Source: Escherichia coli (GTDB taxonomy: Bacteria > Pseudomonadota > Gammaproteobacteria > Enterobacterales > Enterobacteriaceae). From it: DNA of 64,000 nt. The stretch lies in assembly GCF_003334385.1 (NCBI RefSeq), contig NZ_QOWN01000004.1. One strand, given 5' to 3'. Positions 1 through 64,000 of the stretch are shown piece by piece. The position numbers were made by a program, and so were the translations under genes. The notes under the pieces were generated by a model, which was not told the origin of the DNA, ran no database searches, and was given only the letters and a program-made list of their open reading frames with translations. Within the stretch, counting starts at the first letter, position 1, and every line of letters begins with the position of its first letter.

Positions 1-408
1 CAGTGCTTTAGTCAGCGGAGGCAGAATAGTGTTGATATATTCGTCAGTGGTCTGCTTGATCTTATTAGCAATATCTTCAGCAGCACCCAGCGCATATTCA
101 AAGAAGCTAATCTGTAAACGCAGGTCATTCAGGCTTACATCGAGAGTGGAATACGTATTAGCGAACGCGTACAACGGCAGGTTCTCGTTCATTTTGCTAA
201 TTTCTTCGCACAGCTCGAGATTATATTTATCCCAGTCAAAAATAACGCCGCACAGACGCGCATTGTTTTCGATCAGTTTTAATAAGTCGTCACGGTCGTT
301 CGGGTAAACAATCTGGAAGTTCAGACGTTCAAGCGCGCGATGAAGTTCACGGATGGGTTCTTCTTTAAAATAAACCCCCATGTGATTCAATATTGCAATA
401 ACGTTCAT
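1..408 (-). CDS. cadA: lysine decarboxylase CadA, N-terminal 136 codons only (gene continues past the left edge)
   Basis: Minus-strand frame from ATG (complement of 406..408) reads MNVIAILNHMGVYFKEEPIRELHRALERLNFQIVYPNDRDDLLKLIEN... with no stop before position 1; absent from ORF track because truncated. Confidence 0.9.
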   Translation of the reverse strand, partial: MNVIAILNHMGVYFKEEPIRELHRALERLNFQIVYPNDRDDLLKLIENNARLCGVIFDWDKYNLELCEEISKMNENLPLYAFANTYSTLDVSLNDLRLQISFFEYALGAAEDIANKIKQTTDEYINTILPPLTKAL

Positions 409-487
409 AGTCATATCTCCAGGTAAAAAAGGCCCCTCCCAACACATGGGACAAAATGAAAGGAGGAGCCTCGGAAAATACTTTTAA

Positions 488-1822
488 TTAATGTGCGTTA
501 GACGCGGTGTGGTTATCCATTGAGTGGCTCTGGCGCTCGTGCATTTTGCGAGCGTAGAACATCAGGATAATCAGGCTGACGATGAAGGTACCTGCCAGCT
601 CGAAGGAGCTTGCGCCCATCAGCGCGATGAAGCAGAACACGCAACCCAGTACAGAGCAGATCAGGCTGACAAAGTTGCGGATGTTAACGCCTTCAAAACG
701 AATCAGGTCAACGCAAGAGTAGAAATACGGCAGCATAGTCAGCAGTACTGCGATACCGGTCAGTTCACCGAACAGGTCAGATGCTTTACCACCGGCAGAG
801 TTCATCAGAGTGATAAGGATCATCAGGGCAGTCATTTTCACTGCAGCCAGCAGCAGACCTTTTTTCGGAATACCGTTGCTGTCGACTTCACCATAAACTT
901 TCGGGAAGTTACCGTCGTTAGCGGCACGTACACCTGCCTGGCCTACCAACATCATCCAGGAGCCCAGAGAAGTCAGGCACGCAAAGGCGGTGAATGCAGA
1001 AACCAGCGGCGCAGCCCAGTTACCGAGGATAGTTGAAGCACTGATTGCAAACGGAGCACCGGAAGCCGCCATTACAGAAGACGGATACATACCGGAAAGC
1101 ACCTGAGTCGCAGCGATGTAAACAATACCTGCTAAACCAGTACCCAGCATGGTTGCCAGCGGAACGGTACGTTTCGGGTTTTTAACCATACCAGTACTTA
1201 CAGCTGCGGATTCAACACCCACGAAGGCCCACAGGCAGAGCAGAATACTTTTAATGATCGCATGACCATCAGTGGTATCCGCAGTATTCCAGTTAGCTGC
1301 ATAAGTTGCCGCATCAAACCAATGCCAGCCAACAATAGCAGTCATCACCACAGGAATAAGAACCAGCACCAGACCAATAGTGGTTAAACGGCTTACCCAA
1401 GTACCGCCGAGCATATTTACAAAGGTAAATACCCAGACGATAGCAATACAGGCGATACCCGCCGGAACAGGATCATTTAATACTGGGAAGAAGGTGGAAA
1501 GATAAGATACAGCGGTAATACCAATCGCCAGGTTACCAATCCAGTTAGCATGGTAATAAAGAACACCTGTCTGAAAACCAAATGCAGGGGAAATTTCTCC
1601 GGCATAAGCAATTGGGCCACCTTGTTGCGGGTTTTTTGTTGCCAGTCGGGCATATACATACGCCAGCGACATTGCACCAATAATAGAGATAATCCAACCC
1701 CAGATAGCAATACCACCGATACTTGCTAGGTTCGCAGGTAATAATGCAATACCGCTCCCCATCATATTACCGGCAACAACACCGGTACAGGCAAATAGCC
1801 CGATCTTCTTGGCAGAACTCAT
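488..1822 (-). CDS. cadB: lysine:cadaverine antiporter (APC family)
   Basis: ORF-track 444 aa polytopic membrane protein; sequence and length recognised as CadB; sits directly upstream of cadA on the same strand. Confidence 0.95.
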   Translation of the reverse strand: MSSAKKIGLFACTGVVAGNMMGSGIALLPANLASIGGIAIWGWIISIIGAMSLAYVYARLATKNPQQGGPIAYAGEISPAFGFQTGVLYYHANWIGNLAIGITAVSYLSTFFPVLNDPVPAGIACIAIVWVFTFVNMLGGTWVSRLTTIGLVLVLIPVVMTAIVGWHWFDAATYAANWNTADTTDGHAIIKSILLCLWAFVGVESAAVSTGMVKNPKRTVPLATMLGTGLAGIVYIAATQVLSGMYPSSVMAASGAPFAISASTILGNWAAPLVSAFTAFACLTSLGSWMMLVGQAGVRAANDGNFPKVYGEVDSNGIPKKGLLLAAVKMTALMILITLMNSAGGKASDLFGELTGIAVLLTMLPYFYSCVDLIRFEGVNIRNFVSLICSVLGCVFCFIALMGASSFELAGTFIVSLIILMFYARKMHERQSHSMDNHTASNAH

Positions 1823-2186
1823 GCTCTTCTCCTAATTTCATTTTTGAATTTGGAGTCCGGGTCATGATGTATAACTATTTCCTGACCAGACCAAACTGGC
1901 GATAAGATTACTCACGAAAAAAGGATTAATCCTAAAGATTAGGTGAAATAACACAAAAGTTTCTGTAAGTGAGAACTTGAGGTTTTTTATTAACACATCA
2001 GGATCGCAAGTTGATATCATGAAAAGATAAACATTTAATGTTTACAATGGATTGCGTGACATTCTCTGGTTAAATTTATGTAATAAAAATTATGCGGCAA
2101 ATAAATTGCCGCAACATATTATACCAACAGGAACATACAAAAACTCAACAACAAATATTTCCGAGCATAAATCAACCCGGAGTTAC
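1823..2186 (-). promoter_or_regulatory. AT-rich cadBA promoter/control region between cadC and cadB; contains a GC hairpin (gcggcaaataaattgccgc) consistent with a cadC terminator
   Basis: Strongly AT-rich 364-bp intergenic region; position relative to cadC/cadB; CadC dependence is established knowledge, binding sites not mapped here. Confidence 0.5.
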
Positions 2187-3725
2187 TTATTCTGAAGCAA
2201 GAAATTTGTCGAGATAAGGTACAACATAAGGAACAGAAGTCTGGAATATACCATTTTCAATCCAGTAAAGGGTGTTTGCCCCTGGGCGTAAATTAAAGGC
2301 GGTGAGATATGCATCAGCTGCTTCCCGGCTCATCCCCTTCATTTCATAAACCTTGCCAAGCAACACATAATTTAGCCAGGACATTTCAAGATCAATGCCA
2401 GTATTTATCGCCTGGTAAGACTCATCTGTTTTACCTTTTACCAGAGCACTGACCGCTTTTATTTGATATATAATGGACAGGTTGTTCAATTCCGGCAGTG
2501 TAACAATGTTATCTATTTCTGTGTTCAGTGCTGCTAATTGTTTTTCATCTAAAGGATGTTGAGAATGGCGCACGATATCAACTAATGCTTTTTCTGCTCT
2601 CGCGTAGGTAAATTCTGGGGATGATTGAACAATCTCACCTAATAATTCACTGGCACGGTTCAATGATTTATCATCGCCATGCAGTAAATAATCATGTGCC
2701 TGATAAAAATTAGTTAATAACGCACCACGATGCGGCAAAATTTTCTGGAGCGTCTCCTGCATTCGTTGTGGCCACGGTTGGTTTAACGCTTTTGATAAAC
2801 TCTCCAGTAAATCATTTTGAATCGCCAGCTGATTACCGTTAGTGATGACATAACGTTTATCCAGCATGGTTGAACCATCTGCATTGTCTACCAATTTTAT
2901 CGACATAAAGCATTGTTGAGCACGGTATTGGCGCTGATTAACAAACGCAATAGATAATGTTTTACCGGAACTGCTCGGTTCATCAATGTTGTAGTTGATT
3001 TTGTCATGCACCATAAAGGTGGAGAAGGTGTTAAGTGATGTCGCCACCAAATCACCCACGCCTATCGCGTAAGAGAGCTGATACGGGGAACTCCAGCTGT
3101 TACAACTTTTATTTACCATATTAATGTCAATATCGCGTGGATTGAGCAAAATACGCGATTTGCTCATAGGAAGACGTGTATCAAGACTTGAAAACGCTAC
3201 CAGTGCTACACAGATACCTAACGACAACAGGAAAAAAAACCATACCCAAAAGGTAGTGAATCGTTTGCTTTTAACTGGGGATTGTTCAGGTGGCGTTGCG
3301 GTGTTTTGAATGTTAAGACTGTGGGAGGGAGAATCTGTGGCAGGAACCGCCTCTGGTATAGGGGGAGGCGAAGATAGCATTATTTCCTCTCCCTCTTCTT
3401 CGCTGTACCAGATAACCGGCACCATTAATTTATAGCCGCGCTTTGGTACAGTAGCGATATAGACAGGACTATCTTCATCATTATCTTTTAATGACTTACG
3501 TAGTTCTGAGATACTCTGCGTCACAACGTGATTGGTGACAATACTTCTCTTCCAGACATTATCGATAAGTTCATCCCTGCTAAGTACTTCGCCACTGTGT
3601 TGAGCAAAGAAAACCAGAAGATCGATTAATCTCGGCTCAAGGGTAAGTTGACGCCCATTGCGGCTAATTTGGTTTATGGACGGAGTAACAAGCCATTCGC
3701 CAACGCGAACTACAGGTTGTTGCAT
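2187..3725 (-). CDS. cadC: membrane-integrated transcriptional activator of the cad operon (ToxR-like)
   Basis: ORF-track 512 aa; N-terminal winged-helix region, single TM segment (FWVWFFFLLSLGICVALVAF), periplasmic sensor domain; length matches CadC. Confidence 0.95.
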   Translation of the reverse strand: MQQPVVRVGEWLVTPSINQISRNGRQLTLEPRLIDLLVFFAQHSGEVLSRDELIDNVWKRSIVTNHVVTQSISELRKSLKDNDEDSPVYIATVPKRGYKLMVPVIWYSEEEGEEIMLSSPPPIPEAVPATDSPSHSLNIQNTATPPEQSPVKSKRFTTFWVWFFFLLSLGICVALVAFSSLDTRLPMSKSRILLNPRDIDINMVNKSCNSWSSPYQLSYAIGVGDLVATSLNTFSTFMVHDKINYNIDEPSSSGKTLSIAFVNQRQYRAQQCFMSIKLVDNADGSTMLDKRYVITNGNQLAIQNDLLESLSKALNQPWPQRMQETLQKILPHRGALLTNFYQAHDYLLHGDDKSLNRASELLGEIVQSSPEFTYARAEKALVDIVRHSQHPLDEKQLAALNTEIDNIVTLPELNNLSIIYQIKAVSALVKGKTDESYQAINTGIDLEMSWLNYVLLGKVYEMKGMSREAADAYLTAFNLRPGANTLYWIENGIFQTSVPYVVPYLDKFLASE

Positions 3726-4300
3726 AATAGAAACTCATTCGAAAAGGGAATGATGCAATGATAATTGCCACAACCTATTTTTACCATCTATAGATGGGTT
3801 TATTTACATATTATTGGTGAATGCAAGACGTTATTTTTACCAGCCATAAACTTCTTGATTACATAGTATTACGAAAGGATTTTACTGAGAACCAGAAGTA
3901 ATATTCCTTACCATCAAAATTCATCATCTTTGCCAAAGAAAAATGTTCAGAAAATAATCCATGGAAAATTGTCCGGAGCACTTACTATTTTAATGGATTG
4001 TTAGTCTTTGCATGAGCAAGCGAACTGATACATTTCTCTTTGTTCTCATTCAGAAAATCTCATCAGTCGCCGTTCAGACCGGTGTTGTGCTTTATGGATG
4101 CGTTACGCTCCTGATGACGTCATTTGACGTTCAACAGCATCACGGGGCCGCACGACATTTCACGTCAGTTAGTGCTATAGCTCAGGAACAAATTTTCCCG
4201 AATTGGGATATGCCCGCAAATTGCTGGTGATGTGGGGAGAATCTGGTTGAGTTCGGTAGAATTGATTTGGAGGCAGAACGCTTAAATCGTGGCGTCCTGA

Positions 4301-4332
4301 AACGAAAAACGGACCTCCGTGGAGGTCCGTTT
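4301..4332 (-). terminator. rho-independent terminator downstream of pheU
   Basis: Hairpin aacggacctcc/ggaggtccgtt followed on the minus strand by a U-rich run (plus-strand aacgaaaaac). Confidence 0.65.
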
Positions 4333-4341
4333 ATATGAATT

Positions 4342-4417
4342 TGGTGCCCGGACTCGGAATCGAACCAAGGACACGGGGATTTTCAATCCCCTGCTCTACC
4401 GACTGAGCTATCCGGGC
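4342..4417 (-). tRNA. pheU: tRNA-Phe (GAA)
   Basis: Reverse complement is GCCCGGATAGCTCAGTCGGTAGAGCAGGGGATTGAAAATCCCCGTGTCCTTGGTTCGATTCCGAGTCCGGGCACCA, 76 nt with encoded CCA. Confidence 0.95.
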
Positions 4418-4523
4418 AACGGGGCGCATTAAACCGTAATCTGCACATCTCGTCAACCTAATTTCAGTAAAAGCGATTCAACTGCTTAAGATTGCGGCAA
4501 ATCGCTTCTTTTCTGTGTTTCTG

Positions 4524-5099
4524 TCAGGTCAATGCACCACCCTGGCGGCAGCGGGCGAAGCGCAGGATATCTTCCGCCAGCCGATGTGCAGTGTCGACAT
4601 CCGCCTGGCTACGATTCACCAGCATTCGGCTTAAACAGCCTTCCAGCACCAGTTCCATCTGCTTTGCTACCATCGCCGGATCGTCAACTTCCAGTGTGGT
4701 TAACAGTTCGTGGGTGAAATCGTAGGCCGCGCTTTTTTGCTGATCGGCCAGTTGATGAATAGGGTGGCCAGGATCGGGATAAAACGTACAGGCAGCGATA
4801 AATAGACAGCCCGGATAGCGGTTGTTTTTAACGCACTCCGATAACGCCTGATAACGTGCCAGCAGCTTTTGTTCGGCGGTTTGCGTTTCGTCCAGCATCA
4901 GCTGACGACGCCAGACATCTATCTGTTGGCTAAGATAACGCAGCGCATCGTAGAGGATTGCCTCTTTGTCTGGCCAGAAGCGGCGTAGCTCGTCCAGTGG
5001 ATAATCCACACGTTCAGCAACCATCTCCAGCGTGGTGTTGGCAATCCCTTGTAATTCTAATAATTTCAGGGCTTCTCCCAGTACATCTTCACGTTGCAC
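4524..5099 (-). CDS. yjdC: TetR-family transcriptional regulator; likely GTG start, the ORF-track ORF extends to 5123
   Basis: ORF-track 199 aa; N-terminal HTH ([31 protein letters not shown]); GTG at complement of 5097..5099 gives the 191-aa length I recall for YjdC. Confidence 0.8.
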
Positions 5100-5135
5100 G
5101 CTATTTTCCTCCGTCTTTCCCACTGCAAGTGTCGT

Positions 5136-6833
5136 TCACGGTTGGCGATCGCGCAAATGTGCGCTGAAGGTTTCAGCATCCATAAAGCCCGTGACGCGTG
5201 CTTGTGGATGCTCCTGGCCTTGTCCGTCAAAAAAGAGAATTGTCGGTAGGCCAAGGACATTAAGATGCTTTAACAGCGCCACATCTTGTGCGTCGTTGGC
5301 CGTGACGTTGGCCTGAAGTAAGACCGTGTCTGCTAACGCTTTTTGCACCTGCGGGTCGCTGAAGGTGTATTTCTCAAACTCTTTACAGGCGACGCACCAG
5401 TCGGCATAAAGATCTAACATCACCGGTTTGCCTTTGGCTTCAACGAGCGCCTGATTTAACTCATCTACCGTTTTGATTTGTGTAAAGTTGAGATGCGTCT
5501 GAGTTTGCGCGGTATGCGTCGCACCAAATGCCCAATCCTGAAGTGGGCGCACGCTAACCAATGCCGCTGCCAGCAGAATAATTTGCACAATACGCATCCA
5601 GCCGCGTTTAGCCTGTAGGCTGGTGATAAAGGCCCAGCCAAAGAATGCGACACCCAGCGCCGACCACAAGCGTAATCCCCATACATCACCAATCACTCGC
5701 TCCAGCAGGAAGACCGGCAGTGCGAGGATCACAAAACCAAACGCGGTTTTGACTTGTTCCATCCACGGGCCGCTTTTCGGCAGCAAGCGGTTACCAAAGA
5801 CGGTAATTAGCATCAGCGGCAGGCCCATGCCCAACGCATAGAGATAAAGCGTGCCGCCGCCCAGCCACATGTTCCCGCTTTGGGCGATATACAGCAGAAT
5901 CGCGCTAAGCGGTGCGGTGGTGCATGGTGAACAGATCAGTCCGGCAATCGCCCCCATAACAAACACACCGCCAGGTGAGCCGCCCTGTTGGCGATTGCTC
6001 ATCAACGTGAGACGTGTTTGCAGCGAAGAGGGGAGTTGCAGGGTAAACAAGCCAAACATTGACATCGCCAGCAAGGTAAAGACGATGGCGAGGCCAATGA
6101 GCACGTATGGGTGCTGTAGCGCCGCCTGGAACTGTAACCCTGCGGCGGCAACCACCAGACCCAGCGCCGTGTAGGTCAGCGCCATCCCCTGCACATAAAT
6201 AAAGGTCAGCAACAATGCTCTGGCAGTGGAGAGCCGCTGTTTACCACCCAGCACGATGCCAGAAATCAGTGGGTACATTGGCAGCACGCATGGCGTAAAG
6301 GCGATACCAATACCGATCAACAACGCCCAGAGCGCGGAAAAGGGCAATTGCGCGGTGGGCTGCTCTTGCTGCGGAACAGACACAGGCTGTGGCGCTGCGT
6401 TGTTGGCGACCACTTCGCTTAACGGAACGGTTTTGGTTTCTGGCGGATAACAGAAACCGGCATCAGCACAGCCCTGGTAGGTGACAGTTAACGTCGCTCC
6501 CGCACTCGCCTGGTTGATGGTGACGGGAAGCGTCAGCCGATCGCGGTAAATCTCGCTTTTGCCGTAAAACTCATCTTCATGCCAGACGCCTTGCGGCAGC
6601 TGCACGTCGGCAATTTTCGCGTGTTCCGGCGTAATGCGGATCTGTTTACGGTAGAGGTAGTAACCGTCTTTGATCTGCCAGGTCAGATTAAGGTCATGTT
6701 GGTTTTGCTGAAAATCAAAAGCAAAGGCTTGATCCGCGGGGACAAATTGTGAACGTCCCGGCGCGTCGAATAATCCGGCAAAAACGGAAGTGCTGCAAAG
6801 TAGCAGGATCAGCGTAAAGATGCGTTGAGCCAT
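5136..6833 (-). CDS. dsbD: thiol:disulfide interchange protein DsbD (start taken at internal ATG giving 565 aa)
   Basis: ORF-track 592 aa; signal peptide [19 protein letters not shown], central TM domain, C-terminal thioredoxin-like WCVACK motif. Confidence 0.9.
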
Positions 6834-7147
6834 GAGAGGTAATCTGTGTCTCCGTGTGTAACAGGTAAAACCAGAAGTTCCGGGGTTTGATATGGATGAT
6901 GAGACTTCAGGCATTCCAGCAGTGCCTGCTGGTGAGATACGGTAGTTTTTAAAATCATCTGCACTTCGTATTCTTGCTCCAGCTTACCTTCCCAGTAATA
7001 GAGAGAGGTAGCGCCGGGGATCAAGGTCGCGCAGGCCGCCAGTTTTTCCGCCAGCACTTTGGCGGCTAAATCCTGGGCTGTCGCTTCATCTGGTGCCGTA
7101 CATAGCACCACGACAGACGCGGTATTCGAACTTTTTTCATCAAGCAT
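6809..7147 (-). CDS. cutA: divalent-cation tolerance protein CutA
   Basis: ORF-track 114 aa, start taken at MLDEK (112 aa); 3' end overlaps the dsbD start by about 25 nt. Confidence 0.9.
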
Positions 7148-7262
7148 AAACACCTCGCAAGAACAGATGGAACCGCAAGAGAGAGGTCACTATACAACGG
7201 ACGGGGGAAGGATGTTAGTCGGCGGGAAAGAAAGCGGGGCGTGAACGCCCCGCGATTGATCA

Positions 7263-8564
7263 TTACAGCATGAAGCTACCCAGCACGAAGCCGAAGCAAA
7301 CGGCCAGGGCAACACCCAGAGTACCCGGGATGAAGAACGGATGGTTGAAGACGAATTTACCGATACGGGTAGTACCCGTGTCATCCATCTGTACCGCAGC
7401 AACCAGCGTCGGGTAGGTCGGCAGAATGAACAGACCAGACACCGCAGCGAAAGAAGCAACAGCGGTCAGCGGTGAAACGTTCAGTGCCAGAGCCATCGGC
7501 ATCAGTGCTTTTGCGGTTGCAGCCTGAGAGTACAGCAGAGCAGAAGCAAAGAAGAAGATGACGGCCAGCAGCCACGGATGACCCTGAATCACTTCACCAG
7601 CGGTATCTTTGATCCAGTCGATGTTGTTGGAAACGAAAGTATCGCCCAGCCACGCAACACCCAGGATACAAATACAGGCGCTCATACCTGCTTTGAAGGT
7701 GCTGGAGTTGAGGATGTTGTCGGTATCGACTTTACAGATAACGGTGGTCAGAGTTGCAACGCTGAGCATGATGATCAGGATTGCGTTGGTGGTGTTCATC
7801 AGCGGTTTTTCAACCAGACCCATGCTTGGGCTGTTGATGATTGCATAGATAACCACGCCAACTACGCCCAGCAGGAACAGCCAGACGGACGTTTTTGCAC
7901 CGGATTTGATTTCAATCTGCTTTTCACCGCGCAGTTCAACCAGGCCCTCTTCCAGACGCTTGCGATAAATCGGATCGTCAGAGAGTTTGGAGTTGAACAG
8001 CATAGTGACCAGGAAGGACATCACCAGAACCGCCAGCAGGGTGGACGGGATGACCACGGAGAGCAGATGGAGGTAGCTGATGCCATGACCTTCCATCACG
8101 GAAGACATGTAAACCACTGCCGCTGAGATTGGCGATGCGGTGATCGCAATCTGCGCGGATACCACTGCAGTAGACAGCGGACGGCAAGGTTTAACGCCTT
8201 GTTCCTTCGCAACTTCAGCGATAACTGGCAGTGTCGCCAGAGAGATGTTGCCAGTACCAGCAAAGATAGTCAGGAAATAGGTCACGATCGGTGCGAGGAT
8301 CGTGATGTATTTCGGGTTACGGCGCAGCAGCTTTTCTGTCTGATGAACCAGATAGTCCAGACCGCCAGCAACCTGCATGGCAGAAATAGCGGCGATAACC
8401 GCCATGATAATGGAGATGACATCGAACGGGATGTTACCGGGTTTAACGCCAATAGCGGCAAGAACCAGCACCCCCAATCCGCCTGCAAAACCAATACCTA
8501 TTCCCCCCAATCTGGCGCCCAAGAAGATCGCCAGCAAAACTATGATGAGTTCTACAACTAGCAT
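7263..8564 (-). CDS. dcuA: anaerobic C4-dicarboxylate transporter DcuA
   Basis: ORF-track 433 aa polytopic membrane protein; recognised sequence; immediately downstream of aspA. Confidence 0.95.
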   Translation of the reverse strand: MLVVELIIVLLAIFLGARLGGIGIGFAGGLGVLVLAAIGVKPGNIPFDVISIIMAVIAAISAMQVAGGLDYLVHQTEKLLRRNPKYITILAPIVTYFLTIFAGTGNISLATLPVIAEVAKEQGVKPCRPLSTAVVSAQIAITASPISAAVVYMSSVMEGHGISYLHLLSVVIPSTLLAVLVMSFLVTMLFNSKLSDDPIYRKRLEEGLVELRGEKQIEIKSGAKTSVWLFLLGVVGVVIYAIINSPSMGLVEKPLMNTTNAILIIMLSVATLTTVICKVDTDNILNSSTFKAGMSACICILGVAWLGDTFVSNNIDWIKDTAGEVIQGHPWLLAVIFFFASALLYSQAATAKALMPMALALNVSPLTAVASFAAVSGLFILPTYPTLVAAVQMDDTGTTRIGKFVFNHPFFIPGTLGVALAVCFGFVLGSFML

Positions 8565-8627
8565 ATTAGCCTTCCTTGTTTTTTAACAAGTTGATATTAG
8601 ATTGTTATTTTTAAGTTACTGCTCACA

Positions 8628-8662
8628 AGAAAAAAGGCACGTCATCTGACGTGCCTTTTTTA
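8628..8662 (-). terminator. rho-independent terminator after aspA
   Basis: Hairpin aggcacgtcatctgacgtgcct flanked by A/T runs between aspA stop and dcuA start. Confidence 0.6.
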
Positions 8663-8681
8663 TTTGTACTACCCTGTACGA

Positions 8682-10118
8682 TTACTGTTCGCTTTCATCA
8701 GTATAGCGTTTTGCTTTGTAAGCCGGGTGCATCAGATTCTGTACGGAGAAAATATCGTCAAGTTCCGCTTCAGTCAACAGACCGCGTTCCAGAACGACTT
8801 CACGTACACTCTTACCGGTTTCGGCACAGATTTTACCCACGATGTCACCGTTGTGGTGACCGATGAACGGGTTCAGGTAAGTAACGATACCGATAGAGTT
8901 GTAAACGTAACCTTCGCACACTTCTTTGTTAGCAGTGATGCCGTTAATGCATTTTTCCAGCAGGTTGTAGCAAGCGTTGGTCAGAATGTGAACGGATTCG
9001 AACATGGCCTGGCCAATGACCGGCTCCATAACGTTCAACTGCAGCTGACCTGCTTCTGCTGCCATGGTAACAGTGGTGTCGTTACCGATGACTTTGAAGC
9101 ATACCTGGTTAACCACTTCCGGAACAACCGGGTTTACTTTAGCTGGCATGATGGAAGAGCCCGCCTGCAGTTCCGGCAGGTTGATCTCGTTCAGGCCGGC
9201 ACGTGGGCCTGAAGAGAGCAAGCGCAGGTCGTTACAGATTTTGGACATCTTCACAGCCAGGCGTTTCAGCGCGCCGTGAACCATAACATAAGCGCCGCAG
9301 TCAGAGGTCGCTTCGATCAGGTCTTCAGCCGGTACGCATGGGAAGCCAGTAACTTCAGCCAGTTTTTTCACTGCCAGCGGAGAGTACTCTTTCGGCGTGT
9401 TCAGACCAGTACCGATTGCTGTTGCACCAAGGTTAACTTCCAGCAGCAGTTCAGCGGTACGTTGGATGTTTTTCACTTCTTCTTTCAGCAGGATGCTGAA
9501 AGCGCGGAATTCCTGACCGAGGGTCATCGGTACTGCGTCCTGCAGCTGGGTACGACCCATTTTCAGGATGTCCTGGAATTCGACAGCTTTACGTTCAAAG
9601 CCTTCACGCAGTTGGTTAATCGCATCTACCAGCTTAATCAGGGAAGAGTAAACTGCGATACGGAAACCGGTCGGGTAGGCGTCGTTAGTGGACTGACATT
9701 TGTTAACATGGTCGTTCGGGTTCAGGTACTGATATTCACCTTTTTGGTGACCCATCAGTTCCAGACCGATATTGGCCAGCACTTCGTTGGTGTTCATGTT
9801 TACGGAAGTACCTGCGCCGCCCTGGTAGACGTCTACCGGGAACTGATCCATGCATTTTCCGTTGTTCAGGACTTCATCACATGCGGCAATGATGGCATTC
9901 GCTACACTTTTAGGAATGGTTTGCAGCTCTTTGTTTGCCATAGCTGCGGCTTTTTTAACCATTACCATACCGCGAACAAATTCAGGAATATCACTGATTT
10001 TGTTGTTGCTGATATAGAAGTTTTCAATCGCTCTCAGAGTGTGAACACCATAGTAGGCATCAGCTGGAACTTCCCTGGTACCCAACAGATCTTCTTCGAT
10101 ACGAATGTTGTTTGACAT
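8682..10118 (-). CDS. aspA: aspartate ammonia-lyase (aspartase)
   Basis: ORF-track 493 aa; start taken at [24 protein letters not shown] (478 aa); fumarase/aspartase family motifs [11 protein letters not shown]. Confidence 0.95.
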
Positions 10119-10305
10119 GTGAACCTTCTTTTTCAAGCTGCCAATGATTTGCTTTAAACACACAGAATATATGTGGTTTCGAATGTTTTTCGACCGACGA
10201 TTATCCCCTGCATCGACCGAATACCCGAGATCATATGCTGCTTGAGGATTTCTACCGTAATCTGGATCACTTTAAGTGTCGGTTTTTACCCCTTAATTAT
10301 TAATT

Positions 10306-10321
10306 TGTGAAATAGATCACC
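10306..10321 (-). promoter_or_regulatory. CRP-like site (tgtgaaatagatcac) in the aspA promoter region
   Basis: Match to TGTGA-N6-TCACA with one degenerate half-site, upstream of aspA start. Confidence 0.4.
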
Positions 10322-10454
10322 GCTTTGGGATTACTACCAAAAATAGTTGCGCAAACATCTTGAAATTTTGCTAATGACCACAATATAAGCTAAACGCGAT
10401 TCGCAACCCATTCAGGTAGCCGGGGTTAACCGGCTGCTATTACAGGAGAAACCT

Positions 10455-10931
10455 TTGCGCTGGTTACCTTTTATTGCCATTTTCCTTTATGTCTATATTG
10501 AGATTTCAATCTTTATTCAGGTTGCCCATGTATTGGGGGTATTGCTGACCCTCGTGCTGGTTATATTCACGTCAGTTATCGGTATGTCACTGGTACGTAA
10601 CCAGGGCTTTAAGAATTTCGTGCTGATGCAGCAAAAAATGGCGGCGGGTGAAAACCCAGCGGCGGAGATGATTAAAAGTGTTTCGCTGATCATTGCTGGT
10701 TTGCTGCTTTTATTACCGGGCTTTTTTACCGACTTCCTCGGTCTTCTACTTTTATTGCCGCCGGTGCAAAAGCATCTGACAGTGAAGTTGATGCCGCATT
10801 TGCGCTTTTCTCGCATGCCTGGCGGCGGTTTTAGCGCCGGGACCGGTGGCGGTAATACTTTTGATGGTGAGTACCAGCGAAAGGATGATGAGCGCGACCG
10901 CCTTGATCATAAAGACGATCGCCAGGATTAA
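10455..10931 (+). CDS. fxsA: inner-membrane protein FxsA (TTG start)
   Basis: ORF-track 158 aa; TTG at 10455; recognised sequence with acidic/basic C-terminal tail. Confidence 0.9.
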   Translation: MRWLPFIAIFLYVYIEISIFIQVAHVLGVLLTLVLVIFTSVIGMSLVRNQGFKNFVLMQQKMAAGENPAAEMIKSVSLIIAGLLLLLPGFFTDFLGLLLLLPPVQKHLTVKLMPHLRFSRMPGGGFSAGTGGGNTFDGEYQRKDDERDRLDHKDDRQD

Positions 10932-10946
10932 TGTCGAAACGCCGGA

Positions 10947-25629: not shown

Positions 25630-27132
25630 ATGCCTCACACGATAAAAAAGATGAGTCTGATAGGACTCATATTGATGATCTTTACTTCCGTATTTGGATT
25701 TGCCAATAGCCCATCGGCTTATTACTTAATGGGTTATAGTGCGATTCCCTTTTATATATTTTCTGCATTGTTATTCTTTATTCCATTCGCCTTAATGATG
25801 GCTGAAATGGGAGCTGCTTATCGCAAAGAAGAAGGCGGTATCTATTCCTGGATGAATAATAGTGTCGGACCACGTTTTGCCTTCATTGGTACGTTTATGT
25901 GGTTTTCCTCTTATATCATCTGGATGGTGAGTACCTCCGCGAAAGTTTGGGTACCGTTCTCAACATTCCTCTATGGTAGCGACATGACCCAGCACTGGCG
26001 TATTGCCGGACTGGAGCCTACGCAGGTGGTTGGTCTGCTGGCTGTGGCATGGATGATTCTGGTCACCGTCGTTGCTTCTAAGGGGATTAATAAAATTGCC
26101 CGCATTACTGCGGTGGGCGGTATTGCAGTAATGTGTCTGAATTTAGTATTGCTGTTAGTAAGCATTACTATTTTGTTATTAAATGGTGGGCATTTCGCGC
26201 AGGATATTAATTTCCTTGCATCACCGAACCCGGGTTATCAGTCCGGTCTGGCAATGCTATCGTTTGTGGTATTTGCCATTTTTGCCTATGGCGGAATTGA
26301 AGCGGTTGGTGGTCTGGTCGATAAAACGGAAAATCCAGAAAAGAACTTTGCCAAAGGTATTGTTTTTGCCGCTATTGTTATTTCAATCGGTTATTCGCTG
26401 GCAATATTTTTATGGGGCGTCAGCACAAACTGGCAGCAGGTATTAAGTAATGGTTCCGTTAACCTCGGCAATATTACCTATGTGCTGATGAAGAGCCTTG
26501 GGATGACGCTGGGTAATGCACTGCATTTGTCACCTGAAGCGTCATTGTCGCTGGGCGTATGGTTTGCGCGTATTACTGGACTTTCGATGTTCCTCGCCTA
26601 TACCGGTGCGTTCTTTACGCTTTGCTATTCACCGTTGAAAGCCATCATCCAGGGGACGCCGAAAGCATTGTGGCCGGAACCGATGACGCGCCTGAATGCG
26701 ATGGGGATGCCGTCTATCGCCATGTGGATGCAGTGCGGGTTGGTTACTGTCTTCATCCTGCTGGTTTCGTTTGGTGGCGGTACCGCATCGGCGTTCTTTA
26801 ACAAGCTGACGCTGATGGCGAACGTGTCTATGACGCTTCCTTACCTGTTCCTCGCGCTGGCTTTCCCGTTCTTTAAAGCACGTCAGGATCTCGACAGACC
26901 GTTTGTGATTTTCAAAACGCATTTGTCGGCAATGATTGCGACAGTGGTTGTCGTACTGGTGGTGACATTTGCGAACGTCTTCACCATCATTCAACCTGTG
27001 GTTGAAGCCGGAGACTGGGACAGCACATTGTGGATGATTGGCGGCCCTGTCTTCTTCTCGCTGTTAGCGATGGCGATTTACCAGAACTATTGCAGCAGAG
27101 TGGCAAAAAATCCGCAGTGGGCGGTGGAATAA
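25630..27132 (+). CDS. yjeM: APC-superfamily transporter YjeM, substrate unknown
   Basis: ORF-track ORF 25588..27132; start taken at MPHTIKKMSLIGLILMIF (500 aa); about 12 TM segments. Confidence 0.88.
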   Translation: MPHTIKKMSLIGLILMIFTSVFGFANSPSAYYLMGYSAIPFYIFSALLFFIPFALMMAEMGAAYRKEEGGIYSWMNNSVGPRFAFIGTFMWFSSYIIWMVSTSAKVWVPFSTFLYGSDMTQHWRIAGLEPTQVVGLLAVAWMILVTVVASKGINKIARITAVGGIAVMCLNLVLLLVSITILLLNGGHFAQDINFLASPNPGYQSGLAMLSFVVFAIFAYGGIEAVGGLVDKTENPEKNFAKGIVFAAIVISIGYSLAIFLWGVSTNWQQVLSNGSVNLGNITYVLMKSLGMTLGNALHLSPEASLSLGVWFARITGLSMFLAYTGAFFTLCYSPLKAIIQGTPKALWPEPMTRLNAMGMPSIAMWMQCGLVTVFILLVSFGGGTASAFFNKLTLMANVSMTLPYLFLALAFPFFKARQDLDRPFVIFKTHLSAMIATVVVVLVVTFANVFTIIQPVVEAGDWDSTLWMIGGPVFFSLLAMAIYQNYCSRVAKNPQWAVE

Positions 27133-27183
27133 CCCGATGCCCTATCGTCTACCTGACGATAGGGCGTAAAGACAGGAAATGTT

Positions 27184-27498
27184 ATGGATGACACCAGCCG
27201 GGACCCGGCAATAACCGAAGATGAAATCAGGGCGCTGCAATTTTCTGCCGGGGATGTAGCGGAAATAGAGCAGACGATTCTCTCTTTTGTCGATGCCTGC
27301 CACACCCGTAAAGTGGCGATGGTGGTGGGTAGCACCATTAACACCCTCAAAGATCGCGATGGTAAACGGTGGGGAAACCTGCCGGATATTTATTGCGCTT
27401 ATCTTATCCGATGTCTGGTTTTTCGCGGGGAATTAGTGGGATACGGCGATTTGTTTCGTATGCGCTATAGCGAAATTAAGCGACCGGTTACCTTATGA
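27184..27498 (+). CDS. yjeN: uncharacterised protein YjeN
   Basis: ORF-track 104 aa; recognised as YjeN; no motif assignable. Confidence 0.8.
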   Translation: MDDTSRDPAITEDEIRALQFSAGDVAEIEQTILSFVDACHTRKVAMVVGSTINTLKDRDGKRWGNLPDIYCAYLIRCLVFRGELVGYGDLFRMRYSEIKRPVTL

Positions 27499-27809
27499 GT
27501 GCGCGCATGTTTGTCTTATGCTGCATCTGGTTTATTGTGGCGTTCCTCTGGATAACCATCACTTCCGCGCTGGACAAAGAGTGGATGATTGATGGACGCG
27601 GGATTAACAACGTCTGCGATGTGTTGATGTATCTCGAAGAAGACGATACCCGTGATGTTGGTGTGATAATGACGTTACCGCTCTTTTTCCCTTTTCTCTG
27701 GTTCGCTTTGTGGCGAAAAAAACGCGGCTGGTTTATGTACGCCACCGCGCTGGCTATTTTCGGCTACTGGCTGTGGCAGTTTTTTCTGCGCTATCAGTTT
27801 TGTTTGTGA
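27495..27809 (+). CDS. yjeO: uncharacterised small membrane protein YjeO
   Basis: ORF-track 104 aa with hydrophobic segments; start overlaps yjeN stop (ATGA). Confidence 0.8.
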   Translation: MSARMFVLCCIWFIVAFLWITITSALDKEWMIDGRGINNVCDVLMYLEEDDTRDVGVIMTLPLFFPFLWFALWRKKRGWFMYATALAIFGYWLWQFFLRYQFCL

Positions 27810-27837
27810 GCCGGATTGGTTCATCCGGCACACAAAC

Positions 27838-30800
27838 TTACAAACTTCCCGCCTGACGACCTTTGCCCGCAGACGTCAGCGTTCTCCCCGTTTGTTTACC
27901 GTTGAGGCTTTCCAGACGCATCTGGAAGGGCGGGAATGGCATATCGATACCGTGGGCATGGAAGCCAGCCAGAATCAGCTGGTGGATCTCATGGCGTAGC
28001 GGCATACGGTGACCCATCTCAGCGGCGTAAATACGCAGCTCGAAAATCTGAATCCCCTGTTGCAGATCCACCAGGAAGACTTCCGGTGCCGGGTTGTCGA
28101 TCACCAGCGAGCAGCGACGCGCTGCGGTGAGCAGGATTTCCGTCACTTCTTCGCTATTGGCATCGGCAGGGGCCGGTATCGTCAACACCACGCGCGTGAC
28201 TGAGTCAGAGAGCGACCAGTTGATAAACTGCTCGGTAATAAACGCCTTGTTCGGCACGATTATCTCTTTACGGTCCCAGTCGCTGATGGTGGTGGCGCGG
28301 GTGTTAATTTTCGTCACGCTACCGGTGAGATCGCGAATTGTCACCGTATCGCCAATGCGAATCGGTTTTTCGAACAGGATAATCAGACCAGAGATAAAGT
28401 TGGCGAAAATTTCCTGCAAACCAAAACCGAGACCAACACCGAGCGCGGCAACCAGCCACTGCAATTTCGACCACTCAATACCAACCATTGAGAAGCCGAC
28501 CAGCCCGCCAATCAGCATCAGCAGATATTTGGTGATGGTGGTGATGGCGTAACCCGTACCCGGCGTTAAATCCAGGTGCTGCAAAATCGCCAGTTCCAGC
28601 AGCGCGGGCAAGTTGCGCACCAGCTGCGTGGTGATGATAAACACCAGAATGGCAATCAGCACCGCACCGAGGGTAATTGGCTCCAGACTTTCTACGCCCT
28701 GTACCGTGGAGGTGACATCCCACAGCGAAATATTTTCGAGGAAGCCGAAAGCGGAATGGATTTCTGACCACAGCACAATGACAGAAAGCAGGGCGATCAA
28801 CATCAAAATTGAGCGCACCAGCCGCAAGGATTGCGCACTGATGGCATCGAGATCGACTTCGCTTTCATCGACTTCAATTGCTCCTTCCGGGCTACTGTGA
28901 TGATGCGCTTCCTCTTCGCCACGCGCACGTTGCGCTAACATCTCTGCCCGGCGATGCTTCGCCCGATCAAACGCCAGCCTGCGGCGCTGGATCAGCATCC
29001 AGCGGCGGATAACGTGATAAACCACCAGTAGCAGGAACCAGATGGCAACCGAGGTTTCAAGCCTCGCTAACAGCGCCTGTGCCGTTGCCAGATAACCCAC
29101 CGCCGACGCCAGAATGGCAACCAACGGCGCGCCAATCATCATGTTCCACAGCATATGGTTGGTAATGTTGTCGCCGCTGCCCTCTTTGTTGAGATACAGC
29201 GGAATCCCGGCCTTTTTCAGGCTGAGGGTGACCACCGCCAGCGCACCGCAAATGAGGATAAAGCAAAGCCGTCCCAGCGAACCGGAGAATTCACGGTCGT
29301 CGAGGTTATCGAACATCATCAGCGCCATAATCAGCGGCACAATAAGCCCGATGCTCATCAGGTAGTAGCGCATCCCACGGGAAACACGTTCGCGCGGCCA
29401 GCCAAAATGAGCGATAAACAAGCCGTTCGGGCGGGCAAAGGTGGCGCAAATCATCACTACCCACAGCAGCGGCACGGTGGCCGTTACACCATCGCCAATC
29501 GCGACCGCCAGCGGATAAGGCCACGCCTCGCGCAAGCCGTAACCCAGCGTCATCCACAGCACCGGTAACGGTGACGCGACGAGAATCGACCAGAAAAGAG
29601 TGCGCAACGTCAGCCAGAAGTGATCCTGAGTCACTTTGCCAACTTTCGCCGCCGAACGTTCAAGAAAACGGGTGAAATAGCGGCGCGAGTAAATACTGCA
29701 ACCGACCAGAATCAACGCGCCAAACAGCGGCAAAATTGTCTCTTTGCTGGTCAGCATCATCACACTGGCTTTGCCCAACTGACTGAAGGTGTCCAGCGAA
29801 ATGAGACGACGCAGATCCTGGGCGATTTCCAGCGGCCAGGCGATGGTCATCGGGCGCACGTCAGAGGTCCAGAACAGATAGCGGTGCGTTGCTTCGTTCA
29901 CCTCTTTCAGCGCATCCTCCAGTTGCCCGTTGGAGACTTTCAGCTTGGTCAGTTCCAATAGTAGCGTGTCGCCACCCTGCAACAATGAGTTCAGCAACTC
30001 ACGCTGAGTGCGCAGTTGTGCTTCCAGAATACGGTTTTGCTCGGCAGTCAGCGGCTGACCGTCGGCCTGATGAATTTGCCGTAGCAGCGGCTGTTTATTA
30101 AGCAGATCCTCATAACGTAACCGTTGCACACGCAACTGCGCCATTTCGGTATCAAGCTGTTGTGGTTTCGGCATTTCCGGCAGCCGTGCCACCTGCGCCC
30201 GCAGCGCTTCGCCGAGCAGATTGGACGATCCCAGCCATTGCGACTGTTCACGCAGCGTATTCAACGCCTGCCGGACCTGTAACGTCTGGCTGGCAGCCTG
30301 ACGCTGTTGCGAGGCAACGAGATCCATCCGCTGCGCCTGTTGATTCAAAGCCGCCGATAGTTCGCGGTTAATTTTGAATTGCGCGACGATATCTTTCGGC
30401 AAATCGGCGCTGTTTTCTGCCAGCAATTCGGTACTTTCCAGCGCCCGCTCCGCCTCAAGCTGACGTTGGCTGTTTAATTGATTACGCAAGGCCTGCAAAT
30501 ACGCATCCAGTTGCTGGCTCTCTTTTTCCGCCAGCTCTGAGCGTAAGCGCGCTAATTCCTGGCGGTTATTGGCAGACAGCTGCGCCAGCTCCAGTTCATC
30601 AACGAGCGCCTTAAGACGTGCAGAGTCAGACTGCAACGCGAAATTTTGTGCCTGATTGAGCGGAGTATTGCCGGTAAGCGTTCCCAGGCGGCGCTCGATC
30701 TCATTTAACTGACGGCGGGCGTCGGTTTGCTGTTGCGGCAGTTGATTCAGCGAATCGGCAATCTCGCGGGCGCGCTCCTGCTCTTGCTGGGCCTGACGGC

Positions 30801-31161
30801 TTTTATCCAGCAACTGGCTGCTGACCTGGAGAATTTCCTGATTCAGCGCGTCGGTAGACATTCCCGGCGACACGCTGCGCGGCTCGTCACGCATGTTGTT
30901 TAATTGTGCGCGCAGAGTAGCGGAGAGTTTCGGATAATTATCGATAACTTGCTGATATTGTTTGATGCGCTCAAGGGAACCTTTTCGTTCCTCAAGCGCA
31001 TTTAAGGCAGACTGGAGCGCCTCTACGACTTCCGGCTGTGCGGGTTTCGCCGCTTTTGCCTGCTCCAGTTCCTGAGTGATTTGTTTGCTATCGGGGGCCG
31101 TCGCGGCGTACGCCCCCCAACTGAGGCACCAGGCCATCAGAAAAGTGATAATCAGGCGCAC
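27838..31161 (-). CDS. mscM: mechanosensitive channel MscM (MscS family, large periplasmic coiled-coil N-domain)
   Basis: ORF-track 1107 aa; signal peptide, long Q/E/L-rich coiled coil, C-terminal MscS-like TM and beta domains. Confidence 0.95.
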   Translation of the reverse strand: MRLIITFLMAWCLSWGAYAATAPDSKQITQELEQAKAAKPAQPEVVEALQSALNALEERKGSLERIKQYQQVIDNYPKLSATLRAQLNNMRDEPRSVSPGMSTDALNQEILQVSSQLLDKSRQAQQEQERAREIADSLNQLPQQQTDARRQLNEIERRLGTLTGNTPLNQAQNFALQSDSARLKALVDELELAQLSANNRQELARLRSELAEKESQQLDAYLQALRNQLNSQRQLEAERALESTELLAENSADLPKDIVAQFKINRELSAALNQQAQRMDLVASQQRQAASQTLQVRQALNTLREQSQWLGSSNLLGEALRAQVARLPEMPKPQQLDTEMAQLRVQRLRYEDLLNKQPLLRQIHQADGQPLTAEQNRILEAQLRTQRELLNSLLQGGDTLLLELTKLKVSNGQLEDALKEVNEATHRYLFWTSDVRPMTIAWPLEIAQDLRRLISLDTFSQLGKASVMMLTSKETILPLFGALILVGCSIYSRRYFTRFLERSAAKVGKVTQDHFWLTLRTLFWSILVASPLPVLWMTLGYGLREAWPYPLAVAIGDGVTATVPLLWVVMICATFARPNGLFIAHFGWPRERVSRGMRYYLMSIGLIVPLIMALMMFDNLDDREFSGSLGRLCFILICGALAVVTLSLKKAGIPLYLNKEGSGDNITNHMLWNMMIGAPLVAILASAVGYLATAQALLARLETSVAIWFLLLVVYHVIRRWMLIQRRRLAFDRAKHRRAEMLAQRARGEEEAHHHSSPEGAIEVDESEVDLDAISAQSLRLVRSILMLIALLSVIVLWSEIHSAFGFLENISLWDVTSTVQGVESLEPITLGAVLIAILVFIITTQLVRNLPALLELAILQHLDLTPGTGYAITTITKYLLMLIGGLVGFSMVGIEWSKLQWLVAALGVGLGFGLQEIFANFISGLIILFEKPIRIGDTVTIRDLTGSVTKINTRATTISDWDRKEIIVPNKAFITEQFINWSLSDSVTRVVLTIPAPADANSEEVTEILLTAARRCSLVIDNPAPEVFLVDLQQGIQIFELRIYAAEMGHRMPLRHEIHQLILAGFHAHGIDMPFPPFQMRLESLNGKQTGRTLTSAGKGRQAGSL

Positions 31162-31182
31162 GTCAGCGTTTCCTTTGATGGA

Positions 31183-32151
31183 TTAGACCTGGTCTTTTTT
31201 GTCGTCAACCAATGGGCTGGCGTCGTGTTCTGCTTCGATCTCTTCAGCAGGAAGCGGGGCAGGTTCAGCGTCTGGCGTAACAAAGGTTTCGGTAGATACT
31301 GCCAGCGGCTGGCCAATTTTCGTGACAGACAGGCTTTCCAGTTGCTCAACCAGATTCACTTTACCCGGTGCAAACAGGTTGATAACGGTGGAACCGAGTT
31401 TAAAGCGACCCATTTCCTGGCCTTTCAGCAGTGCCACAGAACCGTCGTTTTCCCCGGCAGGCCAGGTCCAGCGCTTGATGATACCTTCGCGCGGCGGCGT
31501 AATGGTGCCCGCCCAGACCGTCTCAATGCTGCCAACAATCGTCGCTCCGACCAGAATCTGCGCCATTGGGCCAAATTCGGTATCGAAAAGGCAAATCACG
31601 CGTTCGTTACGGGCAAACAGATTCGGCACGTTCTGAGCCGTGAGATGGTTAACGGAGAAGAGATCGCCCGGCACGTAGATCATCTCACGCAGAATACCGT
31701 TGCACGGCATGTGTACGCGGTGGTAGTCACGCGGGGAGAGGTAAGTGGTCACAAACGTACCGTTGCGGAACAGGTCCGCCATCAGATAGTTGCCTGCCAG
31801 CAGGGCTTCGAGGCTGTAGTTGTGGCCTTTGGCTTGCAGGATTTTATCTTCTTCGATTTTACCCAACTGGCTGATAACGCCATCGGCAGGCATGACCAGT
31901 ACATTCGGATCGGTATCGATTGGGCGTACTTCGTCACGCAGCGGACGGACAAAGAATTCGTTAAAGGTGCGGTAGCTGGCGGTGTCCGGCTTTTGCGCCT
32001 CTTTCATGTCGACCTTGTAGTATTTAACGAACAGATCGATAACCAGTTTTGTCAGCCATCCTGCCCGCTTGCTTGCGCCCCAACCCGCCAGGCGAGTAAG
32101 CCATAGTTTCGGCAGAATGTACTGTAGCGAAAGTTTAAATGAATTTAACAA
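31183..32151 (-). CDS. psd: phosphatidylserine decarboxylase proenzyme
   Basis: ORF-track 322 aa [49 protein letters not shown]...; LGST self-cleavage motif present (KLGSTV). Confidence 0.96.
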
Positions 32152-32247
32152 GGTAGCCTCCAGGCCATTGTTTTGTCGTTCCTGATCCGGCCTACATGCC
32201 GGATCCTGAAAAAAAGGGGACGATTCTAACGACGGTTAGCTTAATTG

Positions 32248-33300
32248 TCAGTCATCCGTATCAGAAAAGTTTTTACGCGTTTTTACCTGCGCCATGCTTT
32301 CCAGAATACGGTGATAGTTTTCGAAACGGGTTTCCGCGATTTTCCCTTCCTCAACCGCTTCCCGGATAGCGCAGCCCGGATCGGTATCGTGTTTGCAATC
32401 GCGATATTTACACAGACCTAAATAGTCATGGAATTCGACAAAGCCCTGAGTGATTTGTTCCGGCTCCAGGTGCCAGAGGCCGAACTCACGCACTCCTGGG
32501 GAGTCAATCACATCACCGCCGTGCGGGAAGTGATACAGCCGAGCGGCGGTCGTGGTGTGCTGACCGAGCCCCGAGTTGTCAGAGATATCGTTGGTCAGGA
32601 TCTCTTTTTGCAGCCCCAGCAACGCATTCAGCAGGCTGGATTTGCCGACGCCAGACTGCCCGGCAAAAATGCTGATGCGCCCGGTCAACGCCTCTTCCAG
32701 CGGTTTTAGCCCATCCTGAGTATGGCTGGAAACCATCAATACGCGATAACCGATATTGCGGTAGATATCCATCTGCTCGTTGACGAACGCCATGCCTTCG
32801 TCGTCCAGCAGGTCTATCTTGTTGAGCACAATAATCGGCTCAATCTGCAAGGTTTCGCAGGCCACCAGGTAACGGTCGATAATATTGAGCGACAGCTCCG
32901 GCAAAATGGCGGAGACAATGACAATCTGGTCGATGTTGGCGGCAATAGGTTTTACGCCGTCGTAGAAATCCGGACGCGTCAACACCGAGGTACGCTCATG
33001 CACCGCTTCCACGATCCCTTTGACATTTACGCCTTCCGCCGCCGGTTTACCCGGACGCCAGACTACGCGGTCGCCGGTTACCAGCGAACGGATGGTACGG
33101 CGAATATTGCAGCGGTGAACGTCGCCATCGGCGGATTCCACATCAGCGTGCATACCAAAGCGGCTGATGACGATACCTTCATCAGGCTCGCCAAACAGAT
33201 TGTCGTCGTAGTCGGGCTTCTCCTTAGACGTTTTAAGACGACGCTGGTGATTGGCGTTCACGCGGCGCTGCTGGCCTTTGGAGAGTTTATTTTTACTCAA
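32248..33300 (-). CDS. rsgA: ribosome small-subunit biogenesis GTPase RsgA (TTG start)
   Basis: ORF-track ORF 32248..33333; TTG at complement of 33298..33300 gives 350 aa; circularly permuted GTPase motifs and C-terminal zinc-finger cysteines. Confidence 0.93.
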
Positions 33301-33394
33301 TCGTACAGACTCCTGGTCGCCCCTGATGGGCAAAACATCTATGATACACGCAATTGTGGATCAATATAGTCACTGTGAATGGGTGGAAAATAGC

Positions 33395-33940
33395 ATGAGT
33401 GCCAATGAAAACAACCTGATTTGGATCGATCTTGAGATGACCGGTCTGGATCCCGAGCGCGATCGCATTATTGAGATTGCCACGCTGGTGACCGATGCCA
33501 ACCTGAATATTCTGGCAGAAGGGCCGACCATTGCAGTACACCAGTCTGATGAACAGCTGGCGCTGATGGATGACTGGAACGTGCGCACCCATACCGCCAG
33601 CGGGCTGGTAGAGCGCGTGAAAGCGAGCACGATGGGCGATCGGGAAGCTGAACTGGCAACGCTCGAATTTTTAAAACAGTGGGTGCCTGCGGGAAAATCG
33701 CCGATTTGCGGTAACAGCATCGGTCAGGACCGTCGTTTCCTGTTTAAATACATGCCGGAGCTGGAAGCCTACTTCCACTACCGTTATCTCGATGTCAGCA
33801 CCCTGAAAGAGCTGGCGCGCCGCTGGAAGCCGGAAATTCTGGATGGTTTTACCAAGCAGGGGACGCATCAGGCGATGGATGATATCCGTGAATCGGTGGC
33901 GGAGCTGGCTTACTACCGCGAGCATTTTATCAAGCTGTAA
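33395..33940 (+). CDS. orn: oligoribonuclease
   Basis: ORF-track ORF 33251..33940; start at [29 protein letters not shown] (181 aa); DEDDh exonuclease motifs. Confidence 0.95.
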
Positions 33941-34065
33941 AATTTTTCCTGGTCACGTAAGCGCCGGAATCCACTTGCGGCGGCGTGATTTTGACGCTAA
34001 ATTGAACGTCTTGCTGATAATTTCAGCACTTGAGATAAAAACGCAAAAAAAACTTTTTTGGGGGG

Positions 34066-34093
34066 TTGCAGAGGGAAAGATTTCTCGTATAAT
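34066..34093 (+). promoter_or_regulatory. glyVXY promoter (ttgcag -35, tataat -10, GC-rich discriminator)
   Basis: ttgcag-N16-tataat followed by gcgcctccc, about 55 bp upstream of glyV; typical stringently controlled tRNA promoter architecture. Confidence 0.6.
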
Positions 34094-34150
34094 GCGCCTC
34101 CCGTAACGACGCAGAAATGCGAAAATTACGAAAGCAAAATTAAGTAGTAC

Positions 34151-34226
<76 letters not shown>

Positions 34227-34262
34227 AAATTTGAAAAGTGCTGCAAAGCACAGACCACCCAA

Positions 34263-34338
<76 letters not shown>

Positions 34339-34374
34339 AAATTTGAAAAGTGCTGCAAAGCACAGACCACCCAA

Positions 34375-34450
<76 letters not shown>

Positions 34451-34459
34451 AATTCTTCT

Positions 34460-34720
34460 CTCAATAAAATATCCACAGCGACGCGATGCGTTATTGCTGG
34501 TTTTTGTTGTCTCTGACAAACTCTTGTAAACAGAGTTATCCACAGCCTCAGGCTGTAATCTTAATTTCAAAGAAACTTCGCACGGTGAATAGTATTTTTT
34601 TAACCTATTGATAGATAAGTTAAAAATTAAGATTCCGTTTTGTCGAGTCGATCACTTGACGATTTTATTCGTCTTGAATTGCAATGCGTTTTTATTTTTA
34701 TTCACAAGCTGTGGATGAAT
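34460..34720. other. datA: DnaA-box cluster consistent with the datA DnaA-titration locus
   Basis: TTATCCACA at 34546..34554 (perfect), TTATTCACA at 34698..34706, ATATCCACA at 34469..34477, TCATCCACA (minus) at 34710..34718, with AT-rich stretch between; location between glyY and queG matches what I recall for datA. Confidence 0.55.
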
Positions 34721-35857
34721 CAGGCGTCACGCGGTAACCCTTTTTCAATCACCCGAACCAGACGCTGTTTTTTCGGCAATTGCACTTCGACTATGCACGC
34801 ATTTCGTCTCTCTATTTGCTGCGCAATCGCCCACGCTATGTGCTCATCGAGAAGTGGGAGCTCACCTTTACGACTTTCCAGCGCTGTCAAAATCGTTTCA
34901 TCCCAAGGGGCATTGCCTAATGCTACGGCGATATTACGCAGCCAACGCAGGTGACCAATACGACGAATCGCCGATCCTTCCGTGACTTTTAAAAACTTCT
35001 CTTCGCTCCAGGCGAATAACTCAATGAGTTCCGGTGCGTGTAGCGGCTTACGCGGGCTGAAATCCTCTTCTGTGGTGAGTTGTGAATAGCGATTCCACGG
35101 GCAGATAAGCTGGCAGTCATCGCAACCGTAAATACGGTTTCCCATTAACGGTCGCAACTCTTCCGGGATCGCCCCTTCAAGTTCGATGGTGAGATAAGAG
35201 ATACAGCGGCGAGCATCGACGGTATATGGCTCGACGATGGCACCGGTCGGGCAAATCGTCATACAGGCCACGCATTTGCCGCATCCTTCCTCGACTGGTT
35301 GATCCACGGGCAGCGGAATATCGACCAGCAATTCGCCTAAAAAGAAGAACGAACCGGCCTCGCGATTGAGGATAAGTGAGTGCTTACCTGTCCAGCCGAG
35401 CCCAGCTTTTTCAGCTAACGGGCGCTCGAGAATAGGCGCAGAATCGACAAACGGTCTAAAATTCAGCGAAACACAATGTTGCTGAATCATCTCGCCCAGC
35501 TTTTTGAGTCGGTTGCGCAGAAGTTTGTGATAGTCACGGCCCAGCGCATAACGGCTAACATAGCCGAGTTTGGGGTTTTTCAGCGTGCTGGCAAATGCGG
35601 CGTTAGCAGGAAGGTAATTCATCCGCACGCTGATCACGCGCAGCGTACCGGGCAATAACTCATGAGGGCGAGCGCGCAGCATACCGTGACGTGCCATCCA
35701 GTCCATTTCGCCGTGGTATTGTTTGTCCAGCCATGCTTGCAGTTTGGGCTCGGACTCGCTGAGATCGGTATCGGTAATACCTACCTGCTGAAAGCCCAGT
35801 TCCAGCCCCCACTGTTTAATTTTTTGCGCTAACTGATTGAGATCGAGGGGCTCTGAC

Positions 35858-35859
<2 letters not shown>
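34720..35859 (-). CDS. queG: epoxyqueuosine reductase (4Fe-4S, cobalamin-dependent)
   Basis: ORF-track ORF 34720..35967; start at MSEPLDLNQLAQKIKQWGLELGF (379 aa); ferredoxin-type CxxCxxCxxxCP motifs. Confidence 0.92.
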
Positions 35860-37838
<1,979 letters not shown>

Positions 37839-37856
37839 CCTTTGAAAGGTGGCGGG

Positions 37857-39194
37857 ATGATGTATCGCATCAGAAATTGGTTGGTAGCGACGCTGCTGCT
37901 GCTGTGCACGCCGGTGGGTGCCGCGACGCTCTCTGATATTCAGGTTTCTAACGGTAATCAACAGGCGCGGATAACGTTGAGTTTTATTGGCGATCCTGAT
38001 TATGCGTTTAGCCATCAAAGCAAACGCACCGTGGCGCTCGATATCAAACAAACGGGCGTGATTCAGGGACTGCCGTTGTTGTTCAGCGGCAATAATCTGG
38101 TGAAGGCGATTCGCTCTGGAACGCCTAAAGATGCACAAACGCTACGGCTGGTGGTCGATCTTACCGAAAACGGTAAAACCGAAGCGGTGAAGCGGCAGAA
38201 TGGCAGCAATTACACTGTCGTCTTTACGATTAACGCCGATGTGCCGCCACCGCCTCCTCCGCCGCCCGTGGTTGCGAAACGCGTTGAAACGCCTGCGGTT
38301 GTCGCACCGCGCGTCAGCGAACCGGCGCGCAATCCGTTTAAAACGGAAAGTAACCGCACTACGGGTGTTATCAGCAGTAATACGGTAACGCGTCCGGCAG
38401 CGCGCGCGACGGCTAACACTGGCGATAAAATTATCATCGCTATTGATGCCGGACACGGCGGTCAGGACCCTGGCGCTATCGGCCCCGGTGGTACGCGGGA
38501 GAAAAATGTCACCATCGCCATCGCGCGTAAATTGCGTACTTTGCTCAATGACGATCCGATGTTTAAAGGCGTTTTAACCCGTGACGGGGATTACTTTATC
38601 TCGGTGATGGGGCGCAGTGATGTGGCACGTAAGCAAAACGCCAATTTCCTCGTGTCGATTCACGCTGATGCCGCACCGAACCGCAGTGCGACTGGCGCTT
38701 CCGTATGGGTGCTCTCTAACCGTCGCGCCAACAGTGAAATGGCCAGCTGGCTGGAGCAGCACGAGAAACAGTCGGAGCTGCTGGGTGGGGCGGGTGATGT
38801 GCTGGCGAACAGTCAGTCTGACCCCTATTTAAGCCAGGCGGTGCTGGATTTACAGTTCGGTCATTCCCAGCGGGTAGGGTATGATGTAGCGACCAGTATG
38901 ATCAGTCAGTTGCAACGCATTGGCGAAATACATAAACGTCGACCAGAACACGCCAGCCTTGGCGTTCTGCGCTCGCCGGATATCCCATCAGTACTGGTCG
39001 AAACCGGTTTTATCAGCAACAACAGCGAAGAACGTTTGCTGGCGAGCGACGATTACCAACAACAGCTGGCAGAAGCCATTTACAAAGGCCTGCGCAATTA
39101 CTTCCTTGCGCATCCGATGCAATCTGCGCCGCAGGGTGCAACGGCACAAACTGCCAGTACGGTGACGACGCCAGATCGCACGCTGCCAAACTAA
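37857..39194 (+). CDS. amiB: N-acetylmuramoyl-L-alanine amidase AmiB
   Basis: ORF-track ORF 37842..39194; start at [23 protein letters not shown] (445 aa); signal peptide, poly-Pro linker, Amidase_3 domain. Confidence 0.95.
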
Positions 39195-39203
39195 GGACGA
39201 TTG

Positions 39204-41051
39204 ATGCCAATTCAGGTCTTACCGCCACAACTGGCGAACCAGATTGCCGCAGGTGAGGTGGTCGAGCGACCTGCGTCGGTAGTCAAAGAACTAGTGGAAA
39301 ACAGCCTCGATGCAGGTGCGACGCGTATCGATATTGATATCGAACGCGGTGGGGCGAAACTTATCCGCATTCGTGATAACGGCTGCGGTATCAAAAAAGA
39401 TGAGCTGGCGCTGGCGCTGGCTCGTCATGCCACCAGTAAAATCGCCTCTCTGGACGATCTCGAAGCCATTATCAGCCTGGGCTTTCGCGGTGAGGCGCTG
39501 GCGAGTATCAGTTCGGTTTCCCGCCTGACGCTCACTTCACGCACCGCAGAACAGCAGGAAGCCTGGCAGGCCTATGCCGAAGGGCGCGATATGAACGTGA
39601 CGGTAAAACCGGCGGCGCATCCTGTGGGGACGACGCTGGAGGTGCTGGATCTGTTCTACAACACCCCGGCGCGGCGCAAATTCCTGCGCACCGAGAAAAC
39701 CGAATTTAACCACATTGATGAGATCATCCGCCGCATTGCGCTGGCGCGTTTCGACGTCACGATCAACCTGTCGCATAACGGTAAAATTGTGCGTCAGTAC
39801 CGCGCAGTGCCGGAAGGCGGGCAAAAAGAACGGCGCTTAGGCGCGATTTGCGGCACCGCTTTTCTTGAACAAGCGCTGGCGATTGAATGGCAACACGGCG
39901 ATCTCACGCTACGCGGCTGGGTGGCCGATCCAAATCACACCACGCCCGCACTGGCAGAAATTCAGTATTGCTACGTGAACGGTCGCATGATGCGCGATCG
40001 CCTGATCAATCACGCGATCCGCCAGGCCTGCGAAGACAAACTGGGGGCCGATCAGCAACCGGCATTTGTGTTGTATCTGGAGATCGACCCACATCAGGTG
40101 GACGTCAACGTGCACCCCGCCAAACACGAAGTGCGTTTCCATCAGTCGCGTCTGGTGCATGATTTTATCTATCAGGGCGTGCTGAGCGTGCTACAACAGC
40201 AACTGGAAACGCCGCTACCGCTGGACGATGAACCCCAACCTGCACCGCGTTCCATTCCGGAAAACCGCGTGGCGGCGGGGCGCAATCACTTTGCAGAACC
40301 GGCAGCTCGTGAGCCGGTAGCTCCGCGCTACACTCCTGCGCCAGCATCAGGCAGTCGTCCGGCTGCCCCCTGGCCGAATGCGCAGCCAGGCTACCAGAAA
40401 CAGCAAGGTGAAGTGTATCGCCAGCTTTTGCAAACGCCCGCGCCGATGCAAAAATTAAAAGCGCCGGAACCGCAGGAACCTGCACTTGCGGCGAACAGTC
40501 AGAGTTTTGGTCGGGTACTGACTATCGTCCATTCCGACTGTGCGTTGCTGGAGCGCGACGGCAACATTTCACTTTTATCCTTGCCAGTGGCAGAACGTTG
40601 GCTGCGTCAGGCACAATTGACGCCGGGTGAAGCGCCCGTTTGCGCCCAGCCGCTGCTGATTCCGTTGCGGCTAAAAGTTTCTGCCGAAGAAAAATCGGCA
40701 TTAGAAAAAGCGCAGTCTGCCCTGGCGGAATTGGGTATTGATTTCCAGTCAGATGCACAGCATGTGACCATCAGGGCAGTGCCTTTACCCTTACGCCAAC
40801 AAAATTTACAAATCTTGATTCCTGAACTGATAGGCTACCTGGCGAAGCAGTCCGTATTCGAACCTGGCAATATTGCGCAGTGGATTGCACGAAATCTGAT
40901 GAGCGAACATGCGCAGTGGTCAATGGCACAGGCCATAACCCTGCTGGCGGACGTGGAACGGTTATGTCCGCAACTTGTGAAAACGCCGCCGGGTGGTCTG
41001 TTACAATCTGTTGATTTACATCCGGCGATAAAAGCCCTGAAAGATGAGTGA
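39204..41051 (+). CDS. mutL: DNA mismatch repair protein MutL
   Basis: ORF-track ORF 39201..41051; [38 protein letters not shown]... GHKL ATPase motifs. Confidence 0.97.
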
Positions 41052-41994
41052 TATCAGTAAGGCGAGCCTGCCTAAGGCGATTTTTTTGATGGGGCCGACG
41101 GCCTCCGGTAAAACGGCGTTAGCCATTGAGCTGCGTAAAATTTTACCAGTAGAGTTGATAAGCGTTGATTCTGCCCTTATTTACAAAGGGATGGATATCG
41201 GGACGGCGAAGCCGAACGCTGAAGAGTTACTCGCCGCGCCGCACCGATTGCTGGATATTCGCGATCCGTCGCAGGCTTACTCGGCTGCTGATTTTCGCCG
41301 CGATGCGCTGGCGGAAATGGCCGATATCACCGCGGCGGGGCGGATCCCACTGTTAGTGGGCGGTACGATGTTGTATTTCAAGGCATTGCTGGAAGGGTTG
41401 TCGCCGCTACCGTCGGCAGACCCGGAAGTACGGGCCAGAATTGAGCAACAGGCGGCAGAGCAAGGTTGGGAGTCATTGCATCGTCAACTTCAGGAGGTAG
41501 ATCCGGTTGCGGCAGCAAGGATTCATCCAAATGATCCACAAAGGCTTTCCCGGGCACTGGAAGTTTTTTTCATTTCGGGTAAAACTTTAACGGAACTGAC
41601 GCAAACGTCAGGAGACGCTCTACCGTATCAGGTGCATCAGTTCGCCATCGCCCCGGCGAGCCGTGAACTGCTCCATCAACGCATTGAGCAGCGTTTTCAT
41701 CAGATGTTGGCTTCAGGTTTTGAAGCAGAAGTCCGGGCGCTTTTTGCCCGAGGAGATTTGCATACGGACTTGCCTTCCATTCGTTGCGTGGGTTATCGCC
41801 AGATGTGGTCTTACCTTGAAGGCGAAATCTCATACGATGAAATGGTTTATCGAGGTGTTTGCGCCACGAGACAGTTGGCGAAGCGGCAGATAACCTGGCT
41901 GCGTGGTTGGGAAGGGGTTCACTGGCTTGACAGTGAAAAACCAGAACAGGCGCGTGACGAAGTATTACAGGTTGTTGGTGCTATCGCAGGCTGA
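41044..41994 (+). CDS. miaA: tRNA dimethylallyltransferase MiaA
   Basis: ORF-track 316 aa with P-loop GPTASGKT; overlaps mutL stop by 8 nt. Confidence 0.97.
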
Positions 41995-42067
41995 ATGTGT
42001 ACAATTGAGACGTATCGTGCGCAATTTTTTCAGAATCGAAAGGTTCAAAGTACAAATAAGCATATAA

Positions 42068-42388
<321 letters not shown>

Positions 42389-42463
42389 GGTTTCGGGCTG
42401 TTTTTTTACACGGGGAGCCAGCGATCCTGCGTTCCCCGCTGATCTATTTAGAGGGTTATACGC

Positions 42464-43744
42464 TTGTTTGACCGTTATGATGCTGGTGAGCAGGCGGTAC
42501 TGGTACACATCTATTTTACGCAAGACAAAGATATGGAAGACCTCCAGGAGTTTGAATCTCTGGTCTCTTCCGCCGGTGTCGAAGCATTGCAGGTGATTAC
42601 CGGTAGCCGTAAAGCGCCGCACCCAAAGTATTTTGTAGGTGAAGGTAAAGCAGTTGAAATTGCGGAAGCTGTCAAAGCGACGGGTGCTTCGGTCGTTCTT
42701 TTTGACCATGCCCTGAGCCCGGCGCAAGAGCGTAACCTGGAGCGTTTGTGCGAGTGTCGTGTTATCGACCGCACCGGCCTTATTTTAGATATTTTCGCCC
42801 AACGTGCGCGTACCCATGAGGGTAAGTTGCAGGTTGAGCTGGCGCAGCTGCGCCATCTGGCTACGCGCCTGGTGCGTGGCTGGACCCACCTTGAAAGACA
42901 GAAAGGCGGGATAGGTTTGCGTGGTCCGGGTGAAACCCAGCTCGAAACCGACCGTCGTTTGTTGCGTAATCGCATCGTGCAGATACAGTCGCGCCTGGAA
43001 AGAGTTGAAAAGCAGCGTGAGCAGGGGCGGCAATCGCGTATCAAAGCCGACGTTCCTACTGTTTCGCTGGTGGGATATACCAACGCCGGTAAATCTACCC
43101 TTTTCAATCGCATCACCGAAGCGCGGGTCTACGCGGCAGACCAGTTGTTTGCCACCCTCGACCCGACGTTGCGGCGTATTGACGTTGCAGATGTCGGTGA
43201 AACCGTACTTGCAGATACCGTAGGGTTTATTCGCCACCTGCCGCACGATCTGGTGGCGGCATTTAAAGCCACGTTACAAGAGACGCGGCAAGCCACATTA
43301 CTGCTGCACGTCATTGATGCGGCGGATGTGCGTGTACAAGAAAACATCGAAGCGGTGAATACGGTTCTTGAAGAGATCGACGCTCACGAGATCCCAACCC
43401 TGCTGGTGATGAACAAGATCGATATGCTGGAAGATTTCGAACCGCGTATTGATCGGGACGAAGAGAACAAACCGATCCGTGTCTGGCTTTCCGCACAGAC
43501 CGGAGCGGGGATACCACAGCTTTTTCAGGCTTTGACGGAGCGGCTTTCCGGCGAGGTGGCGCAGCATACATTGCGTCTGCCACCGCAGGAAGGGCGTCTG
43601 AGAAGTCGTTTTTATCAGCTTCAGGCAATAGAAAAAGAGTGGATGGAGGAGGACGGCAGCGTAAGTCTGCAAGTTCGTATGCCGATCGTTGACTGGCGTC
43701 GCCTCTGTAAACAAGAACCGGCGTTGATCGATTACCTGATCTAA
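42464..43744 (+). CDS. hflX: ribosome-associated GTPase HflX (TTG start)
   Basis: ORF-track 426 aa; TTG at 42464; G1 motif GYTNAGKST. Confidence 0.95.
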
Positions 43745-43829
43745 CGGCGTAGCGTCTGAAGCGTGGAGTCATATCCTCTGGCGTCGAAAGACAACAGGGA
43801 TCACCGCATAACAAATATGGAGCACAAAC

Positions 43830-45089
43830 ATGGCGTGGAATCAGCCCGGTAATAACGGACAAGACCGCGACCCGTGGGGAAGCAGCAAACCTGGCGGCAA
43901 CTCTGAGGGAAATGGAAACAAAGGCGGTCGCGATCAAGGGCCACCTGATTTAGATGATATCTTCCGCAAACTGAGCAAAAAGCTCGGTGGTCTGGGCGGC
44001 GGTAAAGGCACCGGATCTGGCGGTGGCAGTTCATCGCAAGGCCCGCGCCCGCAGCTTGGCGGTCGTGTCGTTACCATCGCAGCGGCAGCGATTGTCATTA
44101 TCTGGGCGGCCAGTGGTTTCTATACCATTAAAGAAGCCGAACGCGGCGTGGTAACACGCTTTGGTAAATTCAGCCATCTGGTTGAGCCGGGTCTGAACTG
44201 GAAACCGACGTTTATCGACGAAGTCAAACCGGTGAACGTGGAAGCCGTGCGTGAACTGGCCGCTTCTGGTGTGATGCTGACGTCGGACGAGAACGTAGTG
44301 CGCGTTGAGATGAACGTGCAGTACCGCGTCACCAATCCGGAAAAATATCTGTATAGCGTGACCAGCCCGGATGACAGCCTGCGTCAGGCTACCGACAGCG
44401 CCCTGCGTGGAGTTATCGGTAAATACACCATGGACCGCATTCTGACGGAAGGTCGTACCGTGATTCGTAGCGATACTCAGCGCGAACTGGAAGAGACGAT
44501 TCGTCCGTATGACATGGGTATCACGCTGCTGGACGTCAACTTCCAGGCTGCTCGTCCGCCGGAAGAAGTAAAAGCGGCGTTTGACGATGCGATTGCCGCG
44601 CGTGAAAACGAACAGCAATACATTCGTGAAGCAGAAGCGTATACCAACGAAGTTCAGCCGCGTGCGAACGGTCAGGCGCAACGTATCCTCGAAGAGGCGC
44701 GTGCGTACAAGGCCCAGACCATCCTGGAAGCTCAGGGTGAAGTGGCGCGCTTTGCTAAACTTCTGCCGGAATATAAAGCCGCGCCGGAAATTACTCGCGA
44801 GCGTCTGTATATCGAGACGATGGAAAAAGTGTTGGGTAACACCCGCAAAGTGCTGGTTAACGATAAAGGTGGCAACCTGATGGTTCTGCCGTTAGACCAG
44901 ATGCTGAAAGGTGGTAACGCCCCTGCGGCGAAGAGCGATAACGGTGCCAGCAATCTGCTGCGTCTGCCGCCAGCCTCTTCCTCCACAACCAGTGGAGCAA
45001 GCAACACGTCGTCCACCAGTCAGGGCGATATTATGGACCAACGCCGCGCCAACGCGCAGCGTAACGACTACCAGCGTCAGGGGGAATAA
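43830..45089 (+). CDS. hflK: FtsH modulator HflK (SPFH family)
   Basis: ORF-track 419 aa; Gly-rich N-terminus, single TM, SPFH domain. Confidence 0.96.
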   Translation: MAWNQPGNNGQDRDPWGSSKPGGNSEGNGNKGGRDQGPPDLDDIFRKLSKKLGGLGGGKGTGSGGGSSSQGPRPQLGGRVVTIAAAAIVIIWAASGFYTIKEAERGVVTRFGKFSHLVEPGLNWKPTFIDEVKPVNVEAVRELAASGVMLTSDENVVRVEMNVQYRVTNPEKYLYSVTSPDDSLRQATDSALRGVIGKYTMDRILTEGRTVIRSDTQRELEETIRPYDMGITLLDVNFQAARPPEEVKAAFDDAIAARENEQQYIREAEAYTNEVQPRANGQAQRILEEARAYKAQTILEAQGEVARFAKLLPEYKAAPEITRERLYIETMEKVLGNTRKVLVNDKGGNLMVLPLDQMLKGGNAPAAKSDNGASNLLRLPPASSSTTSGASNTSSTSQGDIMDQRRANAQRNDYQRQGE

Positions 45090-45091
45090 CG

Positions 45092-46096
45092 ATGCGTAAG
45101 TCAGTTATCGCGATTATCATCATCGTGCTGGTAGTGCTTTACATGTCTGTCTTTGTCGTCAAAGAAGGTGAGCGCGGTATTACGCTGCGTTTTGGTAAGG
45201 TACTGCGTGACGATGACAACAAACCTCTGGTTTATGAGCCGGGTCTGCATTTCAAGATACCGTTCATTGAAACGGTGAAAATGCTCGACGCACGTATTCA
45301 GACCATGGACAACCAGGCCGACCGCTTTGTGACCAAAGAGAAGAAAGACCTGATCGTCGACTCTTACATCAAATGGCGCATCAGCGATTTCAGCCGTTAC
45401 TACCTGGCAACGGGTGGTGGCGACATTTCGCAAGCGGAAGTGCTGTTGAAACGTAAGTTCTCTGACCGTCTGCGTTCTGAAATTGGTCGCCTGGACGTGA
45501 AAGATATCGTCACCGATTCCCGTGGTCGTCTGACCCTCGAAGTACGTGACGCGCTGAACTCCGGTTCTGCGGGTACAGAAGATGAAGTTACTACCCCGGC
45601 GGCAGATAACGCCATTGCCGAAGCGGCAGAGCGCGTAACGGCTGAGACGAAGGGCAAAGTTCCGGTCATCAACCCGAACAGTATGGCGGCGCTGGGTATT
45701 GAAGTTGTCGATGTGCGTATCAAGCAGATCAACCTGCCGACCGAAGTGTCTGAAGCGATCTACAACCGTATGCGCGCCGAGCGTGAAGCGGTAGCGCGTC
45801 GTCACCGTTCACAAGGTCAGGAAGAAGCGGAAAAACTGCGCGCGACTGCCGACTATGAAGTGACCAGAACGCTGGCAGAAGCTGAGCGTCAGGGCCGCAT
45901 CATGCGTGGTGAAGGCGATGCCGAAGCAGCCAAACTGTTTGCTGATGCATTCAGTAAAGATCCGGACTTCTACGCATTCATCCGTAGCCTGCGTGCTTAT
46001 GAGAACAGCTTCTCTGGCAATCAGGACGTGATGGTCATGAGCCCGGATAGCGATTTCTTCCGCTACATGAAGACGCCGACTTCCGCAACGCGTTAA
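45092..46096 (+). CDS. hflC: FtsH modulator HflC (SPFH family)
   Basis: ORF-track 334 aa; 2-nt gap from hflK. Confidence 0.96.
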   Translation: MRKSVIAIIIIVLVVLYMSVFVVKEGERGITLRFGKVLRDDDNKPLVYEPGLHFKIPFIETVKMLDARIQTMDNQADRFVTKEKKDLIVDSYIKWRISDFSRYYLATGGGDISQAEVLLKRKFSDRLRSEIGRLDVKDIVTDSRGRLTLEVRDALNSGSAGTEDEVTTPAADNAIAEAAERVTAETKGKVPVINPNSMAALGIEVVDVRIKQINLPTEVSEAIYNRMRAEREAVARRHRSQGQEEAEKLRATADYEVTRTLAEAERQGRIMRGEGDAEAAKLFADAFSKDPDFYAFIRSLRAYENSFSGNQDVMVMSPDSDFFRYMKTPTSATR

Positions 46097-46125
46097 TATA
46101 ACGACTGCGGTACAGGTCAATAAAG

Positions 46126-46163
46126 CCACCGCATCCTCAGGGATGTCGGTGGTTTTCTTTTTC
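46126..46163 (+). terminator. rho-independent terminator at the end of the hfq-hflXKC string
   Basis: ccaccgcatcctcagggatgtcggtgg hairpin followed by ttttcttttt. Confidence 0.7.
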
Positions 46164-46177
46164 TATAAGGATAATGA

Positions 46178-46375
46178 ATGAATTCGACAATCTGGCTGGC
46201 GCTTGCCCTGGTTTTGGTACTGGAAGGTTTAGGGCCGATGCTTTACCCGAAGGCATGGAAGAAGATGATCTCTGCGATGACCAATTTGCCCGATAATATT
46301 TTACGTCGTTTTGGCGGTGGACTTGTGGTTGCGGGCGTTGTGGTCTACTACATGTTGAGGAAAACGATTGGCTGA
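46178..46375 (+). CDS. yjeT: small membrane protein YjeT (DUF2065)
   Basis: ORF-track 65 aa, two hydrophobic helices. Confidence 0.85.
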   Translation: MNSTIWLALALVLVLEGLGPMLYPKAWKKMISAMTNLPDNILRRFGGGLVVAGVVVYYMLRKTIG

Positions 46376-46475
46376 ACAAAAAACAGACTGATCGAGGTCA
46401 TTTTTGAGTGCAAAAAGTGCTGTAACTCTGAAAAAGCGATGGTAGAATCCATTTTTAAGCAAACGGTGATTTTGA

Positions 46476-47777
<1,302 letters not shown>

Positions 47778-47981
47778 TTCTGGTACGCCTGGCAGATATT
47801 TTGCCTGCCGGGCGAACAGTGTGATACATTGCTGTGTCGGGTAAGCCATTACGCTATCCGACACAGTGTTAAATCCTCGCTTTTTTCCTTCCCCGAACTG
47901 AAATAAATTAGCGACACAGCTTGTGGCTGGTTTATCATCAATATAAATGTATTTTTTCCCGATTTCCCTTTTGAGGTTGAT

Positions 47982-48407
47982 GTGCAGTTAACGAGTTTCA
48001 CTGATTACGGATTACGTGCGCTGATCTACATGGCGTCATTGCCAGAAGGGCGGATGACCAGTATTTCTGAAGTGACTGACGTCTACGGCGTCTCCCGTAA
48101 TCATATGGTCAAAATAATCAATCAACTTAGTCGTGCCGGCTACGTGACTGCTGTTCGTGGAAAAAATGGCGGCATTCGCCTGGGTAAACCGGCGAGTGCG
48201 ATACGTATTGGTGATGTGGTGCGCGAGCTGGAGCCCTTATCGCTGGTGAATTGCAGCAGTGAGTTTTGCCACATTACACCTGCCTGTAGGTTGAAACAGG
48301 CACTTTCTAAGGCCGTGCAAAGTTTTCTTACGGAACTGGATAACTACACGCTTGCCGATTTGGTTGAAGAGAATCAACCGCTTTATAAATTATTGCTGGT
48401 GGAGTGA
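47982..48407 (+). CDS. nsrR: NO-sensing Rrf2-family repressor NsrR (GTG start)
   Basis: ORF-track 141 aa; GTG at 47982; Rrf2 HTH and three C-terminal cysteines. Confidence 0.93.
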
Positions 48408-48445
48408 CGAAAATCTTCATCAGAGATGACAACGGAGGAACCGAG

Positions 48446-50887
48446 ATGTCACAAGATCCTTTCCAGGAACGCGAAGCTGAAAAATACGCGAATCCCATCC
48501 CTAGTCGGGAATTTATCCTCGAACATTTAACCAAACGTGAAAAACCGGCCAGCCGTGATGAGCTGGCGGTAGAACTGCACATTGAAGGCGAAGAGCAGCT
48601 TGAAGGCCTGCGTCGCCGCCTGCGCGCGATGGAGCGCGATGGTCAACTGGTCTTCACTCGTCGTCAGTGCTATGCGCTGCCGGAACGCCTCGACCTGGTG
48701 AAAGGTACCGTTATTGGCCACCGTGATGGCTACGGCTTTCTGCGGGTTGAAGGGCGTAAAGATGATTTGTATCTCTCCAGCGAGCAGATGAAAACCTGCA
48801 TTCATGGCGATCAGGTGCTGGCTCAGCCGCTGGGTGCTGACCGTAAAGGTCGTCGTGAAGCGCGTATTGTCCGCGTACTGGTGCCAAAAACCAGCCAGAT
48901 TGTTGGTCGCTACTTTACCGAAGCGGGCGTCGGCTTTGTGGTTCCTGACGACAGCCGTCTGAGCTTCGATATCTTAATCCCGCCCGATCAGATCATGGGC
49001 GCGCGGATGGGCTTTGTGGTCGTAGTCGAACTGACTCAGCGTCCGACTCGCCGCACCAAAGCGGTGGGTAAAATCGTCGAAGTGCTGGGCGACAATATGG
49101 GCACCGGCATGGCGGTTGATATCGCTCTGCGTACCCATGAAATTCCGTACATCTGGCCGCAGGCTGTTGAGCAACAGGTTGCCGGGCTGAAAGAAGAAGT
49201 GCCGGAAGAAGCAAAAGCGGGCCGTGTTGATCTGCGCGATTTACCGCTGGTCACCATTGATGGCGAAGACGCCCGTGACTTTGACGATGCAGTTTACTGC
49301 GAGAAAAAACGCGGCGGCGGCTGGCGTTTATGGGTCGCGATTGCCGACGTCAGCTACTATGTGCGTCCGTCAACGCCGCTGGACAGAGAAGCGCGTAACC
49401 GTGGCACGTCGGTGTACTTCCCTTCGCAGGTTATCCCGATGCTGCCGGAAGTGCTCTCTAACGGCCTGTGTTCGCTCAACCCGCAGGTAGACCGCCTGTG
49501 TATGGTGTGCGAGATGACGGTTTCGTCGAAAGGCCGCCTGACGGGCTACAAATTCTACGAAGCGGTGATGAGCTCTCACGCGCGTCTGACCTACACCAAA
49601 GTCTGGCATATTCTGCAGGGCGATCAGGATCTGCGCGAGCAGTACGCCCCGCTGGTTAAGCATCTCGAAGAGTTGCATAACCTCTATAAAGTGCTGGATA
49701 AAGCCCGTGAAGAACGCGGTGGGATCTCATTTGAGAGCGAAGAAGCGAAGTTCATTTTCAACGCTGAACGCCGTATTGAACGTATCGAACAGACCCAGCG
49801 TAACGACGCGCACAAATTAATTGAAGAGTGCATGATTCTGGCGAATATCTCGGCGGCGCGTTTCGTTGAGAAAGCGAAAGAACCGGCACTGTTCCGTATT
49901 CACGACAAGCCGAGCACCGAAGCGATTACCTCTTTCCGTTCAGTGCTGGCGGAGCTGGGGCTGGAACTGCCGGGCGGTAACAAGCCGGAACCGCGTGACT
50001 ACGCGGAGCTGCTGGAGTCGGTTGCCGATCGTCCTGATGCAGAAATGCTGCAAACCATGCTGCTGCGCTCGATGAAACAGGCGATTTACGATCCAGAAAA
50101 CCGTGGTCACTTTGGCCTGGCATTGCAGTCCTATGCGCACTTTACTTCGCCGATTCGTCGTTATCCAGACCTGACGCTGCACCGCGCCATTAAATATCTG
50201 CTGGCGAAAGAGCAGGGGCATCAGGGCAACACCAATGAAACCGGCGGCTACCATTATTCGATGGAAGAGATGCTGCAACTGGGTCAGCACTGTTCGATGG
50301 CGGAACGTCGTGCCGACGAAGCAACGCGCGATGTGGCTGACTGGCTGAAGTGTGACTTCATGCTCGACCAGGTAGGTAACGTCTTTAAAGGCGTAATTTC
50401 CAGCGTCACTGGCTTTGGCTTCTTCGTCCGTCTGGACGACTTGTTCATTGATGGTCTGGTCCATGTCTCTTCGCTGGACAATGACTACTATCGCTTTGAC
50501 CAGGTAGGGCAACGCCTGATGGGGGAATCCAGCGGCCAGACTTATCGCCTGGGCGATCGCGTGGAAGTTCGCGTCGAAGCGGTTAATATGGACGAGCGCA
50601 AAATCGACTTTAGCCTGATCTCCAGCGAACGCGCACCGCGCAACGTCGGTAAAACGGCGCGCGAGAAAGCGAAAAAAGGCGATGCAGGTAAAAAAGGCGG
50701 CAAGCGTCGTCAGGTCGGTAAAAAGGTAAACTTTGAGCCAGACAGCGCCTTCCGCGGTGAGAAAAAAACGAAGCCGAAAGCGGCGAAGAAAGACGCGAGA
50801 AAAGCGAAAAAGCCATCGGCGAAAACGCAGAAAATAGCTGCAGCGACCAAAGCGAAGCGTGCGGCGAAGAAAAAAGTGGCAGAGTGA
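48446..50887 (+). CDS. rnr: ribonuclease R
   Basis: ORF-track ORF 48404..50887; start at [23 protein letters not shown] (813 aa); RNB domain, S1 domain and Lys-rich C-terminal tail. Confidence 0.95.
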
Positions 50888-50943
50888 TCAATACCCTCTT
50901 TAAAAGAAGAGGGTTAGATTGCTGACAAAATGCGCTTTGTTCA

Positions 50944-51042
50944 TGCCGGATGCGGCGTGAACGCCTTATCCGGCCTACATAATCACGCAAATTCAATATA
51001 TTGCAGAGATCATGTAGGCCGGATAAACGTAGTGCATCAGGC
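50944..51042. repeat. REP/BIME palindromic units between rnr and rlmB
   Basis: tgccggatgcggcgtgaacgccttatccggcctaca and gtaggccggataaacgtagtgcatcaggc. Confidence 0.7.
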
Positions 51043-51066
51043 AAAACGTAAACAACGAGTACATTA

Positions 51067-51798
51067 ATGAGCGAAATGATTTACGGCATCCACGCAGTGC
51101 AGGCCCTGCTGGAGCGCGCCCCTGAACGTTTTCAGGAAGTCTTTATTTTAAAAGGCCGTGAAGATAAACGTCTGTTACCGCTGATTCACGCCCTTGAGTC
51201 TCAGGGCGTGGTTATCCAGTTGGCAAACCGCCAATATCTCGACGAGAAAAGCGACGGTGCCGTGCATCAGGGCATTATCGCCCGCGTGAAGCCAGGACGT
51301 CAGTATCAGGAAAACGATCTGCCGGATCTGATCGCTTCGCTCGATCAACCGTTCCTGCTGATCCTCGACGGCGTAACCGATCCGCACAACCTCGGCGCGT
51401 GCCTGCGTAGTGCGGACGCCGCAGGCGTTCATGCGGTGATTGTGCCGAAAGATCGCTCCGCACAGCTCAACGCTACGGCGAAAAAAGTAGCCTGCGGCGC
51501 GGCAGAAAGCGTTCCGCTGATTCGGGTGACTAACCTTGCGCGCACCATGCGTATGTTGCAGGAAGAGAATATCTGGATCGTCGGTACGGCAGGCGAGGCG
51601 GATCATACACTCTATCAGAGCAAAATGACCGGACGCCTGGCGCTGGTGATGGGTGCGGAAGGTGAAGGTATGCGTCGCCTGACTCGTGAACATTGCGATG
51701 AGTTGATCAGCATCCCGATGGCTGGAAGCGTTTCTTCCCTGAACGTTTCGGTTGCGACCGGAATTTGCTTATTTGAAGCGGTGCGCCAGCGCAGCTAA
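51067..51798 (+). CDS. rlmB: 23S rRNA (Gm2251) 2'-O-methyltransferase RlmB
   Basis: ORF-track 243 aa SpoU/TrmH-family methyltransferase. Confidence 0.95.
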
Positions 51799-51816
51799 TT
51801 TCTCAGAATTATGAAA

Positions 51817-51846
51817 AGCCATCCAGATTTGGATGGTTTTTTTTTG
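51817..51846 (+). terminator. rho-independent terminator after rlmB
   Basis: gccatccagatttggatgg hairpin followed by a run of about 10 T. Confidence 0.75.
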
Positions 51847-51924
51847 TCTATAGCTGGTAAGATAATTACGTATTGCAAATATTCATTTTATTAATATTTA
51901 AACTTAATCTATATGGAATAATAT

Positions 51925-52326
51925 ATGACATGGAATCCGTTGGCGCTAGCGACGGCGCTGCAAACTGTACCTGAACAAAATATTGATGTAACAAATAGCG
52001 AGAACGCATTAATTATTAAAATGAATGATTATGGCGATTTGCAAATCAATATTCTTTTTACTTCCCGCCAAATGATTATCGAAACCTTTATTTGTCCGGT
52101 GAGTAGTATCAGCAATCCAGATGAATTTAATACCTTCTTATTAAGAAATCAGAAGATGATGCCGTTGTCATCGGTAGGGATCTCCAGCGTACAACAGGAA
52201 GAGTATTACATTGTTTTCGGGGCGTTATCGCTTAAATCTTCTCTTGAAGATATCCTGCTTGAGATAACCTCGCTGGTAGATAACGCATTGGATCTGGCTG
52301 AAATTACAGAAGAATATTCACACTAA
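51925..52326 (+). CDS. yjfI: uncharacterised protein YjfI (DUF2170)
   Basis: ORF-track 133 aa; first gene of yjfIJKLMC cluster. Confidence 0.85.
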   Translation: MTWNPLALATALQTVPEQNIDVTNSENALIIKMNDYGDLQINILFTSRQMIIETFICPVSSISNPDEFNTFLLRNQKMMPLSSVGISSVQQEEYYIVFGALSLKSSLEDILLEITSLVDNALDLAEITEEYSH

Positions 52327-52344
52327 TTACAAGGACGGGTATTT

Positions 52345-53043
52345 ATGGGAATTTTAAAAAGTTTATTTACGCTGGGGAAATCGTTTATCTCCCAGGCGGA
52401 AGAATCCATTGAAGAAACCCAGGGCGTGCGCATGCTGGAACAGCATATTCGTGACGCTAAAGCTGAACTCGATAAAGCCGGAAAATCTCGCGTTGATCTG
52501 CTGGCGCGGGTGAAATTAAGTCACGATAAGCTGAAAGATTTACGTGAGCGCAAAGCCAGTCTGGAAGCCCGTGCGCTGGAAGCGTTAAGCAAGAACGTTA
52601 ATCCGTCGTTGATTAACGAAGTTGCTGAAGAAATCGCGCGCCTTGAGAATCTCATTACCGCTGAAGAGCAAGTGTTGTCGAATCTGGAAGTCTCCCGTGA
52701 TGGCGTGGAAAAAGCAGTTACAGCGACAGCGCAGCGTATCGCTCAGTTTGAGCAGCAAATGGAAGTCGTTAAAGCCACTGAAGCCATGCAGCGTGCACAA
52801 CAGGCTGTAACAACCTCTACCGTTGGCGCATCTTCCAGCGTTTCGACAGCGGCAGAATCCTTAAAACGCCTGCAAACGCGTCAGGCCGAACGTCAGGCTC
52901 GCCTGGATGCTGCCGCACAGTTGGAGAAAGTCGCAGACGGTCGCGACCTTGACGAAAAGCTGGCGGAAGCCGGAATTGGCGGTAGCAATAAAAGTAGCGC
53001 CCAGGATGTATTAGCAAGACTGCAACGCCAACAGGGCGAGTAA
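52345..53043 (+). CDS. yjfJ: PspA/IM30-like coiled-coil protein YjfJ
   Basis: ORF-track 232 aa; N-terminus MGILKSLFTLGKSFISQAEESIEE parallels PspA [24 protein letters not shown]; predominantly heptad-like charged/aliphatic pattern. Confidence 0.85.
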   Translation: MGILKSLFTLGKSFISQAEESIEETQGVRMLEQHIRDAKAELDKAGKSRVDLLARVKLSHDKLKDLRERKASLEARALEALSKNVNPSLINEVAEEIARLENLITAEEQVLSNLEVSRDGVEKAVTATAQRIAQFEQQMEVVKATEAMQRAQQAVTTSTVGASSSVSTAAESLKRLQTRQAERQARLDAAAQLEKVADGRDLDEKLAEAGIGGSNKSSAQDVLARLQRQQGE

Positions 53044-53093
53044 TTTTTTTGCCAGCCTCGCTAAAAGGCTGGCAACTATTTTAAGGATAAAAT

Positions 53094-64000: not shown

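Follow-up and report, generated by a model that had tools for sequence, protein, structure and literature searches.

The 616 bp that separate the tRNA-Phe gene pheU from cadC in Escherichia coli K-12 are best read as a currently unoccupied but scarred island-integration site, and we put the probability of this reading at roughly 0.9. A P4-type island with a tyrosine recombinase would have integrated into the pheU 3′ end in an ancestor of several Escherichia species. What is recognisable of it now is its tRNA-proximal end alone, i.e., a flank of 157 bp, integrase codons 1–11 and the last ~62 integrase codons. The two coding pieces are joined by an internal deletion of ~1.05 kb, after which frameshifts, stops and a start-codon mutation would have followed. 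The intact tRNA 3′ end would still act as an attachment site, and in the sampled cases a newer island, with an intact integrase of its own, is found between pheU and the old scar. The scar then follows a partial copy of the tRNA, 22–23 nt long, with which the newer island ends. The order of these events we infer, beside homology, deletion architecture, distribution and the arrangement found in CFT073, which are observed.

An integrase scar beside pheU is already known, annotated as yjdQ, and is ordinary biology; no paper on yjdQ turned up in the literature searched. The small additions of the present work are an internal deletion that keeps both gene ends, an island-derived pheU flank with its putative terminator, a scar that predates E. 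coli, and modern islands that insert between pheU and this scar. All this matters little beyond bookkeeping. "Empty" E. coli pheU sites are not virgin, the first ~360 bp past the tRNA, terminator included, being old island DNA, and software that relies on integrase hits or flank homology to score pheU as occupied or to set island limits should allow for the scar at the distal boundary of each modern pheU island.

Results and discussion

The pheU–cadC locus

The window, the whole stretch of 64 kb analyzed here, is E. coli K-12. It aligns with MG1655 (NC_000913.3) from record position 4358210 onward, and over its first 7.8 kb the two differ at a single base. pheU lies on the minus strand with its 3′ end facing position 4341, as placed by both ARAGORN and Rfam; at a permissive E value, Rfam reported the tRNA alone, plus a chance match to bxd_5 (E 0.53). 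On the other side of pheU follow dicD (yjdC) and then dsbD. An earlier note, made from the sequence, had put the distance between the pheU 3′ end and cadC at about 600 bp; up to the cadC start codon we measured 616 bp (3726..4341). That note had also seen no integrase ORF in the gap, which holds true, as no ORF exceeds 72 aa and no intact integrase is present. The longest ORF, 72 aa at 4012..4230 (+), is there as it described and has no family match in PHROGs or NCBIfam. The features of the region are as follows.

2187..3725, minus strand: cadC, a 512-aa ORF annotated as such, left boundary of the region
3726..3948, minus strand: AT-rich cadC upstream region by composition, ~30% GC
3949..3965, minus strand: possible last island trace past the integrase stop (16/17 match, E 0.12, not significant alone)
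3982..4144, minus strand: pseudogene yjdQ (b4654) of the MG1655 annotation (record 4362191..4362353), last ~62 integrase codons
3985..4144, minus strand: RefSeq PGAP pseudogene, tyrosine-type recombinase/integrase, frameshifted, incomplete, missing N-terminus
4059..3988, minus strand: integrase aa 397–420, then stop (tblastn)
4144..4061, minus strand: integrase aa 359–391 (tblastn)
4178..4146, minus strand: integrase aa 1–11, MALTDAKIRAA vs IALTDVKCRAA (tblastn, 8/11 identities, 18.9 bits)
4146..4178, minus strand: the corresponding integrase codons 1–11, outside the annotated yjdQ
4145..4163, minus strand: junction of the internal deletion, at which the alignment jumps from 213 to 1264 of the intact O111 locus
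4012..4230, plus strand: 72-aa ORF from the ORF list, antisense to the integrase remnant
4185..4341, minus strand: integrase-upstream sequence of 157 bp, putative attL-side island end (blastn homology)
4307..4332, minus strand: terminator-like hairpin AAACGGACCTCCACGGAGGTCCGTTT with T run (terminator scan; 11-bp stem, 6 GC pairs)
4342..4364, minus strand: 3′-terminal 23 nt of pheU, the attachment-site core, of which present-day pheU islands have a direct repeat at their distal end
4342..4417, minus strand: pheU, tRNA-Phe(GAA) (ARAGORN; Rfam tRNA, 68.3 bits; MG1655 b4134)

The single base at which these 7.8 kb depart from MG1655 is window 2329, in cadC codon 466. The window has C at this position, and MG1655, the K-12 derivative AML001_ev01 and CFT073 have T; the codon for residue 466 thereby goes from AAC (Asn) to AGC (Ser) in the window.

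The integrase remnant

A short integrase pseudogene near this site in K-12, which the earlier note had mentioned, does exist: it is yjdQ (b4654), and PGAP calls a pseudogene there as well. As reference for tblastn and blastn we used the intact 421-aa integrase encoded just after pheU in E. coli O111:NM FWSEC0005 (locus L003, 3652..4917), which matches the NCBIfam model NF007246 "integrase domain-containing protein" with E 6.6e-73. With this O111 protein, the integrase search of the gap that the earlier note had suggested returned three collinear pieces on the minus strand, in three different frames. The two best HSPs scored 32.7 and 32.3 bits, and their sum of 65.0 compares with a maximum of 38.1 for the top-two sum, and of 23.1 for the best HSP, in 200 shuffles of the same 199 bases. 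On the DNA level, blastn aligned the integrase 3′ end at 69% identity over 201 bp (E 2e-24), ending exactly at the stop codon. The start-codon region matches the O111 locus at 20 of 23 nucleotides. The match of codons 1–11 is short and appears convincing only through this DNA match and its collinearity with the 157-bp flank. The start codon of the remnant is ATA in the window, from an ATG that is kept at this place in E. whittamii, Escherichia sp. E1V33 and SCPM-O-B-8794.

From the jump of the alignment from 213 to 1264 of the O111 locus it follows that the integrase lost ~1.05 kb through an internal deletion, which removes roughly codons 12 to 358 (~346 codons) of the 421. Since codons 1–11 and the 157-bp upstream sequence are both kept, the gene was gutted internally and not truncated. 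yjdQ (b4654) of MG1655 is the same object; its annotation covers the C-terminal fragment only and leaves out both codons 1–11 (4146..4178) and the upstream sequence (4185..4341). The label "missing N-terminus" is thus slightly inaccurate.

Three-frame translations of yjdQ showed two reading frames, in-frame stops and small deletions, one of which removes the block that aligns to the integrase AAYIH motif. With ~346 codons gone and the rest in three frames with stops, no intact reading frame over the catalytic domain is left, and the remnant is an inert pseudogene that cannot have catalytic activity. P4 integrases are tyrosine recombinases that integrate into tRNA 3′ ends; the remnant would resemble this family by the general mechanism of integration and through the NF007246 match of the reference integrase, but differs in being catalytically dead.

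Profile libraries gave no further handle on the remnant. The frame-corrected remnant peptide of 54 aa had no integrase match in PHROGs and NCBIfam, and the best profile hits for this peptide and for the 72-aa ORF were to unrelated families at E 0.04–0.06. The remnant peptide is too short and too decayed for a profile match. As the libraries miss the lone remnant, its identification as integrase rests on close relatives and on DNA homology. Past the integrase stop, the match at 3949..3965 pairs with sequence 30 bp past the O111 integrase stop.

The sequence following pheU

Read from the tRNA, positions 4341..4185 align with the 169 bp between pheU and the O111 integrase start in 140 of 169 columns, with one 12-bp gap (E 2e-49). 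This corresponds to 83% identity over the 169 aligned columns and to ~89% without the gap; against other Escherichia species including E. albertii, the 157-bp flank is 84–91% identical. An integrase is hence found beside the tRNA 3′ end and co-oriented with it, as a remnant only: pheU, flank, integrase start and integrase end all lie on the minus strand.

The flank contains the terminator-like hairpin, which is identical to that found after pheU in O111 and CFT073, there upstream of an intact integrase. We surveyed the first 70 nt past the tRNA at 80 dicD–pheU loci of Enterobacteriaceae, one genome per species. At some 50 other loci pheU is followed by another hairpin, GAACCCAGCC..GGCTGGGTTTTTGC, of the form GAACCC(A/G)(G)CC...GG(C)(T/G)GGGTTTTTGC; it occurs in Citrobacter, Enterobacter, Salmonella diarizonae, Kosakonia, Klebsiella, Raoultella and other genera. 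The hairpin type of the window, AACGGACCTCCACGGAGGTCCGTT, was found in three settings. The first are the Escherichia loci. In the second, an integrase 74–76% identical to that of O111 follows (Leclercia, L052; Trabulsiella, L064; Klebsiella spallanzanii, L081), and the hairpin also precedes an integrase fragment in Raoultella planticola (L084; 60% over 55 aa). The third is a single Citrobacter amalonaticus locus (L012, S646) with no detectable integrase. The native flank of island-free relatives (GAACCCAGCC..GGCTGGGTTTTTGC) is not present at the pheU of this window.

The hairpin type thus travels with the integrase lineage across genera, and the ~50 integrase-less loci differ, which argues for an island origin of the flank. 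Hairpin and 157-bp flank after pheU are therefore island-derived, unlike the flank in most other genera, and from its structure the hairpin is the putative present terminator of pheU. When an element enters the 3′ end of a tRNA gene, the tRNA is restored and a direct repeat is left behind. All sequence past the crossover is then predicted to stem from the element, so that ~360 of the 616 bp are scar, from 4341 to 3982 and, on the weak 16/17 match, perhaps as far as 3949.

In many non-Escherichia genera, a native terminator and then CCGGACTCTCCATCGAAC are found 45–60 nt after pheU (L049, L053, L062, L063, L073–L082 and others). CCGGACTCTCCATCGAAC is similar to the tRNA-Phe 3′ end in reverse complement (CCGGACTCGGAATCGAAC). 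Furthermore, in Klebsiella michiganensis (L077), an ORF translation points to a second copy of this 3′ end, in direct orientation, ~150 nt downstream. The CCGGACTCTCCATCGAAC copies and the L077 repeat may be old attachment-site debris.

State of the attachment site

The attachment core at 4342..4364 is intact in the window. A distal repeat was sought with 16- to 45-mers on both strands. In the 64-kb window, no copy of the tRNA 3′ end was found above chance at up to 3 mismatches in 25; ungapped scans of 1..4341 with 16- to 30-mers on both strands gave nothing above shuffle maxima, and the 44 kb farther on the cad side of the K-12 record held no such repeat above chance either. The native pheU terminator flank of other genera was not found in the K-12 cad–phn region. 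Throughout the sequence searched (window, 1..4341, the 44 kb and the cad–phn region), neither a distal repeat nor a native flank hence marks the other end of the old island. The earlier note, which had seen no obvious direct repeat of the tRNA 3′ end, was right in this over all of the window and the 44 kb beyond. It had further called the site unoccupied, which stands insofar as no present-day island, intact integrase or repeat is found; that the site is simply empty does not stand, as the integrase match shows former occupation.

Distribution and age of the scar

Of 5426 complete E. coli genomes, 5219 have at least 80% of 3726..4341 at a single location, for the most part with 95–100% identity. 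The region is thus present in at least 96% of these genomes and does not show the variable presence expected of a present-day island. The arrangement of pheU, ~620–640 bp and cadC also occurs in E. whittamii (84.7% identity) and in Escherichia sp. E1V33 (91.2%). It is also found in a divergent genome labelled E. coli, SCPM-O-B-8794, which is 76% identical in the gap and 91% in CadC. The deletion junction AAATGTCG..TGCGGCCCCGTGATGCTGTTGAACGT is common to E. whittamii, Escherichia sp. E1V33 and SCPM-O-B-8794 (11 extra bases). The shared junction implies that the deletion predates the split of these lineages, and the scar is hence older than E. coli. In E. albertii, the 157-bp flank (84%) is followed by an integrase of which more of the N-terminus is kept, up to the contig end.

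Other decay states of this element were seen at two loci. In Escherichia sp. MOD1-EC7003 (L008, 10759..11502), 49 bp of island flank are joined to integrase aa 64–215 at 90% identity; the other is the locus of Citrobacter amalonaticus S646 (L012).

The cadC-proximal sequence and a possible cargo of the old island

The ~220 bp next to cadC (3726..3948) show no homology to the integrase region of the island. They are 86–95% identical in three further Escherichia lineages, with almost no indels, and the remnant has many. Indels crowded in the remnant and rare next to cadC would fit neutral decay beside constrained sequence. The segment is presumed to be the own upstream region of cadC, with cadC promoter and 5′ UTR, the promoter role following from position alone; a consensus promoter scan gave no sigma-70 match for cadC on the minus strand.

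The scar might also be the head of an old pheU island whose cargo survives as cadCBA, perhaps together with dtpC, lysU and ghoST. We consider this doubtful. Order and orientation would fit, with the tRNA, the integrase and then cadC 256 bp after the integrase stop. With regard to base composition, cadC has 42% GC and the gap ~30–40%, compared with 51% for the window; ghoST has 35% and dtpC 51%, but cadB and cadA, at 48–49%, are near average. cadC was found past pheU in none of the 45 non-Escherichia species for which at least 5 kb could be read there, and Enterobacter and Kosakonia run directly from pheU to yjdF and proP (L030, L038, L053, L056). However, what follows pheU varies within every genus, and the position of the block next to the scar may therefore be coincidence. 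"E. coli E69" (L009) has neither the scar nor the cad–dtpC–lysU–ghoST block, yet the cad block is fixed in E. coli. Moreover, neither a distal repeat nor a native flank turned up in the 44 kb, and an integrase lost through internal deletion is uninformative on cargo. If it were true that the cad operon is the cargo of the old island, this would be a modestly interesting domestication of an acid-resistance module. It is equally tentative that cadCBA (lysine decarboxylase), a core acid-resistance trait of E. coli, came on a P4-type element and was fixed once the internal deletion had destroyed the integrase.

In E. coli, 17 kb lie between pheU and yjdF (cadCBA, dtpC, lysU, ghoST, yjdIJ, dcuSR, dcuB, fumB), and the E. 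coli interval from yjdF to proP (L085) holds a further block of melBAR, adiAYC and eptA–basRS. The whole pheU–proP interval looks like a long-term insertion zone. At the E69 locus (L009, 10759..13918; CP089930.1, "E. coli strain E69", 4.44 Mb), dicD and pheU have the same sequence as in K-12, and the two genomes part 2 nt beyond the tRNA. The terminator hairpin of E69 is of the native type, and yjdJ–yjdI follow 2.8 kb downstream at only 88% nucleotide identity. Either the block was deleted or replaced in E69, or this lineage is an unusual one.

The 72-aa reading frame

The ORF at 4012..4230 lies on the strand opposite the integrase remnant and most likely arose by chance. That it is a real small gene on decayed integrase DNA seems very unlikely to us. 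Only K-12 and Escherichia sp. E1V33 have it intact, E1V33 with many replacements; in E. whittamii and SCPM-O-B-8794 it is broken by frameshifts or stops. A promoter-like site lies just upstream (3930..3958, +), but such sites occur in the region at shuffle expectation (2 found, 1.9 expected). Besides the unrelated families at E 0.04–0.06, the ORF has no PHROG or NCBIfam match below E 0.1, and it is unannotated in MG1655 and by PGAP. We reject 4012..4230 as a gene on conservation.

Present-day islands at pheU

The pheU site, between yjdC and cadC, is a textbook island hotspot. When the 5426 complete E. coli genomes were searched with window 3300..4800, the locus was contiguous, as in the window, in 3685 and interrupted in the rest (~1741, about a third). 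In an evenly spaced listing of 60 rows, the match breaks off within the tRNA 3′ end in 16 (window 4362..4391), 15 of them at 4362–4364 and one at 4391. The attachment site should hence remain usable, given its intact core here and the islands in other strains.

CFT073 carries both the scar and a modern island. Its pheU (4650825..4650900) is followed by an intact 420-aa integrase, 98.6% identical to that of O111, and by an island of ~52 kb with pgt, pap (papG-II) and ireA. At the distal junction lies TTCGATTCCGAGTCCGG-CACCA, a 22-nt copy of the tRNA 3′ end with one C missing. Directly after this repeat follows the scar, and then cadC; the cadC-side match runs to window 4364. Within CFT073, the old scar flank is 83.7% identical to the flank of the new island, and the remnant is 70% identical (DNA) to the new integrase. 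Scar and intact modern integrase in a single genome, at 83.7% and 70% identity, argue for the scar as a separate, older event. The comparison with island-bearing strains that the earlier note had in mind thus yields a common set of elements: the intact islands of CFT073 and O111 share flank, hairpin and attachment core with the window.

In work on papGII islands, the pheU insertion site is delimited by yjdC and cadC (PMC7686366), and the same interval has been used as the pheU insertion site for LEE (bioRxiv 10.1101/549998). The integrases of present-day pheU/pheV islands (PAI-CFT073-pheU, the O111 island, papGII islands, LEE) have the same position and orientation relative to tRNA-Phe as the remnant, and these islands and the scar have a common upstream flank, hairpin and 22–23-nt attachment core. 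In contrast, the present-day integrases are intact (420–421 aa) and head islands of tens of kb, whereas here ~346 codons are deleted, the remainder has only ~70% DNA identity to present-day pheU integrases, and no cargo is assignable.

One might read the remnant as a recent loss, in the K-12 lineage, of a present-day pheU pathogenicity island of CFT073 or LEE type, as the integrase-upstream flank is ~84–89% identical to that of modern pheU islands. We regard this as extremely unlikely. CFT073 has the scar in addition to an intact modern island and integrase, with the scar outside the direct repeat of that island; the remnant is only 69–70% identical to the modern integrase on the DNA level; and the deletion junction is found in other Escherichia species as well, with the region in at least 96% of E. 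coli genomes. The coexistence in CFT073, the low identity and the shared junction thus contradict a recent loss. That the site is a virgin, never-occupied attB, with 3726..4341 as ordinary native intergenic DNA and the integrase similarity as chance or annotation noise, could draw on the lack of an ORF, direct repeat or profile-HMM match, but it is virtually untenable and can be ruled out, given tblastn and blastn matches far above shuffled controls and collinear from flank and start codon to 3′ end and stop codon, and an island-type flank unlike that after pheU in ~50 other species.

At many of the dicD–pheU loci (e.g., L013, L022, L023, L025, L027, L029, L035, L039, L050), the draft-genome contig stops no more than a few hundred bases past pheU. 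These contig ends fit repeated or island DNA that breaks assemblies past pheU.

Follow-up and report, generated by a model that had tools for sequence, protein, structure and literature searches.

yjeO as a putative orphan T6SS immunity gene beside the separate permease gene yjeM in Escherichia coli

Results

Organization of the yjeM, yjeN and yjeO region

The genes described here lie within a 64,000-nucleotide stretch of an Escherichia coli genome (hereafter, the window), and their positions are given in Table 1. K-12-type E. coli chromosomes carry an identical copy of the region (100%), for which RefSeq records the order epmA, yjeM, yjeN, yjeO, mscM, and this identity upholds the three gene names proposed in a preliminary description of the sequence. 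The coordinates, intergenic gap, pair of small open reading frames (ORFs), and stop/start overlap given there also all matched upon re-reading. The mscM ORF ends at position 27838 on the minus strand. The ORF list runs the yjeM frame further 5', to a GTG at 25588.

Table 1. Features of the yjeM-yjeN-yjeO region (window coordinates)
Feature	Position	Strand	Details
yjeM	25630..27132	+	ATG start, 500 codons; AAGGA 7 nt 5' of the annotated start
yjeM-yjeN spacer	27133-27183		51 bp
Spacer hairpin	27137..27167	+	inside the yjeM-yjeN spacer; 13-bp stem, no U-run after it
yjeN	27184..27498	+	104 codons; AGGA 6 nt 5' of the start
yjeN/yjeO stop/start overlap	27495..27498	+	ATGA, read from the sequence
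yjeO	27495..27809	+	104 codons, 104 aa
Hairpin between convergent yjeO and mscM	27802..27837	.	overlaps the yjeO stop codon

RNA folding indicated that the spacer hairpin is unusually stable (-26.4 kcal/mol, z = -5.5), with none of 200 shuffled sequences being equally stable, and in the IHE3034/STEC1575 allele compensatory changes preserve the stem. The hairpin probably serves to end, stabilize or attenuate the transcript, setting yjeM apart from yjeNO. A simple terminator scan did not call it, because it is not followed by a T-run. The second hairpin (-21.3 kcal/mol, z = -5.6) is probably a bidirectional terminator serving both yjeO and mscM. Overall, simple scans for sigma-70 promoters and terminators were uninformative. 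No obvious Shine-Dalgarno sequence was found 5' of yjeO, and the ATGA overlap probably couples the translation of yjeN and yjeO. The same type of overlap is present in Citrobacter, where it joins yjeO to a different gene, described below.

YjeM is a stand-alone permease

YjeM matched the NCBIfam YjeM equivalog NF011775 with 860.8 bits (cut-off 400) over residues 3-495 of 500, confirming the APC-family assignment made in the preliminary description and placing the protein in the glutamate:GABA-antiporter (GGA) family. YjeM has its superfamily and fold family in common with GadC and the other GGA-family APC antiporters, including a 12-TM permease architecture over its full length. It differs from GadC in reaching only 69-91 bits against GadC cut-offs of 640-674 (91.3, 78.3 and 69.6 bits for the equivalogs TIGR03813, NF053662 and TIGR00910, with respective cut-offs of 650, 640 and 673.5) and in having no decarboxylase partner nearby, as the window ORF list contains no decarboxylase gene adjoining yjeM. 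The gene was matched in 5426 of 5426 complete E. coli genomes, with pairwise dN/dS values of 0.02-0.17 versus K-12. From these results, we conclude that yjeM is a stand-alone, vertically inherited GGA-family permease gene of the APC superfamily that is functionally separate from the genes downstream. The only phenotype found for yjeM is the weak suppression of a threonine-uptake defect in multicopy, which occurred without measurable uptake (PMC12003319). It should be noted that the "yjeM" of a paper on the evolution of T6SS resistance is a typographical error for yejM. We agree with the preliminary description that neither a substrate nor a role has been established for yjeM, yjeN or yjeO.

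The preliminary description had also implied that yjeM, yjeN and yjeO constitute one unit. In such a unit, the small proteins might be transporter subunits with an accessory or regulatory role. In line with a single unit, the three genes are co-oriented with a gap of only 51 bp between yjeM and yjeN, part of yjeM occurs with yjeNO in one transcript of a single metatranscriptome assembly (PMC4168707), and the same gene order is found in Escherichia and partly in Salmonella. However, the distribution of the genes largely refutes a single functional unit, which we consider highly improbable. Among the 5426 complete E. coli genomes in which yjeM is universal, yjeO is present in 3021 (56%) and yjeN in 2153 (40%), leaving about 2400 genomes with yjeM but not yjeO and about 3270 with yjeM but not yjeN. 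In other Enterobacteriaceae, 14 of 25 species have yjeO between epmA and mscM but no yjeM there, and yjeM adjoins a yjeO homologue in only 10 of the 25 species that have one, so the co-conservation of yjeNO with yjeM, which the preliminary description had itself put forward as a test, was not upheld. Genes of the YjeO family (DUF2645) are also found at unrelated loci in Winslowiella, Rahnella, and Serratia and at the E. coli ygiZ locus. Further arguments against a single unit are the strong conserved hairpin between yjeM and yjeN, the listing of yjeM and yjeNO as separate operons in RegulonDB (per PMC4168707), and the sufficiency of an insert described as containing the yjeM ORF (K-12 positions 4,383,331-4,385,560) for the multicopy phenotype (PMC12003319). 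The region is therefore best described as two unrelated things, namely yjeM and yjeN-yjeO, and this removes the misleading hint that yjeN and yjeO might be clues to the YjeM substrate.

YjeN is a divergent DUF3658-type domain

Orthologues of both yjeN and yjeO are found across Escherichia and Salmonella, genera that split roughly 100 Myr ago. Pairwise dN/dS values versus K-12 were 0.10-0.20 for yjeN and 0.04-0.28 for yjeO, while the values across Escherichia-Salmonella were 0.10 and 0.16, respectively. Both are real genes, rather than chance ORFs.

As the preliminary description had noted, YjeO is hydrophobic (three hydrophobic segments, predicted to be transmembrane), whereas YjeN is soluble, its 104 residues containing no hydrophobic segment and having a maximum 19-residue Kyte-Doolittle hydropathy of 1.1. 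The further statement that YjeN has no recognizable motif held for a direct Pfam scan, in which the protein had no match even at E <= 10 and hence none to DUF3658 (PF12395), but not for profile searching. A YjeN profile retrieved 179 representatives at E <= 1e-3 with the whole domain covered, the nearest of which carry the precomputed Pfam label DUF3658, and PF12395 was in turn matched by 24 of the 27 aligned YjeN-family members at E <= 1e-3. Both families have in common a core of ~95 residues with the motifs RKVAMVVG, IPD-YY and G-L-RMR-SE, and the predicted fold is winged-helix-like. Differences are that YjeN itself falls below Pfam detection and is a stand-alone domain, whereas DUF3658 is described in Pfam mainly alongside DUF1835. 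YjeN is thus a soluble, cytoplasmic protein consisting of a divergent DUF3658-type domain with a predicted winged-helix fold. A word-indexed search had returned relatives from Escherichia and Salmonella only, but the 179 distant relatives found by exhaustive profile search led us to reject YjeN as a taxonomically restricted orphan.

Inspection of two long contexts with stand-alone DUF3658 genes revealed one such gene adjoining Imm50 and another within an array of SMI1_KNR4, Ank, and DUF1963 genes. Across 60 of 80 metagenomic DUF3658 loci, however, a Pfam scan of 132 neighbouring ORFs found no enrichment of immunity families. With crude gene calling and only the 20 most frequent families considered, the best represented were Macro, GNAT, FtsX, rve and Gp49, at 2-3 members each. 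A general role for YjeN as an immunity protein is therefore unsupported. Likewise, we rejected yjeN-yjeO as a type II toxin-antitoxin or known anti-phage defence system, since no protein had a PADLOC match and the two genes do not obligately co-occur: about 868 E. coli genomes and some Salmonella have yjeO but not yjeN, and other Salmonella have yjeN but not yjeO.

YjeO and a partner protein encoded 5' of its gene in other genera

YjeO matched PF10840 (DUF2645) at E = 4.3e-41, with residues 6-103 aligned to positions 1-98 of the 98-position model. According to the positive-inside rule, an RKKRG loop of net charge +4 is predicted to be cytoplasmic and a conserved acidic loop at residues 27-56 (net charge -6) to be periplasmic, which places both of the invariant cysteines (C41 and C103) on the predicted periplasmic side. 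Neither "DUF2645" nor the relevant RefSeq protein accessions are mentioned anywhere in the searchable literature.

In Citrobacter, Kosakonia, Enterobacter, Atlantibacter, Trabulsiella and Winslowiella, the gene directly 5' of yjeO encodes an unannotated protein of ~236 aa, which we have named P236. The P236 gene or its remnant precedes yjeO in 18 of 21 non-Escherichia yjeO loci, and the pairing occurs both with yjeM (Citrobacter and Pseudocitrobacter) and without it (Kosakonia, Atlantibacter and Trabulsiella); in Winslowiella/Erwinia, the pair is located at another chromosomal site. P236 and DUF2645 genes are adjacent or overlapping and co-oriented at the epmA-mscM loci (11 with intact and 7 with decayed P236) and at four other loci. 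Of these 21 loci, 11 have an intact P236 gene and 19 an intact yjeO; among the 10 without a functional P236 gene, yjeO has survived intact in 8. The window itself contains no P236, and yjeN occupies the P236 effector slot 5' of yjeO here, as it does in Escherichia and Salmonella generally. YjeN is not a truncated P236, as the two have no similarity by BLASTP (E = 0.97) and tblastn detected no P236 remnant in four Escherichia loci.

P236 has lytic-transglycosylase-like motifs but no signal peptide, and its predicted structure resembles the lytic-transglycosylase fold, although the model is of low confidence (pLDDT 56.7). Comparison with the lytic transglycosylases of Pfam, NCBIfam, and the PDB yielded no HMMER-level similarity with either single sequences or profiles, and only weak matches were obtained to phrog_13449 "transglycosylase" (E = 0.03) and PhiKZ034 (E = 0.6-0.8). 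Taken together, the motifs and the modeled fold suggest that P236 could be a lysozyme- or lytic-transglycosylase-like toxin.

Linkage to hcp and the ygiZ locus

Pairs consisting of a P236 homologue and a DUF2645 gene adjoin hcp in Rahnella, Serratia fonticola, Serratia sp., and E. coli PN43, with the Serratia examples being located on two plasmids. These hcp genes matched TIGR03344 with 194-209 bits against a cut-off of 58.9. PF10840 was matched by six of seven aligned DUF2645-type or candidate proteins, comprising the query YjeO and five proteins from other bacteria encoded 3' of P236 homologues. At the epmA-mscM locus, neither hcp nor any other T6SS gene adjoins P236-yjeO, and none is present in the window region.

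The gene order in E. coli PN43 is mdaB-hcp-P236like-ygiZ-qseC, with WP_000834030 as the P236 homologue. At this locus, hcp-P236like-ygiZ is present in 1261 E. coli genomes, whereas about 3300 have ygiZ alone. The ygiZ and yjeO loci therefore share both a protein family (DUF2645) and the same polymorphism, even though YgiZ and YjeO are only about 28% identical, which is not significant in pairwise comparison, and the ygiZ-locus effector homologue is about 34% identical to P236. A further difference is that hcp has been kept at the ygiZ locus of some E. coli, while P236 has been kept at the yjeO locus in no Escherichia examined. Hcp, mdaB, qseC, and T6SS are nowhere mentioned together in the searchable literature.

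Discussion

A putative orphan immunity gene and its alternatives

Considering the gene order, conservation, presence/absence patterns, Hcp linkage and family assignments that we observed, we somewhat favor the interpretation of yjeO as an orphan T6SS immunity gene, left in Escherichia by an interbacterial-competition island between epmA and mscM from which yjeM is separate. In other Enterobacteriaceae, the complete island between epmA and mscM would consist of P236, a toxin made in the cytoplasm, and a DUF2645 protein encoded immediately 3', usually in an overlapping frame. As P236 homologues are encoded beside hcp at other loci, P236 probably travels inside the Hcp tube and is delivered by the T6SS into the periplasm of a neighbour. 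The DUF2645 protein, assigned an immunity function from its genomic context, would reside in the inner membrane with a cytoplasmic N-terminus, such that in YjeO the acidic loop and C-terminal tail would face the periplasm, where they could bind and block the incoming enzyme, and a C41-C103 disulfide may pin the loop to the tail. In the Escherichia/Salmonella lineage, the toxin gene would have been lost with yjeO persisting as an orphan immunity gene, one that could shield even T6SS-less strains such as K-12 from toxin-bearing neighbours, while yjeN would have taken the place of the toxin gene and become translationally coupled to yjeO. The broader proposal that DUF2645 proteins (YjeO and YgiZ) are an unrecognized family of polytopic inner-membrane immunity proteins against unrecognized Hcp-delivered, lytic-transglycosylase-like effectors (P236) has, in our estimation, about an even chance of being correct. 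Several observations speak against orphan immunity: P236-yjeO has no T6SS gene beside it at the epmA-mscM locus, P236 has a low-confidence model and no HMMER-level similarity to solved or Pfam lytic transglycosylases, and 44% of E. coli genomes have no yjeO, so that any benefit must be conditional.

Other interpretations of yjeN-yjeO were also considered. P236 and DUF2645 could form a muramidase and holin-like pair, either as a cryptic lysis cassette or as part of type-10-like secretion, with YjeO being a holin-like remnant. The absence of a signal peptide from a protein resembling a peptidoglycan glycosidase would fit such a pair, as would the match of P236 to the phage protein family phrog_11932 (E 1e-26 to 1e-29) and the size of YjeO, which at ~100 aa with three transmembrane segments is that of a class I holin. 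However, a tblastn search of 50,697 phage records gave no match to P236, the neighbouring genes have housekeeping functions, and hcp is adjacent at four independent loci. In addition, the P236 homologue of Streptomyces forms the C-terminal part of a larger protein and is followed by a small ORF, a layout characteristic of polymorphic toxins. Holins typically have a charged cytoplasmic tail, whereas YjeO (C-terminus ...RYQFCL) stops 5 residues past its third transmembrane segment and therefore lacks one. There is also no obvious benefit in the wide retention of a holin without its enzyme, while orphan immunity genes are well known. Overall, we regard a lysis or secretion pair as improbable.

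The patchy distribution could instead indicate that yjeN and yjeO are functionless relics in the process of being lost from E. coli, as yjeO is missing from 44% and yjeN from 60% of complete genomes, the databases contain many truncated YjeN and YjeO variants, and several independent deletion alleles exist, including an internal yjeN deletion, an allele in which only a diverged yjeN 5' stub remains, and an IS2 insertion. This seems rather unlikely given that dN/dS is well below 1 for both genes even across Escherichia-Salmonella, that E. coli YjeO has kept all of the DUF2645-family-invariant residues, both cysteines included, and that yjeO was induced 2.6-fold upon sigma-E overproduction (PMC2731931). 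The same study listed yjeNO among the sigma-E-induced loci, the paralogue ygiZ is activated by the envelope-linked regulator BglJ-RcsB (PMC3950696), and yjeO adjoins mscM; accordingly, YjeO might be an envelope-stress housekeeping membrane protein apart from the T6SS, its adjacency to P236 reflecting some other partnership, such as the regulation of an endogenous cell-wall enzyme. Yet no sigma-E-like promoter is present near yjeN, the nearest of only 8 loose matches in the window (fewer than expected by chance) being at 24904. Housekeeping is also a poor fit to a gene that is patchy within a single species, and it leaves the Hcp linkage unexplained, so that we assign this possibility little probability. 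Orphan immunity remains our preferred reading of yjeO.

Significance and relation to known systems

Both yjeN and yjeO, as well as ygiZ, belong to the E. coli K-12 genes without an assigned function, and if orphan immunity is correct, two of them would gain a concrete, testable role. K-12, although devoid of a T6SS, would in that case possess two orphan immunity genes shaping which Enterobacteriaceae can kill it, and the patchy presence of yjeO and ygiZ would be a marker of strain resistance to particular gut neighbours. P236 would represent a new T6SS effector family that is widespread in Citrobacter, Enterobacter, Kosakonia, Serratia, Rahnella, and about one quarter of E. coli, while YjeO would be the first immunity protein against a peptidoglycan glycosidase to span the membrane three times and expose a short, disulfide-pinned loop to the periplasm.

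Among the closest known systems are the T6SS peptidoglycan glycoside-hydrolase pairs Tge1/Tse3-Tsi3 of P. aeruginosa and Tge2-Tgi2 of P. protegens, although no sequence-level similarity was detected between the Tge families and P236. Tsi3 and Tgi2, which confer immunity against peptidoglycan glycosidases, are soluble periplasmic proteins or lipoproteins, unlike the putative immunity protein described here, a three-pass inner-membrane protein with a 30-residue loop; this dissimilarity also counts against orphan immunity. In comparison with the Tge pairs, the window has the immunity gene only, without an effector, hcp, or T6SS. Orphan or acquired immunity genes are otherwise known from Vibrio cholerae, where they form orphan immunity arrays, and from the Bacteroidales, with their acquired interbacterial defence clusters. 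Like yjeO, these are immunity genes kept without their toxin, present in only part of a species, and of potential use to a strain that cannot itself attack. Unlike a mobile array, yjeO, whose protective effect is putative, occupies one fixed chromosomal site as a single gene and has been inherited largely vertically across genera.

Gene layout and coding status

In the window, the segment follows the order epmA-yjeM-yjeN-yjeO-mscM found in K-12-type E. coli, with mscM convergent. The preliminary description had placed two overlapping small ORFs behind a transporter gene, and all of its coordinates proved exact when checked against the sequence. yjeM, yjeN, and yjeO are already-annotated genes, which RefSeq also reports on identical chromosomes. 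Each of the two small ORFs is a genuine coding gene; orthologues of both occur across Escherichia and also in Salmonella, and dN/dS values relative to K-12 (Nei-Gojobori) are 0.10-0.20 for yjeN and 0.04-0.28 for yjeO, with 0.02-0.17 for yjeM. Another E. coli allele preserves the stem of the hairpin in the yjeM-yjeN spacer through substitutions that compensate for one another.

Features of the region and of the homologous loci compared with it
Feature	Location	Coordinates	Remarks
yjeM	window	25630-27132	sequence check
yjeM 3' end, two diverged forms	window; loci L001, L002, L004	27097-27132 (window)	last ~12 codons, ...SRVAKNPQWAVE vs ...SRMANKPELALD
yjeM-yjeN spacer	window		51 bp; sequence check
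Spacer hairpin	window	27137-27167	13-bp stem; -26.4 kcal/mol, z = -5.5
yjeN	window	27184-27498	sequence check
ATGA overlap, yjeN/yjeO	window	27495-27498	sequence check
yjeO	window	27495-27809	sequence check
Second hairpin, between yjeO and mscM	window	27802-27837	found alongside the spacer hairpin
mscM (yjeP)	window	27838-31161	minus strand; convergent with yjeO
mdaB-qseC interval	E. coli PN43 (L045)	2489-4020	orphan hcp and P236-like gene upstream of ygiZ
DUF3658 gene cassette	Klebsiella pneumoniae IncN plasmid (L050)	3782-4300	172-aa protein; between dfrA1 and aadA; clinical-type class 1 integron
P236-like domain	Streptomyces sp. plasmid (L054)	2158-3851	C-terminus of a 460-aa protein; coordinates given for this gene together with the 103-aa ORF after it

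yjeM is not consistently associated with yjeN and yjeO

YjeM belongs to the curated YjeM equivalog within the GGA (glutamate/GABA-antiporter) family of APC transporters (860.8 bits; cut-off 400), and its score is far under the GadC cut-offs. In the sole functional report that we found, multicopy yjeM suppressed a threonine-uptake defect with no measurable uptake activity (PMC12003319). All 5426 complete E. coli genomes matched yjeM, while yjeO was present in 3021 and yjeN in 2153; since 3022 genomes cover ≥80% of the whole region, yjeN occurs without yjeO in at most one of them. At least four allelic states exist in E. coli: both genes present (two sequence types, ~95% identical), yjeN with an internal deletion beside an intact yjeO, a diverged 5' yjeN stub alone, and an IS2 insertion. 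The last was seen in the yjeM-yjeO interval of E. coli LD27-1 (NZ_CP047594.1), a strain otherwise 100% identical. The two yjeM 3'-end forms assort independently of the presence of yjeN and yjeO, a pattern suggestive of a recombination breakpoint where yjeM ends.

Salmonella lineages vary: some carry yjeM-yjeN but not yjeO, others yjeM-yjeO but not yjeN. In one Salmonella enterica locus (L005), yjeO is missing, only 136 bp remain before mscM, and REP-like palindromic elements lie on either side of yjeN (6001-6060 and 6380-6510); because of these elements, the 125-aa yjeN call is over-extended at its N-terminus, the true start likely giving about 106 aa. In a scan of one genome per species, 25 yjeO-type loci were found, and tblastn on these loci placed yjeM beside yjeO in only 10. 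This is the pattern that the preliminary description had named as counting against its grouping of the genes, and a single system made of the three genes is not supported. In Enterobacter sp. ENT03 (L031), a partial second epmA 3' end (3732-4115; residues 198-325, 87.5% identity) directly follows yjeM. As epmA sequence is repeated on both sides of yjeM, this resembles an insertion scar and suggests that yjeM entered the locus by recombination, within the spacer between epmA and the gene for P236, our name for a ~236-aa protein encoded directly upstream of yjeO in some other genera.

DUF2645 genes lie beside P236 genes and, at some loci, hcp

YjeO matches DUF2645 over its full length (E = 4e-41). 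The conserved P236 (234-238 aa; no sequence match in Pfam, NCBIfam, or PDB) is encoded directly 5' of the DUF2645 gene in Citrobacter, Kosakonia, and Winslowiella/Erwinia, and in Citrobacter the two genes overlap at ATGA. Of the 21 non-Escherichia loci, 11 carry an intact P236, 7 a copy broken by a nonsense mutation, frameshift, or deletion, and 3 none; yjeO was intact in 19 loci, among them 8 of the 10 lacking a functional P236. DUF2645 genes also follow the P236 homologues that lie on plasmids or elsewhere, and PF10840 matched 6 of 7 aligned DUF2645-type proteins (YjeO and 5 of 6 partners). An hcp gene flanks the pair in Rahnella, Serratia fonticola, Serratia sp., and E. coli PN43 (TIGR03344, 194-209 bits against a cut-off of 58.9). 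At the E. coli ygiZ locus, the order is mdaB-hcp-P236like-ygiZ-qseC; hcp and the P236-like gene stand upstream of ygiZ in 1261 of 5426 complete genomes (about a quarter), and ygiZ stands alone in about 3300, K-12 included. Apart from hcp, the upstream genes in PN43 are annotated as hypothetical proteins.

Sixteen P236 homologues share an invariant Glu77 (A-x-x-E-V/A-G-G), S112, G114, and Q119 (T-S-x-G-x-x-x-x-Q), R188-Y-N-x-G192, and Y218-G219. The SLT family carries the motif series E-S / G-L-M-Q / A-Y-N-x-G, which these motifs resemble. The P236 comparison list contained Slt (7.8), MltC (7.2), phiKZ gp144 (7.2), Slt70 (7.1), goose-type lysozyme (7.1), and Tge2 (5.2). Among PHROGs, P236 matched 'transglycosylase' weakly (E = 0.03) and the unannotated phrog_11932 strongly, and tblastn matched no phage record. 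A lysozyme/SLT-like fold is likely but not proven.

A putative immunity function for YjeO

YjeO has three hydrophobic segments. A cytoplasmic location is predicted for its RKKRG loop (net +4) and a periplasmic one for both the C-terminal tail and the conserved acidic loop 27-56 (net -6). C41 and C103, the sole invariant cysteines, both lie on the predicted periplasmic side. Also invariant are D27, E29, N39, D50, D51, and R53 in the loop, together with P66, W94, F96, R99, and Y100 within or adjacent to the second and third segments. Such a layout would suit a membrane-anchored inhibitor that offers a periplasmic enzyme a small surface pinned by a disulfide. Judging by gene context and conservation together with a weak structural model, we consider the chances about even or somewhat better that yjeO and ygiZ are immunity genes against a lysozyme-like, Hcp-linked, uncharacterised T6SS effector family and persist in K-12 as orphans. 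An effector-immunity pair, with orphan immunity genes in K-12, fits because the gene lies downstream of the enzyme, is hcp-linked, and is kept after enzyme loss. Sigma-E overproduction raises yjeO 2.6-fold (PMC2731931) and BglJ-RcsB activates ygiZ (PMC3950696); no sigma-E-like promoter was found near yjeN. In an experimental-evolution study (PMC10679819), the mscM I724T allele made E. coli broadly resistant to T6SS attack by Vibrio cholerae; it may be mere chance that mscM neighbours a putative T6SS immunity gene, and the 'yjeM' named in that study is a typo for yejM.

YjeN occupies the P236 slot, with the same stop/start overlap with yjeO, and was considered as a P236 derivative, but the sequences are unrelated. 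A direct Pfam scan gave no match for YjeN and a word-indexed search reached Escherichia and Salmonella only; exhaustive searching with a profile brought up 179 representatives (E ≤ 1e-3), mostly ~100-aa stand-alone proteins, while in some the domain makes up the C-terminal part of a longer protein. DUF3658 matched 24 of 27 aligned members. YjeN may be another orphan immunity protein, or a small factor that binds nucleic acid or protein. In two long contexts, DUF3658 genes sit amid polymorphic-toxin immunity genes, and one DUF3658 gene is carried as a cassette in a class 1 integron. Across 80 metagenomic DUF3658 loci (68 stand-alone), 132 neighbours from 60 loci compared with Pfam showed no enrichment of immunity families, and we therefore describe YjeN only as a cytoplasmic DUF3658 protein with a predicted winged-helix fold, probably coupled to yjeO in translation.

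The term DUF2645 is absent from all searchable papers, and what is new here is the contextual result tying DUF2645 genes to a putative Hcp-linked effector family. On the Streptomyces plasmid, an overlapping 103-aa ORF directly follows the 460-aa protein, a layout like that of a polymorphic toxin and its immunity gene, in this case in a Gram-positive bacterium.

Follow-up and report, generated by a model that had tools for sequence, protein, structure and literature searches.

In Escherichia coli, four systems govern whether DnaA carries ATP or ADP and thereby time chromosome replication; datA is one of them. Catalytic, IHF-dependent ATP hydrolysis on datA was reportedly described by Kasho and Katayama in 2013. 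According to reviews, datA maps to 94.7 min (4.39 Mb) and has a minimal region that is intergenic, lies downstream of glyV-X-Y and adjoins queG (PMC5742627, PMC10950094). This minimal datA, 183-187 bp in length, comprises DnaA boxes 7, 2 and 3, a lone IHF site and a stimulatory box 4 (PMC5742627, PMC10380432, PMC10950094), of which the essential boxes have a common orientation, with the IHF site placed between boxes 2 and 3 (PMC5742627). The whole locus has been counted as holding two consensus boxes and four one-misfit boxes (PMC5835720).

In the mechanism that the literature has established for this sequence, the high-affinity boxes 2 and 3 are bound by ATP-DnaA, which also occupies the weak box 7 cooperatively beside box 2. 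After initiation, IHF occupies the lone site between boxes 2 and 3 and bends the DNA sharply, forming a loop that sets the DnaA of boxes 7 and 2 against the DnaA of box 3. Head-to-tail AAA+ contacts involving the arginine finger R285, box VII R281 and sensor 2 R334 then lead to hydrolysis of the bound ATP and to inactive ADP-DnaA (DDAH); because ADP-DnaA leaves datA, the site is catalytic. Hydrolysis needs R285, R281, L290 and sensor 2 R334 (PMC5742627). Timing comes from the position of datA near oriC, which leads to its early duplication, and from cell-cycle regulation of its IHF occupancy. Specifically, read-through from PglyV-X-Y over the IHF site lowers pre-initiation IHF binding, and IHF bound at the site blocks PglyV-X-Y transcription in turn; basal read-through is damped by the glyV-X-Y terminator and by DnaA at box 2, and the timing of IHF release still requires a further factor (PMC10950094).

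The left half of oriC (R1, an IHF site, R5M and low-affinity boxes) resembles datA in that boxes of the same orientation stand on either side of one IHF site and ATP-DnaA assembles into head-to-tail oligomers (PMC5742627). Its R1 double box, TTCCTGACA-gag-TTATCCACA-g, has ACAGAGTTATCCACAG in common with datA boxes 7 and 2 (PMC11317965). Unlike datA, oriC serves to unwind DNA and gives no stimulation of ATP hydrolysis, and the box-to-box distance over the IHF site is much longer at datA. Read in box orientation, the IHF site is downstream of the double box at datA but upstream at oriC, and HU can stand in for IHF at oriC but is no substitute for it at datA (PMC5742627).

DARS1 and DARS2 are, like datA, non-coding box clusters outside oriC that alter the nucleotide state of DnaA, and DARS2 shares with datA a cell-cycle-timed binding of IHF (PMC5742627, PMC10380432). 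However, the output of DARS1 and DARS2 is the opposite one, in which ADP is released and ATP-DnaA regenerated, and the DARS core boxes I-III have an opposed orientation. DARS2 also differs in requiring Fis and in binding IHF before initiation, whereas datA binds it after. Box clusters of Bacillus subtilis and Streptomyces coelicolor, cited as datA analogues, repress untimely initiation (PMC10950094, PMC5742627), but have neither an IHF site nor demonstrated ATP hydrolysis and are not homologous to datA in sequence or position.

The spacer between glyY and queG

The window, by which we mean the whole 64-kb stretch of E. coli DNA that was analysed, has a 269-bp spacer (34451..34719) that separates glyY from the 3′ end of queG and is almost certainly datA, the E. 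coli chromosomal locus for DnaA inactivation. We base this identity on complete agreement with E. coli K-12 MG1655, synteny, site content, published primers, a ChIP-seq peak and a comparative footprint, and nothing in the sequence speaks against it. Indeed, all 321 aligned bases of 34440..34760 match NC_000913.3 (MG1655) from 4392648 (321/321, 100%; MG1655 position = window position + 4,358,208). The order here is orn, glyV-X-Y, spacer, queG, nnr, and the annotated neighbours in MG1655 are, in order, orn, glyV, glyX, glyY, yjeV, queG and nnr. Published datA and the present locus do not differ in sequence, in position, in boxes 1, 7, 2, 3 and 4 or in the IHF site. The parts of the locus are as follows.

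34151..34450, plus strand: glyV-glyX-glyY, three tandem tRNA-Gly(GCC) genes (ARAGORN, Rfam tRNA, MG1655 annotation); upstream flank
34469..34477, plus strand: DnaA box 1, ATATCCACA, one mismatch; overlaps the glyV-X-Y terminator
34476..34510, plus strand: glyV-X-Y terminator/attenuator, hairpin 34476..34499 followed by GTTTTTGTTG
34524..34532, plus strand: DnaA box 7, TTGTAAACA, low affinity, two misfits to TTWTNCACA; essential for DDAH according to the literature
34536..34544, plus strand: DnaA box 2, perfect TTATCCACA; high affinity, essential (literature)
34601..34613, minus strand: IHF-binding site (IBS), TATCAATAGGTTA, a perfect match to the consensus WATCAANNNNTTR; essential (literature)
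34684..34737, plus strand: yjeV, annotated 17-codon ORF (MG1655 annotation); shares bases with boxes 3 and 4 and with the final codons of queG
34698..34706, plus strand: DnaA box 3, TTATTCACA, fits TTWTNCACA; high affinity, essential (literature)
34710..34718, minus strand: DnaA box 4, TCATCCACA, one mismatch; points the opposite way to box 3
34720..35859, minus strand: queG (epoxyqueuosine reductase); convergent downstream flank of the spacer
35081..35089 and 35367..35375, minus strand: two one-misfit boxes inside queG, CTATTCACA and TTATCCTCA, respectively

The original prediction, made from the letters alone, had proposed datA between glyVXY and queG at 94.7 min, a location with which the published coordinates and the identity to MG1655 agree. 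It described a non-coding region with AT-rich DNA between the boxes that neither the tRNA operon nor queG explains, and this description holds: the spacer has a G+C content of 34.6%, yjeV is the only gene annotated in it, and an Rfam search at a permissive threshold found no RNA family in the spacer region besides the three tRNAs and sub-threshold tRNA-derived matches. Two of the predicted boxes, now named box 3 and box 4, were given exactly, including the minus strand of the latter. The perfect box exists, although 10 bp upstream of its predicted position at 34546..34554, which reads CCTCAGGCT, and the box at 34469..34477 was rightly placed but lies on the plus strand rather than the minus strand. 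A scan for IHF sites added the TATCAATAGGTTA element, which had been omitted from the prediction, as had the weak box 7.

The spacer itself is unmarked in the MG1655 record and in one other E. coli record, and yjeV is labelled ‘hypothetical protein’ in other E. coli records. The ATG of yjeV is missing in Serratia, Yersinia, Photorhabdus and others; because it is not kept beyond close relatives, yjeV is probably not a real conserved gene. The spacer is found (at least 80% coverage) in 5426 of 5426 complete E. coli genomes, with at least 95% identity in all but three, in which identity is just 80-90%. It is single-copy in nearly all of these genomes (median one place per genome, 5429 places in total), and two of the 5429 matches sit on records typed as plasmids. 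The copy number of the tRNA-Gly array varies, and many E. coli genomes carry two copies instead of three, so a 1.1-kb query is covered in one piece in just 3798 of the 5426 genomes.

Names for the individual 9-mers of boxes 3, 4 and 7 were taken from reviews, from published oligonucleotides that mark box 2 and the IHF site, and from order and orientation along the locus. We infer from published statements that the TTGTAAACA 9-mer is box 7, and order along the locus points to the name box 4 for TCATCCACA. For box 2 the match to the literature is direct: primers subDnaAbox2_L/R flank and swap out exactly the TTATCCACA at 34536..34544 (PMC10950094 Table 2), which is the sole perfect copy of this 9-mer in the window. 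Boxes 7 and 2 form a double box with a 3-bp GAG linker, and box 3, in the same orientation as both, starts 162 bp past the start of box 2. Counted from the first base of box 7 to the last base of box 3, the stretch measures 183 bp, the same as the published minimal length, and the minimal region is expected to run from about 34522 to about 34708. Box 1 is dispensable for DDAH and is overlapped by TglyV-X-Y (PMC10950094), and box 4 is stimulatory and helps in vitro (PMC5742627). The two boxes inside queG are likely box 5 and an extra box of the original datA of roughly 1 kb; the published count of six boxes agrees with the four spacer boxes plus CTATTCACA and TTATCCTCA. Elsewhere in the window, overlapping one-mismatch boxes on opposite strands, TTATCCACT (minus) and TAATCCACA (plus), occur at 4996..5010, about 600 bp from a tRNA-Phe gene (4342..4417); this pair is absent from the published DnaA ChIP-seq regions.

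The IHF site is likewise anchored in published sequences. The sole change between the ChdatAsubIBS and wild-type probes, TATCAA to GTACTT, falls inside 34601..34613 (PMC10950094 Table 2), and the MG1655 datA IHF site is printed as the same 13-mer, TATCAATAGGTTA (PMC4585315 Supplementary Fig. S11). From general knowledge of IHF sites, the AT-rich stretch 34614..34635 (plus-strand coordinates), 5′ of the 13-mer, is probably part of the site as well. Three more perfect WATCAANNNNTTR matches occur in the window, at 8584..8596 (minus), 30150..30162 (plus) and 41004..41016 (minus); the total of four is not above chance, given that 21 of 100 shuffles reach it.

The hairpin of the glyV-X-Y terminator has an ordinary folding energy (-9.4 kcal/mol; z = -0.37 against shuffles), so its assignment leans on the literature. 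Specifically, the delter primers remove about 34468..34493, and the accompanying text states that box 1 and the glyV-X-Y terminator are lost (PMC10950094). Two further hairpins were considered and set aside. One at 34542..34556 (plus; ACAGCC-TCA-GGCTGT), flagged as terminator-like, has a fold of -8.2 kcal/mol (z = -2.6) and overlaps the final three bases of box 2; it is absent even from E. albertii, was not counted in datA and is probably incidental. The other, a terminator-like hairpin at 34640..34662, received no support from the alignment fold. A sigma-70 promoter scan of 33900..34900 gave no site at threshold, and the promoters TTGACG and TTGAAT, read by hand, were dropped for want of a conserved -10 element.

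Occupancy and alternative explanations

Published occupancy data place DnaA on these bases. The original prediction had proposed comparison with published box positions and with DnaA and IHF binding data, and these comparisons favour it; the box 2 and IHF-site primers described above map onto the spacer. A DnaA ChIP-seq study reports 16 bound regions, among which the peak labelled datA, at 4,392,740 (window position 34532), is enriched 213-fold and is one of the highest signals in the genome; the double box listed for datA, cTTGTAAACAgagTTATCCACAg (PMC11317965), is the window sequence at 34523..34545. The same study states NC_000913.2, yet its coordinates for oriC (3,925,806) and datA (4,392,740) fit NC_000913.3. 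Evidence for IHF is divided by method: ChAP-qPCR and ChIP-qPCR are positive at datA, with a signal that rises after initiation (PMC10950094, PMC13036160), but datA was not substantially detected in a genome-wide GeF-seq map, which its authors blame on transient or dynamic binding (PMC8407004). Deletion of datA raises origins per mass by about 1.5-fold and causes no growth defect (PMC4585315 Table 2). DDAH is auxiliary: the deletion is viable, and a strain devoid of all extrinsic DnaA regulators is nearly normal (PMC11331064).

Three other explanations for a box cluster at this place were weighed against the catalytic mechanism. Chance pile-up of box-like 9-mers could be imagined in AT-rich intergenic DNA, wherein TTAT-like words are more frequent, and 108 sites in the window match TTWTNCACA with one mismatch, a number not above that in its shuffles. 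However, only two matches to TTWTNCACA itself occur in the 64-kb window, both in the spacer, and four boxes with at most one mismatch lie within 260 bp, whereas 300 shuffles of the window that preserved its dinucleotides gave clusters of three at most (reached in 4 of 300). Composition-matched shuffles of the spacer contain 0.06 boxes on average, and none of 5000 reaches four. Because these shuffles, the ChIP-seq occupancy (PMC11317965) and the retention of the boxes, but not of the intervening spacers, from Escherichia to Plesiomonas all speak against it, chance is already refuted and we give it no weight.

A passive sink was the original interpretation of datA: following the initiator-titration model, the boxes would bind many DnaA molecules and lower free DnaA, with no catalysis. 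Part of the datA effect is indeed plain titration, in that deletions beyond boxes 1-4 cut titration and point mutants of box 2 or the IHF site merely lowered it (PMC5835720), and the DnaA signal at datA is strong, as noted above (PMC11317965). As the whole explanation a sink is nevertheless very improbable. DnaA-bound ATP undergoes IHF-dependent hydrolysis on datA in vitro in a reaction that needs sensor 2 R334, ATP-DnaA is raised in datA or ihf mutants (PMC5742627), and point mutants of the IHF site, box 2 or box 7 phenocopy the full deletion (PMC5835720). Furthermore, a large share of cellular DnaA cannot fit on six boxes, and titration has no need of the strict spacing and IHF-site conservation described below. 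Still less probable is local transcription control, in which DnaA and IHF roadblocks would stop read-through from tRNA-Gly and PyjeV and shield the convergent queG, the replication effect being secondary. This idea draws on the convergence of the flanking genes, the overlap of PyjeV with box 7, the interruption of PglyV-X-Y transcription by IHF at its site and attenuation by box 2 and the terminator (PMC10950094). The same study, however, treats transcription as an input to IHF binding and not as an output, and deletion of datA alters initiation (PMC4585315). Kitagawa 1998 and Frimodt-Moller 2015 are cited for a datA function that is position-dependent but retained (PMC5742627).

Conservation across Enterobacterales

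We assembled a QueG-anchored set of 80 loci, one genome per species, comprising 34 Enterobacterales other than E. coli, 10 Vibrionaceae and 36 others. In 33 of the 34 Enterobacterales loci a perfect TTATCCACA is followed 159-165 bp on (161 bp in 24 of the 33) by TTATNCACA on the same strand. Taxa carrying this pair include Escherichia albertii, Citrobacter, Enterobacter, Pantoea, Serratia, Yersinia, Hafnia, Pectobacterium, Photorhabdus, Edwardsiella and Plesiomonas. In every locus whose contig extends far enough to include the tRNA-Gly array, the elements are located between that array and queG; many drafts from other species break off right at it (L002, L006, L009, L011, L014, L015, L022, L023).

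Conservation was expressed as mean majority frequency over 26 non-redundant rows of an alignment. Box 2 reaches 100% and is invariant in 34 of 34 aligned Enterobacterales sequences, a figure to be read with the fact that the aligned region was picked by demanding the pair of box 2 and box 3, a filter that Mangrovibacter alone failed. Box 3 follows with 94%, the GAG/GAC linker with 88% and box 7, in which ACAGA is invariant, with 85%. Box 1 and the IHF 13-mer each stand at 75%; the position of box 1 is occupied by a perfect TTATCCACA in most other Enterobacterales, and the 13-mer starts 64-66 bp past the start of box 2 in 34 of 34 aligned rows, 27 of which carry it with no more than one mismatch. 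Box 4, at 53%, is kept only in close relatives of E. coli, and ordinary spacers have values of about 45-55%.

Across Enterobacterales, box 7, box 2, the IHF site and box 3 follow one another in this order with nearly fixed spacing. The ranking of the parts by conservation reproduces that from experiment, which finds an essential role for the IHF site and for boxes 2, 3 and 7, a stimulatory one for box 4 and no need for box 1. From this comparison of sequences we infer that selection holds the experimentally essential parts fixed, in both sequence and spacing, across Enterobacterales.

Every Enterobacterales locus apart from that of Mangrovibacter holds one copy of the 15-mer ACAGASTTATCCACA, which is also present in 9 of the 10 Vibrionaceae loci but absent from all 36 other loci. 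These other loci (Shewanella, Pseudoalteromonas, Aeromonas, Alteromonas and so on) showed no comparable box cluster downstream of queG; each has at most one or two isolated one-mismatch boxes, and the tRNA-Gly neighbour is missing in all of them bar one (Rheinheimera, L078).

Unnamed arm motifs and a possible Vibrionaceae counterpart

Three further conserved motifs lie in the arm that links the IHF site to box 3; other spacers score about 48-55% by the same measure.

34650..34659: GATCACTTGA, which holds a Dam GATC site; mean majority frequency 77%
34674..34684: TTGAATnnCAA, here TTGAATTGCAA; mean majority frequency 74%
34690..34697: T-tract TTTTATTT, abutting box 3; mean majority frequency 88%

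For these three motifs we found no conserved hairpin, consensus promoter or Rfam family, and no name in the accessible datA literature. The conserved block and T-run before box 3 were considered as an intrinsic terminator and rejected: RNAalifold gave no consensus structure for 31 sequences, the mean per-sequence MFE z-score is -0.07 and the E. coli fold is a mere -1.7 kcal/mol. A larger fold, 34636..34700, is likewise unremarkable (z = -1.24). One possibility is that the motifs are bound or sensed by the factor needed to time IHF release (PMC10950094); another is that ATP-DnaA makes low-affinity contacts there.

An element with the same order of parts as E. coli datA is present in the Vibrionaceae loci (L039, L041, L045, L049, L051, L052, L057, L059, L062, L075), where it lies in the region between a tRNA-Gly/Met array and the 3′ end of queG. 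It has a double box, ACAGAC-TTATCCACA, and, 10 bp beyond box 2, an extra perfect box in inverted orientation. Further on, 262-281 bp after box 2, come a T-tract and, directly behind it, the distal box TTTTCCACA; in E. coli, too, a T-tract directly precedes the distal box. In Vibrio species an IHF-like site is found 120-123 bp after box 2, each arm around it is about 56-57 bp longer than in E. coli, and three GATC sites are conserved within Vibrio. Such equal lengthening of both arms would keep the geometry of the loop. On this comparative evidence, datA appears to be common to Vibrionaceae and older than described; a search of the searchable literature found no description of a Vibrio datA.

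The datA locus is already known in detail, and its identification here adds nothing to biology. Residual novelty is confined to the unnamed arm motifs and the Vibrionaceae counterpart, and the joint claim, that unnamed conserved motifs occupy the arm and that datA is an older element common to Vibrionaceae, is put forward as a doubtful one. The case of datA indicates that a functional non-coding element with no annotation in the record can be recognised from raw sequence alone, and the side results, namely the footprint, the unnamed motifs and the Vibrionaceae element, are of use for the study of IHF timing at datA.
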